Below, piece after piece: positions 1 to 56,418 of a DNA stretch of 56,418 nt (position 1 is the stretch's first letter; each line of letters opens with the position of its first letter). Source of the DNA: a virus (taxonomy: Duplodnaviria > Caudoviricetes); IMG/VR virus record IMGVR_UViG_3300048872_000176, positions 1 through 56,418 of that record. The stretch is one strand, 5' to 3'. Under the pieces are notes generated by a model. That model was not told the origin of the DNA and ran no database searches. It saw nothing but the letters and a program-made list of their open reading frames with translations. Position numbers and translations under genes: made by a program.

Positions 1-5
1 AAGAC

Positions 6-34
6 AGTGTACATTACTACCTCAAGGGAGTCAA
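6..34 (-). promoter_or_regulatory. sigma70-type promoter firing leftwards out of the window
   Basis: Minus strand TTGACT (34-29), 17 bp spacer, TACACT (11-6). Confidence 0.55.
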
Positions 35-68
35 GTACTTTCTCAAACTATTTCGTACTGGTACGTGC

Positions 69-102
69 TGAAAACACGGGGCTTATAAGTCCTTTGTTTT
101 CA
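69..102. repeat. Imperfect 34-bp inverted repeat of IHF-like half sites
   Basis: tgaaaacacggggctta|taagtcctttgttttca; related motifs at 2641, 2906 and 2965. Confidence 0.5.
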
Positions 103-198
103 TGTGGGAGTTAGCTATATAATTCCCAAAAAACTCGTTAGGTCTAGCCCCGTATGGATTCCAGATTATGGAAAAAAGGTACGAACGGGTTTGTGTGG

Positions 199-240
199 AT
201 ATGTAATCTCATAGTGAGAATATGAAATCTCATATTGAGA
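199..240. repeat. Tandem 21-bp direct repeat, each copy containing palindrome TCTCA-N3-TGAGA (operator-like)
   Basis: atatgtaatctcatagtgaga / atatgaaatctcatattgaga, 2 mismatches. Confidence 0.6.
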
Positions 241-317
241 ATTCCCATAAACGGACAGTGTAATGTTTTAAACACACTTAACACGTATAACTCCAAACCA
301 CTTATTAACCGACAAGC

Positions 318-551
318 CTACTTCGGAAGCATAGGCCTATCAAAGTCTTGATCCGCTTGCCGTGCCTTTTCAGTGTCCGTATATCTGAAGTAATGCCAAA
401 GACTATCCTCAAGGCGAAAAGCCCTGTGTGAGCGCGTACGGCGCATTATAGACGGTCCTAGTAGAGCCCCAGAAGGCGTACAAAGCATCTCTGAGAGACC
501 TAGAGCGAGTATGAATACTGTCCGTATCCCATTATCTTTTCTCCTGTTCAT
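318..551 (-). CDS. hypothetical protein
   Basis: 77-aa ORF continuing the leftward gene run; no recognisable motif. Confidence 0.3.
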   Translation of the reverse strand: MNRRKDNGIRTVFILALGLSEMLCTPSGALLGPSIMRRTRSHRAFRLEDSLWHYFRYTDTEKARQADQDFDRPMLPK

Positions 552-568
552 TCGCTGAATTTTGTTAC

Positions 569-1357
569 CTAATTATAGTTCTCTGCCTCAACGCGGGTTA
601 GAAAAAAATGAATACCCCCACCGCATTCGACGAAACGGTTTTCGTTCCATTTGTCACACTTGACTGTTTTTCCTTTTACGTACTTGAAATCCGCATTGTA
701 ATTTGAAACGCCTACTTCAGCATTAATAACCTGAAGTACTTTGGCATATTCAGCGCGGCATTTTCGGCTTGTCGCATTTGAACGTTTTGCCTTAGCAGGT
801 ATCAAAATTTGAACAAGTACGTTTTCTTGACATTTTTTCCAGCCCACAAAAGACCCGTGTTCAGGCACAATAGAAATTTGAGCCAATGACAGGGTACCGT
901 TTATAATATCTTTCAAGTTCGCGCCGCTCAGGTCCGCGTAGCGCAGGTCTGCGCCGCTCAGGTTCACGCCGCGCAGGTTCGCGTCGCTCAAGTTCGCGTA
1001 GCGCAGGTCTGCGCCGCTCAGGTTCGCGCCGCGCAGGTTCGCGCCGCGCAGGTTCGCGTCGCTCAAGTTCGCGCCGCTCAAGTTCGCGCCGCTCAGGTCC
1101 GCGTAGCGCAGGCCTGCGCCGCTCAAGTTCACGCCGCGCAGGGTCGCGTTGCTCAAGTTCGCGCCGCGCAGGTTCGCGTCGCTCAAGTTCGCGCCGCGCA
1201 GGTTCGCGTCGCTCAGGTCCGCGTAGCGCAGGTCTGCGCCGCTCAGGTTCGTCTTGGTTTGAATAGCGAGGGAAACTAGCGAGCTAAAAGATTCTGCCAT
1301 TCCTTCATACAGAATGCTATCTTTACTTCCGATTGCCGAAATCTTATAGTTTTTCAT
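569..1357 (-). CDS. Pentapeptide repeat protein with C-terminal DUF5758-like domain
   Basis: Many A(D/N)LxG/Y pentapeptides; C-terminal GWKKC...SRKCRAEYA...CGGGIHFFLTR; AGGAG RBS. Confidence 0.9.
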   Translation of the reverse strand: MKNYKISAIGSKDSILYEGMAESFSSLVSLAIQTKTNLSGADLRYADLSDANLRGANLSDANLRGANLSNATLRGVNLSGAGLRYADLSGANLSGANLSDANLRGANLRGANLSGADLRYANLSDANLRGVNLSGADLRYADLSGANLKDIINGTLSLAQISIVPEHGSFVGWKKCQENVLVQILIPAKAKRSNATSRKCRAEYAKVLQVINAEVGVSNYNADFKYVKGKTVKCDKWNENRFVECGGGIHFFLTRVEAENYN

Positions 1358-1389
1358 TTTTTCTCCTTTTGTGTTTGCGCTCTTTGAAT

Positions 1390-1584
1390 TTAAGAATTTT
1401 CGTTCACTAACTGTACACGGTTGGCGTCAACCCAAACTGACCCTGAGCCTGATAAAGGTGTCACTAAATAACGTACGTTACCGTAAGAACGCTTAACGTC
1501 ACTGATACGGACATGGACGGACAAACCATTAAGAGTAACAGAGCCCGGTTGTCCGATGAATTTAGATAGTTCTAAGGTGTTCAT
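1390..1584 (-). CDS. hypothetical protein (small SH3-like phage early protein)
   Basis: 64-aa ORF, VRISDVKRSYGNVRYLVTP..GSGSVWV pattern typical of small phage proteins; RBS aaggtag. Confidence 0.7.
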   Translation of the reverse strand: MNTLELSKFIGQPGSVTLNGLSVHVRISDVKRSYGNVRYLVTPLSGSGSVWVDANRVQLVNENS

Positions 1585-1590
1585 GCGCCA

Positions 1591-1821
1591 CTACCTTTCC
1601 AATGCCCAGTACTCTTGTGTCTGGTATTCGATTGCTGTTCCGTCGACAGGACTCAACACACCATGTAGTCCAAGGAAGCGATAATAATAATCATCGTGCC
1701 GTGCATGCGCGAACAGTTTGTTTACCGCATCCTGCTCACCGCTCGCTTTTACGTTGGCCACTACTTCCCGCACTTCACCTGTCGCGCCGTTGAGTACTTG
1801 TACTGTAATGCGCTGCATCAT
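1591..1821 (-). CDS. hypothetical protein
   Basis: 76-aa ORF with AGGAG RBS. Confidence 0.7.
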   Translation of the reverse strand: MMQRITVQVLNGATGEVREVVANVKASGEQDAVNKLFAHARHDDYYYRFLGLHGVLSPVDGTAIEYQTQEYWALER

Positions 1822-1902
1822 GTGTGTTGTCTCCTAGAGAAGATGAGAGTTAGCGCGTTTCCAATTCTGAAGTCTCGGTTCATTGTTGTCTCCATGTATG
1901 AG

Positions 1903-2024
1903 AGAATACGCTTATGCCTGTCAGTTGTCAAGCACAATCTGCATAAATAAAGTACTATTTTAGTACCATGACAAAAAGTGTCAACGAACTAAGTCTTGAC
2001 AAACCAAAGAGAATATGGTAGGGT
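1903..2024. promoter_or_regulatory. Divergent sigma70 promoter cluster
   Basis: Minus: TTGACA(1931-1926)-17-TATTCT(1908-1903) and TTGACA(1984-1979)-16-TAAAAT(1962-1957). Plus: TTGACA(1996-2001)-17-TAGGGT(2019-2024). Confidence 0.7.
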
Positions 2025-2030
2025 ACGTGC

Positions 2031-2237
2031 ATGAATAAATTGATTGTGATAGAAGAATGGACCGCACAAGGCATGGTTCGCTACATCCCAACCCCTGAAG
2101 GCAGACGAATAGTGCTCGACAGAAGCGAACTAATGCCCAGACCGTTCGTGAAGACAACGCTACAAGAATACCCGTTCGACGTAACAAGCCCGACACGAAC
2201 GCAATTAACAGACTGTTCACAAACTGACAAACCATGA
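2031..2237 (+). CDS. hypothetical protein, probably leaderless
   Basis: ATG 6 nt after the -10 box, no RBS; ATGA overlap with next ORF. Confidence 0.6.
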   Translation: MNKLIVIEEWTAQGMVRYIPTPEGRRIVLDRSELMPRPFVKTTLQEYPFDVTSPTRTQLTDCSQTDKP

Positions 2238-2431
2238 AGCAATGCGAGAGATTCACGATACACCCAGAAGACCTACACCTTGTCAATTTGGCCAATCCGT
2301 GCGGATTACTGACAGGCGCAAGGCACGTACGATGCGAACATCCGGCCATAGAGAATAGTTCGTATTGCCGTTCACACACCGACAAAATTCCACACGAACG
2401 AAACCAAATAAGAGAACAGAGAAACCAGTGA
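2234..2431 (+). CDS. hypothetical Cys/His-containing protein
   Basis: 65 aa, CEHPA...YCRSH zinc-binding-like; translationally coupled. Confidence 0.55.
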   Translation: MKQCERFTIHPEDLHLVNLANPCGLLTGARHVRCEHPAIENSSYCRSHTDKIPHERNQIREQRNQ

Positions 2432-2434
2432 GTA

Positions 2435-2611
2435 ATGGCAACCCGTAAGAGAGACCTAAGACTAGCTATTGCCCGGCAAGCCGTGAAAGACCTGGAAGAT
2501 CAAGGTATCACTAGGACGGTCCAGGAGAGGCTGGAATTAATGAAACTAGTGGAAAGACTAACTCATGGTAAAAAGCCCCGCAAACCTCCTAGGAAGACCG
2601 TATTCGGGTAG
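2435..2611 (+). CDS. small basic hypothetical protein (58 aa, below ORF-track cutoff)
   Basis: Own translation MATRKRDLRLAIARQAVKDLEDQG...KKPRKPPRKTVFG*, directly after previous stop. Confidence 0.55.
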   Translation: MATRKRDLRLAIARQAVKDLEDQGITRTVQERLELMKLVERLTHGKKPRKPPRKTVFG

Positions 2612-3105
2612 TCTGGCGTGCGGCTCGAACGAATTAACGCTAAGTTATTGAGAACATGCCTGAGACGAATGGAGCGTGCGGCTTGTCCTTTTCTTCTCGA
2701 CCGTCTGAACGTTCAGTCATTTCTGTACAGACAGAACGAAAGTCTTCGTACTTCATGCGAACTTTTGCATGTTCTTTCGCATTGAGGAAGAATAACCCAC
2801 ATTGTTTGTATGACTTACTGGCGCTGTTTGAGAATGAGAAGAAACGCAAGCCCCCGGCAAACTCTCAAAGCCCCGCAATGATCCAAACCCCCACCAGAGC
2901 AGAACGTGTTGAGAACAAAGGAGTTAGGTTGTCCGCAGTGCAGTCAGACCGAGTGACTTGCCTGTAAGTTACTGATAACAAAGGGGGGACCCTATTTTCG
3001 CTTTTTGTTCGTAGGGGCGGGGCCCCCCAAATTTTCCTAGTAAGTTACAATATCTATTGCTTTTTGAGTATAAGGTTCTAGGGTCTTAGGGGCCCCAGAG
3101 GGTAT

Positions 3106-3891
3106 ATGAAGTGTTCACACTGTGACAAGGAATTTGAACCCACATTGGGTCAGCTATACTGTTCTGGAGATTGTCGCCTTCGTGCAAGAAAATCACGGAA
3201 GCGAAACAAAAATACAAAGTTGTTCACATGTGAACAATGTGGACGTGAATTCTGGCGAAGTCCGGATAAAGGGCACGCTTATCGTTTTTGTTCGTTGCAG
3301 TGTTCAGGAGCGCATCTTCGTAAACCTGATCCCGAACCTTTAAGAAAACTTTGCGTGGGATGTGGCAAAGAGTTTTTTACGCCTTACCCCAACAAAAAAT
3401 ATTGTTCACCAAACTGTTCCTTAGATCGAACGTGCCACTATTGTTTGGATAGTTTTAAAGTCGCACCTAATGAACGATTGAAGGATAGGAAATGGTGTTC
3501 TTTGAAATGTTGGCAGCAATCTAAAAATCCGTCTGGTGTAGGAAGTCAAGTTTATATGTTGAAGACCGGACCTTACATCAAGCTGGGTTTTACAAGTCAA
3601 CCTTCTTTAGAGCATCGTCTCCACCAAATCCGGAACGCTTCGCCTTATCATATTGAGGTGCTTGCAGCCCGGCCAGGCACGTACGAGCAGGAGCAGGAAC
3701 TTCACCGCGGAGCGAAGCAGTGGAAACATCGCGGCGACTGGTACGAGGATTGTGCTGATCTCCGATTTTACGTTGACCGATTCTTCTTCTCAGAAGTAGG
3801 GGACCCTATAGAGGTTCCTGAGTCGGGGCGTACGGGCGGGTCCCCAAGTTTGTCGGTGAGTGAACAGGAAGCTTTGAATGAAACCAACTAA
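3106..3891 (+). CDS. Zinc-ribbon repeat protein with T5orf172/GIY-YIG-type nuclease domain
   Basis: Multiple CxxC..F...YCS..C repeats, then VYMLKTGPYIKLGFT...RL..I...SP...EQELH...GDWY. Confidence 0.8.
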   Translation: MKCSHCDKEFEPTLGQLYCSGDCRLRARKSRKRNKNTKLFTCEQCGREFWRSPDKGHAYRFCSLQCSGAHLRKPDPEPLRKLCVGCGKEFFTPYPNKKYCSPNCSLDRTCHYCLDSFKVAPNERLKDRKWCSLKCWQQSKNPSGVGSQVYMLKTGPYIKLGFTSQPSLEHRLHQIRNASPYHIEVLAARPGTYEQEQELHRGAKQWKHRGDWYEDCADLRFYVDRFFFSEVGDPIEVPESGRTGGSPSLSVSEQEALNETN

Positions 3892-4165
3892 CAAAATCAC
3901 GCACTTCAAAAACGGCGGCAACTCCGTACTCGGCTTGCCCGTCTTCCAAGACGATACTGGCGCTGAGTTCGTGAACCACCAAGGGCGGTGGGTTCATGTT
4001 CAGGAGATGCCTTTGCCTCGTACGCACACGGTTGGGATTAGTTCAACCCCGGCTAAACGAGTGCCTACGTTTGTACGTACTCCGGTTGCTCCCGATCTTC
4101 CGGCTTTTAAGCCGACGAGTTCGGAGCAGCGAACAGCCCGTAAGGTTTTGAAACCAGAATGGTAG
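3878..4165 (+). CDS. hypothetical protein
   Basis: 95-aa ORF with aggaag RBS, lying between two repeat elements. Confidence 0.6.
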   Translation: MKPTNKITHFKNGGNSVLGLPVFQDDTGAEFVNHQGRWVHVQEMPLPRTHTVGISSTPAKRVPTFVRTPVAPDLPAFKPTSSEQRTARKVLKPEW

Positions 4166-4255
4166 ATTAAGTAGGGGACCCTTTCTAAGGTTCCTACAGG
4201 CGTCCGGCACGGGACCCCCAACATAATACCCCAACTTTCTTAGAGGTTTGTGCAA

Positions 4256-4588
4256 ATGAGTCAGCCCACGCAGGTAAAGTTTAATACGCCGAACACGGAT
4301 TTCTGTGTAATCGATAACGCAGCGGCCCCAGCCTTTCCAAGCCCGAACGCAGGGGCACTTCAAGGTTACGACACCACAACTGGGGCGGTCGCTCAGGGGC
4401 TGAATAGTTTCGCTGATACGGGCACGGTTTTGTTGGATTCAGTAAACGATACCGTGTATGCCGATCCTTCGTGCGCTACCTTTAAAGGTAATCCAGTTTC
4501 AGCCGTGCCACCTACTTTTGCGACAGTCAGCACCGTACTCAACGACAACCGCCAAGGTCTTCGTTTGCTCTGGAAGAATCCAGCCTAA
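4256..4588 (+). CDS. Putative virion accessory protein, C-terminal NPA family
   Basis: Ala/Thr/Pro-rich; shares Y.DPS...F..N.V and terminal NPA with 4818-5057. Confidence 0.7.
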   Translation: MSQPTQVKFNTPNTDFCVIDNAAAPAFPSPNAGALQGYDTTTGAVAQGLNSFADTGTVLLDSVNDTVYADPSCATFKGNPVSAVPPTFATVSTVLNDNRQGLRLLWKNPA

Positions 4589-4595
4589 GGAATTT

Positions 4596-4805
4596 ATGAA
4601 CCCCCAAAAAGTAGCAAATTGCGCAGTGCTCGGAGACGGATCGAATGCTGCGGATCACGCGCACGTTTCGAAGAAAACTCCGATTGATATTAAACGTCAG
4701 GAACTGTCGGACAACAAACTTACTAATCCGGACGAAGACACACCTATGTTCCGAGAGACTGCCCGCTTACGCGCTCAGAAGCAAGGCCAAGTAAAACCTC
4801 TGTAA
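4596..4805 (+). CDS. hypothetical protein
   Basis: aagga RBS before ATG 4596; fills gap between flanking genes. Confidence 0.6.
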   Translation: MNPQKVANCAVLGDGSNAADHAHVSKKTPIDIKRQELSDNKLTNPDEDTPMFRETARLRAQKQGQVKPL

Positions 4806-4817
4806 GAAAGAAATATC

Positions 4818-5057
4818 ATGGCAACCGCACAAGGCCCGGCTTCGGGTAATGCAGTTTTGTTTTTGGGTAATCCTCCGACCGCTTCGGTCGAAGTTCAAGT
4901 TCCGAACGGCCTCCCCAGCTTGGAGCCTTCCCGCGCTCCATATGTTGATCCAAGCGCGAATGCCTTCAACGTGAACTCCGTCCCGCTCACAGCAATCAAC
5001 ACTACTTTCGTTTTCGGAAACACGGGCGCGACGATTAGGTTTAGTAATCCTGCATGA
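4818..5057 (+). CDS. Putative virion accessory protein, C-terminal NPA family
   Basis: 79 aa ending GATIRFSNPA*. Confidence 0.7.
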   Translation: MATAQGPASGNAVLFLGNPPTASVEVQVPNGLPSLEPSRAPYVDPSANAFNVNSVPLTAINTTFVFGNTGATIRFSNPA

Positions 5058-5740
5058 TTCCTGAAGTCGCTCACATTTATGGTTTGTTCGATCCGCGGAT
5101 TTCAGACGTAATCTGGTACGTCGGCAAGACAAACAATGCCCGAACTCGACTGCAATACTATCGCAAGGACGACAGTACTACTCCAGTTTACAGATGGTTT
5201 CGTCGTTTACAATCCGAGGGTTCAGAGCCTCAACTCCACATCCTTGAGACTTGTCCGTTTAGTGAATGGCAAGAACGTGAGCGGGCACTAATAAATCTGC
5301 ATCGTAAAAAGAATCTCCTTCTATTGAACGTCTTTGACGGTGGAAACGGGACCGCGGTTAAAGGCCGCAAAGAGTTTTGTGAGTGCGGGGAGAAACGCAT
5401 TATTCTCTATCCCAGTGACGGAACGCTTCGATGTCCGGTTTGTAGAAAAGCTCAGCGCAAGGCATACGAGAAGAAGTGGGTTATCGAGAATGCGTCAGAG
5501 TACAAACAACAGCGTGCAGCGTATTACCTAGCCAACCAAGATCGAATCAAAAAAGCAGTGGGTGATAATAAAAGAAAACAGATTGAAAGTGGCTTGTGCG
5601 CACAAATAGGTTGTAAAACTGTTCCCACACACTACAAGAAAAAATGTCGTTTTCATTTAGACATGGATTCCGAACGAATGAGATTTCGTCGGAAAGATGT
5701 AACTCAAACTAATTCTAATCACGAGACGGGCCTCTACTAG
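5054..5740 (+). CDS. Free-standing GIY-YIG homing endonuclease
   Basis: IYGL.DPR...YVGKT...R...E.ER..I...LLN...GG, followed by Zn-ribbon and basic DNA-binding region. Confidence 0.85.
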   Translation: MIPEVAHIYGLFDPRISDVIWYVGKTNNARTRLQYYRKDDSTTPVYRWFRRLQSEGSEPQLHILETCPFSEWQERERALINLHRKKNLLLLNVFDGGNGTAVKGRKEFCECGEKRIILYPSDGTLRCPVCRKAQRKAYEKKWVIENASEYKQQRAAYYLANQDRIKKAVGDNKRKQIESGLCAQIGCKTVPTHYKKKCRFHLDMDSERMRFRRKDVTQTNSNHETGLY

Positions 5741-5824
5741 AAATAGAAGCCCATCCCTAATCGCAATGCCCCAAGGAGGCACCACAACTGGCGGAAGTGT
5801 ATCGCGAGTTGTGGGTAAACACGA

Positions 5825-6433
5825 ATGATTTTGCAATCAACTATTAATTGCCAGGGAGAACTCTCTGCGGTTCTCTTCAAAGCTGACGGCACTCAGCGGA
5901 ACATCGGCATTCTTGCCCGAGATAATTTCTCGAAGGCGCTGAACAGGCTAAACCGCCTGCGTGCGCGTCTCGCTAAAATGATCGGGCCCGCCGCAGCTAT
6001 TCTCATGCTCGCGCACATGGCGAAGAGCGGTCACATTCCCATGCTGCCTATGGTGGGCATTGTCACAACCGCGGGCGTCAACTACATGGCATCCGACTTC
6101 GCCAGTGGCGGTGTGACTCCAACAATCAGCGGATTTAAATTCCACGCTAGCGGAACCGGAGCCACGGCTGCCGCGGTGACGGATACAACTCTCGGAACCG
6201 ATTCAGGAGTTGCCCGCGTTACAGGTACTCCCACGAACCCTTCCGCGAACCAATATCGTTCGGTCGCGACTATGGCGTACGTTTCAACGCTCGCAATCAC
6301 GGAGTGGGGTTTGTTCAGCGCGGTTTCGACGGGTACTTTGTGGGATCGGCGTGTGTTCACAGCTATTAACGTAGTCTCGGGCGACTCTATTCAGTTTACG
6401 TACACTCTGACAGTTAACAACGGCGGTTCTTGA
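5825..6433 (+). CDS. Putative virion structural protein (collar/decoration-like domain)
   Basis: IVTTAG...GTG.TAAA.TDT.L...ITEWGLF...GTLWDRRVF..INV.SGDSIQFTYT pattern common in phage structural proteins. Confidence 0.7.
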   Translation: MILQSTINCQGELSAVLFKADGTQRNIGILARDNFSKALNRLNRLRARLAKMIGPAAAILMLAHMAKSGHIPMLPMVGIVTTAGVNYMASDFASGGVTPTISGFKFHASGTGATAAAVTDTTLGTDSGVARVTGTPTNPSANQYRSVATMAYVSTLAITEWGLFSAVSTGTLWDRRVFTAINVVSGDSIQFTYTLTVNNGGS

Positions 6434-7008
6434 TGGCTCGGCAATACTTTAACGCGCAGCAAGTAGACCCGTTGGTTGTTGCTGCTTCGATAACTCCAAC
6501 TACAGTTTTTACCGCGCTCTTTAGTGCGAACCAAGCCCAGCTTTATTTTCCTATCGGAACGGGTGCAAATGCTCCATCGGCTGGGCAGGTTTATCGATTC
6601 ACGGTGGGCGGGTTGATTACAACTCCCGCGACAGGAACTTTAGTTGTCACCCCGATCATGGGTTTGACAACGGCGGGAACATCTCTCGGCGCTTCCGCGG
6701 CCCAAACGGTTACGGCTAGTTTGGCCAGCCAACCATGGCGGCTAGAAGGCGAAATTGTTTTCCGTTCTATCTCCCCGACTGCGACAACCTCAACGGCTTG
6801 GTTAACAGGTTCTTTCGAGAGTCAAGGCACGCTCGCAACAGCGGGCGGTGGATGGGGAATTGTTTTCGGTAGCACGGCAGCGGTTAACGTTGACACAACC
6901 GGAACTGGGTCCGCGAACACGTTCGGGGCTTTGAACTTTGGATTTACATTCTCGGTCACTGGAGCCACAGTCAGCGCCCAATACACATCGTGGCAATCTT
7001 TGAGCTAA
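6433..7008 (+). CDS. Thr/Ala/Gly-rich beta-sandwich virion accessory protein
   Basis: GQVYRFTVGG...WRLEGEI resembles 13167 and 14013 proteins. Confidence 0.65.
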   Translation: MARQYFNAQQVDPLVVAASITPTTVFTALFSANQAQLYFPIGTGANAPSAGQVYRFTVGGLITTPATGTLVVTPIMGLTTAGTSLGASAAQTVTASLASQPWRLEGEIVFRSISPTATTSTAWLTGSFESQGTLATAGGGWGIVFGSTAAVNVDTTGTGSANTFGALNFGFTFSVTGATVSAQYTSWQSLS

Positions 7009-7017
7009 GGAGTTCCT

Positions 7018-8250
7018 ATGCCCGGAAACAGAAGTCGTGGTGGCATAGGCGTTGGTGCAGCAAGTCCGATCAAACCATTCAAATTTTTCGATCAAGTTAT
7101 CGCACCCGGTCCGATGTCCCAGACGCTAACTCTGTCCGCTTCGATGAGCACCTTTTCGGGTCTGATTAACAACCAAACTGGGAAAGCAATCGTCGCCGCG
7201 ATGTCTACTTTTGCAGGCGCGGTTGCGAAACAGACCAACAAGATTCTAAATGCAGCAGCAAGTACTTTCGACGCAATCCTGTCCGCAGTTAAGACGGGTG
7301 GGAATTTATTTTTGCAATCCCTTACGGCGTCGATGAGCACGTTCTCAGGTTCTGTCGCGAAGAACACGGCCCACTCTCTGGTAGCTTCCATGTCCACGTT
7401 CAGTGGCTCGGTCGCGAAGCTGACGACCCGAGTTCTAACATCCAGTATGAGCACGTTTGCGGGGACTCTAATTAAGAGAACCGCTCACGCGCTCACCGCC
7501 TCGATGTCTACTTTTGCAGGCGCAATTTCCAAGAGTGTCCGTAAGACCCTAACTGCTTCGATGAGTACGTTTGCGGGACTTCTAACCGCATCTCATTTAT
7601 TTATCAAGTCGCTTACCGCTTCAATGTCTACCTTCTCGGGCACCCTGACGAAGAGTACGTTGAAGTCTCTGACGGCTTCAATGTCCACTTTTGCCGGGTC
7701 TCTTGTTAAGCGTGTTGCGAAAACATTCGCCGCTTCCATGAGCACGTTCGCGGGCGCGGCCACGAAACAATCCTCTCGAATTTTGATCGCCAGCATGAGC
7801 ACATTCAGCGGGGCGCTCACTAAGCGAACACAGAAGATTCTGTCTGCCGCTATGAGCACGTTCGCGGGCGTTGTCAACAAATCAATGGCTTTCGCACGGG
7901 TATCCTTCCCGGCGAGCATGTCTACGTTTTCTGGATCGGTTGTAAAGCGTACCCAGAAAGCATTAGCCGCAGGGCTGGCTACATTCGCAGGCTCACTCGT
8001 CTCAACTCGAACGCTCCACATCTTCGGTGTCACGCGGGATTCGGCTAACGCACCCCTAGGGAGTTGCGTAGTTAAGTTGTTCAAGACCTCGACCGATACG
8101 GAAGTCGCCAGTACGACTTCGGATGTGAACGGCAACTACGGGTTCTTTCTCACCGGGTTTCTGATTACGGACTTCTTTTATATCGTAGCTTACAAAGCAG
8201 GAGCCACGGATGTTGCCGGAACTACGGTGAACACACTGGTGTTGTCGTGA
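7018..8250 (+). CDS. Tandem-repeat fibre-like protein (15 x ~19-aa LxASMSTF[AS]G) with C-terminal prealbumin-like domain
   Basis: Repeats counted directly; C-terminal IFGVTRD...PLGSCVVKLF...TTSDVNGNYGF. Confidence 0.75.
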   Translation: MPGNRSRGGIGVGAASPIKPFKFFDQVIAPGPMSQTLTLSASMSTFSGLINNQTGKAIVAAMSTFAGAVAKQTNKILNAAASTFDAILSAVKTGGNLFLQSLTASMSTFSGSVAKNTAHSLVASMSTFSGSVAKLTTRVLTSSMSTFAGTLIKRTAHALTASMSTFAGAISKSVRKTLTASMSTFAGLLTASHLFIKSLTASMSTFSGTLTKSTLKSLTASMSTFAGSLVKRVAKTFAASMSTFAGAATKQSSRILIASMSTFSGALTKRTQKILSAAMSTFAGVVNKSMAFARVSFPASMSTFSGSVVKRTQKALAAGLATFAGSLVSTRTLHIFGVTRDSANAPLGSCVVKLFKTSTDTEVASTTSDVNGNYGFFLTGFLITDFFYIVAYKAGATDVAGTTVNTLVLS

Positions 8251-8702
8251 CGAATGTATTTTTATACCCGAGCGCACCCAGCCCGAACGATGTAATTCTT
8301 TCCGATCCCACTCAACCCCGGAACGCAGGGCAGCTTTTCTTTCAAGCCTTTACCGCTTCGATGGCTACGTTTAGCGGCGGGCTAGTTAAGCGCACCGCTA
8401 AGTCTTTATCCGCGGCGATGAGCGTTTTTGTAGGAAGCATTACCCAGGCAACCGTTCTCGCATTCATTCATGAATCGGGCGGCGGCTTCACTCCGGTAGT
8501 GAACATCATCAACAACAGCTTCTATCCGGACAGCGTTAGGTTGTCCGCAGCCGTTGCCTTACTGCTACAACGCGACGTAATGAAACGAAATTGGTTCCGT
8601 GACCGCATGAACCCGATCGACGCCATGATAGGAAACAACATGGGCAATGATATGGGATTCAGAGGATACATCGAACGCGCTAAGAAACTTCTTTACCCTT
8701 AG
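8247..8702 (+). CDS. Protein with two copies of the ASMxTF repeat
   Basis: GQLFFQAFTASMATFSG / LSAAMSVFVG match repeats of the upstream gene; GTGA overlap. Confidence 0.7.
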   Translation: MTNVFLYPSAPSPNDVILSDPTQPRNAGQLFFQAFTASMATFSGGLVKRTAKSLSAAMSVFVGSITQATVLAFIHESGGGFTPVVNIINNSFYPDSVRLSAAVALLLQRDVMKRNWFRDRMNPIDAMIGNNMGNDMGFRGYIERAKKLLYP

Positions 8703-8712
8703 GAGATTTATA

Positions 8713-8916
8713 ATGGCACGAGGATCACAAGCATCACTCGATACGACCGTTCACACAACGACCGCGGCAGTAGTGTTTCACAGCCCCGGCATGGTAGCTG
8801 ACGCGGTTGGCTCTAACCAAACCGCAGCGGCTGCGTCTAAACTTCCTGGTAATCCGAACGGCGCTGTAGTTGGCCGTGTTCCAGGAACCTCGATCATCTT
8901 TCGAAATCCAGCTTAA
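8713..8916 (+). CDS. Putative virion accessory protein, C-terminal NPA family
   Basis: AGGAG RBS; 67 aa ending GTSIIFRNPA*. Confidence 0.7.
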   Translation: MARGSQASLDTTVHTTTAAVVFHSPGMVADAVGSNQTAAAASKLPGNPNGAVVGRVPGTSIIFRNPA

Positions 8917-8929
8917 ATAAGGAGAAAAC

Positions 8930-9064
8930 ATGTTTCTTTTCATTTTGAAGTATGGTTTGATTTTGCTTGCAGGTGGGTTGGCGACTTCCTATGCGGAATA
9001 TCGGCTCAACTATAATCTTTATGATCTCATCAAAGACAAGTTGTTTCCCGCGAAGAAATCTTAA
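8930..9064 (+). CDS. small membrane protein (44 aa)
   Basis: AAGGAG RBS; MFLFILKYGLILLAGGLATSYAEY...KKS*. Confidence 0.65.
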   Translation: MFLFILKYGLILLAGGLATSYAEYRLNYNLYDLIKDKLFPAKKS

Positions 9065-9070
9065 CAGTTT

Positions 9071-9146
9071 GGCCGGGTAGCTCAATAGGCAGAGCAGTCG
9101 ATCTGTAATCGACATGTTGGAGGTTCGATTCCTCTCTTGGCCTCCA
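9071..9146 (+). tRNA. tRNA, anticodon TGT (Thr), atypical
   Basis: Cloverleaf: ggccggg/cttggcc acceptor, gctc/gagc D stem, gtcga/tcgac anticodon stem with loop tcTGTaa, ggagg-ttcgatt-cctct T arm, encoded CCA. Confidence 0.85.
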
Positions 9147-9158
9147 ATTAGGAGAATT

Positions 9159-9248
9159 ATGATAGCTCTTGGTATAGCTGGCGTTTTCATTACCGCCGTG
9201 GTTGTTTATTTCGTTCGTCTCATCAAAAAGGGTTCGTATCGTGAGTAA
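9159..9248 (+). CDS. small single-TM protein (29 aa)
   Basis: AGGAG RBS; MIALGIAGVFITAVVVYFVRLIKKGSYRE*. Confidence 0.6.
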   Translation: MIALGIAGVFITAVVVYFVRLIKKGSYRE

Positions 9249-9258
9249 TCTCGGTGGC

Positions 9259-9582
9259 ATGACTGACGGGCAAGTTATCACTGCGTTCGCACTGGCCGTA
9301 GCTGCTGGCGGAAGCCTTCTAGCCGATGCGTATACAACCATGATTGGGTTGCAACACGGTTTGACGGAAGGCAACCCCCTAATGCGTTTACTGTTCAAAA
9401 AAGTCGGCCTGCCCTTCGCTACTTTTCTAAGTGGGAGTTTTACTTTAATTTTAGGCGCAGCCCTCAGTTCCTATTCCGTGTATGCGACCGATGCGTTTTT
9501 CGGGATCGTACTAGGCGTGGAAATCCCAGTCGTCCTGCGAAACTACCGATTACTAAAGGCGGCTAAAATCTCCTTGAAGTAG
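9259..9582 (+). CDS. Membrane protein, DUF5658-like
   Basis: D.YTT..GL..G..EGNPLM motif plus hydrophobic helices. Confidence 0.65.
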   Translation: MTDGQVITAFALAVAAGGSLLADAYTTMIGLQHGLTEGNPLMRLLFKKVGLPFATFLSGSFTLILGAALSSYSVYATDAFFGIVLGVEIPVVLRNYRLLKAAKISLK

Positions 9583-9585
9583 GAT

Positions 9586-9614
9586 TTGACTTTCCGTTCA
9601 TATTGTGATACGAT
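9586..9614 (+). promoter_or_regulatory. sigma70 promoter ahead of the cupin/glycosyltransferase genes
   Basis: TTGACT-17-TACGAT with TG extension. Confidence 0.6.
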
Positions 9615-9853
9615 GTTTTGGTTGCGGTGCAGTACTGGGGGGCACTTTGAAATCGTTCTATAGGGGTCATTCTCTAGAAGTCAACGCAGCACCGAACGGA
9701 ACTATCCTATTCGATGTTTTTGACCGCAGCCGCAGATATTTAATCGCAGGATTTTCATTGTCCGATCCCAACGAACAAACCGTGATGGACAGAATGCGAA
9801 CCCGAGTGGACGCACTAATCACGGAGCCACCCGTTAAGTTTGTAGAACGTTAG
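9605..9853 (+). CDS. hypothetical protein (true start probably downstream of the promoter)
   Basis: ORF track; annotated start overlaps the -10 box. Confidence 0.5.
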   Translation: MIRCFGCGAVLGGTLKSFYRGHSLEVNAAPNGTILFDVFDRSRRYLIAGFSLSDPNEQTVMDRMRTRVDALITEPPVKFVER

Positions 9854-9883
9854 AACCTCTCATAAAGAGTTTCAGGAGAAATA

Positions 9884-10240
9884 ATGTCAGACGAAGCTTT
9901 GTTGATCGGGCAACCGCCCGCTGCACCGACGCCTCAAGGCGCAACCGGAATTCAAGTTCCTACCGACCGGGTTACAGTTTCTGTGTTCGGGGTTTTCAAA
10001 GATCAGATTCCGAACAGCGAGACAGGCGCTCTGGAAGATGAGTACGTGGAGCAGAAATTCCCGACTCAGGTTCCCCGCGGAACCCCGCATGACGATATTT
10101 GCCAGTTCATCTGGCTGAAGTTTCTACAGCAAGCCTGCTTGCGCTCCGCTGGTTCAGGCGGCGAGATTAACTTTTATCCCTTGGATCGATTTAAGCGTTT
10201 CACGATGACCGTTGGTGTTATAGTCGGAGTCGGTTTATGA
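9884..10240 (+). CDS. hypothetical protein
   Basis: AGGAG RBS, 118 aa. Confidence 0.75.
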   Translation: MSDEALLIGQPPAAPTPQGATGIQVPTDRVTVSVFGVFKDQIPNSETGALEDEYVEQKFPTQVPRGTPHDDICQFIWLKFLQQACLRSAGSGGEINFYPLDRFKRFTMTVGVIVGVGL

Positions 10241-10587
10241 ACAAGCCCCTCTTCGTAAAGAAGGCGTGGGGTTCTGAAAAATGGTTGGTGAACGAACCAG
10301 AATATTGTGCGAAAATCTTATGTATCAATCCTGGTTTTCGTTGTTCCCTTCACTACCATAAGATCAAGAAAGAAACCTTTATTGTTCAGTCCGGTGTTGT
10401 TCGCTTAGAACAGCGCGGCGTACGTGGCGAAGAGATTGACGAGACGCTGATTGAAGGTGACACCCGCACGATCATGCCGAAGACGCCACACAGGTTTTCG
10501 AGTTTCAACGGCGCAACGATTTTAGAAATTAGTACCCATCACGATGACGCTGATGTCGTTCGCTTAACGGACAGCGGAAAGATATGA
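10237..10587 (+). CDS. Cupin, mannose-6-phosphate isomerase / D-lyxose isomerase-like
   Basis: KKAWGSEKW...YCAKIL...SLHYH..KKETF...PHRF...EIST. Confidence 0.85.
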   Translation: MNKPLFVKKAWGSEKWLVNEPEYCAKILCINPGFRCSLHYHKIKKETFIVQSGVVRLEQRGVRGEEIDETLIEGDTRTIMPKTPHRFSSFNGATILEISTHHDDADVVRLTDSGKI

Positions 10588-10588
10588 C

Positions 10589-11035
10589 ATGCGCAACGCG
10601 GAAGATATTCTCTCGTCCCTTAACGATGACCGACTGAAGATCATTGAGACAGGTTGCGTTGCTACTCGCAGTATCACTCGTTGGGTTTCGAATCATTCAG
10701 AGAGTGAATTCGTAAATGTTGATTTAGATTTTCCTCTTCAACTTGCTACGCACAAAGAACTGGAATGCGATGGGATCGCCCGGCACTGTACTTTTCTAAA
10801 TCAAGATCACGGGAAGTATCTTAGTACTCGCACTTGGGCAGATGTGATTTTTCTTAATCCTCCCGATCTTCAAAGTGGTGTAATGGAATTTCTATTAGCG
10901 GTTTCAACTGGAGCCCGATTAATCGTAATGAACGACTACCAGGCTCGAAGTGCTCTAGCAATCAAACGTGCCCGTGAAATTGGTTGGGAGTATGAATCTT
11001 CCGGTATGCAAAACATTTTAAAGCGGGTTAAGTAA
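10589..11035 (+). CDS. Degenerate class I SAM-methyltransferase-like protein
   Basis: IIETG...VDLD...DVIFL...GA.LIVMND layout resembles Methyltransf_24 proteins, but key acidic residues are altered. Confidence 0.45.
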   Translation: MRNAEDILSSLNDDRLKIIETGCVATRSITRWVSNHSESEFVNVDLDFPLQLATHKELECDGIARHCTFLNQDHGKYLSTRTWADVIFLNPPDLQSGVMEFLLAVSTGARLIVMNDYQARSALAIKRAREIGWEYESSGMQNILKRVK

Positions 11036-12225
11036 TGGAGGCGATGAGCCAAGAATATGCCCAGGCTAGAATTCCTGAGTTAGAAAGCATCGCGTTAGTT
11101 AGACCAACATCCATGTTGTTAGCCGATCTTGCTGGATGTTATTTTACTCTCGGCCAAACCGAACGTGCTCTTCCGTTGGCTCAAAAAGCTTGGGAGAAGA
11201 ATAAGAACTCCGGGATTGGAATGAATCTCGGCCTCATTTTAAAAGATTTAGGTCGTCATGATGAGGCATCTAAAGTTATTGAAGAAGCCTACTGGCTTAA
11301 TTCCGATGATGCTTATATTCGGTTAGGGTATGGGGAAGCTTTACTGAAAGCCGGACATTGGAAACAGGCATGGCCCGTTTACGATAACGCCCGCCCAACT
11401 CAGTTCGGTGCAGCATGTATGCTTCGGCTGCCTAGCAAGGTTCGTGAATGGGATGGAGAACCTCTTCCTGAAGGACACGAACTGATTGTCATAAATGAAG
11501 GCGGAACCGGAGACCGTTTTTCATACGCCCGGTATCTAAACAATCTTACTGTTCTTGGAATTAATTGGAAATTTTATCCGTTCGATGAATTGTTCAGTTT
11601 CTTTGAACGAATTTTTCCACGAACAAGATTGGTAAAAGATGGGGATGAAACAAACCCAACCCATTGGACAACCACCTTTTCGTTGCCCGCGAAACTTGAT
11701 GTAGGAGTGAGCGATGTTCCACCTCCACTTCCTCTGAATCCTAGCGAAAATGCTATTAAAAAATTCGCTTTACAGAAATCCGACAAAATGCCTATTGTCG
11801 GATTGTGCTATGAAGCGGCTGAGATGCACCAAGGGAATAGAAAAGTTCGCTCCCTAACCGAAGGTCAAGCCATGCGGTTGGTGTGCATGACCGGGGATAA
11901 AGTTCACTGGGTAAATTTGCAGCACGGTAAGATAATGCCTTTCCCTGTCTCAAATATAAACTTTGAATCGTGGGATGATACCGCAGGATTGATTCATAAT
12001 CTTGATGCCGTGGTTTCCGTCGATACCGGAGTCATGCACCTTGCAGGTGCTATGAGAAAACCAATGGCTGTTTTGCTCGGCGGTAATTCCTGCTGGAAGT
12101 TTTTACGTAAAGGAAAAAAACTCAATCTGTATCCATTCGCGACTTTTTATCGTAATCCAGATCGTGGTTTTGAAACAGCTATAAGTGAACTTGTCGCCGC
12201 AATACGCAATGGAACGGCTTGGTAA
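11035..12225 (+). CDS. TPR-containing GT-B (GT9-like) glycosyltransferase
   Basis: N-terminal TPRs; WDGEPL...EGGTGDR; LDAVVSVDTGVMHLAGAMRKP. Confidence 0.85.
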   Translation: MEAMSQEYAQARIPELESIALVRPTSMLLADLAGCYFTLGQTERALPLAQKAWEKNKNSGIGMNLGLILKDLGRHDEASKVIEEAYWLNSDDAYIRLGYGEALLKAGHWKQAWPVYDNARPTQFGAACMLRLPSKVREWDGEPLPEGHELIVINEGGTGDRFSYARYLNNLTVLGINWKFYPFDELFSFFERIFPRTRLVKDGDETNPTHWTTTFSLPAKLDVGVSDVPPPLPLNPSENAIKKFALQKSDKMPIVGLCYEAAEMHQGNRKVRSLTEGQAMRLVCMTGDKVHWVNLQHGKIMPFPVSNINFESWDDTAGLIHNLDAVVSVDTGVMHLAGAMRKPMAVLLGGNSCWKFLRKGKKLNLYPFATFYRNPDRGFETAISELVAAIRNGTAW

Positions 12226-13106
12226 TGAAATCAGTAGTAATCGTTCCAGCTTATTTCCGGCCAGAGTTTCTTTATCTTTGTCTAGAATCTTTATCCGCAT
12301 GTCCTGAGATAACTGAGAAAGATATTTGGATTTGCCACGATCAGAAGTTTGGAGACACCACAAAATTTGCAGGGGAGTGGGAAGAAACTAGAGCAGTTAC
12401 AGATTATTGGAGTCGAGCTTTCGGAAATCGCCTTCGGTGCACTCTTCGCCCAGAGAACGGATTTTACGGAAACAGTTATAACGTTTTAGCTGCTTATTCG
12501 AAAGCCTTAGAAGAACAATACGAAAAAATTTATTTATTGGAAGATGATGTTTTAGTTTCTTCTGATTTTTTTAGATGGCATGATGCAGTACAGGCGGACG
12601 GAGATTATTTCTGTTCGGTAGCCGGACATTGCGAACGCAATATTGTTGTAGATGAAATAAACTCTTCAGAAGCGTATTTCAGAAGTGAACAATATGCTTC
12701 TCTTGGTGTTGCTTGGTCTAGAGAAAACCTAAGTCAAATTACCCACCATGCGGTTCGAGAATACTATCAAAACAACACTATCTATCTTTTGAAACAATTT
12801 CCGAAAAGCAAACTCGGAACCCAAATGATGGAACAGGATGGATTGATTCAACGGGTGATGGAACAGTCCCTTCAGCAAGCGGCTTGGCCACATATCCCTA
12901 GAGCATACCATGTCGGGGTGTTTGGGTATCATCGCGGAATCGGCCCCGAAAATATGAAGCAAGGCACGCTGTCCGAAAAAATAGAACAGTATCGCGTTGC
13001 GATCATGGACAAAGAGTGGATAAATAGAGTAGCTTATTTTCAAACAGACATCAAAATTCTTCCTAAAGAAATTCCGGGTTGGAATCGTTTAATCCTCACA
13101 AATTAG
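12225..13106 (+). CDS. GT-A glycosyltransferase (GT13/GT2-like)
   Basis: IVPAYFRPEFL..CLESL, ICHD, LLEDDVLVSSDFF. Confidence 0.8.
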   Translation: MKSVVIVPAYFRPEFLYLCLESLSACPEITEKDIWICHDQKFGDTTKFAGEWEETRAVTDYWSRAFGNRLRCTLRPENGFYGNSYNVLAAYSKALEEQYEKIYLLEDDVLVSSDFFRWHDAVQADGDYFCSVAGHCERNIVVDEINSSEAYFRSEQYASLGVAWSRENLSQITHHAVREYYQNNTIYLLKQFPKSKLGTQMMEQDGLIQRVMEQSLQQAAWPHIPRAYHVGVFGYHRGIGPENMKQGTLSEKIEQYRVAIMDKEWINRVAYFQTDIKILPKEIPGWNRLILTN

Positions 13107-13166
13107 CGCCTGCCTGTCAGCCGCCGTTTTCAAGAAACAATAAAGCAACATTCTAAAGGAAATATC

Positions 13167-13949
13167 ATGGAAATTCCAGCATTGAATTTGGTCGTTGTTG
13201 ACACGGCGCTCCACACTAATATTTTGGCTGCATATCAGGCTGCACAAGCAGCCCCTGGTGGGGCGGTTTGGATTCCGAATAGTTATGTCGGAACCGACAC
13301 AGTTCCTGTGAATCCGACTGTTCCTGTGTTTGATATGCGCAGTCAAGGAACTACGTATCTAGGTTCTTCTAGCTCTAACAATAACGTAGCAGCAACGGCT
13401 TCGGCTGCCGCGGCGGTTGTTGGTTCCACTGGTGGAACGTTCGTAACCACATTAAATCTTCCGGGTGGAAGTAAATTTAATGGTGTGCCTTTTAAAGTGA
13501 AAGCCGCAGGTTGGACTTCTTTCGGTGGCGGAACTTGGACAGCAACTATTGTTCCAGTTCTTTACGCGTCCGGGCTCGCTGGTTATACGGCGTCTGCTTC
13601 CGCTATTATTTTTACAGCCGCAGCCACGAACGTAACTATCGCCACTGCTCTTGCAGCTACTTTGAAATACGCAAATTGGGAAACCGAAACAGTTATTGAA
13701 GGTGATACTACGTCGGCTAAAATCACTGGACGGGTTAAAGGATCGATCAACAACGGAGCCGTAGCTTCGATTCCCGCGACCGCGGCGAACGGAACTTGGG
13801 ATGCTATTGCAAATCCTACCACTGTCGGGACATTGAATATGGCAGCAACCGTGCCTATTCAATTTTTGGCAGGAGTGATTCTCGGTGGGACACCCGATAC
13901 CGGGGCAGTCCAAACCAGTACTCTCACCTCTTTTTATATCCAATCTTAA
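13167..13949 (+). CDS. Ala/Thr-rich virion accessory (decoration-like) protein
   Basis: Paralog of 14013: LPGGSKFNGVPFKVKAAG, WETETVIEGDTTSAKITG; A-rich leader and strong RBS. Confidence 0.7.
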   Translation: MEIPALNLVVVDTALHTNILAAYQAAQAAPGGAVWIPNSYVGTDTVPVNPTVPVFDMRSQGTTYLGSSSSNNNVAATASAAAAVVGSTGGTFVTTLNLPGGSKFNGVPFKVKAAGWTSFGGGTWTATIVPVLYASGLAGYTASASAIIFTAAATNVTIATALAATLKYANWETETVIEGDTTSAKITGRVKGSINNGAVASIPATAANGTWDAIANPTTVGTLNMAATVPIQFLAGVILGGTPDTGAVQTSTLTSFYIQS

Positions 13950-14012
13950 TTTCTTCTCGCGCCCGCACAGCGTACGCACAGCAACACAAAAGAAACAAAA
14001 AGGAAAATAAAT

Positions 14013-14615
14013 ATGCAAGTTATTGCTCAAGCTCCCGCAGCGGCTAATATCACTGCTCTTAACGCTGGTGTGGCTACCGCTGCATTTACCGTTATCGCTG
14101 GTGAACCCGGCGCAGGTACACAGTGTAACCTAAACGTTCCTGGTTCAAATCGTCTGAACGGCCAGCCTTTCGTAGTTCGTGCCAGCGGGTTTCTTACTCT
14201 ACCTGCCGGAACATACACGTCCGCGGCGACCCCGCTTCAGTTCGTGTTGTTCGGTTCAAACACCGCATCTTTCTCTGTTTCGGTCGGTTCTGCTCTATTC
14301 TCTTCGACCGCATTGGCGATCTTTTCGGTCTCTTCTGCTACAGCGAAGACTTTCCCATGGGAAATTCAGGCAGAAATGGTGGGAGATAGTACTTCCGCTA
14401 TTATTACGGGCCAAGGTCGTGCAGTGTCTAGCAATCCGAACGGTGTTCAATTGGCAACTGCTCCGGTCGCGATTGGTACGAGTCCAGCAAGCGTCAACTT
14501 CGCTTCCGAGCCTCCTTTGCAGTTCTCGATTGGTATTACTACAGCGGCTGCAAACCTGTTGAGCATCGCAGGTGCGGTTACTGTTGGTCTCAGTTCTTTC
14601 CAACTCGAAGCGTAA
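14013..14615 (+). CDS. Ala/Ser/Thr-rich virion accessory (decoration-like) protein
   Basis: VPGSNRLNGQPFVVRASG, WEIQAEMVGDSTSAIITG; A-rich leader. Confidence 0.7.
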   Translation: MQVIAQAPAAANITALNAGVATAAFTVIAGEPGAGTQCNLNVPGSNRLNGQPFVVRASGFLTLPAGTYTSAATPLQFVLFGSNTASFSVSVGSALFSSTALAIFSVSSATAKTFPWEIQAEMVGDSTSAIITGQGRAVSSNPNGVQLATAPVAIGTSPASVNFASEPPLQFSIGITTAAANLLSIAGAVTVGLSSFQLEA

Positions 14616-14650
14616 GAAGTTCCATAAAACAAAAACAACTAACAAGGATG

Positions 14651-14680
14651 GGGAGTTCGAAAGGACTCCCTGTTCACTTT
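14651..14680 (+). terminator. GNRA-capped hairpin, possible weak terminator or processing site
   Basis: gggagttc-gaaa-ggactccc followed by tgttcacttt. Confidence 0.45.
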
Positions 14681-14686
14681 CCACAC

Positions 14687-15370
14687 ATGCTTAAAATTCT
14701 TATTGCGATAAAATGCTGTCATACAAGACAGGAATTTGCAGAAGCATCTCGTCAGACGTGGGTTAGAAACATCCACGGCATGAATTACAGAATTTTTTAT
14801 GGACATGGACAGCACGAACTTAAACCCGACGAAGTTCAGTTAGATGTGCCCGATGGGTATGACGATCTCGCTAGTAAAATATACGAAATTTTTTCTTGGG
14901 CTCTGAAACATGAATATGATTATGTGCTTCAGGTAGATGATGACACGTACGTACGCCCTGAAAAACTTCTACAGAGTAATTTCCAGCAATACGATTTTGT
15001 CGCAGGTTCATCATTCGGTGTGGATGAATGCAACCGTCTTTTTCAGTACGTAGCGGGTCAAAGTTCCACAGGTCCCGGTTTTTGGCTGTCCAAAAAAGCC
15101 ATGAACGTTGTTGTCAATTCTTTACCTCCTAGCCATGGTCAGGCTGATGAACCGTGGATAGGGAAAGTTCTGAACCACCATGGAATCAGAGTTTACAGAA
15201 CAACTTCTATGGGGTGTTACGGAAATCTTCCCCACAGTGGAATAAAAGAACTTTGTCTTAACTGTTGGCTTCCGGAAACAGAGGATATTATCGCGGAATG
15301 GGAATACAACCCCGAACAAATGATTGCTGTTCATAAGCAATGGGAAACAGGAACTCGTACTCTTCCTTAA
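14687..15370 (+). CDS. GT31 (galactosyltransferase/Fringe-like) glycosyltransferase
   Basis: RQTW, DGYDDL.SK, YDYVLQVDDDTYV, GPGFWLS, WIG. Confidence 0.8.
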   Translation: MLKILIAIKCCHTRQEFAEASRQTWVRNIHGMNYRIFYGHGQHELKPDEVQLDVPDGYDDLASKIYEIFSWALKHEYDYVLQVDDDTYVRPEKLLQSNFQQYDFVAGSSFGVDECNRLFQYVAGQSSTGPGFWLSKKAMNVVVNSLPPSHGQADEPWIGKVLNHHGIRVYRTTSMGCYGNLPHSGIKELCLNCWLPETEDIIAEWEYNPEQMIAVHKQWETGTRTLP

Positions 15371-15379
15371 GGATTAACC

Positions 15380-15544
15380 GTGGCTAAAAGCACGAAGGTG
15401 TCGGTCAAAGTTAAAGGATCGGCTGCGGGTGTTAAAAAAGCATTAGGTCATCTGTTGGATGCCCCTGTGGAAAAAGTAACGCCTTTAAGAGAAGCGGATT
15501 TTCGCACTCAACAAAAGAAAAAAGGTACTCAAGATGCCGACTGA
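15380..15544 (+). CDS. small Lys-rich protein (54 aa)
   Basis: aagga RBS, GTG start, AKSTKVSVKVKG...; below ORF-track cutoff. Confidence 0.55.
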   Translation: MAKSTKVSVKVKGSAAGVKKALGHLLDAPVEKVTPLREADFRTQQKKKGTQDAD

Positions 15545-16139
15545 TGATCCCGTTTCCAAAGCCTTAGCTGGTGCTAAGAATGCGCTTGCGAGCGCAAGAA
15601 ATTTTACGAAGTCCGCGGGCGATACTGACCCGAGTCGGTTCGCTGCAAAACCTGCGGCTCCTAAGCCCGCAGCGAAACCCGCATCAGGTGGTATGGCTAG
15701 AGAAGCCTCTGATGTTGGTAGCGGTCTGAGATGGCGGGCCGAACAGGTCAAAAATATCGGAGAGATGAAAAAAGGCGGAACGATTCCTAAGACAGGAAGT
15801 TACAAAATGCACAAAGGCGAGGAAGTCGTGACCGCGGATAAATCAAATCTTCAAGATGTGATAGAACGGGCGAAAGACTCACTCGGCGGGCCGATGCGTC
15901 CAGCGCACGGAATGCGTAGCACGAGAATCGATCATCATTCAAATGGTAGCCACACCGTAACGCACGTTCCGCACATGAATACGATGGACTCAAAATCGAA
16001 CGAAGACATTAGTTACGCCGTGAAGAATCACGCTGAACTAGCCAGCAAAATTAAAGAATACCTCGGTGACAAAGAAGAGATGGCCGAAGGTGATAAAAAG
16101 AAGGACTCTAAATCCGAGGAGTCCGCAGAGAAGGTTTAA
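15534..16139 (+). CDS. hypothetical protein immediately upstream of TerL
   Basis: 201 aa, KKGG.IPKTG.YKMHKGEEV motif; not recognisably TerS. Confidence 0.7.
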   Translation: MPTDDPVSKALAGAKNALASARNFTKSAGDTDPSRFAAKPAAPKPAAKPASGGMAREASDVGSGLRWRAEQVKNIGEMKKGGTIPKTGSYKMHKGEEVVTADKSNLQDVIERAKDSLGGPMRPAHGMRSTRIDHHSNGSHTVTHVPHMNTMDSKSNEDISYAVKNHAELASKIKEYLGDKEEMAEGDKKKDSKSEESAEKV

Positions 16140-16141
16140 GC

Positions 16142-17986
16142 ATGGCTCCTTTCGATTTCGAGAAACTCTACAACGATGCTCGCATTGCGGTGGAACGCTC
16201 GGGGTCGGAAGAGGGCTGGAAGAAATACGACTATACTGATCCTAAAGTATGGGAAAAGGATTTCCGCAACGGGCAGACCGATCTTTACTGGTTGTCCACG
16301 GAACTTCTGAATCTCGCTTTAGTTGAAAGTACGCACCGCCCTATTACAGATGATTTTTTCATCAAGAAGAACCCGTATAAAGAAGCTAAGTCTTATAAAG
16401 AGTGTATCGGTAAACAAAGCACGGTGAAGAACCGCCTCTTGCTTTACCCTCGCGGCACATTCAAATCCAGCATAGACATGGCTGATGTAATCCAGTGGAT
16501 TGTGTGTTTCCCGAACATCCGCGTGATTTACATGACCGCGGAAGAAACTCTCGCTACGGATTTCGTACGTCAAACAAAGTCGTATTTTCAGATTCCTGAA
16601 TCTACAACGATGACGAAGTTTCAGATGTTATATTTCTCGCACTGTATTCCTGCTAAGAAAAAAGAAGCTGAGAATCAGTTTTTAAGTCCCGCTCGTACTG
16701 AGCAACAAGCCCAGCCAACTCTGTTGTCTCTTTCTCTTGGTATGAGCACGGCGGGTAAACACTCAGACGTTGCTAAGTTCGACGATTGCGTCTCCAACAC
16801 AAATTCAGGCCCCCGTGCTAATGCGGAGCAGCGTAAAAAAGTTACGGATGAAATTAAGCTGGCTCGTCCTCTGGTTGATCTTTATGGGTTTCGGGATTTT
16901 ATTGGGACCCCTTATGACCCTGCGGACGCTTATGCGTCGATTCAAGAATCAATGGCTGGACCAGACCTTAAAGTTTTAACCGCTCCTGCATGGACTGTAA
17001 AACCAGGGGCTCGGAAAAAATCAATCGAGCAGTTGAATGAAGATGACGTTGAACTTCTATTTCCTATAGATGGGCAAGGTGTTGAGCGTCTCACATTCAA
17101 AGCCTTGATGTCGGAATACCGCAGTGACAGTTTTATTTTTTCATGTCAGTACATGATTAATCCGGCCTTGACCAGAATGGTTAAGTTTACGGAGTATATG
17201 CTTCGGAAGTTGATTGTCGCGCCGGAAGATTTTCCCCAACCCGGAAGTTTTTTTACAGCGCAAGCATGGGATTTTGCGGTTACAGACGGCAGCAGTAGTG
17301 ATCGTTCTTTTGGAGCTAACGGTCAGTTTGTGACTCAAGGCCCGCTCGCCGGGCGCTTGTATGTGACCGATGTGGTCCGCGGACGTTTTGGGAAGTCTGA
17401 ACTTCCTTTTCAAGTCGCGAACTTAGCGAACCGTTGGAAGCCGCTGGAGAAGTTAGGAATTGAAAAATCACCAGGTGCGGATTTTTTAGAGAATGATATT
17501 ACCCGAGCGATGATTAAAGTTGGTTACAGTGATTGTCCGCCGATTGAATGGATTCCTGTTGATAACCAAAAAGGTGCGAAGAACGCCCGTGCTGAGGGTC
17601 TCGAAACTCTTTATCTCGAAGGCCGGATTCTCTTTTCATCCGCAATTCCAGAAGATGTGATGGATGAAGTTATAAAAGAACATTTGAAATTCAAAGCAGG
17701 TTCAAACCGTAAAGATGATTCTTTGGATGGTCTCGCACATCTCACACGCTATATTCCAAAAAATATTGTGATTCCACAAACTGAACAGGAAAAACAAACC
17801 GCTGCTTGGGATTTGTTAAAACAAAAACAACAGCACGAACGAATGTTTCCTCCGAACGAAGATAAGCAAACACCGACTTGGAAGCGCGATGGTTACGACC
17901 GTCAAGAACCAATCGCTGCTCCTCTCACACATTGGGAAGGGATGCCGATTTTAAGGCACTCCGAAGAACCTTACTACGGAACATAA
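16142..17986 (+). CDS. terL: Terminase large subunit
   Basis: Walker A-like PRGTFKSS, Walker B GKHSDVAKFDD, IGTPY coupling motif, nuclease AWDFA, GIEK and KDDSLD. Confidence 0.9.
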   Translation: MAPFDFEKLYNDARIAVERSGSEEGWKKYDYTDPKVWEKDFRNGQTDLYWLSTELLNLALVESTHRPITDDFFIKKNPYKEAKSYKECIGKQSTVKNRLLLYPRGTFKSSIDMADVIQWIVCFPNIRVIYMTAEETLATDFVRQTKSYFQIPESTTMTKFQMLYFSHCIPAKKKEAENQFLSPARTEQQAQPTLLSLSLGMSTAGKHSDVAKFDDCVSNTNSGPRANAEQRKKVTDEIKLARPLVDLYGFRDFIGTPYDPADAYASIQESMAGPDLKVLTAPAWTVKPGARKKSIEQLNEDDVELLFPIDGQGVERLTFKALMSEYRSDSFIFSCQYMINPALTRMVKFTEYMLRKLIVAPEDFPQPGSFFTAQAWDFAVTDGSSSDRSFGANGQFVTQGPLAGRLYVTDVVRGRFGKSELPFQVANLANRWKPLEKLGIEKSPGADFLENDITRAMIKVGYSDCPPIEWIPVDNQKGAKNARAEGLETLYLEGRILFSSAIPEDVMDEVIKEHLKFKAGSNRKDDSLDGLAHLTRYIPKNIVIPQTEQEKQTAAWDLLKQKQQHERMFPPNEDKQTPTWKRDGYDRQEPIAAPLTHWEGMPILRHSEEPYYGT

Positions 17987-17993
17987 GGATATC

Positions 17994-18161
17994 ATGCCTA
18001 CTTATACACAGCTTGCGGTCGATACATTTCACAGAGCAAACGAAAATCCAATCACTCCTGCTAACTGGACTACGCCGGGAATAGCTCTAGCTGCTTATGA
18101 AGACCTTTCAACAGATGCGTCTTTCTCTCACTTTGCCGCAGGCAGTATTTCGGTTTTTTAA
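17994..18161 (+). pseudogene. Internally deleted 55-aa paralog of the downstream gene
   Basis: MPTYTQLAVDTFHRANENPI...NWTT joined in frame to TDASFSHFAAGSIS, i.e. both ends of the 18183 domain. Confidence 0.75.
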
Positions 18162-18182
18162 TTTTTTGAAACTTAGAAATCA

Positions 18183-18998
18183 ATGCCGACGTATACGCAG
18201 CTCGCCCAGGATACCTTCATTCATGCGAACCAGAATCCTATCGATGCTGCGCACTGGACAACGTTTACACCTGGTTTTGCTGATTTGCAAATTCTCAGCA
18301 ATAAATGTCTTGCGGCAGCTACAGGACTTGCGGGGGCTGCCTACACCGGGATTTCTTGGCCAGCCAATCAATACGCAGAGATCACAATAGCAGTTTTATC
18401 GGGGGCGGCGTGCGAAGCTGATATCATTCTTCGATCAAGCGCCGATGGCAATAACTGCTATGATTTTGGAATAGTGGATAACGGAGATGGCACCGCTTTT
18501 GTTTTCTTTGAATCTATCGTTGGCGGGTTCGTTGTTGGCCTTTTTCAGAACGCGGCGGTTCCTTTTTCCGCAGGAGACATTTTCAGGGCCTCCGCGCTCG
18601 GTACAACCATATCATTCTTTCAAAACGGTATTTTACTAGGTTCCGCCATAGATTCAGCGGTTGCATCTGGTAATGCAGGCGTAAGCTTCTTCACTACTAC
18701 TTTAGTAACAGAAGCTCAACTATCTAACTTTGCAGGCGGCAGTGTTTCTTCAGGGACTCTTGACACTATTGGTAACGGTATCGCACGTCCCGCTATGATT
18801 TATGGCCGCGCCCCGAACGGTGTGATGTCCGCCGTAACAACGGATGGAAGCGGCAACATAGACCTGTCCGGACAAACCCCTTCTCTCGTGGATACTCTCG
18901 GAAATAGTATCTGCACTCCCGTCATGATTTATGGCCGCGCTCCAGATGGAACTCTCCAAGCTGTCACCACGGATGGTGACGGTCAACTAAATCAGTAA
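18183..18998 (+). CDS. Lectin-like beta-sandwich virion protein with two C-terminal IYGRAP..AVTTDG modules
   Basis: Paralog of 37880 (D.F..A..NP.D..WT, GISWP..Q.A..T). Confidence 0.7.
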   Translation: MPTYTQLAQDTFIHANQNPIDAAHWTTFTPGFADLQILSNKCLAAATGLAGAAYTGISWPANQYAEITIAVLSGAACEADIILRSSADGNNCYDFGIVDNGDGTAFVFFESIVGGFVVGLFQNAAVPFSAGDIFRASALGTTISFFQNGILLGSAIDSAVASGNAGVSFFTTTLVTEAQLSNFAGGSVSSGTLDTIGNGIARPAMIYGRAPNGVMSAVTTDGSGNIDLSGQTPSLVDTLGNSICTPVMIYGRAPDGTLQAVTTDGDGQLNQ

Positions 18999-19009
18999 TC
19001 AAGGAAAAT

Positions 19010-19591
19010 ATGACTGACCTTATCAATAATGGTGTGCCTACACCTATCCAACTTTTTGGCCGCGCCCCGAACGGACAGCTACAAGCTGTGACTACGGATG
19101 GAAGCGGAAACATCAGCATCGTTGGCTCACAAAGTGGAACCGTAAGTTCCGGCACGGCGGGCCAGTTAGGGTATTACGCTACTACGTCTAGTACGATTAG
19201 CGGAAATGCCAGTGCCTCAGTTTCTGCTGGTGTAATCACTGCATCAGGTTTTACAACTACTGGGGCCGTTTCTGGAGCAACATACGCAACGGCTACGAAC
19301 GGATCGTCCCCGGCTTCGCCCGCAGTGTGTGGTTCTGCGGCGGCGGGCATTGTTCAAATTGCCGCGGTGGTCGGTGCAACTACTCTTGTTGTGAACACGT
19401 CCGCAGCAACAACCAACAGCCGTATTTTTTTGACGTACAGCACGGTCGGGATCACAGCGCCTGCGAACATCGCTACGACTCTTACGCAAGCATATGTTAG
19501 TGCAATTTCCAACGGCGTGAGTTTTACCATCTCAATCGGGGTGGGTCCCGTTACAAACCCAATCAACGTTTTCTATCACATTGTGAACTAA
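19010..19591 (+). CDS. Fibre-like virion accessory protein with N-terminal GRAPNG..AVTTDG module
   Basis: SGTVSSGTAGQLGYY, VVNTSAATTNSRIFLT, SFTI motifs; Ser/Thr-rich. Confidence 0.7.
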   Translation: MTDLINNGVPTPIQLFGRAPNGQLQAVTTDGSGNISIVGSQSGTVSSGTAGQLGYYATTSSTISGNASASVSAGVITASGFTTTGAVSGATYATATNGSSPASPAVCGSAAAGIVQIAAVVGATTLVVNTSAATTNSRIFLTYSTVGITAPANIATTLTQAYVSAISNGVSFTISIGVGPVTNPINVFYHIVN

Positions 19592-19596
19592 ATTAA

Positions 19597-21720
19597 ATGC
19601 GCATAACTCCCGATCAGGCCAACCCGCAGGGACAAATTGATATCAAGGATTTCCACAGTCCTGCGGAAGTAGAAAATTCAGGTGCTTTACAATTGTGTGT
19701 ACAGGACGCTGCGAACACGGAAGCCTGGTTGCAAACAAACTATTGGTCTCTACGGTGGCGGGAAGCTGACGGTCTTTATCAAAGTCCTCCTGGTATTCTC
19801 ATGTGGGAGGGTACTACGGTTCCACGGGCGAACGTAAATCGTTTTGTTGTGGCCGAAACAGTAAATGCAATTCATCCTCAAATCATGAATGGGTTGTTTT
19901 ATGAAAACCCACCGTTCGTTCTGCGTCCGCGCCCGAATCTCCAACAGAACACCAGCCGGGCGATTTCCTCAACTATCGCGATAGAACTTGACCAAATGAA
20001 CTTTCGACAGGAAGTTGATTGGGGTTTGTTCTCTGCGCTGAACTTCGGCACATCTATTTGGAAGTGGGGGTTCAAAAGCAGCATTAAGAAAACCATTAAG
20101 TACGAACCGCTCGCAAACGCCGTCACGATTAATTCATCCATTCCCGATACGCCGCCCGCGGTGCTCGACACTCCCGAGTCCATGACTTATAAAAAAGTCA
20201 CAGGCACTGAAGAAGTTCATACACCGACATTCGAGTATAAAGATATCCGCTACATTCTTGTTGATCCGGGCCTCAAGGTTCCAGACATCCGTAAAGCTAA
20301 GTTCGTGATTGACCGGATGTATCTTTCTTACAAAGACTTGGAGAAACTTGCGGACGAAGAGTACGTAGAGGAAGACCCGAAGACTGGTAAGCAGACGCTG
20401 AAAAAGCGTTACATGTTGCCTAGCAAAGATGAAATCAAGGAATGGTTTGCCCCTCCGAAGGAGAACCCTGCGACGGGGCCTCAGAGCGAAGCGAACGTGG
20501 TTCAAGGCACCTCCTTCGTTCATCATGCTAAAGCGGTTTTCCAAAAGTCCACGGAAGACCCACTGGATGAACCGCTGGAAGTTCTTGAACGCTGGGATAA
20601 CGATAAAGTCATCACGGTTTTGAACCGCGTAAAGTGTATTCGTAACGAACCGAATGAATTTGGGGCCAACCCCTTCCTGTCTCTCAATTGGTGGAATATC
20701 CCAGACGCTTTCTGGGGTCTCGGCCTTGGCCGAGTTATTGGTGTTGAGCAACGGGTTCAAGCAGGAATTATCAACGCCTGTCTCGATCTCGCCAGCCTTA
20801 TCGTAAATCCAATGTTCGTAAGGTTGCGCGGCGCGAATATTCAAGAGCAACAGATTCGTCAACGTATTGGTGGAATCATTGCTGTAGACGGCCCTGATGC
20901 ACAAAAAGCCATCAGTATGATGGAACAGCCGCATATCCCTGCGGAAGTCGTCCAGCAAATCGCTCTGTCTCAATCTCGCGTGGAGATGACTTCTGGCGCG
21001 AACCAGCAATTAACCATGGGCGCTTCCACTCAAAAAGGTGGAGCGATGCGCACGGGTACAGGTGCTGCGGGTGTTATTCAAGCCACAATGAATCGTATTG
21101 GCGGGTTCGCTGAAACATTCGTCCGCCAGGTCTACGAACCCTTTATCTATATTGTTCACCAACTGAACAAAGATAAGATGCCAATCAGTTATATCAAAAA
21201 ACTGTTAGGCGAACGTGAAGGCCCGAGCTTTAAGTTCGATGCTGCGAATTACCTAAATGGTCCTGCGGAATTTGAAGTTCTTGCCGGGTCACATCTCGCC
21301 GCGAAGTCTCAAATGGCGCAGTCCCTCTTCATGATGATGCAGATGTTTGAATCTCAGCCGATGATGGACCAGTTGAACAAGATTTCGAACAAGAAAGTAA
21401 ACATCGAAGAATTGTTCCACATGATTCATGACATCTCGGGTTGGAAGAACTACTACGATATCATTCAAGACATGACGCCCGAGGAAATTCAGAATCAGCA
21501 AGCGAACTCTCCTGCGGCCCAAATACAAATGAAGGTAGCGGCCCAGCAGAATTCTCAGAAAACTCAGTTCGATCAGAAGACCGCGATCATCGATCAAGAA
21601 AATGAAGCCCGTGCCGCACGCGACGTGTTCCGTATCATCGCGGAGAAATCCGCCGAGCCTGAAGCTCTGCTTGGTGCGACGGCCCCAACCCAAGGACTTG
21701 GTAGCAATACCACAGCATAA
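19597..21720 (+). CDS. Portal protein (P22/N4-like)
   Basis: 707 aa after TerL; FGTSIWKWG, ILVDP, PF...W...P.AFWGLG.G, R.TGTGA, Q-rich C-terminal barrel. Confidence 0.85.
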   Translation: MRITPDQANPQGQIDIKDFHSPAEVENSGALQLCVQDAANTEAWLQTNYWSLRWREADGLYQSPPGILMWEGTTVPRANVNRFVVAETVNAIHPQIMNGLFYENPPFVLRPRPNLQQNTSRAISSTIAIELDQMNFRQEVDWGLFSALNFGTSIWKWGFKSSIKKTIKYEPLANAVTINSSIPDTPPAVLDTPESMTYKKVTGTEEVHTPTFEYKDIRYILVDPGLKVPDIRKAKFVIDRMYLSYKDLEKLADEEYVEEDPKTGKQTLKKRYMLPSKDEIKEWFAPPKENPATGPQSEANVVQGTSFVHHAKAVFQKSTEDPLDEPLEVLERWDNDKVITVLNRVKCIRNEPNEFGANPFLSLNWWNIPDAFWGLGLGRVIGVEQRVQAGIINACLDLASLIVNPMFVRLRGANIQEQQIRQRIGGIIAVDGPDAQKAISMMEQPHIPAEVVQQIALSQSRVEMTSGANQQLTMGASTQKGGAMRTGTGAAGVIQATMNRIGGFAETFVRQVYEPFIYIVHQLNKDKMPISYIKKLLGEREGPSFKFDAANYLNGPAEFEVLAGSHLAAKSQMAQSLFMMMQMFESQPMMDQLNKISNKKVNIEELFHMIHDISGWKNYYDIIQDMTPEEIQNQQANSPAAQIQMKVAAQQNSQKTQFDQKTAIIDQENEARAARDVFRIIAEKSAEPEALLGATAPTQGLGSNTTA

Positions 21721-21728
21721 GGAAAACT

Positions 21729-22097
21729 ATGAATGGCTCCGAAGTTTTAAGTCGGCCCCCGACAGACAATAATTCATCGGAGTTGACCGACTCCGAAAAA
21801 ATGGATTTAACCGCGGGAGATGGAACTCCGTACGCGAACGCGATCAAGAAGTTGATGAAAATCGAAATCAACAAAGCTCGCGACGAAGCTATGGAGTGTG
21901 ATCCTTCAGACGAGAAGAAACAGCGGTCGTTGATGACGGTAGCTCACGCGATGGAGAAGTTTTACAAGAATTTGTTGGGCGCTATTGTTTTTCAACAAAC
22001 CAGTCACATACTTGATGTCCGGCAAAAAGCCCAAGAAGCTGAATTACAAGATAGAGATAAATTCGAAGAAGTGATTCTTTTCAACCAAACGCACTAA
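21729..22097 (+). CDS. helical protein between portal and scaffold
   Basis: Position and aagga RBS. Confidence 0.7.
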   Translation: MNGSEVLSRPPTDNNSSELTDSEKMDLTAGDGTPYANAIKKLMKIEINKARDEAMECDPSDEKKQRSLMTVAHAMEKFYKNLLGAIVFQQTSHILDVRQKAQEAELQDRDKFEEVILFNQTH

Positions 22098-22126
22098 ACT
22101 ACCAACCGTCCCCCAGACGAGGGTTC

Positions 22127-22459
22127 ATGAAAATCCCATATTGTAGTTTGTTGTTAGGTCCCACCGCTCTGTACGCTCTGGGGTTTACTTTGAACGCGCT
22201 TGTTATGGCGGCAAACGGAAATCAAATGCCTGTACTCGTACCAGGCGGGTGCAACCCCATTACGGACATGGCTGAAGATTCTATTAACGCCTGTATGGTT
22301 GCTTCCACACATTTGAAATTCCTCGCAGACTGGATTGTTGTGCGTCACACGGGAGTTGCCAGTATCGGAGATTTTTTTGAATGGGCCGCGAATTATTCTT
22401 TCTGGCCTTCACTCGCAGTATGGATCGGATTCATCCTCAAAGATCATAACCAAAAGTAA
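22127..22459 (+). CDS. Membrane protein, DUF5317-like
   Basis: LNALVMAANG.QMPV...LKFLADWI...SIGD. Confidence 0.75.
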   Translation: MKIPYCSLLLGPTALYALGFTLNALVMAANGNQMPVLVPGGCNPITDMAEDSINACMVASTHLKFLADWIVVRHTGVASIGDFFEWAANYSFWPSLAVWIGFILKDHNQK

Positions 22460-22479
22460 TTCACTAACTGAACAACCAC

Positions 22480-22500
22480 GCGGTAATTAGCCGCAAGGAG
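22480..22500 (+). promoter_or_regulatory. GCGGTAATTAGCCGC hairpin plus RBS (copy 1)
   Basis: Identical 15-mer at 26559-26573, both next to AAGGAG. Confidence 0.65.
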
Positions 22501-22506
22501 AACTGT

Positions 22507-23430
22507 ATGACCGAAGCAGTTATCGCTGTAAAAGCATTAAAGTCAAAGTATTGGAATGAAGAAAAGCAGAAGTTCGTAACTTCTAAACAATTTAAGGATG
22601 AGAACGGCTTGCCAATAGGTCCTGTTCAATATTTCGAAGCGGACACGCTTGAAGAACTGCTCGAAAAGAAAGATAACGCGCACGAAAATGCGAGCGTTGC
22701 TCTTTATAAAACCCGTCAGAAGGTTAAGCTAGGGGAGATGCTAGAGCCTGATCCTGAGGAGCCGATCCTTACTTTCGAACCCCGGCAACTGACCGCGGAC
22801 GAGCGAGTTAAGTTGACGAAGGATTTGTCCGATCCAGCTAAAGCCGCAGACGCCCACAGACTTCTTCTCGAAGCGGAACTTGGCGCACCGATTGAAACCG
22901 TACGAGCGAACCTCCGAGAAAACGAAATTGCAAAACGTGTAACCACGATTCAGGCAGCAATCGCACAATTCAAACGCGAGACGCCGGAATACGTAGAATC
23001 GGAAAGTAACTCCGACAACATGAAGCGGTACATGGAGAAACATAATCTCCGGTATTCCGCTAAGAATCTCAAGATTGCTTTTGAAGACTTGTCCAGTGAT
23101 AGTTTACTCACCGTACGAGCCCCGAAAGCTGCACCTACCACGCCTGCTCCGGTAACTCCGGTAGCAGCCGCACCCGCTACGCCTGAGGTGATCCCTCCAG
23201 CGGCGACAACGACCCCGGTGATCCCGGTTCAGTCTACGGAAGTGCGCCCTAAGCTATCGTCCAGCGGATTAGGACGGGAAAACTCCACTGCAACACCCGG
23301 AGCCGAACCGACTAAGACCCTGGGGATAACTATAAGGGAAGTCAACGCAATGAGTGCTTCTGAGTACAACAAACGCCTACAAGACCCTGAATTTCGTAAA
23401 GCGATTGAAAAACTGTACGAGAAGAAATAA
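22507..23430 (+). CDS. Capsid scaffolding protein
   Basis: Directly upstream of MCP; helical, charged, Pro/Ala/Thr linker, C-terminal MSASEY helix. Confidence 0.75.
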   Translation: MTEAVIAVKALKSKYWNEEKQKFVTSKQFKDENGLPIGPVQYFEADTLEELLEKKDNAHENASVALYKTRQKVKLGEMLEPDPEEPILTFEPRQLTADERVKLTKDLSDPAKAADAHRLLLEAELGAPIETVRANLRENEIAKRVTTIQAAIAQFKRETPEYVESESNSDNMKRYMEKHNLRYSAKNLKIAFEDLSSDSLLTVRAPKAAPTTPAPVTPVAAAPATPEVIPPAATTTPVIPVQSTEVRPKLSSSGLGRENSTATPGAEPTKTLGITIREVNAMSASEYNKRLQDPEFRKAIEKLYEKK

Positions 23431-23473
23431 CTGCTGATTTCCCGGCACACAACTAAAGTAATTAGGAAGTTTT

Positions 23474-24413
23474 ATGGCCGGATACAATCCAGCTAGCAAC
23501 AATACTTCCAACTTGCCTCAATCTCGCGTTATTTATTATGACAAACGCTTTATTGAAAACCTGAAAGCTCAGACCCCGTTCGTTCGTTGCGCAGAGCGGC
23601 GCGAATTGCCTCTGAATTCCGGTAATCAGTTGGAACTTTTCATGTACAATACATTCGGTGCAAACACCTCTCAGGTGTCCGAAGGTACTGTACCTTCCGG
23701 TATTTCGGCTTCGGTCGGAACTACCACAGCGACGATTGGTGAATATGCCGATTACGCTAACTTTTCTTCACTGTCTTTGGCAACCGCCATCGATCCAGTC
23801 GTAGAGAACGTTGGCCGCGAACTTTCGTATCGCCTTGGACAATCTTTGTCCGCAATTACCCGTGCGGTTGCTGACGGCGCGAACAGCGTTGACAGTTCCG
23901 TTGCGGTTTCGATTGCTGGTGGTACGTCTCTCGCTCTTTCTAACGTTCGTTCCGCCGTTCAGTCTCTGGCTGGCCGAGCGGTTCAACCCTTCAACGAAGC
24001 CGAAGCTCTGATGGCTGGAGTAATCCATCCGTTTAGCGTTGGCGATCTGTTGAACGATTCTTCCAACAACTCCGCAATCGACGTTCTCAAGCACACCGTG
24101 CCTGGCCTCCAGCGCATGGATGACCTAGTTTCTATCGACCTGGCCGACACGCTTGAGTTCCCGGCTTCCGGTGTCGCTTTCTTCCAGTCCAACCTCGTCA
24201 CGCTGACAACGGCGTATCAGGGTTCGGCTGCGGGGGTGGTGGCTTACAGAACTTACATTTTCGGAAAAGACGGGGTAATTGCCATTAGGTTGGGTGGCAG
24301 AGGAGATAATGCTATCGAGGATGGTAATTGGCGAAATATTGAATGTAACATCGTTCAAAACGCCCCACTCTCGGTTGCGGACCCTTCTGGTTTGATTCCT
24401 GGATGGACCTCCT
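23474..24413 (+). CDS. Major capsid protein (N4-gp56-like), exon 1
   Basis: YYDKRF..NLK, LP.NSG, T..IGEYADY, AIDPVV, IHP....DL; frame stops at a group I 5' splice site. Confidence 0.85.
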
Positions 24414-25253
24414 AAATCATAATAAAATTATGGGACGTACCGATGAAAGTCGGAATACGTTAATCTTCTCTGATTGACTTGAAAGCTGTGAAGCCAACAA
24501 GGGGCAAGCCGAAAGGCAGCCTGAGAGACTAAGTGAGAAGACGGCCAAAGTGCCGAAGCGATAGTCCGATCTTATGGGAATAAAGAACCATAAGGTGGTT
24601 GAACAAATTCTCAACCCATGAGATAATATAAACATGAAAGCATATGCAGAAGAAATAAAACAAGAAGCACTAAGACTTTTACGTGAAAATCGCGGCCCGA
24701 AAGATATTGCTAAAAGATTGAATATTTCAATCGGTGCAGTTGAGGATTGGGCAAACGATTGGCGTAAAGACGGCTCTCTTAAAAGTTATAAGAGACCAGG
24801 CATGGAGTTTACAAACCGAGCGAAAGAGATTTCGAACGGTTACTACAAGAGTATTCGCAAACGCTATTTAAGTATGAAGTGGATAGACCATTTAGCGAAG
24901 CGCGAATGTGGGTTCAAAAGCCCAGTGGAAGCGATTCCATACTATCTTGATGAAAATAAAACTCCAAGAGTTTGTGCGTATTGTGGACGACAACCCTCAG
25001 ATGGAAAAGTTTGGGGATTAGATCGCCTCGATTCTTCTTTAGGCCACGTACCGGGGAACTTAGTTCCTTGCTGTGGCTTTCACAAAGAAGGAATGCAACT
25101 TTCATGTCAAGCTAGTAAGTCGAAGTACTCTCTATTTTCTTGGATGGAAATGAATATTTCTCGGTATTATGGGAGACCAGCTTCCACTCTCGAAGTAGAA
25201 GGACGTATTCGATTGGTTCAAGAACTAGCGAAAAAATTATCTCAAACACATTG
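24414..25253 (+). mobile_element. Group I self-splicing intron (840 nt) in the major capsid gene
   Basis: P1 tcct/ggga with U-G at splice site; P10 ttat/ataa; P3 tcttctc/gagaaga; P7 gacta/tagtc; P8; P9; terminal G 25253; splicing restores the frame. Confidence 0.9.
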
Positions 25254-25254
25254 A
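24634..25254 (+). CDS. Intron-encoded HNH homing endonuclease with N-terminal HTH
   Basis: CAYCG...GLDRLDSSLGH..GNLVPCC...C..SK; N-terminal DIAKRLNIS.GAV..W. Confidence 0.85.
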   Translation: MKAYAEEIKQEALRLLRENRGPKDIAKRLNISIGAVEDWANDWRKDGSLKSYKRPGMEFTNRAKEISNGYYKSIRKRYLSMKWIDHLAKRECGFKSPVEAIPYYLDENKTPRVCAYCGRQPSDGKVWGLDRLDSSLGHVPGNLVPCCGFHKEGMQLSCQASKSKYSLFSWMEMNISRYYGRPASTLEVEGRIRLVQELAKKLSQTH

Positions 25255-25336
25255 TAAGGTCCATTACACTGCATCGCTTCCGCCTGATACTACCATGCGT
25301 CTCCGGTACATCAACGCGACCAGCGCCATCAGTTAA
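25254..25336 (+). CDS. Major capsid protein, exon 2
   Basis: T|AT AAG GTC... gives GWTS-YKVHYTASLPPDTTMRLRYINATSAIS*, 340 aa in total. Confidence 0.85.
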
Positions 25337-25350
25337 ACAATCTACCCTGG

Positions 25351-25494
25351 TTCCAGGTTATAAACGGACGAATGCCGTTCTTGAGAAACGGATACTGCCC
25401 CGTGGAATTCGGGGCGCAAAATTGTCCAGACTTTCTAGAATATCTGGACGCGACGATGGGGTGATTTTCTAGAGTCACCCCTGACATCGTTTTA
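25351..25494 (+). other. Multi-hairpin intergenic element; last hairpin may be a terminator
   Basis: gccccg/cggggc, gtccaga/tctggac, acgatg..ggggtga/tcacccc..catcgt followed by tttta. Confidence 0.55.
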
Positions 25495-25791
25495 ATTCAA
25501 ATATTTTTTTATGTTTTCAACAATCCAGGGCATTCGTTCGATGTTTCCGAGGATGGCGTTACACCAAAAACAAAGTAGTCCTCGGAATCTTTTTGTGCGG
25601 GGTTTGTGATCTGAAACAAGAATCATTCGGCGGGAGCAAATCTTACATCTCCCCTGCTGGTCTTTTTCAGCGATTAAATATCGCTTTAACCCAATCTGTC
25701 CGTATTTTTGCTCTATCCGATGGAGATATTTATCCCTTTCTAGGGCGAACAAAGCAGGTTCGTCCTGCCATTTTAAGAAAAAGTATTTCAT
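25492..25791 (-). CDS. Endonuclease VII-like HNH protein (antisense insert)
   Basis: KYG...Q.GRCKIC...DH...FRGLLC..CN..LG. Confidence 0.8.
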   Translation of the reverse strand: MKYFFLKWQDEPALFALERDKYLHRIEQKYGQIGLKRYLIAEKDQQGRCKICSRRMILVSDHKPRTKRFRGLLCFWCNAILGNIERMPWIVENIKKYLN

Positions 25792-25797
25792 GAGTTT

Positions 25798-25826
25798 ATT
25801 GTTTCACAGACTGAAAAGATTGTCAA
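25798..25826 (-). promoter_or_regulatory. sigma70 promoter for the antisense endonuclease (leaderless)
   Basis: TTGACA-17-AACAAT, ATG 6 nt downstream. Confidence 0.6.
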
Positions 25827-25845
25827 GTGCCTTTAAGGAGCCACT

Positions 25846-26550
25846 TTGCCTAATTGTATTTATTGCGGGACTTCGATCCCACCTGACATCGGTATGCGTT
25901 GTGTGAAATGTAACTCCACAACCGCTACGCACAAAGATTATGATAAGGAATTTCAATACGCCGATGAAATAGAACCGAATGTCGCGAAAATTATGGAGCA
26001 GACTGAGCAACGTACGATCAGTCAGTCTTCCACGCAGGCGAGGGAAGAGTTCTACCGTTTGTACGAACAGAACGTGAACGCCCGTAAAGAGCACCGCTTT
26101 CGGGACCAAGAAGAACTTCACACGAAACGTACGGGTCATATTTATCACATGTCCGAGTTTCTTAGACTTTTAAAAAAAGCTCTCCCCGCGGGATACAACG
26201 CTTGGTACACCGATAAAGGTGGTATGGCTAACACTCTTGGTCTTTACGTCAGCCATCCGATTGGCCAGAGTCTGAATCCGCTTTGTTCGCACGAAAAAGA
26301 CCAGCCTCACTACGTAGGGTTCGTACAGGTTCCCTGGATGCAGGAGTTCGAGGAACTTCACTTCGACCGCTACAACATTCCGCTTGGTTCCAAACGCCGG
26401 GGATGGCGCACGATTTTGCTGAAACTAATCGAGTCTAAGGTTTTGTCTGAAACACAGGCGCACGAAGTTTTTGGTGCCCCTTTAGGTGACGTACTCAGCA
26501 GACGTTACTTATCGTATTTGCAGTTTTTAAGAAATAAAGAAGTTCAGTAG
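25846..26550 (+). CDS. hypothetical protein, N-terminal Zn ribbon
   Basis: AAGGAG RBS, TTG start; CxxC..CxxC; RRGWRTILLKLI. Confidence 0.75.
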   Translation: MPNCIYCGTSIPPDIGMRCVKCNSTTATHKDYDKEFQYADEIEPNVAKIMEQTEQRTISQSSTQAREEFYRLYEQNVNARKEHRFRDQEELHTKRTGHIYHMSEFLRLLKKALPAGYNAWYTDKGGMANTLGLYVSHPIGQSLNPLCSHEKDQPHYVGFVQVPWMQEFEELHFDRYNIPLGSKRRGWRTILLKLIESKVLSETQAHEVFGAPLGDVLSRRYLSYLQFLRNKEVQ

Positions 26551-26558
26551 AAACAACC

Positions 26559-26580
26559 GCGGTAATTAGCCGCCAAGGAG
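26559..26580 (+). promoter_or_regulatory. GCGGTAATTAGCCGC hairpin plus RBS (copy 2)
   Basis: Matches 22480-22500. Confidence 0.65.
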
Positions 26581-26586
26581 ATGTAA

Positions 26587-27111
26587 ATGAGTAACGAATT
26601 CGATAATCCAGATCTGAAGGATTTCACTACAGTTCTGGAAAGCAAAACCAACGCCGACGTTCTCGCTGAATTGTCCGCGCTGGAGCTTGAGGAAAAACAG
26701 CTTGATTTGGAAATCAAGCGTGAGTCCGTAGCGAGGATTCGTGCGCAGCGTTCCGCGAAGCTTGAAGAAGCCCGCGCTAAGATGATTGCGACGAAGCAGT
26801 TTCTGGCACAACGTGCAGCTAACCAGGAAAATTGCAACCACCGTAAAGGGGGAATCGGTGCGGAAGCCGTCATGCGCGGCCAAGGCACGGACGCGATGTA
26901 TTCCGTTATTAAGCACAAGCTGCCTTGCAACCGCTACTTTGTTTTGTGCGCACGATGCGGTAAAGAATGGCACCCGGCCCAGCCGTTGTTCGGTATTAAA
27001 GCTACGCCCGGTTACGATGAAGCTCTTCGTTTCCCGAGCGACAATACCCCGAGCGGGTCCAGCACTTTTATGTTCGAGCGGACGGAAGCAGTCTCCGCTT
27101 CACAGGAGTAA
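26587..27111 (+). CDS. Coiled-coil plus Zn-binding hypothetical protein
   Basis: CNH...CARC; strong RBS. Confidence 0.75.
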   Translation: MSNEFDNPDLKDFTTVLESKTNADVLAELSALELEEKQLDLEIKRESVARIRAQRSAKLEEARAKMIATKQFLAQRAANQENCNHRKGGIGAEAVMRGQGTDAMYSVIKHKLPCNRYFVLCARCGKEWHPAQPLFGIKATPGYDEALRFPSDNTPSGSSTFMFERTEAVSASQE

Positions 27112-27113
27112 GC

Positions 27114-27302
27114 ATGGCTAAAACCGTACAAGAGATGTCCGCAGCGGAGTATAAAGTTTGGATGCTCCAGAATCCGGACGAAGCTAAAAAACTGGACGCA
27201 CCAACCGCTGCTCCAATCATTCCAGTTGTTGTGTGGCGTAATGGTGTTGCTGTTCAGGTAGTGGACAACCATCAGGCTTCACAAAACGGAGTGATTCAGT
27301 AA
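27114..27302 (+). CDS. Small protein carrying a copy of the scaffold C-terminal motif
   Basis: VQEMSAAEY....LQNPD vs scaffold VNAMSASEY...LQDPE; AGGAG RBS. Confidence 0.7.
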   Translation: MAKTVQEMSAAEYKVWMLQNPDEAKKLDAPTAAPIIPVVVWRNGVAVQVVDNHQASQNGVIQ

Positions 27303-27328
27303 TATCTAAAATGGTAGACAAGAGTATC

Positions 27329-27384
27329 TTGCGAGATGGCTGGCGGGTCTCGCAATTAATTTCTGTCGATCGAAGTCCGCCAGC
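27329..27384 (+). other. Candidate H-type RNA pseudoknot in 5' leader
   Basis: Stem ttgcgaga/tctcgcaa; loop gctggcgg complementary to ccgccagc (27377-27384). Confidence 0.5.
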
Positions 27385-27404
27385 AAAGTTTAGAAAGGTA
27401 GCCC

Positions 27405-28730
27405 ATGCAAGTGGCCTACAATCGTGCTCAAGTCGGAACCCGAGCGGCTGAATGGATCAACCCTAAACAGGGGGAGATTCTTATTCCGGATCGGGCAACC
27501 GCTTATAAGCACATCGAATCGTTCGAGCGCCAGCTTCTCGGGATTATGTCGAAACACAAACGTGCGGAACTTTTGATTGCCTGTGCGATGGTTTACGAAG
27601 CTATTGGCGATCAAAGAATGCTTCCCGCGGCGGAAGACGCCTTTCGGGTTACGAAAACAAGCACGACGGCCCATCTCATGGCCGTGGCTCACCATCACTT
27701 CGGACGAATCCAAGAAGCATGTAACTTTTACACTCTGGCTTACCGTTTTCCGCACGAAGATGGCTTTAACGTCGATTTAGCCTACACTCAAGCCCTACTC
27801 TTCCAAGGAAAGTGGTCTGAAGCGCACAGGATGACCCTAAGGCTCAAAAAGCGCATGGTGTATGCGGCTTACCTGCCCGAGTGGAATAAGCTTCCCTGCG
27901 ACCGCCTGAGCGTGATTTCCGAAGGTGGGTTCGGAGACTTAATCCAATGTGGTCGGTGGTTGCCCATCCTTCAGCAGATGTGCAAAAAGGTTACAGTCTA
28001 TCTTCCGCCGTTCTTTTTTGATGCTGGGTTCATAGACCTTTGGCGAAAACAACCCTGGTGTCCTGAAATCAAACTCCTGACGGAGTGTCCGCAAGACGTG
28101 CCCGCAGTCGGCTTCTTCGATCTACCCGCGGTGTTTGATGTTCAGCCGGATGAGCTTCCTCCGAGTCTGACTTTTAAAGCCGACCCTGTTTTGTCCGAAA
28201 AATACCGCTTTGTTCGGACGATGCGTTTTCCGAACGCTGATTTTCCAACCATCGGTTTTTGCGGAGTCGCTCGGCAACAAGAAGTTCCACTCGTGCCTGA
28301 CGGAATTTATAGAGCCTTGACGGAAGACCAGTCGTTGAAAATTCTCCGCGCCGGATTCGAACATGTTCGCTTTGTAAACCTCCAAAAAGATTTAGACATG
28401 GACCAGTTTCCCGGAATGCTTTTAGGTCGTCCGGAAATAAAATCCTGGGAAGACACCGCAGCGATTATCGAAAATCTAGACGCGATAATTACGGTGGACA
28501 CCGCGGTCGCACATCTTGCCGCCGCGATGGGCAAACCCACGTACATACTTTTATCCGGCGCAAGTGATTGGAAATTCGGTATCAGCGGAGAAACTTGTCC
28601 GTGGTATCCAAGCATGAAATTAATTAGAAACGATGGCTGGGGTTTTGACAACGCCGTCGAAAAGGTTATCAAGCTAATCGAAAATGGCGAATTCAACCAC
28701 CACCCTCGCGAAAATTGTACAGTTTGCTAA
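27405..28730 (+). CDS. TPR-containing GT-B (GT9-like) glycosyltransferase, second copy
   Basis: TPR-like N-terminus; EGGFGDLIQ; LDAIITVDTAVAHLAAAMGKP; PWYPSM. Confidence 0.85.
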   Translation: MQVAYNRAQVGTRAAEWINPKQGEILIPDRATAYKHIESFERQLLGIMSKHKRAELLIACAMVYEAIGDQRMLPAAEDAFRVTKTSTTAHLMAVAHHHFGRIQEACNFYTLAYRFPHEDGFNVDLAYTQALLFQGKWSEAHRMTLRLKKRMVYAAYLPEWNKLPCDRLSVISEGGFGDLIQCGRWLPILQQMCKKVTVYLPPFFFDAGFIDLWRKQPWCPEIKLLTECPQDVPAVGFFDLPAVFDVQPDELPPSLTFKADPVLSEKYRFVRTMRFPNADFPTIGFCGVARQQEVPLVPDGIYRALTEDQSLKILRAGFEHVRFVNLQKDLDMDQFPGMLLGRPEIKSWEDTAAIIENLDAIITVDTAVAHLAAAMGKPTYILLSGASDWKFGISGETCPWYPSMKLIRNDGWGFDNAVEKVIKLIENGEFNHHPRENCTVC

Positions 28731-29760
28731 AACCCATCCAGACATCGCTCCAATCGTACAAACCACTGCGGGCGGGAGTTCCCTCGAACCCGCGCTGACG
28801 ATTTGCAGCGACGTTATGATCGAGATTTGTTCGCAGGTTTTCAATTGGAAATGGAACAGGCTGGCCCTGCCTTTATTTTATACGAATTCTTTTCAGCAAG
28901 ACTACGCACTCAGCGTTGTGAATCTCGGTTGGCTTGAAGATGGGTTTTTGCTGGACATCAACAACACAGCTTATCCTCAACCTATCTGGCCCCTCGAAGT
29001 AGTAAAGTACGTGCCGCGGACTTCCACTCAATATGGAATGCCCGGTCAGGTTTGCTGGCTTCCGAACAACCAACTTTTCTACGCAACCTGGGGTGCTGTA
29101 AACATCGGTCAGACTCAGAATGGTGGGGTCGGGCCGAACCCTCAAGCTCTTCAAGCAATCACCAATCCTGTAGGACTCGCGACTGCACCGAACAACCCAT
29201 GGACCCAAGTAGCTGATGCGTTCGGTAACTTCTGGGTCGTGACTACGTATGGTACTACGGGCGCGACTACTCCGTTTGCTTCCAACCTCAATCCTGTTTT
29301 CCCAACCCCTAACAATCCATCCGTGACCGCAACGACCGTTACTGACGGGTCCGTTGTGTGGACTGCGGTCAATCCCTCAGGTATGGGTATTCGCTGCAAT
29401 CCTCTTCCACCTCAAACCGGGGTCACATATCAGTTTAATATTTTCGGCCAGTACCGTCCGTTCGCTTTTTCGAGCGGTCCTTTTACGCAGCTTTCTCAAA
29501 CCATCGAACCAGTGCCCGATGATTTCGCGAAACGTTTCCGTGATGGATTTATCGCTCTGGCTTATCAGCATTCACAAGACCCGAAACTGCGTGCGAAATC
29601 GCAGGAAATGTATGCGATGTGGATTCAATCCATGATGGCCGGGCTTCGTGCGGGGGATCGCGAACGAGACAACGAAGGATTTTATCCTAGTAATAGTATT
29701 TTGCAAGGCCCTACCGGAATATACCCAGGTCCTGCATACCCCTGGCCAATCTCATGGTAA
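28684..29760 (+). CDS. Head-tail adaptor-like protein with inserted beta domain
   Basis: FNWKWNR...QQDY, PVPDDF...; paralog of 30609; DGSVVWT insert. Confidence 0.65.
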   Translation: MANSTTTLAKIVQFAKTHPDIAPIVQTTAGGSSLEPALTICSDVMIEICSQVFNWKWNRLALPLFYTNSFQQDYALSVVNLGWLEDGFLLDINNTAYPQPIWPLEVVKYVPRTSTQYGMPGQVCWLPNNQLFYATWGAVNIGQTQNGGVGPNPQALQAITNPVGLATAPNNPWTQVADAFGNFWVVTTYGTTGATTPFASNLNPVFPTPNNPSVTATTVTDGSVVWTAVNPSGMGIRCNPLPPQTGVTYQFNIFGQYRPFAFSSGPFTQLSQTIEPVPDDFAKRFRDGFIALAYQHSQDPKLRAKSQEMYAMWIQSMMAGLRAGDRERDNEGFYPSNSILQGPTGIYPGPAYPWPISW

Positions 29761-30608
29761 AGGAAAACAAAAACATTCTGTTCGTTTTAGGCCGTCATGG
29801 TCGAACATCCGGAAACGAAAACAACGTTTACCGTGGACACTCAAACGCGGAGTTTGCGCAACTTGACGCTGGAGGCCGAAACGACGCCCGTGAAGAAGGT
29901 ATTTTCCTGCAAGGTACTGGATTGGTTTTTCCGCTAATTATAACGGATGATCTCGACCGGACTTTCGAAACCGCACAAATCATAGCCAGCATTTTAGGCA
30001 TTAAGCCTGAAAATATCATGCGCGATAAGCGTCTGCGACCCCTTGATATGGGGGATTGGACCGGAAAAAAGAAGGACGAACACCCGCTTGACTCTTTCAT
30101 GAAAGACAAGTCTAAGAAAATTCCTGGCGGGGATTCACTTAACAGTTTGAATAAACGACAGTCGGCAGCGTTCGCGGATGTTCTTGAAACTGTCGCGAAA
30201 CTCCATGCTCCTGTGCTTGTAATCGGTCACGGCACAAATGCTGGATTTCTTCATTCACATGTGAATAAAAGTTCTGAAGAAATCGGCTACGAAGGACTCA
30301 CACACCCAGGCGGCGTTTCGATTTTTACGAAAGAAGGAATCACGCCCGTTTATAAAAAGCGGGAGGGTGCTCCTCAACTTTTCAAAGACGGCACGGAAGT
30401 TTCAGGGTTTGTTACGGACGAAGAAAATCGCCCGCCTCGGGAGTGCTGGAATTGCCGAAATTTCGTGTCAGTAAATGGTCTCGGAGCTTGCACGCACACG
30501 CTCGTCCTAATCGATCCTAAACTCGCTGACCGCCGACAAGCAGATGGAAATGTAGCAGTTGGCGAACGGGACTGCTGCGATAACTTCCGTAACAAGATAG
30601 GAACTTAA
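29754..30608 (+). CDS. Histidine phosphatase family protein with C-terminal Cys cluster
   Basis: RHG, L.RT.ETA, LRP.DMGDW.G, PGGDS, VIGHG; CWNC...C...CC. Confidence 0.85.
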   Translation: MVKENKNILFVLGRHGRTSGNENNVYRGHSNAEFAQLDAGGRNDAREEGIFLQGTGLVFPLIITDDLDRTFETAQIIASILGIKPENIMRDKRLRPLDMGDWTGKKKDEHPLDSFMKDKSKKIPGGDSLNSLNKRQSAAFADVLETVAKLHAPVLVIGHGTNAGFLHSHVNKSSEEIGYEGLTHPGGVSIFTKEGITPVYKKREGAPQLFKDGTEVSGFVTDEENRPPRECWNCRNFVSVNGLGACTHTLVLIDPKLADRRQADGNVAVGERDCCDNFRNKIGT

Positions 30609-31544
30609 TTGGCTACCACCATCACGCTTTTGAATTCCATCGGTTGGGCTCAATCTTACACTGGGTTTAAATCACTGACTGTTGGTACATCTTCAGAGCC
30701 TGCGGTTAGTTCCATGAATATTTTGATTCAAACGGTGTTAGGTCCGCCCTTCTCGTGGAATTGGAATCGTTCGGCTGTTCCGCTCACTACGGTTGCGGGA
30801 ACCCAAGATTACGTCACGTCCGCCGCGTCTTTCGGTTTCATCGAAAAAGCCGACTACAAAATTCCTGCCGCTACGATTACAAATACATCTTTGACTTCGG
30901 GAATTGCGACGTACACTGCAACGAACACTTTTCAGGCGGGCGATTTAGTCACGATTACTGGGCTTACGAACAACCCAACCGTTTTGAACATTACAAATCA
31001 GACTGTTGTGGCTGCGACTTCCGCGCTTTTCACAGTCAAAATTAATAACGTAAATATCGTCTCTGGAGCAGACACAGGAACTGCGGTGGTTGGAACCACG
31101 ACGGAAATTAGTGAGACAACTACAATTTTAGGAACTGGTTCCGAGCGTGGCGCACCAAACAAAATCGCTCCGCAGGTGGACGACAACGCCAGTAACATCA
31201 CTTTTAGAATCTTACCTGTGCCAGATCGCGTTTACACAGTGAATGTGATTTTCCAAAAACGAATTCCCGCCTTAGTCACAACTACAGCGGGAACTTGGGC
31301 ACCAATCCCTGACCATTATTCCTACATCTATCAGTGGGGGTTTTTAGCTCTCATGCTCGCGTACAACCAAGACGGACGCTGGACTCAAGCGAATCAAAAG
31401 TTCGTAGCGGGACTTCTTGGCGCGGCTGAAGGGCTTACAGAAGAAGACAAAAACATTTTCCAAGCTGCGTGGCTTGGTTCGATTACTGAACAACAAACGA
31501 CGGGAATGAAAGCGCAGCAAGGCGTAGGAGCACGGTCTAGTTAA
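30609..31544 (+). CDS. Head-tail adaptor-like protein with inserted small beta-barrel
   Basis: FSWNWNR...AGTQDY, RILPVPD..Y, PIPDHY. Confidence 0.65.
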   Translation: MATTITLLNSIGWAQSYTGFKSLTVGTSSEPAVSSMNILIQTVLGPPFSWNWNRSAVPLTTVAGTQDYVTSAASFGFIEKADYKIPAATITNTSLTSGIATYTATNTFQAGDLVTITGLTNNPTVLNITNQTVVAATSALFTVKINNVNIVSGADTGTAVVGTTTEISETTTILGTGSERGAPNKIAPQVDDNASNITFRILPVPDRVYTVNVIFQKRIPALVTTTAGTWAPIPDHYSYIYQWGFLALMLAYNQDGRWTQANQKFVAGLLGAAEGLTEEDKNIFQAAWLGSITEQQTTGMKAQQGVGARSS

Positions 31545-34500
31545 TGGCTAACGCACTCCAAGCGGTAGGGTCGCACGGCGATCACGACAGTGGCTGGGCA
31601 CCGATTTTTACAAATCGGTTTTTCCTCGGGCTGTGGACGAATCGTAACCCGCTGCGAGCCCCCACGGGGGTGATATACGAAAATTATTATAGGTTGGGTG
31701 GAACAGATGCGCTTATCGGCGGGAACAACGTAGAAATCTCCAACCGCCTTACCATTTGTCGGCGTCCGGGTAACACCGCAGGGCTTACGAATTTCGTCTC
31801 ATCCTCAAACATTCCTGATATTCCCGATTCATTTTATTCTTTCCACGAAATCGGTGGGACGATCCGGGTTTTTGCGGACACACCGACAGCACCATATTTG
31901 ATTGGTGGCTACACAAACGGGGCGGGCACTGCTTCGCAAGGGATAATTCCAATCTTTACGAAAGGTGCGGGCGTAGTCCAGTCTTTTTTCCAAGGCATTG
32001 GCCAATCTCTTTATTTCAGCGACACGGCGGAACAAGAGAAGTGGCTGGATTTTGGCTCGGGAAATCCCGGTAACAGTTTTTCCGTAATCACTGCGACTTC
32101 TTTGACAAGCAACGTCGCTACGATTACTGCGATTAATAATTTTGCAATCGGCCAAACTGTTGTAATCAGTCAAACTACGAACAACGCAGGAACGTTTAAT
32201 ACGACCGGAATCATCACGGCTGCTAACTCCAGTCAATTTCAATTTGCTTTAGTCCATGCAAATATCTCGCCAGCATCTGACACAGGATTTGCCAATGCTT
32301 GCTGGAACCTGGGGATAATTGCGCCCACAATCGCCCCGACTTTGAATATCGTTGCTAGCGGTGCCGCAGCGGTAGCGTGGCAGGCCAGCACTTATTTTTC
32401 CACAATGGGGTTGGTTGTTGACGGCAATAATAACGTTCAGGAACTGATTTCCGTCAATAACACTGGAACGAACACAACACCTTTCGGGACCAGCGGTGAT
32501 GGTCAGCCTCAGTGGAGTGCGACTCCCGGCGCTACGACTTCTGACAATACAGTGACGTGGACAAATTGGGGTCCGATTGTTCTGTGGACTGCGCACACGA
32601 CCTATTCTAACCACCGAACAGGTGGTGATTTAACGAACCCGGCGTACGTGTACGATCCGGTTTCCGACACGATTTGGGGAAACGATTCCGCTGGCGGGGC
32701 ATCTGGAATTTCGGGTGCGGCTAAACCCGCGTTCGCGAAGAGCAAAAAATTCATCGCGGATGGGTCGGTCAATTCCTGGATCAACGTTTCAGGCGTTGGG
32801 ATTGCAGCCAATCAAGGCACGATTTTCTTTTGGCAGCCGAATCATCTTTACAGCCCGTCTTTTTCAAGCACAAACAGAAATTATAATGCTGCGATTATCG
32901 AACCCATCGCGTTGCCCGCGCCATCTAATCAAGTTATTTTTTTCCAGGTTGCGACGACAGGTGGAACTTCTGGTGGTTCCGGAACCCCACCTTTCCAGAA
33001 TCTAGGCGCGGCAACTCAGACGTATGACAACGATTTAATTTGGCTGAACCTCGGCAGTGCGACTTGGGTTGCGCTTACGAACTACACTGCGTGGACGGGA
33101 ACGCAACCTGTTTTTAGTGTGATTCAAGATACAAACGGGAATATGCAGGTCTGCGTGGTGTCTGGCCAAAGCGGGGCGACTCAAGCTCACCAACAGTGGC
33201 AAGCGAACCACGCTTATTCAAACACAAATACAATCGTTGATACAAATGGGCGTTTGCAGACCGTTACATCGGCGGGTACGTCCGGCGCGGTTAAGACTCT
33301 CACGACTTCTGATATTACGTCCGGGGTTGCTACGTACACGACTTCAACCAACCATGGTTATGCGGTAGGCCAGCAAGTCACGGTTGTTACGAGCAGCCAT
33401 GATTCTGCTTTTAATGTAACGAATGCAATTATTACCTCACTTCCGACTGCGGCGAAATTCACAATCAATCTCGCGCATGATGATATTGTTTCAGCCGCCG
33501 ACACAGGAACTTCTTACGCTGGGCCAACTTGGGCACCTTCTGGTACGACTACGGATGGCGGTGTGACTTGGACTGCCGGGTCTACTACGACTGGATGGGG
33601 GGTTAATTACGGCGACACAACCCTGGATGGAACTGCGAAATGGGTTTGTGTAGGTCCTCCGATGGCTTGGGCCGCATCCACGCTTTACCATCTCCCGCCT
33701 CCAGGATTTGAACCGCCTTCGCCGTCGCAACCATTTGGTGGATCGGAAGTTATTTCAACCGGGTTCGTACAAGCTACAATTCGTTCGGGTAAGTCCGCAG
33801 CTTCGTTGCCGACTTTTTCAAACACGATTGGTAACTTTACAATTGACAATCCTGGGGCTAGTGAAATTATTTGGACGAACGCTGCGGCCTTCAGTCAAAA
33901 TTCGATTTCATGGACGAAGGGCTATGGTTATGTTTACGCTTACAAAGCGCGTGGTACTTTCGATCAGTATGCTCCGCTTCCTCTTGGCGGTGGACTTAAT
34001 CCTCAAGGCTCCGGATTAGGCACAAATCCCGCTTGGTCTGCGGGTTCTGGTGGTCTCACACCCACGGGTAGTGCGGATGGCAGCGTTTCAACCGCATCTC
34101 CCAGCGTTCAAATGGCTGTCGGGATCAATTCTGGTTCAGTAGTGAACATTTCAGGGTTGGGTAGCACTGATCCACAAGTTGATACGGTTTCGATTTTCCG
34201 TACGTTCGATGGTGGCGCGACTTTCTTCTGGTTGACGGACATAAAAAATCCCCAATCTATTGGTGGAATCGCCCAACCATGGACCTTCCAAGATTTCTTG
34301 CCCGACATTGCTACGGATTTGTTCCTTGGTTTGAACACCCTCGTTCTCGCACCTATTAATCACTCGAATGACCCTCCGCTTGCAGGCATGATTAATCTTA
34401 CGCAGTACTTCGGACGCATTTTCTATAGTGTTGGGGCGACTGTGTATTGTTCGCAAGGTCCGAACGTAGGTGGACCGAGCCAACCTCCAGGCAACGGTTA

Positions 34501-35746
34501 CACTGCGTATAACCCAGGTCAGTTTTGGACTTTTACTTCCCCAGTAACCCGACTGGTGCCGACTACGGTAGGGCTGCTGGTTTGGACTACTTCCGATCTT
34601 GGAATTATTCAAGGCGGGCCGCAAATCACGACGCTGTTCAATAATATTTATGTGCCCGGCCTCGGGCTCACTTCTTTCAACGCACTAACCGTAAATGGTG
34701 GGCTCATTGATTTGTTCACTGCGGATAGTCAAGTAGTACGATTCGATCCCAACATGGGTGTGTCGAAAATCGGTGTGCCTATTGGAGACCAGTTTTTTAA
34801 ATACGGCGCACAGACTACGACTTTTTCGCCAGCAACTGCTTATGTTACTTTCCACACCCAGGGTTTAAACGATGAGGCTTTATTTGTAGCGGATGGTTCA
34901 ACAGGCTGGTTTCGTGGTGTACCAAACCTCGCTCCGGACGCTGCGATCTCTGGTCCTGTGTGGAGTCCGAAAGCCACGGTTGTTGGCGGCTGTAAAGCTA
35001 TTCAATCCCTTGAAGTTCAACCTGGCCAACACGCTTTGCTGATCGGAGCTACGTCCGCGAATCATCCGGTGCTCGTGCGAGATTCGACGTACACCACCTT
35101 CACGGACAATTCTTCAGCTTATGCCGCGAATTTTATTTTCGGTTCTATGGTGTTGGCGAATCCAGGGCAGCTTGCGGAACTCGGTTTTATCACATGTGAA
35201 TTCATTAAAACAGGAACCTCCCCAATCTTGTCTGTCATGCTGGATGAACTCGCGGACTCCGTGATGGTAATTTCCGCGGCACTGAAGAGTGGAAACAACG
35301 TCATTTACACTTATACTCTGACCACTGGTTATGCTGTAGTACCTGGTTCGGGTGTGACAATCACAGGAATGGCGGATGCTGCGAACAACGGAACCTTTAC
35401 TGTTACTGCGGTCGGAGCGGGAACCTTCACCGTTGTGAACGCCGCGGGTGTGACTCGTGCGGTTCAAACCGGAGCGGGAACTTTATTCGAAAGTTTGTCC
35501 GGGTATGTTTCCGCCGTCACTAGTTTGCCACCGCAGGATGCACCAACCGTTTATGGTTTGCAGTTCACTCCTGCGAGTACATACGCGAACCGTTATTACT
35601 TCGCACAAAGTGTGAATGGAGTTGTTCCTCCACAAGGCGTGGATTGCCGTCACATGCAAGTGAAACTGGATTTCGGCTCAAGCGATATCATTCAAAACGA
35701 GCTTTTAACAATGAGTATTTTCGGGAAACATTGGCAGGAAGTCTAG
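31544..35746 (+). CDS. Tail nozzle / packaged-DNA stabilisation protein with multiple inserted domains
   Basis: 1400 aa after the adaptors; N.E.....TICRRPG, GRIF...S, propeller-like C-terminal half; repeated W...DG.V.W and beta-barrel inserts. Confidence 0.7.
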   Translation: MANALQAVGSHGDHDSGWAPIFTNRFFLGLWTNRNPLRAPTGVIYENYYRLGGTDALIGGNNVEISNRLTICRRPGNTAGLTNFVSSSNIPDIPDSFYSFHEIGGTIRVFADTPTAPYLIGGYTNGAGTASQGIIPIFTKGAGVVQSFFQGIGQSLYFSDTAEQEKWLDFGSGNPGNSFSVITATSLTSNVATITAINNFAIGQTVVISQTTNNAGTFNTTGIITAANSSQFQFALVHANISPASDTGFANACWNLGIIAPTIAPTLNIVASGAAAVAWQASTYFSTMGLVVDGNNNVQELISVNNTGTNTTPFGTSGDGQPQWSATPGATTSDNTVTWTNWGPIVLWTAHTTYSNHRTGGDLTNPAYVYDPVSDTIWGNDSAGGASGISGAAKPAFAKSKKFIADGSVNSWINVSGVGIAANQGTIFFWQPNHLYSPSFSSTNRNYNAAIIEPIALPAPSNQVIFFQVATTGGTSGGSGTPPFQNLGAATQTYDNDLIWLNLGSATWVALTNYTAWTGTQPVFSVIQDTNGNMQVCVVSGQSGATQAHQQWQANHAYSNTNTIVDTNGRLQTVTSAGTSGAVKTLTTSDITSGVATYTTSTNHGYAVGQQVTVVTSSHDSAFNVTNAIITSLPTAAKFTINLAHDDIVSAADTGTSYAGPTWAPSGTTTDGGVTWTAGSTTTGWGVNYGDTTLDGTAKWVCVGPPMAWAASTLYHLPPPGFEPPSPSQPFGGSEVISTGFVQATIRSGKSAASLPTFSNTIGNFTIDNPGASEIIWTNAAAFSQNSISWTKGYGYVYAYKARGTFDQYAPLPLGGGLNPQGSGLGTNPAWSAGSGGLTPTGSADGSVSTASPSVQMAVGINSGSVVNISGLGSTDPQVDTVSIFRTFDGGATFFWLTDIKNPQSIGGIAQPWTFQDFLPDIATDLFLGLNTLVLAPINHSNDPPLAGMINLTQYFGRIFYSVGATVYCSQGPNVGGPSQPPGNGYTAYNPGQFWTFTSPVTRLVPTTVGLLVWTTSDLGIIQGGPQITTLFNNIYVPGLGLTSFNALTVNGGLIDLFTADSQVVRFDPNMGVSKIGVPIGDQFFKYGAQTTTFSPATAYVTFHTQGLNDEALFVADGSTGWFRGVPNLAPDAAISGPVWSPKATVVGGCKAIQSLEVQPGQHALLIGATSANHPVLVRDSTYTTFTDNSSAYAANFIFGSMVLANPGQLAELGFITCEFIKTGTSPILSVMLDELADSVMVISAALKSGNNVIYTYTLTTGYAVVPGSGVTITGMADAANNGTFTVTAVGAGTFTVVNAAGVTRAVQTGAGTLFESLSGYVSAVTSLPPQDAPTVYGLQFTPASTYANRYYFAQSVNGVVPPQGVDCRHMQVKLDFGSSDIIQNELLTMSIFGKHWQEV

Positions 35747-35913
35747 CATGCGGACACCCATTTACGCCAACCCACGGGATGTCTTCCGCGGTATAACTGA
35801 AGCAACCGAAAGCATTCTTTGCACTGAGTTGCGATTTTAGATTTCCGCCCGCCACAGCGACATTCGTCAGTCATGTCAGGTCGGAGTTCATACGTTCTCA
35901 TTGTGGTTTTCAC
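35743..35913 (-). CDS. Small Zn-finger protein (56 aa, antisense insert, not in ORF track)
   Basis: AGGAGGT RBS, GTG start, ...ECRCGGRKSKIATQCKECF...; own promoter. Confidence 0.7.
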   Translation of the reverse strand: MKTTMRTYELRPDMTDECRCGGRKSKIATQCKECFRLLQLYRGRHPVGWRKWVSAC

Positions 35914-35936
35914 TTAGCACCTCCTTGTCGAATCTA

Positions 35937-35964
35937 AGAATACTAATTTTAAGGATTTTGTCAA
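35937..35964 (-). promoter_or_regulatory. sigma70 promoter
   Basis: TTGACA-16-TATTCT. Confidence 0.6.
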
Positions 35965-35970
35965 GCACGA

Positions 35971-37437
35971 ATGCCTTCAATCGAATCGAACCGTCAAGCA
36001 GGGAAAACAGCCCGCGAACAAGGAAACATTAAGCCCGTTCAGTCAGTAAACGCGGTGAATCCTGTTCCTCCGATCCCGACTTATCCTTCTGCGCCTAACC
36101 CGGATTTACGGACAACGCTTCCGGCTTCGTATGTTCAGCAACCAGACCAGCAGCGTCAATGGCAAACAGGAGCAGTTCGGCAACAACGTATTCCACCCAC
36201 TTCCGCAACCGGAAACGCGATTGTCGGAGCGCAAGCCGCATCGCAAAGTATTGTTTCTGCCCGCAGTGGTTCGGGAGGAGTTTTGTTCGAAACGGACAAT
36301 ATTCCAAACGCTCTACAAAGTGTTCTGAACCTTATCGCGGGTACGGGCACTACTTTAACTGCGGACTCTCAGGGTGGCGTAACCATCACGGGCGGGGGGT
36401 CGATTATTCCGAACCCGCAAACCGGGACCGAGTACATTGTTTTACTTACGGATTTCAGCAAACTTATTAGTGTGAACAATCCGGCAGGCGGAACCGTTAT
36501 TTTGCCTGGCCCATCGGCGGGGTCTTTTAGTTTCATTCAGGCTGTGAACTTTAATGCAGCCGCTCAATCAGCCAGCACGACAATTACAAACACAATCCGA
36601 AATTTAATGATTTTGTCCGTGAAAATCAGCGATGGTGGAGCGTCCGTTCCTACCGTAGTGGACACGAACGGGAATGTTTGGACGATGATTGCGACTGAAC
36701 CTGATGGTGGAAACATCCCCACGTCGTTTTGGTACGCTTTTAATATCGCGGGCGGACCAAATACGATCACTGTTACGAACCCATCTAGCTCGGTTTTTTG
36801 TTTACCAACGGTGTTGGAATACGCGGGGTTCGACCAGAACGATCCGCTCGATACTTTTACGATTCATGAAGCTGCGGTTGCCGTTGTAACCACCGGATTT
36901 CCGAACTGTTTAGTTTACAACGGAATTCGGTTTAACACGACGCAAAACCCCACAGCAGGCTCGGGTTTCCTATCACGCTACAACGATACTCAAGAAATCG
37001 ATCAGGACCAACTTGTTGCGACACTGGGAACCGTAGTGACGGGAGACAGCGTTCCCACCGTTATCGGTTCCGGAGCCGTTTGTTTCACAGCGAGTTTTAA
37101 AACCGCTACCGGACCTTCAAGCGATGGATTTCCAGTTGGCTGGTATACGTACGTAGAAAATCGTGGACCAGGAACCTTCATCGTAACTTCGTCCGCTATG
37201 ATTGATGGTGTTGTTCAAAACATAACACTGCCGCCAAACACGGGCGTGCTGTTTGCTTTTGATGGAACTGATTGGTTCACTTTCCGTGGTGATCCGCAAC
37301 TCACTATTCCCAGCACCGCAGTTGTAGAAATCAACGGGGTTGGAACTTCACAAGATAAACAATTTTTCATAAATGGCGTCTTCGACGGTTCAACCGTTTG
37401 GGGCGTTGATATTAACGGTACCCCAGATGGAGGGTAA
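35971..37437 (+). CDS. Tail fibre/spike-like protein
   Basis: Position; LNLIAGTGTTL, QTGTEY..., FPVGW...IDG...DGTDW fibre motifs. Confidence 0.65.
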   Translation: MPSIESNRQAGKTAREQGNIKPVQSVNAVNPVPPIPTYPSAPNPDLRTTLPASYVQQPDQQRQWQTGAVRQQRIPPTSATGNAIVGAQAASQSIVSARSGSGGVLFETDNIPNALQSVLNLIAGTGTTLTADSQGGVTITGGGSIIPNPQTGTEYIVLLTDFSKLISVNNPAGGTVILPGPSAGSFSFIQAVNFNAAAQSASTTITNTIRNLMILSVKISDGGASVPTVVDTNGNVWTMIATEPDGGNIPTSFWYAFNIAGGPNTITVTNPSSSVFCLPTVLEYAGFDQNDPLDTFTIHEAAVAVVTTGFPNCLVYNGIRFNTTQNPTAGSGFLSRYNDTQEIDQDQLVATLGTVVTGDSVPTVIGSGAVCFTASFKTATGPSSDGFPVGWYTYVENRGPGTFIVTSSAMIDGVVQNITLPPNTGVLFAFDGTDWFTFRGDPQLTIPSTAVVEINGVGTSQDKQFFINGVFDGSTVWGVDINGTPDGG

Positions 37438-37439
37438 CA

Positions 37440-37880
37440 GTGGCATCAAACTTCAATGACTCGACTCCAGCGGCCCCCGCAGGATCACTTAATGTAATTT
37501 GGAATACAGATGGGGCGGGAAACGATTCTGCTTCCTACAACGCTTCGGTGGATGTGGGAGTTTCTTGGGATGGCGTAGGAGTTAACTCCCAACATCTCAT
37601 TTATCTAAAAATGAATCGGGCTATCACGTTTCCTGCGAGTGCTACTAATTCTCACGCGAGCGCGGCTGTGGCAGCTACAGGTTCAACCACCTTTACTTAT
37701 AAAAAAGCCGGGTCTTCTTTTGCTACGGTTGTTTTTTCAGCCAGCGGCACAACAGGTGCTTTTACTCAAGCGTCCGATGCTGTGTTCGCATCAGGTGACT
37801 TGTTGGAACTAGTAGGCCCAGCAACAGCCGATGCTACTTTAGCAACGTTCGGGTTTAATCTCGCGGGATATAAGACTTAA
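37440..37880 (+). CDS. Tail accessory beta-sandwich protein
   Basis: R.ITFP, AATGSTTF, F.SGD.L...P.TADATLA. Confidence 0.6.
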   Translation: MASNFNDSTPAAPAGSLNVIWNTDGAGNDSASYNASVDVGVSWDGVGVNSQHLIYLKMNRAITFPASATNSHASAAVAATGSTTFTYKKAGSSFATVVFSASGTTGAFTQASDAVFASGDLLELVGPATADATLATFGFNLAGYKT

Positions 37881-38488
37881 TGGCTCGTACAACTTTAGTA
37901 TCGGATAATTTCAATCGGGCGGATTCCAATCCTCTTGACGGAAATTGGACTCAACTAGCTTCGGGTGGTGGTTTCGGCCCTGCGCAATTAGTTTCTAACG
38001 CTGTTGAGGGTGCAACTGCGGGCGTTAACGCGGACTCTTGGAACAACGGTATTTCTTGGCCGAACGATCAGTGGGCACAAGTAACCGTCACGGCTCTAAA
38101 CAACTCCTTCATCGGAATTTCTCTCAGACAAAGTTTAATCGGGGCAGAAACGGCTTATCGGTTTGTTTACGGCCAGGGATCAACGGGTGGGAGTGTACCC
38201 TATATTATTCAAAAAGCGGTTGCTGCTTCCTTCAGCACCTTGAAAAGCGGAAGTTCAACTCTCAACAACGGAGATGTAATTTCCGCTGAAGCAATCGGTA
38301 CTACGTTAAATCTGTATGTCAACGGGTCTTTGATCGACACAACATCAGATGGTGCGATCACCTCGGGTGCGGGAGGTTTTATGATCGCCCCCATCACGAG
38401 CGCAGCGAATGCAATTTTGGATGATTTTTCTGGGGGTGGATTTTCTTCTCCGGTCACTTCTAAACCAGTTATGTGCATTATTCAATAG
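37880..38488 (+). CDS. Lectin-like beta-sandwich virion protein
   Basis: Paralog of the 18183 N-terminal domain. Confidence 0.65.
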   Translation: MARTTLVSDNFNRADSNPLDGNWTQLASGGGFGPAQLVSNAVEGATAGVNADSWNNGISWPNDQWAQVTVTALNNSFIGISLRQSLIGAETAYRFVYGQGSTGGSVPYIIQKAVAASFSTLKSGSSTLNNGDVISAEAIGTTLNLYVNGSLIDTTSDGAITSGAGGFMIAPITSAANAILDDFSGGGFSSPVTSKPVMCIIQ

Positions 38489-38542
38489 CATTTTAGTACC
38501 TTAGCGCGTCCCCCGCACTAGCATAGAAATTTAAGGAACCCC

Positions 38543-38785
38543 ATGAATGGTGATGCTCTAGAACTAATGCAAAAACTTGGAGAAATCCATGCGGATTTGA
38601 AGGAAGATATTGGTCGAGTCAAAACTGAAATGGCCGAATTTAAAGGCGAGTTCAGGGTTCGTCTCAGCACCATCGAAAAAAACGCGGACAACGATAAATA
38701 TTGGCATAATGTAAAAACTTTTGTAGTGATTCCAGTTACATTTGCACTTCATAAAACAGCGAGTATGTTGGGATTCAAGATTTAA
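38543..38785 (+). CDS. Coiled-coil plus C-terminal hydrophobic segment (holin-like)
   Basis: Architecture and RBS only. Confidence 0.45.
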   Translation: MNGDALELMQKLGEIHADLKEDIGRVKTEMAEFKGEFRVRLSTIEKNADNDKYWHNVKTFVVIPVTFALHKTASMLGFKI

Positions 38786-38798
38786 TCCAAGAGGTGTT

Positions 38799-39185
38799 AT
38801 GCTCAAATCGCGCTCTGTTACTGAACAAGACCGCATTAAATTAGAACAATGGATTGCCGCTGACCCGGATCACGTTGGTCGGGGTAATCCAGATTTTTGG
38901 ATAAAATCAGAACCTCATGTTCGGCAGTTCGTTATGCAAGACTCCTGTGGCGACATTTTTTTCGTGCGAGCGGAAAACGTTCTCCGTCTCCACATTCAAT
39001 TCGCACCCGATCAGAAAATTAGAACTGCCCGAGCTATTGATGAATTCACACCTTTGATTGCGGTCGGCGCGAAAAAAGAACATTACAAACAATTGATTTT
39101 TGAATCAGTTTTTCAACCTCTTATCGGATTTTTAGAAAAGCGCGGCTTTCATTCCAGCCCCGCAGAACAAGTGATGGAGTTATAA
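38799..39185 (+). CDS. GNAT-like fold protein (tail-associated)
   Basis: RLHIQF...KQLIFES...LIGFLEKRGF; typical position before ejection genes. Confidence 0.55.
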   Translation: MLKSRSVTEQDRIKLEQWIAADPDHVGRGNPDFWIKSEPHVRQFVMQDSCGDIFFVRAENVLRLHIQFAPDQKIRTARAIDEFTPLIAVGAKKEHYKQLIFESVFQPLIGFLEKRGFHSSPAEQVMEL

Positions 39186-39563
39186 ATGATCCGCGTTCAG
39201 AAAGTAACCAAGACCGATCCAGAAGCCGCGATGATTGTTGAATGGCTTTTGAAAGATGAATACCACCAGGCAATAGGATTGAAACCTGAACAAATCTGGG
39301 ATGGAGATGTGGCTCTTGTTTATGACGAAGATGGACCAATCATGGCTGTTAGATTTCAACGTGCTCTTCGAGCAGCGGTGCAATTCAACCCTGCTACCCG
39401 GCTCCGGAATGCTCGGGCCGGACGAGAAGTATCTAAATGGTTTCAAGATGTCGCTGGAAACAGTGGATGCAAAGAAGTGATTGTCCGCGCCGGGGGTCCT
39501 GCCAAGAATTTTGTGGAGCGCCTCGGGTTTGTGGAATTTGTAGGGCAATACCTAGGAGTTTAA
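39186..39563 (+). CDS. GNAT-like fold protein, paralog of previous
   Basis: R.AVQF...RNARA...GCKEVIV...NFVERLGF. Confidence 0.55.
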   Translation: MIRVQKVTKTDPEAAMIVEWLLKDEYHQAIGLKPEQIWDGDVALVYDEDGPIMAVRFQRALRAAVQFNPATRLRNARAGREVSKWFQDVAGNSGCKEVIVRAGGPAKNFVERLGFVEFVGQYLGV

Positions 39564-39566
39564 AAT

Positions 39567-40220
39567 ATGTGTGGAGCATCAGGCGAAGAGAAGACAGCGT
39601 TCGCGAACGAAACTAAAGTATCGAATCTTTTGACAAATCAGTTTCAAAAGTTCGCAGGCGACAACGCAGCGATTCTGAGTGAATTGACTCATAATCTAAC
39701 ACCTATTCAATCTGCGGGACCCGGCCAATTCGGGTTCACTCCTAGCGAAGAAGCCGCTATACGTACGGGTACCGCTGAACAATTGAACGCCGCGAGCGCA
39801 AACGTTTCTAATGCCGTCCGTAGTGCCGTCGCTTCAAAGGGTGGGGGCACGACTTATATGCCCAGCGGGTCTGAAGCTTCGATTATTGGTTCGCTTGCCC
39901 AAGATTCTGCCGTGAAAGAAGCTTTAGCTCAGTCCGCGATTACTCAAAAAGGATTTGATGTAGGCCGTCAGAACTGGGAGTTTGCAACTGAAGGACTTAT
40001 GAAAGCTCCAGGCGAGCTTGAAAACCCGGTTACAGGGGCTGGTGAAGGCGCTCTTGGTGGCGCTAAGGCTGAGATGGAAGGCGGACAAGCCATTACGTCT
40101 GCAAATCAAGCTTGGATGCAACCAGTAGGCGCGATTATTGGTGGAGTAGCAGGCGGCGCACTTGGTAAAATTCCTAGTTCTGGTGCGACGAAGCCGAGCG
40201 GTGGCGGCGGAAACGTTTAA
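39567..40220 (+). CDS. DNA ejection / pilot protein
   Basis: MCG start, Ala/Gly/Gln-rich, C-terminal GAIIGGVAGGALG. Confidence 0.65.
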   Translation: MCGASGEEKTAFANETKVSNLLTNQFQKFAGDNAAILSELTHNLTPIQSAGPGQFGFTPSEEAAIRTGTAEQLNAASANVSNAVRSAVASKGGGTTYMPSGSEASIIGSLAQDSAVKEALAQSAITQKGFDVGRQNWEFATEGLMKAPGELENPVTGAGEGALGGAKAEMEGGQAITSANQAWMQPVGAIIGGVAGGALGKIPSSGATKPSGGGGNV

Positions 40221-40234
40221 ATAGAGAAACGATC

Positions 40235-40666
40235 ATGATACGCTTCGAAATGCTTGCGTTAGCAATAGGAAAAAACAATGGAAGTTTTGACGACCCCGAA
40301 AGCCGCGCTTTCAAACTGCGGAATCCACTTCTGCTTAAAACTTATCGTCCTGAGAAAAAATTCGATTCGGAAAACTACAGAATTTTTACCAGTTTAATGG
40401 GTGGATTCAAGGCAGGTATTGCAGACCTGCAAGCGAAGTGCAGTGGAAAAAACAACCGTCTTAGTTCGGAAAACATCCTAAAGGATTTACTAGCTGTGTA
40501 TGGATTCTCGAACGAAGCAACTGCTCGTAAGCTGGTGCTTTTTTTGCGTCGGGCTTTACTAGATGAATCAGTTTCATTGAATACCCCAATCTGTTGGTTT
40601 TTAGAAATTCCTGTAACAGAAGTAGAAGAAGCAGAGGAGACCGTAAATGCCGGAAGTCGATCCTAA
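40235..40666 (+). CDS. Degenerate lysozyme-like (RNNNPGN-type) protein
   Basis: SRA.KLRNPLLL...F.S..GG.KA...DL..K resembles that family with altered motifs. Confidence 0.45.
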   Translation: MIRFEMLALAIGKNNGSFDDPESRAFKLRNPLLLKTYRPEKKFDSENYRIFTSLMGGFKAGIADLQAKCSGKNNRLSSENILKDLLAVYGFSNEATARKLVLFLRRALLDESVSLNTPICWFLEIPVTEVEEAEETVNAGSRS

Positions 40667-42800
40667 AACATCAGCAGCAATCGCCGGGGGTAGTAATATT
40701 CGCCCGAACGTATCGTTCGCTTCCGAACAACCTGCTCCCGCTGCGCCAGAGATGGTTTCTACTGCGGTCGCACCAGCGGCTCCTGCTGCGGCTGAACCAC
40801 CTCCTCCGGTTGCTACATCAAAAAATCCAGCCCTCCATAATCTGATTGGTTCGGTTCTAGGTGGCCTGGCTGGGCATCCACCTCCTAGTTATTCGTACGA
40901 TGACAACGGAAAGCTAATTATTACTGCCGCTCCTCCACAAAGTTCCGCGGACAAAATTCGCAGAATCGCTGCGAACGCACTGACTGGTCTCGCGGCTGGC
41001 GGCGGTCCTGAAAAGAAAAGCGGCCTTGCGAACGCTCTTTCTGGATTTGGTGAAGGCGCGGATGCCGTGCAGAAAAAAACGGCTGGTGATGATGTTTTGA
41101 AACGTGCTCAAGCTAAAGAGAATTTCGAGCAAGAACAACAAACAAAACTCCGTCAACATGAAATCGCCCGCTCGAATGCTTTGACACTTTCCACTTATTA
41201 CGGCGCTAAAAAGGCTGCAAATGATCTCGATCCGCACTTCAAACAAAATGAAAGTCTGTTTGATGCAGTGAAGGCTTCACCTGAACTCGGGGCGCACGCT
41301 ACGGAAATGTCTGATTCACAACTCGAACAAGAAGTCGGAAAAAATCCTGAATTTGCAACTACTCATATTGTGAAACCGCTTGGCTGGGCTCCGGAAGTAG
41401 ATGAAAAAGGCCAGCAAGTAATGGTGAATGGCGAGCCTAAGTTTTACATGCGCATGGCCGTCATTGATGGCACGAAAGACGGTAAGGTTCAAGTTACGCC
41501 CGAAATGGCTGCGGATTTCAAAAATTATGGGCCGATGGCTCGCATTCCTAACGCGGGCGACATCAAAGCAGGTGACTCGTACGATCTTGCCCAACTCTTG
41601 CCTGCAATGAATAAAGTAGAGGAGCAGCGTAAAGTAGTAATGGAAGGCTGGCAAAAATCCGAACTCGGCTGGATTACGGACAAAGACGGAAACGAAGTTC
41701 CGGTTGAAACCAACAAAATGATGCCTCCTGACATGCAGGGACGGACTCGTCCGCTCACCGTCACTCCAATGGCGATGAAATCAGAAGAAGCCAAGTCCGA
41801 TCAGCAAGAAGCTGCGGCTGAAAAAGATCGTGCGGACGCGAAGAAAGCTCTGGCTGAAGCCGCCCTCACAGCATCTTTAGTTGGTGCGAATGGTGGCCAA
41901 AGTATTCCCGCTTACATGGATGCGATTAGCAAGCTTCCTCAAACTTCACAAACTATTTTGCGTAACGTTTCTCCTGCGGAACAACTTGCCCTTCTGAAAG
42001 TCGCGAACGGTGACGCCGATCTCAGCAAATTGTTTCCTACCCGCGTAACTAAAGGTAGCGGACAACGTGATGCTCGCCACGCCGCGAATTTTGTGTCTTT
42101 GTTGAATCCTCAGTGGACTGAACAACTCTACGCCACTAAACAAAAGGCTTTGTCCGACTTTTCAACGGGCGAAGACGGAAAAGCAATCGCTTCGTTCAAC
42201 CAGTTCCTCGTTCACGCAGACGATGCCCGTATTGGTTCTGAACGTCTACAACGTACGAATAGTCCTTGGCTCAACGAACCTATCAACAAAATTCGCAGCA
42301 AGGGTATGGGCGATCCCGGTGTTCCCGGTTTGATGACGGATATTATGGCTGCTCGTTCTGAGTGGCAGAACTTTATCAAAAACGGACACGCTTCAGACGT
42401 AGCTGATACAGAGGCTTCCCGGCAAATCATGAGTGATACTTCTTCGCCCGCACAGGTGATGAAGGCACTTCAAGAAATGGGTAAGCAAGCGGTTGGCCGT
42501 CTCGACCAAATCGATGCGAAGTGGCGTCGGACTTGGGGCGGACATTATCCTGGAATCGTGTCGGATTCCGGACGAACCGCTGCGAATAATCTTGGTCTCG
42601 GGGACCAAATTAAAATGTATCCTTCTGAGTCTGGTGCGTTCGGTGGGGTTCAACCCAACAGTGGACAAATGCAGTCCCCGGACAATCCGGCTCAACGTCC
42701 GCAGGGCGCGACAGGTATTGCTCCTGGTAGCGACGGAAAAATGCACTATCACGACATCAAAGGTAACGATCTAGGATTAGCGCCAGCGAGCGGACAATAA
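40647..42800 (+). CDS. DNA ejection (internal virion) protein
   Basis: 717 aa, helical, Gly/Ala-rich N-terminal segments; position. Confidence 0.65.
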   Translation: MPEVDPKTSAAIAGGSNIRPNVSFASEQPAPAAPEMVSTAVAPAAPAAAEPPPPVATSKNPALHNLIGSVLGGLAGHPPPSYSYDDNGKLIITAAPPQSSADKIRRIAANALTGLAAGGGPEKKSGLANALSGFGEGADAVQKKTAGDDVLKRAQAKENFEQEQQTKLRQHEIARSNALTLSTYYGAKKAANDLDPHFKQNESLFDAVKASPELGAHATEMSDSQLEQEVGKNPEFATTHIVKPLGWAPEVDEKGQQVMVNGEPKFYMRMAVIDGTKDGKVQVTPEMAADFKNYGPMARIPNAGDIKAGDSYDLAQLLPAMNKVEEQRKVVMEGWQKSELGWITDKDGNEVPVETNKMMPPDMQGRTRPLTVTPMAMKSEEAKSDQQEAAAEKDRADAKKALAEAALTASLVGANGGQSIPAYMDAISKLPQTSQTILRNVSPAEQLALLKVANGDADLSKLFPTRVTKGSGQRDARHAANFVSLLNPQWTEQLYATKQKALSDFSTGEDGKAIASFNQFLVHADDARIGSERLQRTNSPWLNEPINKIRSKGMGDPGVPGLMTDIMAARSEWQNFIKNGHASDVADTEASRQIMSDTSSPAQVMKALQEMGKQAVGRLDQIDAKWRRTWGGHYPGIVSDSGRTAANNLGLGDQIKMYPSESGAFGGVQPNSGQMQSPDNPAQRPQGATGIAPGSDGKMHYHDIKGNDLGLAPASGQ

Positions 42801-44533
42801 TGGCCGACGAACAAGTTCAGGATCAACAGCAACCACCTGTAGCGGATGCTGCAAGCGCGTCTCAAATCAAACTTGATCTGAGTAAATCCCAGCCTTTGCC
42901 GCCTGCGGTTACTCTAGATATGAGTAAGTCCAAGCCTCTTACGGATGCTAATCCTGCGGCTCAACCTGGCGCGATTCAATCTAAAAAAGGTGGACCTGTT
43001 CAGAATGTGAACAACATGCCGCTTCCGAATCGTGCGGACGAAGTAGCAGCCGCTCAAGCCGCGGGTCACGCTACCGCTTCAGTTACTCCGGGGGGCGAAT
43101 TAGCAGTAGGCGCTATAAAAGGTTTGTACGAAACAGGGTTGGGTGGAGCGAAATTACTTTCTAAAGCTGCGAACGCACTCGGTCTCCACACGGACGAAAC
43201 TGATGCACTCGCTCATGATAATGTTTCTGCGTTTTCCGAAGCGATGACAAAACCCGAAGGTGCTGGCCAAACTATTGGTTCGCTCGGAGAAGGAATTGCT
43301 GAGTGGGCAGGCGGGGATGAAGTTTTGAAGGGCCTCACTAAACTCGCGAAAGTGCCCGAAGCTGTTCTGGCGTTAGCTGAAAAATATCCGAAGATTGCTA
43401 AACTTCTGACTGCTGGCGCTAAAGGTGCTGCGGTTGGTGGAGTGCAAGGGGCGCTTAAAGAAGGCTCCGTTGAGGGAGCCGAACACGGCGCTGAAGGCGG
43501 TGCGATTGGTGGAGCCGCGGGTGAATTGACGGGAATGGTTGCAAAGCCTATTCTAAAAGCTGCTGGGATCGGTACGTCCGCCGAAGAAGATATTATGCGG
43601 GCCGCACAACCCGGAAAACGAAATGATAGATTCCTAAAGGATTGGGCTACCGCGAAAGATAGAATTGTTGAGGAAGTCGAACAAAGCGGGAAATTCAAGG
43701 ATATGGGTGAGGCTGCGGATCGCATTGGCGATGTGCGCCGCGCAATCTGGACTGACGAAGTGATGCCCGTAATTGAAAAACACGCTGACGAAGTTTTCGA
43801 TACTACCGGAGTCGCGAACAGAGTTCGCAAACTAGCTGATTCGCCTGCCCTCCAAAAGAATTTTCCGGAAGATGCTAAGTTTCTGCATGACTTCGCGGAT
43901 AAATATACGAGTGGGACTCCGCTTTTTAGCGGCAAAAAAACTGTAGCGGAAGCCGAAAAAGAAATTGAACTCTACAATTCCAAGCTTGCGAACGAGGGCT
44001 ATTGGAAAAAAACTCCGAAAGAACGCGCTGTCATGGAGAAAGCAAATCCTAAAATTGCTGCGTGGCGGGCTGCTTCGGATGAGATTCGGGATGGACTGTA
44101 TAAACATCTTGGAAAAACTGAAGAAGGTATTGCTGCTCTTAAAAATGAATACGGAGCGGTTGGTAACATCGAAAACGAAATTCGTGGCCAGGTGAATGTA
44201 TCAGGTCGGCAACGTCCGTTGAGTTTGAAACAAATTGTCGGGTTAGCGAGCGGGCATCCTATCGGAATTGCTTCGGCTTTTCTCGACAAAATCTATAACG
44301 CGCCGGAAGAACTTCTAAACCGTGCGGTCTCGAAATCCGCTACTCCTGGTCCGGTTAAAAACGTGGTTCAAAATGCAGTGAAATCCGGAACAGAATCTGC
44401 GGGCACAGCAGGTGCCATCGCAGGGTCAAACCTCATCCGCTTCATTGCCAGCGACGGGTCTGTTCACTCAGTGAACGCCGACCAACTGGATGCCGCGAAA
44501 CAAATTGATCCGGGGCTTAAAGTTCAGGAGTAA
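42800..44533 (+). CDS. DNA ejection (internal virion) protein
   Basis: LD.SKS.PL repeats, GAAVGGVQG glycine zippers. Confidence 0.65.
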   Translation: MADEQVQDQQQPPVADAASASQIKLDLSKSQPLPPAVTLDMSKSKPLTDANPAAQPGAIQSKKGGPVQNVNNMPLPNRADEVAAAQAAGHATASVTPGGELAVGAIKGLYETGLGGAKLLSKAANALGLHTDETDALAHDNVSAFSEAMTKPEGAGQTIGSLGEGIAEWAGGDEVLKGLTKLAKVPEAVLALAEKYPKIAKLLTAGAKGAAVGGVQGALKEGSVEGAEHGAEGGAIGGAAGELTGMVAKPILKAAGIGTSAEEDIMRAAQPGKRNDRFLKDWATAKDRIVEEVEQSGKFKDMGEAADRIGDVRRAIWTDEVMPVIEKHADEVFDTTGVANRVRKLADSPALQKNFPEDAKFLHDFADKYTSGTPLFSGKKTVAEAEKEIELYNSKLANEGYWKKTPKERAVMEKANPKIAAWRAASDEIRDGLYKHLGKTEEGIAALKNEYGAVGNIENEIRGQVNVSGRQRPLSLKQIVGLASGHPIGIASAFLDKIYNAPEELLNRAVSKSATPGPVKNVVQNAVKSGTESAGTAGAIAGSNLIRFIASDGSVHSVNADQLDAAKQIDPGLKVQE

Positions 44534-45581
44534 GCGCACTCTTAACTGCGACTAACGCGGGTTTCGGGGTGTAACTTGCATCGAAAAGATTAGCATCTTC
44601 GTAACGTCCAGCGGTGTTTCCTGGAATCCAAGAATGCTTATCCGTAAAACCCCACACTTGGATCGCCGTACAACCTTGTGTTTCCAGACAAGCTTTGAAG
44701 ATAGATTGATAAACTCGTGCTTGGCGGGCATATCCAAAAACAGCGTGTTTAGGGATGGCAACGTCAAGTTCAGTGATGTGAACTTCTACTCCAAGCGCAA
44801 CGAAACGTTCCATGTTTGCTCGAAAAGATTGGATATTCAAACCCTCCAGCGTAAGATGAGTCTGAAATCCAACACCGTCAATTGGAATTCCGCGGCGTTT
44901 GAAATCCTTAACCATCGCATAAATCGCATCTGACTTTGCATTTATTTCTTCCGCTCCGAAATCATTGTAAAAAAGTTTCGCGGATGCATCCGATTCACGA
45001 GCCCATCTAAAAGCCATTTCGATATACGCGGTTCCAGGACCAACATTGATTCCCGGTCTGTTATACCAATGAGAGTTTTCCAGACTCCCGTTGCTTGCGA
45101 AAGCTTCATTAACAACATCCCAAGCAAATACGCGCCCGCGATAGTGACTCACAACAGTTCGGATGTGATCGTGAAGAACTTGGTCCATCTTTAAATCCGC
45201 CGCGCCAAGCCATTTCGGAAGCGCAAGACGCCAGAGCAGGCAGTGACCGCGGGTTTTCATTCCATGTTTTTCCGCGAAATTAAGAAGATCATCACCAGCG
45301 CGAAAATCGTAGATGTTTTTTGCAGGGTGAATTGTCGCCCACTTCATCGAATTTTCGGCTTCGACCATATCAAATTCCTGGACCAGAGTGAAGATGTATT
45401 GTGATTCACTAAGAAGCGCCGGGTCTACAGCCGTACCGATCAAAACGCTGTGCCCACGCATCGGAGATTCCTTTACAATTCGATCCTGATAAGCGGAATA
45501 ACAGATAAGTAGGAAAATTTCAACTAAGAGAATAACCGCAACGATGGGGCTTGCGAATTGCACTATCCGGTCGGTTTTCAT
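44517..45581 (-). CDS. GH10 endo-1,4-beta-xylanase with N-terminal membrane anchor
   Basis: ENSMKW, RGHCLLW, WDVVNE (acid/base), YNDF, DGVGFQTH, ITELDV (nucleophile), VWGFTDKHSW. Confidence 0.92.
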   Translation of the reverse strand: MKTDRIVQFASPIVAVILLVEIFLLICYSAYQDRIVKESPMRGHSVLIGTAVDPALLSESQYIFTLVQEFDMVEAENSMKWATIHPAKNIYDFRAGDDLLNFAEKHGMKTRGHCLLWRLALPKWLGAADLKMDQVLHDHIRTVVSHYRGRVFAWDVVNEAFASNGSLENSHWYNRPGINVGPGTAYIEMAFRWARESDASAKLFYNDFGAEEINAKSDAIYAMVKDFKRRGIPIDGVGFQTHLTLEGLNIQSFRANMERFVALGVEVHITELDVAIPKHAVFGYARQARVYQSIFKACLETQGCTAIQVWGFTDKHSWIPGNTAGRYEDANLFDASYTPKPALVAVKSALTPEL

Positions 45582-45605
45582 AACTTCTTCTTATCCTCTA
45601 TGTTT

Positions 45606-45634
45606 TTAATACCACAGAATTGCTAGGTTGTCAA
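45606..45634 (-). promoter_or_regulatory. sigma70 promoter for the GH10 gene
   Basis: TTGACA-17-TATTAA with TG extension. Confidence 0.6.
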
Positions 45635-45641
45635 GAGAAAA

Positions 45642-46868
45642 ATGCCTGATGAATCTTTAGTCCAAACCGTCAAGAGAAACCTGACTCCTGACCCTGTTAA
45701 CTCAAATGCTGCGAAGGGCCCCGGCCATGAGTTTGATTCAGGCTCCCCGCAGGCTGAAGGCGAAGCGCAATATAAAGAAAAATTCGGATCGCCCCAGGAA
45801 ATAGCCTACGGAAAGCTGAAGAATTGGTTGTCCGAACATGAACAACATTTTTCGGACAAAGTTTTGAAACCTTTTCGTGCCGGGCTTGACAATATGGCCG
45901 AAGACTTGCAAACGGCTGCGGAAACAGGGCATACTAAATCAGGCGGGCAAATGAATCCCGTTACTCGGGCGCTCACGGGAGCCGCTGGTGAGGCTTTGAA
46001 AATGGTTCCGGTCGGGAAAGATGTGAAGGAATCCGCTGCTTTGATGGTGCCTATGGATTTTGGAAGCTTAGAAGGTCACACTCTAATCGAACGCGCCCCG
46101 AAAATTCTTCACGAACCCGGCGAAGCAACAAACATTGTTCGTCTTGCACAAGGCGATAAAACTCATGGTATGGTAAAGTACACGATGGGTGAAAACAATG
46201 AAGCAGCGATCACCGCGGCTAATCTCAACCCGGAAATGCGGGGTAAAGGTTTTGGCAAGAAAATGTATGAAGAAGCCGCCCAGCAAGCGAAGGCTAAAGG
46301 CGCAACCGCTATCACTTCCGATCTTGCTGGCACCGATTCGTACGATTCAGGACGAGTTTGGGATAGTTTGATGAAAGACCATCCGGACGAAATTACTAAG
46401 ATTGCGTCCAAGCCGGGCTCTCCGGGTTATCGGTGGGAGTTGAATTCACCCAAAGCGTCGCCTAAAGACGTGATTGAAAAAGCCGGACTCGTCTACAAAG
46501 GTGAAGTTTCAAAAGGTACAGGAGTTCATCAATTTGAGCATCCTGGCCACCCTGGAAAAACCGCTGCGTTAAAGGAATCTGACATCACACCCGAAGGTGT
46601 GAAAAATCACATGGATTCTAAGCTGAAGGATTTCCGCGAAGCTGAGGCTAAGAAAAAAGCCGTGGAGAAAGGCTCGGAAGGCCTTCAGAAAAACATAGAT
46701 TTTAAAGCAACCGCCAAAGACGCGAAGTTGCCGGAATCCGACAAGAAAACGCTAACGCCTGCTTATCTTTTAAAGCACGAAAATCATTTCGATCCGAACG
46801 TAGTGACGCCGGAACAACTGATCGACAAAGGCGTTTTAACGGGTATGAAACCAATGGTTAAGACGTAA
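45642..46868 (+). CDS. Ejection-protein-like polypeptide with GNAT acetyltransferase domain
   Basis: PEMRGKGFGKKMY...A..KGA..ITSD acetyl-CoA motif. Confidence 0.7.
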   Translation: MPDESLVQTVKRNLTPDPVNSNAAKGPGHEFDSGSPQAEGEAQYKEKFGSPQEIAYGKLKNWLSEHEQHFSDKVLKPFRAGLDNMAEDLQTAAETGHTKSGGQMNPVTRALTGAAGEALKMVPVGKDVKESAALMVPMDFGSLEGHTLIERAPKILHEPGEATNIVRLAQGDKTHGMVKYTMGENNEAAITAANLNPEMRGKGFGKKMYEEAAQQAKAKGATAITSDLAGTDSYDSGRVWDSLMKDHPDEITKIASKPGSPGYRWELNSPKASPKDVIEKAGLVYKGEVSKGTGVHQFEHPGHPGKTAALKESDITPEGVKNHMDSKLKDFREAEAKKKAVEKGSEGLQKNIDFKATAKDAKLPESDKKTLTPAYLLKHENHFDPNVVTPEQLIDKGVLTGMKPMVKT

Positions 46869-47082
46869 CCGTTAAAATTCTCTGATGAATACTGTGGGCG
46901 ATATACTTGCTCACGAGTTGTTCGTCCGTCAAGCTGTTCAGTATCCGAACAAACCTGTCGGTCGGTTCATAACCCTGTTTAGCTTTTCCTCTTGTTTGAA
47001 GTAAACCTCTCCTCAAACTAGCCGCTAAATGCGGGTTCTTAATCAACCGCTCTTGGATCGCGTTCGTAGCCTCGTTTTGCAT
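46858..47082 (-). CDS. hypothetical protein (74 aa, antisense insert)
   Basis: AGGAG RBS before MQNEATNAIQ...; own promoter. Confidence 0.65.
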   Translation of the reverse strand: MQNEATNAIQERLIKNPHLAASLRRGLLQTRGKAKQGYEPTDRFVRILNSLTDEQLVSKYIAHSIHQRILTVTS

Positions 47083-47098
47083 GTTTTCTCCTACCCAA

Positions 47099-47177
47099 AC
47101 TCTATCAACCTCCCCAAACCATGTCAAGTTTTTTCTTTCAGAATTTAGTTGACTTTCAAGACAAACTAAGGTACTAT
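47099..47177. promoter_or_regulatory. Divergent sigma70 promoter pair
   Basis: Minus TTGACA(47127-47122)-17-TAGAGT; plus TTGACT(47149-47154)-17-TACTAT. Confidence 0.65.
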
Positions 47178-47200
47178 GATGTACTAGGAAAAAATTATAC

Positions 47201-47650
47201 ATGCAAGGATCATCGTTTATTGCCGCAGAACTGGCCCGATTAGCTTGGCTGGACGCGCACGAAGAGGGACTTTTAGGCATGTTAGGGGTTTGTTTTACCA
47301 TCAGAAATCGAGTTCGGGCCGGATGGTTTTCAGGGAACTGGGTGGAGGTACTCTCGAACCATCGCACATACTCAGCTAAAACAGAACCTTACCCCGATAC
47401 GGTGCCTGACCCACGAGTGTATGCGTTTCAATGTTTGCTCCAGGACATCGACGCTATTTTTTCCGGGCAACGAGTAGATGACGTGACGATTCCGGCCAAC
47501 CCTTCTTTCGCCATACAGGCTTACAAACCCGCTCTTTATTACGGACGTTTGGACCAAATCACGAATCCTTGGTTTCTCGAAAACATTGCCCGTCAACCTG
47601 AAATTCACCCGCGTGTAGCGCAGGTAGGAATGATGTACTTTTTCGCATGA
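47201..47650 (+). CDS. SleB/Hydrolase_2-like cell wall hydrolase (putative endolysin)
   Basis: LARLAW.DA.EE...GM.GV...IRNRV, ALYY, VG..YFF. Confidence 0.7.
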   Translation: MQGSSFIAAELARLAWLDAHEEGLLGMLGVCFTIRNRVRAGWFSGNWVEVLSNHRTYSAKTEPYPDTVPDPRVYAFQCLLQDIDAIFSGQRVDDVTIPANPSFAIQAYKPALYYGRLDQITNPWFLENIARQPEIHPRVAQVGMMYFFA

Positions 47651-48078
47651 CCGCTTCTAATGCCTATTTTTTACGCCAGTATGGAATTACTTTAGCTGAA
47701 CGAGCCGCAATTGTTGAGGAACAAGATAACAAATGCGCAGCATGTGGACGGATTTTTGATGAAGCTGTTCGCATGGAAGTAGACCATGACCACACCATGG
47801 CACGAACAAAATTAATTATTGAGCGTCTTCCAGACTGGAATTGGGCCGCTTTCCTAAATAAAACCGACACTTCTTGCATTGCAATTGGGACCACTAGAGC
47901 AGAAGCCCGAAAGAATGGGCAAAGAGTTTTGCGGCGCAGGTCTGTTCGAGGCGTTTTGTGTGGGGGTCGGTATGCTGGATGTAACCGAAAAATGGGTAGA
48001 ATCGATAAAATCCCGTGGTTACAAGCTGTTACCGCCTACCTGCAAAATCCCCCCGCGAGAAGAATCTTGACTTTCTAA
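47647..48078 (+). CDS. Endonuclease VII-like HNH protein
   Basis: QYGIT...Q.NKCAACG...VDHDH...VRGVLC...CN. Confidence 0.8.
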   Translation: MTASNAYFLRQYGITLAERAAIVEEQDNKCAACGRIFDEAVRMEVDHDHTMARTKLIIERLPDWNWAAFLNKTDTSCIAIGTTRAEARKNGQRVLRRRSVRGVLCGGRYAGCNRKMGRIDKIPWLQAVTAYLQNPPARRILTF

Positions 48079-48095
48079 CACGTCCATGATACGCT
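48067..48095 (+). promoter_or_regulatory. sigma70 promoter
   Basis: TTGACT-17-TACGCT with TG extension. Confidence 0.55.
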
Positions 48096-48109
48096 TTTTT
48101 TGGAGGCTT

Positions 48110-48421
48110 ATGGGACCACTGATTTTAGCAGCAATCACAGGCGGTTTGATCCTTTTACTTTTTCTAACTCTTCTTAATTACCGGGGACGGGCTATCAATG
48201 CGGAAAATAAACGAGACGAAGCCATAACTATTTCTGCTCGGGCGCTCGAAGCAAAATCAACCGCTGAGGAAGGTTTTCAGAAAATGAAAACTCTCTTTGA
48301 TGAGAAGATGAAGATGCCTGTAGTCGCTTTCATGACTGACGAACAAATCAACACCATCGCGAACTACCTAGCCGAAAAACTTTTTATGTCGAATACTCGC
48401 TTAACGAGTAAAACCCAATGA
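48110..48421 (+). CDS. TM plus coiled-coil protein (lysis accessory?)
   Basis: GGAGG RBS, N-terminal TM helix. Confidence 0.55.
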   Translation: MGPLILAAITGGLILLLFLTLLNYRGRAINAENKRDEAITISARALEAKSTAEEGFQKMKTLFDEKMKMPVVAFMTDEQINTIANYLAEKLFMSNTRLTSKTQ

Positions 48422-49119
48422 ACTTCGCGGCGGATTTTGATTGGCTCAAACATCATGTAATTTTACTTTTATTGGTTGTAGGATTAGTGATTGGGTCAAT
48501 CTACGGTATCGAATCCGTAATCGCTAAACACGATCACGAAAAAGATGTTCAGATGCAAACGCTGGCCCAAACGATGGTTCAGCAAAACCAGCTTTTTCAG
48601 CAGCAAACTAAGGCTGAAATCGATACGCTCGTGCAACAGAATGCAGTTTTGATTCAACAAAACACGGCTCTCGCCTCCGCAATCACCTCACGGGATGCTC
48701 AGTTGCGTACGCAGCAATCTCAGGTTCCGCAACTCAACCCCGATCAATTATCCGTCGAGTGGCAAAAAAGCATCAAAAACGCGGGTAACATAAAACCTGC
48801 TACGGGCGGGTATCTTGTAGATCAATCCGCAGCGGTCGCAAGTCTTCAGGCCATTGAAGCGGTGCCCGTGCTTCAGCAGGACGTTATCGATCTGCAAAAG
48901 TCAAACGCGAACCTTTCTGTTCAGTTAGGGAACGAAACTTCAATATTTCTAGCGGAACAAAAAGCGCACGCTTCGGATAATGCGTCGAATACCGCCGTAA
49001 TCTACGCAAAAGATGCGGAGATTAAAGATGTGAAAGCGCAGTGTCGGAAAAGCAAAACGAAGATTGCGGCTATTGCTGGTGTGATCGGTTTCATTGTTCG
49101 GCATTTTGTGGGATTTTGA
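48418..49119 (+). CDS. Spanin-like TM coiled-coil protein
   Basis: N-terminal TM, long Gln-rich coiled coil, hydrophobic C-terminus, near endolysin. Confidence 0.55.
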   Translation: MNFAADFDWLKHHVILLLLVVGLVIGSIYGIESVIAKHDHEKDVQMQTLAQTMVQQNQLFQQQTKAEIDTLVQQNAVLIQQNTALASAITSRDAQLRTQQSQVPQLNPDQLSVEWQKSIKNAGNIKPATGGYLVDQSAAVASLQAIEAVPVLQQDVIDLQKSNANLSVQLGNETSIFLAEQKAHASDNASNTAVIYAKDAEIKDVKAQCRKSKTKIAAIAGVIGFIVRHFVGF

Positions 49120-49562
49120 TGATCGTTCAAGCAAAAATCCGACTTTACATCCCTTGTGGAACCTGTACAGAAGGTTCTTGGCGAGTAGACCACTTAGCTA
49201 TTGGGTTCAAAACTCACTGGGCTTGTGAAAATTGCCGTCGTTATTTCAACATAAAACGAATTAGCGAGACGGATTTTCAGGTTTCTTTACGCCCAGAAAT
49301 GGAGACGCCTGTTACCGTAACTTTAGAGTCTGTGACGGTTCCAAAAATTACCGTGAAGTTGAATGCTTGGAAATACGGTCACAGTCAAAACGAAACAAAA
49401 GAAGAGTACGAATCGCACCAACAATATTACTACGACGAACATGCTTGCCCGACGAACTGGACGAGTCAGATCGAACAAATTATTTTTGACGGCGACACCG
49501 ATCCACACGGTGTTTTCCAATTCGTTTCAGTAGAAGATGGGCATTTCAAAGACCCAAACTAG
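49119..49562 (+). CDS. hypothetical Zn-binding protein
   Basis: CxxC..CxxC, YYYDEHACPTNW. Confidence 0.65.
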   Translation: MIVQAKIRLYIPCGTCTEGSWRVDHLAIGFKTHWACENCRRYFNIKRISETDFQVSLRPEMETPVTVTLESVTVPKITVKLNAWKYGHSQNETKEEYESHQQYYYDEHACPTNWTSQIEQIIFDGDTDPHGVFQFVSVEDGHFKDPN

Positions 49563-49569
49563 GAGACTC

Positions 49570-50730
49570 ATGGCTGGTTATTCCATCAGACGGTGCCCGA
49601 ATTGTAAAGAAACAAAAACATTCCGGAAAGATTGTTTGACCTGCGGGTGTGTGAAAAATGTTTGGAAAGGTAAGCAACCACTCGCGCCTAGTGTAGTTCC
49701 GACTACGCCTCCAACACCGCAGCAACAAGTAGACATTGAACTTGAAAAACTCAGAGTGAAAAAAGAGGGTGGTAATGAAAAAATTTCTATCCTGCAAGAG
49801 TTGGTGTTAAAACTCGAAAAAGAGAATGATGCCCTTTTGAGTATTTCGAGCGCGACTCCGCAGATTATTGATGTACTACCGAAGGCTGCTACGAACAAAT
49901 CCGAGTCCGCCGCCGTTTTAGTCTGGTCGGACTGGCATATTGAAGAAGAAGTTCGCGCCGAAGCCGTCAGTAATAAAAATGAATTCAATTTGGAAATCGG
50001 AGATCGAAGATTCACAAATCTTCTGCACGGCGGGCTAGCCTGGTACAAAATCGAAAGTCAGAAAACCACGATCAAGACGATTGTGATTGCCGCGCTCGGT
50101 GATTTTATCACAGGCAGCATCCACGAAGATTTGGCCGAAAGCAATTTACTGCCGCCCGTCGAAGCGATCTACAAGGCCCAAGGAATGCTTATCAGCGGGA
50201 TTAAATTCATGCTGGAGAACACGCCTACGGATGTAGAACTTATTTTCGTTGGGCACTCGGGCAATCATGGAAGAATGACTAAGAAACAGCGGATCGCAAC
50301 CGAAGCTGGAAACTCGCTAGAATTATATATGTACTATACGATCCGCGATTTTTTCAAAAACGAAAAGCGATTGAAGTTCGTAATTTCTACAGGCTATCAT
50401 TCGTTCGTACGATTCTTTGGCGGACAGTATGAAGTTCGTTTCCATCATGGTCACATGGTGAACTACCAAGGAGGTGTTGGTGGAATCACCATTCCTGTCA
50501 ACAAAGCAATTGCGCAATGGAATAAAGCTCATCCAGTTAATCTTGACGTGTTCGGACATTTCCACACCCGTTTTGACGGCGGAAACTTCATCGCGAACGG
50601 CTCACTCATTGGCTACAATGCGTATGCAGTCTCTATCAAAGCTTCTTACGAGAAGCCAAGCCAAACCTTCTTTTTAATCAACAAAGAGTATGGAGAAAAA
50701 ACCGTAGTGGCCCCGATCTTCCTCGATTAA
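49570..50730 (+). CDS. Calcineurin-like metallophosphoesterase
   Basis: SDWH, GD, GNHGR, HHGH, GHFH. Confidence 0.85.
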   Translation: MAGYSIRRCPNCKETKTFRKDCLTCGCVKNVWKGKQPLAPSVVPTTPPTPQQQVDIELEKLRVKKEGGNEKISILQELVLKLEKENDALLSISSATPQIIDVLPKAATNKSESAAVLVWSDWHIEEEVRAEAVSNKNEFNLEIGDRRFTNLLHGGLAWYKIESQKTTIKTIVIAALGDFITGSIHEDLAESNLLPPVEAIYKAQGMLISGIKFMLENTPTDVELIFVGHSGNHGRMTKKQRIATEAGNSLELYMYYTIRDFFKNEKRLKFVISTGYHSFVRFFGGQYEVRFHHGHMVNYQGGVGGITIPVNKAIAQWNKAHPVNLDVFGHFHTRFDGGNFIANGSLIGYNAYAVSIKASYEKPSQTFFLINKEYGEKTVVAPIFLD

Positions 50731-50745
50731 GGAACATCACTAATC

Positions 50746-51732
50746 ATGAAAAAAGAACTGTCTGAAGCTATAGCGACAATTCAAAAGCAACACGGTAAGA
50801 TGGCGGTTTTCCCTCTCGGATCGAACGCCAAGCTTGACGTGGCAGTCATTCCATCCGGATCGTTGTCCGTCGATATAGCTCTCGGAATTGGCGGATTTCC
50901 CCGCGGGCGTGTGATCGAAATTTACGGTCCTGAATCCGGTGGAAAAACCACTCTTACTCTTCACCTCATCGCTGAAGCTCAAAAACTCGGAGGGACCGCC
51001 GCCTTCATCGATGCCGAGCACGCACTCGATCCTAAGTATGCTCGTGCATTGGGCGTAGACACGGAAAATCTACTCGTGTCTCAGCCGGACAACGGCGAGC
51101 AAGCTTTGGAAATTGCTGAAACCCTCATCAAATCCGGAGCCGTGGACGTACTCGTCATCGATTCCGTAGCCGCTCTCGTCCCGCGGGCGGAACTTGAAGG
51201 CGAGATGGGCGATCCCCAAATGGGTCTTCAAGCCCGTTTGATGTCTCAAGCTCTTCGTAAACTCACAGCAATCTCCGCGAAGTCTAAAACCTGTCTTGTT
51301 TTCATTAACCAAATCCGCGAAAAAATAGGTGTTATGTTCGGCAATCCAGAAACAACCACGGGTGGCCGGGCTCTAAAGTTCTACGCATCCATCCGCGTGG
51401 ACGTACGCAGAATCGGTAAACCTACTGAAACCGATGGAGTGAAAACCTCCAATCCCATCAAAATCAAAATCGTGAAAAATAAGCTTGCGGCCCCATTCTG
51501 CGAGGTGGAAACTGAAATTATTTACGGCGAAGGAATTTCTAAAGAAGCTGATCTCGTCACGTACTCCGTCGAAAACAACTTGATTGAAAAGTCCGGAACG
51601 TGGTATTCTTTTAAAGGCGAACGAATCGGTCAGGGCGCGGAACAAGCTAAGAATTTCCTGAAGGCTAATCCTGAGATTCGTGCGCAACTAGAGGCCACGC
51701 TCCGTAAAAAATACTTTCCGGAGGCGAAATGA
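50746..51732 (+). CDS. recA: Recombinase RecA
   Basis: [48 protein letters not shown]. Confidence 0.97.
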
Positions 51733-52130
51733 GTACGCCGACCCCTTACAAGTTTTGTGATCTTCACTTCAAAGTCTCTTGTCCTATTTGTATTCCCGGC
51801 GCGGCGCAGCCAACTCCTGTGAATGACGAACCTGTTCAGAAAATGTCTAGCTCAATAAAAATCGGAGAAACAACGGTTGTTGCCGGGCAGGAAATTATAG
51901 TAAGCGTTGCGGAACCCGTACTTACCGATCCTGCTGCTCAGAAAATCGTAGAATCGGCCCACAGTTACGCCCGTGCCCGAGAAGCTGTTTCGATTATTAG
52001 TGTTCAAGTTTCGGAGACCCGACAACTTCTGGCCGCGCTGGAAAAGAAGTTAAAAGAAACCATCGAAATTTCTGAAGCCGCCCAGGATGAACTTAGAAAT
52101 GCGACAACCAAAACAGTTAATCCTGCCTGA
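51729..52130 (+). CDS. hypothetical protein
   Basis: ATGA overlap; N-terminal C..H...C..C, C-terminal coiled coil. Confidence 0.65.
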
Positions 52131-52261
52131 ACCTTGCGTTCAATTTATGAACAGGCGAAAACAAAAACTAGCTGGCCCCATGGAGTTCGACAAAACTCTC
52201 GCGTACGATGGCCTCCTTCACATAACTCATATTCCCGCAACTTGCCCGCGAGAGGAACATA

Positions 52262-52945
52262 TTGATGCTCGTAATTGAACCCAGCTTCGAAATCCTGACT
52301 CCTTTCGGTTCACTAAATGAACAAGGTGGTATTCAGTTACTTCAGTTTATTGAGAAAATGGCTCGTATTTCACACCGTTCGGAAGACAAACAAACGGACG
52401 ACTCTTGGCAACGGTTCATAAAAGCAGTAGTGCTCGAACACGGTGATTGGTCGGTGGTAGAGCACGCATCTCTCACCGTAATTTTCAGAGTTGACCGCGG
52501 CGTCACGCACGAATTAGTCCGCCATCGTCTCTTTAGTTTCACTCAGGAATCCACAAGGTTTGTGAATTATGCAAAGAAAGCTGATTTGGAATTCATTATC
52601 CCAGCCGAACTCAAGGATGGGGAAAGTGTCACGTCTTCAAAATTTTTGTGGTCGAACGCTATCGGAGAGTCCGAACGCACGTATCTTGATTTGTTGCGCA
52701 ACGGAGTCCGTCCGCAAGAGGCTCGAAGCGTACTTCCTAACGCATTGGCCGCAACTATCGCCGTCACAGGTAACTTACGAAACTGGAGGCACATTCTCTT
52801 AATGCGCTCTTCTAAGGAAACGCATCCGGATTTTCGCCGGGTGGTTGACCCGCTGTTGAAGGTTTTTCAAACGAACATACCTTTACTTTTCGATGACATC
52901 GAAGCCGGACAACGCCAAATCGAAAATCTTAGGAAGCCGAGATGA
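52262..52945 (+). CDS. thyX: FAD-dependent thymidylate synthase
   Basis: SVVEH, RHR-x7-S (RHRLFSFTQES), ARSVLPN, N.RNW. Confidence 0.93.
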   Translation: MMLVIEPSFEILTPFGSLNEQGGIQLLQFIEKMARISHRSEDKQTDDSWQRFIKAVVLEHGDWSVVEHASLTVIFRVDRGVTHELVRHRLFSFTQESTRFVNYAKKADLEFIIPAELKDGESVTSSKFLWSNAIGESERTYLDLLRNGVRPQEARSVLPNALAATIAVTGNLRNWRHILLMRSSKETHPDFRRVVDPLLKVFQTNIPLLFDDIEAGQRQIENLRKPR

Positions 52946-53766
52946 AATCTCCTCAACAGAAATGGAATAGTGCCCATCCCGAAGCGATGGCTACTAATTC
53001 TAAAATATGGCGGCAACGGCACCCTGAGAAGGTTGTTGTTCAAAATCGGAAAAAAGATCGCCGTTTTCGAAAATATGGAATTGCAGCATCGGAATTTTAT
53101 GCTGCGTTGATTCGTCAACACTATAAATGTTTGGGCTGTCTGTGCGAGATAAACGAAAAAACCGCCAATATCGATCACAAACATGATGGGTCTAATCCTT
53201 TCCGTGGATTACTGTGTCGAAACTGCAACTGGGCTCTTGGAATGGTTTACGAAAACTCCAGTACGCTACGACGACTCATGGCTTATTTAGACTACGACCG
53301 TAAAAAAACCCACGTATATTTGATCGGCGCTCTAAAAAACAAACGAGTTCCTGAAATTGGAAATCACATTCGAGCAGAAGGTTTTGATGTTATGGACGAA
53401 TGGTTTACGCCGGGAGAGTTTGCTGACACCAATTGGCAGGAATATGAGAAACAACGCGGACGTACCTATTCAGAAGCGTTGCGGGGCCGCGCTGCAACGA
53501 ACATTTTTCTTTTTGACCAATCATACCTAGACCTTTCCGATATAGTTATTTTGGTGGCCCCCGCAGGCAAATCTGCGATGATCGAACTTGGGTATGCCAA
53601 GGGTCGAGGAAAGAAAACCTGCATTTTGTTAGATGGGATCGACCCTGACCGTTACGACATCATGCCAAATTTTGCAGATGAGATTTTTATGACTGAAGAC
53701 GCTTTGATTAAGCATTTAAAAGAGTTGACAAATACTGGAGTCTATGGTATAATCCCAATCACATGA
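52942..53766 (+). CDS. Fusion of endonuclease VII-like domain and nucleoside deoxyribosyltransferase-like domain
   Basis: KYGI..C..C..IDH.H..RGLLC..CN, then VYLIG...SD.V.LV.PAGKSAMIELGYA. Confidence 0.8.
   Translation: MKSPQQKWNSAHPEAMATNSKIWRQRHPEKVVVQNRKKDRRFRKYGIAASEFYAALIRQHYKCLGCLCEINEKTANIDHKHDGSNPFRGLLCRNCNWALGMVYENSSTLRRLMAYLDYDRKKTHVYLIGALKNKRVPEIGNHIRAEGFDVMDEWFTPGEFADTNWQEYEKQRGRTYSEALRGRAATNIFLFDQSYLDLSDIVILVAPAGKSAMIELGYAKGRGKKTCILLDGIDPDRYDIMPNFADEIFMTEDALIKHLKELTNTGVYGIIPIT
53725..53753 (+). promoter_or_regulatory. Consensus sigma70 promoter
   Basis: TTGACA-17-TATAAT with TG extension; ATG 9 nt downstream. Confidence 0.8.
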
Positions 53767-54167
53767 AACTCTATCTCGCAGCCGCGTTCAGCCGTCAGGA
53801 AGAAATCAAGCTAATTGCTGTTCGTCTTGAAAGCAAAGGCTTGACGATCACTTCCCGTTGGTTGGAGGTAAAAAAAGAACGTCTCGAAAATGCCTTCATG
53901 GATGTTGAAGACGTACGCAGAGCGGATATACTTGTTCGCTTTACGGACACGGTACAAAGTTCTTTAATAACTATGACTGGATACAACGAACCGTACGTCC
54001 CTGCCCGTCTAATTTCCGGTGCCCGGCATTTTGAAACCGGACTCGCCTGGGAACGCGGAATTCCAATCATCGTTGTGGGTGGTAAGCAAAACATCTTTGA
54101 CGAATTTCCTAACATCACGCACGTCGATTCAGTTTATGATCTAGAGAAGATTTTAGGAGTAGCATGA
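53763..54167 (+). CDS. Nucleoside deoxyribosyltransferase-like protein
   Basis: KLYLAA.F, SRW, D..DV.RAD, G.RHFETGLA, NIF. Confidence 0.75.
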   Translation: MKLYLAAAFSRQEEIKLIAVRLESKGLTITSRWLEVKKERLENAFMDVEDVRRADILVRFTDTVQSSLITMTGYNEPYVPARLISGARHFETGLAWERGIPIIVVGGKQNIFDEFPNITHVDSVYDLEKILGVA

Positions 54168-54598
54168 TTTCTGAAAAATGGGATCGTCGGTATCTTGAAC
54201 TCGCCCAGCATGTCGCTAACTGGAGCAAGGACCCGTCTACAAAGACTGGTGCAATCATCGTTTCGCCGGACAATTTCGTTGTAGGTATGGGTTACAACGG
54301 TTTTCCCCGAGGCGTTGATGACACTGAAGAGCGTCTTAACGACCGTGAAATTAAGTACAAAATGATCGTCCACTGCGAGCGCAACGCGATTATTTCAGCC
54401 CGGCGCGATCTCGGCGGTAGCACTTTATACACTTGGCCGTTCATGTCTTGCGCTCCGTGCGCCGGAATGGTCATTCAAGCCGGGATCAGTCGCTGCGTTT
54501 CATATGAAAATAACAATCCCCGCTGGCAGGCGGATTTCGAACTCACCAAAAACATGTTTTTTGAAGCAGGCGTCGTACTAAAACTCTATTCACTCTGA
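54164..54598 (+). CDS. dCMP deaminase
   Basis: SKDPSTK.GA, GYNGFPRG, HCERNA, C.PC. Confidence 0.92.
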   Translation: MISEKWDRRYLELAQHVANWSKDPSTKTGAIIVSPDNFVVGMGYNGFPRGVDDTEERLNDREIKYKMIVHCERNAIISARRDLGGSTLYTWPFMSCAPCAGMVIQAGISRCVSYENNNPRWQADFELTKNMFFEAGVVLKLYSL

Positions 54599-54605
54599 GG
54601 AAATT

Positions 54606-54962
54606 GTGTCTACTGACAAGGAAGATGTACGTCTACTCGGTATTGGCGGGGCTCCAACCCGCGCAACAACACTGCCAGCAGGGGCGACCGAACGTAAGCA
54701 GTTTCCTATCGCCAGCGGCTTCATGGATTATTTCCCGGACGCGATTGTAGCGGTCGCGCATATTTCCTACCGCGGGAATCAGCAACACAATCCGAACAAA
54801 CCCTTACACTGGGATCGTTCGAAGTCCGGAGACGAAGCCGACACTCTTTTGCGGCATTTTCTACAGCGTGGAACTCTCGATACGGATGGTGTCGCTCATT
54901 CAGCAAAATTAGCGTGGAGAGCTATGGCCCTCCTTCAAAAAGAAATTGAATCGAAGTCCTAA
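54606..54962 (+). CDS. DUF5664 dATP/dGTP diphosphohydrolase-domain protein
   Basis: YFPDA..AVA..S..GN.QHNP..PLHWDRSKS.D..D...RH...H....AWRA.A.LQ. Confidence 0.85.
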   Translation: MSTDKEDVRLLGIGGAPTRATTLPAGATERKQFPIASGFMDYFPDAIVAVAHISYRGNQQHNPNKPLHWDRSKSGDEADTLLRHFLQRGTLDTDGVAHSAKLAWRAMALLQKEIESKS

Positions 54963-56418
54963 CTACTTTTTATAGTACCTACCTTCCCAACCTTCCGCTC
55001 CCAAGAATAACCCTTCAGCCCACTCAGGTGTAGATTCCATACAATTTTTCAAATCAGAAATTCCGAAAGAAAATGGATCATCGTCTTCCTCACAAACGAT
55101 TTCATCGTGGGAGTGAAACACTATATTTGCACCCATCTCGTCGGCTAGAAACATTCCATTTACTTCAATATCTCTGGCAACTCCTTGGTCGTCGTTTTCT
55201 GTGATTTTACCACCATATGTGTATACTTGACCCCAACCCTGAACAATCTGCCCGACACCGTGGCCAATTCCATCATACATAATTTTCTTACGGTCATACT
55301 CTTCACCGTCCGACTGGCGTTTTACAGTTTCTAGTTCGATTCGAGCATTAATATAGTGAAGTCCACGCCCGCTCGGAAGTTGAATTCGTAAAATAAATGT
55401 TCCATCCTTGCGCTTCCTGCGTTGAAACAAAACAACCCCCACCCTAACAGCAACACCAGTTTCTAAAACTTTGACTGCGGCTTTTTCGTACTTCTTCCAC
55501 AACTGAACAACTTCAGGATACGATTTTCTAAACGTCTCCCAAGCTAAGTAAGCTTGTTCCGCAGTTAATTTCACACCCATGTTGGCTGCGTAACCCATCA
55601 GTCCAGTCATGGTTTGATTTCCATAACGATCCATCACATACAAAATTTCGTATGTACCATCAGCATGCTTTTTCACACCAGGTCCAAGTCCGTATCCAGC
55701 CCCAAGCACTGCGGGTTTCGCTACCTGGCGTTTCGCCGCGGCACCCGCATCCTTCGGTTTGTGAACACCATCCACGATTTTAATTAAGGACTCGTACGGA
55801 ACGTTGTACATCCGGGCAGCGAAATCAAGATAAGCGTCACGCCCATCCCTGAAAACCTTAAGAATCGCATCACACCCGGCCAGCCAACCAAGCACCCGGT
55901 TTTCGATAGAACTAAGATCGCAAACAACCAACTTTTTGCCGGGATGAGATTGAATCGCAGATCGTACGCACGAAACAGTCATCCCAATAACTGATGGAAA
56001 TTCTTTCTCGGCGGCATCGTAATCTCCAGCTTCAATAATAGCAAGCGCTCGGTCATAGTTTTTTTCAACTTCTTTCATAGGCCGGGCAAGGTTTTGAACT
56101 TGAGCATCCTTACCTGCCCATCGCCCAGTGCGGGAAGCACCCATAAAAGCAAATTGGTTCCGCAACCGATCATCGTCAGACAGAAGATTTAGAATAGTCT
56201 CGAATTTCGTATGAGAAGTTTTCGAAGCTTCTTGCCGCAGCTTCAAAGCCGTGCGGAGTTCGAGTGTGATTCCGGAATCTTGCGCGAGTGCCGAAACAAC
56301 GAAATTTTTTCCGAGCGACAGGTGCGGATAATTGTGTTTTTGCGCCCAGCCTAGAAATTGGTCTCGGGAGTTGGGATTCACAAGCCCGGTCATTTCCTTC
56401 AATTTCGCCGCCAACCGT
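54963..56418 (-). CDS. Family A DNA polymerase, phage-type (C-terminal part; runs off the window)
   Basis: TGRWAG..Q.QNL, motif A DLSSIENR, motif B RQVAK...LG.GYG, ENDDQG.ARD, motif C HSHDE. Confidence 0.92.
   Translation of the reverse strand, partial: RLAAKLKEMTGLVNPNSRDQFLGWAQKHNYPHLSLGKNFVVSALAQDSGITLELRTALKLRQEASKTSHTKFETILNLLSDDDRLRNQFAFMGASRTGRWAGKDAQVQNLARPMKEVEKNYDRALAIIEAGDYDAAEKEFPSVIGMTVSCVRSAIQSHPGKKLVVCDLSSIENRVLGWLAGCDAILKVFRDGRDAYLDFAARMYNVPYESLIKIVDGVHKPKDAGAAAKRQVAKPAVLGAGYGLGPGVKKHADGTYEILYVMDRYGNQTMTGLMGYAANMGVKLTAEQAYLAWETFRKSYPEVVQLWKKYEKAAVKVLETGVAVRVGVVLFQRRKRKDGTFILRIQLPSGRGLHYINARIELETVKRQSDGEEYDRKKIMYDGIGHGVGQIVQGWGQVYTYGGKITENDDQGVARDIEVNGMFLADEMGANIVFHSHDEIVCEEDDDPFSFGISDLKNCMESTPEWAEGLFLGAEGWEGRYYKK

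Follow-up and report, generated by a model that had tools for sequence, protein, structure and literature searches.

A Tunturi-3-like soil phage whose major capsid gene is split by a probable mobile group I intron, with a nuclease reading frame whose stop codon spans the 3′ splice site

The window (the whole stretch of DNA analysed here, 56,418 nt, from IMG/VR record IMGVR_UViG_3300048872_000176) derives from an uncultured phage that is known here from sequence. Its uninterrupted capsid ORF in the ORF list (23474..24415, plus strand) encodes 313 aa ending in ...GLIPGWTS and matches the PHROG major head protein family phrog_1357 (E 3.5e-17). The homologues that we inspected whole, which some sources label as N4-gp56 family major capsid proteins, are 338-344 aa long and extend past GWTS into a conserved C-terminus, ...GWTSY(R/K)VH(Y/F)T..., except for three shorter entries that lack it (P0096, P0008 and P0030). 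When the intronless homologue P0001 is used as a tblastn query, its residues 1-313 align to 23474-24412 and its residues 315-340 to 25256-25333 (88% identity); these segments flank residue 314, whose Tyr codon is therefore split as T24413/A25254-T25255 (a slash marks the junction). The 27 residues absent from the capsid ORF are encoded in phase at 25254-25336, beyond an 840-nt insert, and the intronless alleles (L001, L002, L003, L005, L010 and Tunturi_3) are contiguous across the insertion site (...TGGAC.TC.T/A...). The alignment with intronless homologues thus upholds, on both sides of the joint, the proposal of the initial annotation that joining T24413 to A25254 restores Tyr and adds 27 aa. 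The features of the gene, all on the plus strand, are:

23474..24413, plus strand: capsid exon 1 (codons 1-313 and the first base of Tyr314), from the ORF, phrog_1357 and tblastn of P0001
24413..24415, plus strand: capsid-frame TAA stop lying across the 5′ splice site (U/AA), from the sequence
24414..25253, plus strand: group I-type intron of 840 nt, AAAUC... to ...CAUUG, from tblastn, covariation and splice-site comparison
24634..25254, plus strand: intron ORF of 206 aa with an N-terminal helix-turn-helix and a Cys-rich His-Me/endonuclease VII-like domain, from Pfam, PHROGs and a fold model
25254..25336, plus strand: capsid exon 2 (AT of Tyr314, 26 codons and TAA), from tblastn and codon differences

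Compared with intronless alleles, exon 2 displays synonymous to nonsynonymous codon differences of 16:3, 9:2 and 15:6; on this pattern of codon change, it is under protein-level selection. It is also retained alongside six other distinct intron-embedded nuclease copies. These observations bear on the alternative that the insertion is simply retained, leaving a truncated 313-aa capsid protein or a defective phage with 25254-25336 as a decaying remnant. The ORF call taken alone does give 313 aa, and none of the listed sequencing runs that hold the stretch is on record as RNA, but the in-phase exon 2 with its homologous stop and its codon differences, its retention in the six other copies and the conserved C-terminus of the homologues (the three shorter entries excepted) make this reading very improbable. 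The sequence comparisons instead support the conclusion that the full-length capsid protein would require joining at the RNA level at T24413/A25254. The insert is not an assembly artefact, judging from a 17,558-nt contig of run X1 (possibly the source sample), which covers 24091-25500 with 0 differences, and from the same layout of exon, core, ORF and exon in contigs from several other samples. Comparison of the contigs of X1, X2, X3 and X9 with the locus recovered no spliced joints and no intronless form.

The intron RNA can be laid out as follows:

24410..24435, plus strand: P1, exon U24410-C-C-U24413 with G24432-G-G-A24435 (4 contiguous pairs), U24413.G24432 lying at the splice site
24428-24435, plus strand: internal guide, from the sequence
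24428-31 with 25254-57, plus strand: P10, guide UUAU (U24428-U24431) with exon 2 AUAA (4 bp)
24436..24459, plus strand: P2 hairpin with a GAAA loop, from the minimum-free-energy fold
24464-24470 with 24535-24541 (region 24464..24541), plus strand: P3, enclosing P4, P5 and P6/P6a (96.6% of cells paired, with compensatory changes)
24478-81 with 24498-501, plus strand: P4 (100% of cells paired, with compensatory changes)
24485-86 with 24493-94, plus strand: P5 with a GUGA loop, from fold and alignment
24502-05 with 24519-22, plus strand: P6 (99.4% of cells paired, with compensatory changes); 24508-10 with 24515-17: P6a with a GAAA loop
24527-31 (GACUA) with 24562-66 (UAGUC) (region 24527..24566), plus strand: P7, pseudoknotted with P3, enclosing P8 and invariant in 84/84 sequences
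24542-45 with 24552-55, plus strand: P8 (96-98% paired; compensatory changes in 4/4 pairs)
24570-77 with 24589-96 (region 24570..24616), plus strand: P9 hairpin (76% of cells paired; compensatory changes in 7/8 pairs)
24597-602 with 24611-16, plus strand: P9.1 hairpin (91% of cells paired; compensatory changes in 6/6 pairs)
24619..24627, plus strand: 5′ strand of P9.2, UGAGAUAAU, forming a duplex with 25236-25244
25236..25244, plus strand: 3′ strand of this long-range duplex, AUUAUCUCA, within the last codons of the ORF
25245..25253, plus strand: 3′ tail, AACACAUUG, with the terminal G last, the counterpart of the (G)UAACA-N4-5-G tail of ORF-less relatives

The order of helices, P3-P4-P5-P6 and P7-P8 with the P3/P7 pseudoknot, followed by P9, is that of the textbook group I scheme. 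An R/S-type P7 (GAGAGACUAAG and GAUAGUCC) is present when judged by the guanosine-binding consensus (GACUA...UAGUC, with a bulged A before a G-C pair), and a U.G wobble (U24413.G24432 within UCCU/GGGA) accompanies the internal guide. The splice-site bases recur in relatives: the exon-terminal U is found in 8/8 capsid-gene family members compared (at six different codon sites), and the terminal G, which is G25253 in the window, in 7/7 capsid-gene relatives with a visible intron 3′ end, as well as in the embedded copies L146, L164, L302, L313 and L315. Across the eight introns compared, foreign guides never pair better with an exon than does the intron's own guide; the P1 of the window is the weakest of the eight and is tied by the guides of two other introns. 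P10 spans 1-5 bp in relatives, and the 4 bp of the window are few enough for this helix to be weak evidence by itself. Folding of the 241-nt 5′ part of the intron gives a z-score of -3.99, and the minimum-free-energy fold contains a competing structure in which exon bases 24405-08 pair with the 3′ strand of P7. P1 (with its U-G pair), P3, P7, P8, P9, P10 and the terminal G, as listed in the initial annotation, can all be drawn at the positions given here, with core pairings that lie far above chance in 84 related sequences.

This core is a member of a large and widespread RNA family of viral contigs, as defined by its sequence pattern and covariation. A pattern scan returned at least 123 matches, including that of the window, on at least 119 viral-contig stretches, and 84 distinct sequences among the matches listed make up our alignment (the P3 motif was lacking in 7 matches and the S motif in 9, which were left out together with 22 duplicates and 1 match at a contig edge). 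In it, 92.1% of cells are paired; sliding the partner column lowers this to 34.0-44.0%. Changes on both sides occur in 31 of the 43 pairs, and the covariation score of 0.498, which 0/500 shuffles reach, compares with 0.067-0.090 for slid partners. Full-length inserts occupy about a dozen codon positions in the capsid genes of relatives, in Roseobacter phage CRP-118 a related core separates two fragments of a ribonucleotide reductase, and the upstream exons of other members match the RNR, RtcB, large terminase and major head protein families. This covarying core, taken with the shortened capsid ORF, the greater length of its homologues and an exon 2 that is in phase, sustains the view that a group I intron splits the capsid gene. 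We also used the pattern GGNTGGACNTCCTAAA to look for further introns at the insertion site, and rejected its yield: a family A core was present in only 6 of the 114 stretches, on contigs that were known before, and the rest were chance.

The Rfam group I model, a check that had been proposed for the locus, gave nothing: Intron_gpI (RF00028) has no match in the whole window at the gathering score, none at E<=10 in pieces of 266 and 1101 nt taken from it, and none at E<=1 on the ORF-less relatives. Weak matches to the Rothia-sucC and microRNA models at the locus were dismissed as chance. A match to RF00028 is a detection aid, not a defining trait of group I introns, and the co-resident LAGLIDADG introns themselves score only 21.5-28.1 bits, where the gathering score is 50. 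A core that the model does not recognise would nevertheless fit an insert of group I descent that no longer self-splices and is joined through a host or phage cofactor, or by the core of another intron acting in trans. The short P1, with its 4 contiguous pairs, points the same way, as do 22 distinct core-less micro-inserts with P1-like hairpins in the capsid genes of relatives, which, if removed at all, would need catalysis from outside. Ribosomal bypass of these micro-inserts was considered and rejected, as it cannot rebuild their split Leu and Trp codons. Their association with full-length introns (raw Fisher p = 0.063) is unreliable either way, since HSP-based counts miss introns adjoining very short last exons. 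Against such dependence, every core helix is present in the window, P7 is invariant with compensatory changes elsewhere, nothing appears to be missing, and an nhmmer search of the 56-kb window turned up no further family A core to serve as a helper. We therefore regard assisted splicing as improbable, if less so than retention of the insert.

Other classes of insertion can be set aside almost entirely. In favour of such a class (an intein, a group II intron or ribosomal bypass of the T4 gene 60 type), the 840 nt are divisible by three and exon 2 shares the genomic frame of exon 1. However, the capsid frame meets the TAA at 24413-15 at once and further stops beyond it, and the insert is therefore not an intein. 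The gap bypassed in T4 gene 60 is roughly 50 nt; 840 nt is far beyond it, and bypass could not restore a Tyr codon split between its first and second bases. For a group II intron, there is neither an Rfam group II match nor a reverse transcriptase ORF, the ORF encoding instead a helix-turn-helix and a nuclease. We accordingly give these classes only a vanishingly small chance, and consider that 24414-25253 is, on the strength of its sequence, very probably a mobile group I intron that splits the major capsid gene of a soil phage resembling Tunturi 3.

The loop of P9.2 accommodates the nuclease ORF, which reads on through the 3′ strand of this helix and the 3′ tail. P9.2 is a 9-bp long-range helix of -10.1 kcal/mol in the window, which 0/500 shuffles equal. 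At the same position, unrelated sequences pair in L146 (-10.0, with 50/500 shuffles as good) and L164 (-8.9, with 23/500), neither duplex being strongly better than shuffles. The TGA of the ORF consists of T25252, the last intron base G25253 and the first exon 2 base A25254 and so spans the 3′ splice site, as first noticed in the initial annotation. This arrangement recurs in 7/7 distinct embedded copies (the window, the L144/L300 group, L149, L164, L302, L313 and L315), whose nucleases are only about 50-57% identical to that of the window; shared ancestry of the embedded copies alone could account for it.

The initial annotation called the gene HNH, a label that holds only loosely: the Pfam search returned HTH_23 and no HNH domain, while phrog_1035 ('endonuclease VII') is matched by 33/33 aligned homologues. 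These share the motif CxYC...KVWGLDRxDSxxGHxxGNLVPCC, in which residues corresponding to C114, C117, H138, N142, C146 and C147 of the window's protein are invariant or nearly so. In the fold model (pLDDT 87.4), the best structural match to the nuclease domain is the restriction enzyme PacI (3m7k_A; 106 residues, model residues 58-179), at a modest Z of 6.4 and an rmsd of 3.7. A Foldseek search of the model against the PDB gave helix-turn-helix matches only (E>=0.29), and phmmer against PDB sequences nothing useful. Homologues are free-standing just downstream of the capsid stop in 69/97 loci, and all 36 viral-contig loci with a homologue have it at a capsid gene's 3′ end. Relative to the ORF-less introns that adjoin free-standing copies, the embedded form is located 10-15 codons upstream. 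The region scanned holds 7 promoter-like sites against 3.2 +/- 1.6 expected, one of them at 24599-24627 with a -35 TTGAAC at 24599 and a TG + GATAAT within the P9.2 5′ strand (24619..24627), and an own promoter for the window's nuclease is no more than a possibility. As a general reading, a nuclease with its own promoter or a leaderless start was rejected: a TG-extended -10-like box 6 nt before the start is found in only 4/16 distinct homologue loci. A plain Shine-Dalgarno sequence precedes most free-standing copies, and the window's promoter-like site is a degenerate TG-extended version.

For the probable group I intron, we propose that the pre-mRNA would self-splice by the guanosine-initiated two-step reaction, joining ...ACCUCCU to AUAAGGUC... 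to yield a 340-aa capsid protein, and that the UAA across the 5′ splice site would keep ribosomes translating exon 1 away from the core. Bacterial group I introns usually have such an in-frame stop immediately after the 5′ splice site, as described in PMC3073962. The nuclease product is predicted to cut intronless capsid alleles and so promote homing. Its gene may once have stood by itself just behind the capsid gene, as most of its relatives do, and have entered the intron from there, a route that matches collaborative homing (see below). The ORF may have come to end at the splice site through 'core creep' (Edgell, Chalamcharla & Belfort 2011, PMC3073962), extending to the next available in-frame stop, and the overlapping stop would have been frozen there, since either the intron end or the Tyr codon dictates each of its three bases.

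The suggestion of the initial annotation that ribosomes completing the nuclease ORF could modulate splicing is not supported as it stands and is a conjecture. It is conceivable, but on balance unlikely, that the overlap of stop and splice site is a selected switch and not an accident, making nuclease output and capsid mRNA maturation mutually exclusive on each RNA. The UGA exists only while the terminal G is joined to an A, and normal termination would consequently occur in three cases only: on unspliced RNA, on an intron-internal transcript (from the 24599-24627 site) or on a circle of the full-length intron, whose own first base, likewise an A, would complete the UGA at the circle junction. 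On the excised linear intron, which lacks a stop for the ORF, ribosomes would run off the 3′ end, with tmRNA tagging and destruction of the product; a ribosome ending at the 3′ splice site would unwind P9.2, cover the terminal G and thereby block exon ligation.

Introns in capsid genes are less rare than the initial annotation implied, being documented in mycobacteriophage LittleE (PMC3706429) and in crAss-like phages (PMC7886860). In LittleE, a group I intron of the major capsid gene was demonstrated by RT-PCR and N-terminal protein sequencing (Pope et al. 2013, PMC3706429). The LittleE insert, like that of the window, is about 0.8 kb with an endonuclease ORF; in both, exon 1 ends in U and the intron in G, and the junction is defined by intronless relatives. 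The LittleE ORF, however, is LAGLIDADG-like and on the opposite strand, whereas that of the window runs in the direction of the capsid gene, is placed in L9.2 and has its stop on the 3′ splice site. LittleE moreover has an actinobacterial host, and its splicing was established at the bench (PMC3706429). The Delta/Zeta group of crAss-like phages is reported to carry capsid-gene group I introns, one capsid gene being broken up into five fragments (Yutin et al. 2021, PMC7886860), and like the relatives of the window represents an uncultured clade with several such introns in its capsid genes. Those introns were recognised through intron-typical protein domains (PMC7886860), whereas for the window's intron it is the RNA core that is defined and backed by covariation; their lineage also differs from that of the window's phage, which is related to the Acidobacteriota phage Tunturi 3.

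With the T4 td/I-TevI system, as presented by Edgell, Chalamcharla & Belfort (2011, PMC3073962), the window shares an intron ORF whose 3′ end overlaps splicing RNA elements, an in-frame stop just past the 5′ splice site and a weak or structured translation start for the nuclease. The overlaps tabulated in that paper involve P6a/P7, P8, P1/P2 and similar elements, in contrast to P9.2′, the whole 3′ tail and a borrowed exon base in the window, and its Table 1 holds no ORF that borrows the first exon base for its stop (PMC3073962). Our literature search, with most subscription journals outside its scope, found no description of a stop completed by an exon base or of a non-stop intron ORF. In collaborative (trans) homing, described for cyanophage psbA, a free-standing endonuclease and an ORF-less intron share one site (Hausner et al. 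2014, PMC3984707). The nuclease family of the window displays both states predicted under that scheme, free-standing beside a gene with an ORF-less intron and embedded in an intron of that gene; it differs from the psbA system in that the host gene encodes the capsid and the embedded form lies 10-15 codons upstream of the ORF-less introns.

Annotation pipelines would call the capsid protein of this phage truncated at 313 aa, without its C-terminus, and would do likewise for many relatives that carry one to several introns. The RNA family, which escapes the Rfam group I model, could serve as a new search model. The nuclease family, free-standing in most genomes and embedded in P9.2 in others, would provide a natural series for the origin of a mobile intron. 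Capsid-gene group I introns are an already known kind, to which the window's intron adds a member and, with LittleE as the precedent (PMC3706429), probably one more case in which the most abundant virion protein would depend on ribozyme activity.

We found that the major capsid gene of this phage genome fragment, a single 56,418-base contig, is split by an insert that is very probably a splicing-competent group I intron. The upstream ORF (23474-24415, 313 aa) matches the PHROG major head protein phrog_1357 and no Pfam family. Among the best 120 of its 455 homologues, most are 338-344 aa; eight full-length ones examined, termed N4-gp56 family capsid proteins by some sources, end in ...GLIPGW(T/S)SY(R/K).H(Y/F)T...S. 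The nearest isolate relative, from Tunturiibacter phage Tunturi_3 (63.6% identity), is encoded by an uninterrupted gene of 1032 nt. A tblastn search with the intronless homologue P0001 placed residues 1-313 at 23474-24412 and residues 315-340 at 25256-25333 (88% identity), and three more distant homologues gave the same two-part placement. Tyr314 is therefore split between T24413 and A25254-T25255, delimiting an insert of 840 nt (24414-25253), and six intronless alleles are contiguous across this exact point. These results confirm the split gene proposed in the initial annotation, including the site within Tyr314; the homologues continue past GWTS. The alternative cut, TA|T, would leave an intron ending in A; T|AT is the only cut by which the exon ends in U and the intron in G. 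An intein is ruled out, since the capsid frame runs into TAA at 24413-15. Over the 27 codons of exon 2 (25254-25336), synonymous to nonsynonymous differences from intronless alleles were 16:3 (loci L001 and L002), 9:2 (L003) and 15:6 (L005), showing that this in-phase exon is kept by selection. The claim that the capsid protein depends on splicing is supported.

The contig also encodes a UvsX-like recombinase, thymidylate synthase, a DNA polymerase fragment and several nuclease genes, and is rich in homing-type nucleases; a tRNA gene is the sole Rfam family at gathering score in the window:

3106-3891: HNH nuclease gene
5054-5740: homing endonuclease gene
9071-9143, + strand: tRNA gene (Rfam, 60.4 bits)
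16142-17986: large terminase
19597-21720: portal-like protein
25492-25791, - strand: 99-aa endonuclease VII-type gene (PF02945, E 4.7e-11), directly downstream of capsid exon 2 on the opposite strand
52942-53766: endonuclease VII fused to a nucleoside deoxyribosyltransferase-like part

Within its first 220 nt, the insert can be drawn with group I helices, namely P1 (UCCU|A with UGGGA), P2 (a hairpin with a GAAA loop), P3 (24464-70 with 24535-41), P4, P5 (loop GUGA), P6/P6a (loop GAAA), P7 (GACUA with UAGUC), P8, P9 and P9.1, with P3 and P7 crossing in the group I manner. Strands GAGAGACUAAG and GAUAGUCC are similar to the classical R and S elements, and the 5′ stretch of the insert folds better than 200 of 200 shuffles (z = -3.99). 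The Rfam Intron_gpI model gave no match in the window, even over short stretches at E<=10. Capsid genes in related IMG/VR contigs are interrupted at many places, and four of their inserts are 75-80% identical to the core of the window. Scanning with a 16-base R-region motif recovered at least 119 viral-contig stretches, in which the motif matched 123 times, the window's own match counted. After dropping those lacking the P3 motif (7) or an S motif within 45 nt (9), duplicates (22) and one at a contig edge, we aligned 84 distinct sequences with MAFFT, unfitted to any structure, and tested on them the structure derived from the window. Paired cells amounted to 92.1%, as against 34.0-44.0% when the partner column was slid by 1-3; 31 of 43 pairs changed on both sides; and the covariation score of 0.498 (0.067-0.090 for slid partners) was reached by none of 500 shuffles, with P7 invariant in all 84 cores. 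From this comparison, we take the insert to carry a covariation-supported group I core, whose family we call family A.

Family A extends beyond capsid genes. Among 66 upstream exon ORFs scanned (17 more, each <40 aa, were skipped), there are five major head proteins, three ribonucleotide reductases, two RtcB ligases, one large terminase and five nuclease ORFs; the remainder, mostly short, gave no matches. In Roseobacter phage CRP-118, a family A-like, unannotated core (OR420741.1 about 35056-35455; L351:1481-1880) lies between the two CDS as which the ribonucleotide reductase gene is annotated (gp44 and gp45, ~400 nt apart), and this gap is probably a group I intron missed by the annotation.

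The splice sites of eight family members in capsid genes, occupying six different codon sites, were compared. The exon-terminal U is present in all eight and the terminal G in all seven introns whose 3′ end is visible. Each exon end pairs with its own guide at least as well as with any foreign guide; contiguous P1 pairs number 5-10 in the relatives, while the window has the shortest P1, with 4, tied by two foreign guides. Guide sequences vary from intron to intron, since these occupy different sites, while P1 pairing persists, the behavior predicted for a working P1. In the window, P10 pairs AUAA with UUAU, and by eye this UUAU has a second possible partner in an AUAA inside the intron itself (24419-22), so that the exchange usual between the first and second splicing steps could take place. 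The correct splice-site bases, together with the covarying core and the split, selected gene, bear out the proposal of a group I intron in the capsid gene.

The intron encodes a 206-aa ORF (24634-25254, + strand) with an N-terminal HTH_23 domain and a C-terminal part that, in 33 of 33 aligned homologues, matches phrog_1035 "endonuclease VII"; the conserved motif is CxYC...KVWGLDRxDSxxGHxxGNLVPCC. Its AlphaFold model (pLDDT 87.4) yields helix-turn-helix matches at the N-terminus, and for residues 58-179 the best match, a modest one, is the restriction enzyme PacI (Z 6.4, rmsd 3.7, 106 aligned residues), which is an HNH-type enzyme. The earlier label "HNH gene" is only partly borne out: the product is probably a His-Me finger nuclease, and not a proven HNH enzyme. 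The ORF lies between the two strands of a perfect long-range helix of 9 bp, formed by UGAGAUAAU (24619-27) and AUUAUCUCA (25236-44); its energy of -10.1 kcal/mol is equaled by 0 of 500 shuffles. In ORF-less relatives, a small P9.2 hairpin occupies the matching place and a (G)UAACA-N4-5-G tail comes after it, so the P9.2 loop is where the ORF is lodged. In loci L146 and L164, flanking sequences unlike those of the window pair at the matching place, with a less clear margin over shuffles (-10.0 with 50 of 500 as good, and -8.9 with 23 of 500, respectively). The last codons, AAA UUA UCU CAA ACA CAU UGA, traverse the P9.2 3′ strand and tail, and the stop consists of U, the intron-terminal G and the exon base A, exactly as first described from the sequence. 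Upstream of the ORF, there is one further feature:

24599-24627, + strand: promoter-like site (TTGAAC, 17 nt, TG-n-GATAAT) that overlaps P9.1/P9.2, its end lying 6 nt ahead of the start codon of the nuclease

Of 16 distinct homologue loci, 4 have clearer TGnTATAAT boxes at an equal distance from the nuclease start, a hint of leaderless transcripts of the nuclease gene.

Homologues of this nuclease occur at 36 viral-contig and 61 metagenome loci, and every one of the 36 viral-contig loci has it at the 3′ end of a capsid gene. Assigned by a C-terminal motif, copies are either embedded (exon 1, core, ORF, exon 2) or free-standing: 7 and 26 (capsid stop 62-669 nt upstream) in viral contigs, with 3 unclassified, and 6 and 43 in metagenome contigs, with 12 unclassified. 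Duplicate removal left seven distinct embedded sequences (the window, the L144/L300 group, L149, L164, L302, L313 and L315), all of which share the insertion site GWTS|Y and the ORF end ...ACA NNN UGA, its A being the first exon base. Free-standing copies mostly stop with TAA or TAG, and several (L085, L034, L112) adjoin capsid genes that are interrupted, 10-15 codons further downstream, by a family A intron without an ORF. At L133, the capsid gene has an intact end, after which come a duplicated fragment of the capsid C-terminus, itself interrupted by a family A intron, and the nuclease gene; this arrangement looks like the scar of a homing or recombination event.

Full-length inserts occupy about a dozen codon positions in the capsid genes of these relatives. 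Another intron family, unrelated to family A and carrying LAGLIDADG ORFs (WSYLAGxxDGEG), interrupts the capsid genes of L007, L009, L011, L013, L014 and L015 at codons 57/58, 90/91, about 108, 185/186 and 215, scoring 21.5-28.1 bits against Rfam RF00028, below the gathering score of 50. Micro-inserts, seen as HSP gaps of 19-91 nt, also occur in related capsid genes, the window's excepted; 22 of them are distinct, at seven or more codon sites (e.g., L008:3010-3059, L015:3091-3136, L152:65-110, L143:927-994, L302, L296, L332, L326). Each follows an exon-terminal U, carries a G together with a complement to the exon end, as in a P1-like hairpin, and ends in G in the correct codon phase, yet is far too short for a ribozyme core. 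The guide covaries with its exon (CCCGGAU/GUCCGGG versus CCUGGAU/GUCCAGG). At codon 30 the frame runs directly into UAA, so no capsid protein can be made unless this insert is removed. The micro-inserts may be deletion derivatives spliced by the core of a neighboring intron, or dead alleles; those at site 313-316 could possibly provide a conserved alternative C-terminus.

We propose that self-splicing restores a 340-aa capsid protein, while the UAA across the 5′ splice site would keep exon-1 ribosomes out of the core; a stop just after this site is described as the usual arrangement in the review of Edgell et al. (PMC3073962). The nuclease would drive homing into intronless capsid alleles, having entered the intron from a free-standing position, as in the collaborative-homing model summarized by Hausner et al. 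(PMC3984707), and "core creep", as defined in PMC3073962, would have taken the ORF to the end of the intron. Ribosomes finishing the nuclease ORF might conceivably modulate splicing, as the initial annotation suggested. The excised linear intron ends in ...UG and therefore no longer contains the stop codon of the ORF, a loss with a low probability of being biologically meaningful.

The initial annotation overstated the rarity of capsid-gene group I introns, which are already in print: that of LittleE is described with RT-PCR and protein sequencing in PMC3706429, which also cites an intron in the capsid gene of lactococcal phage Tuc2009, and crAss-like Delta and Zeta phages include one capsid gene in five pieces (PMC7886860). 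For intron-dense jumbo gut phages, metatranscriptome support is reported for 37 of 76 predicted introns, the split genes named there being terL, nrdD and DNA polymerase rather than the capsid gene (PMC12880540). By term search, the word "intron" is absent from the main text of the Tunturi phage paper (PMC11924767). What is worth recording here is an RNA family missed by the Rfam model, a nuclease stop codon that the exon completes, and one nuclease family caught both free-standing and embedded.
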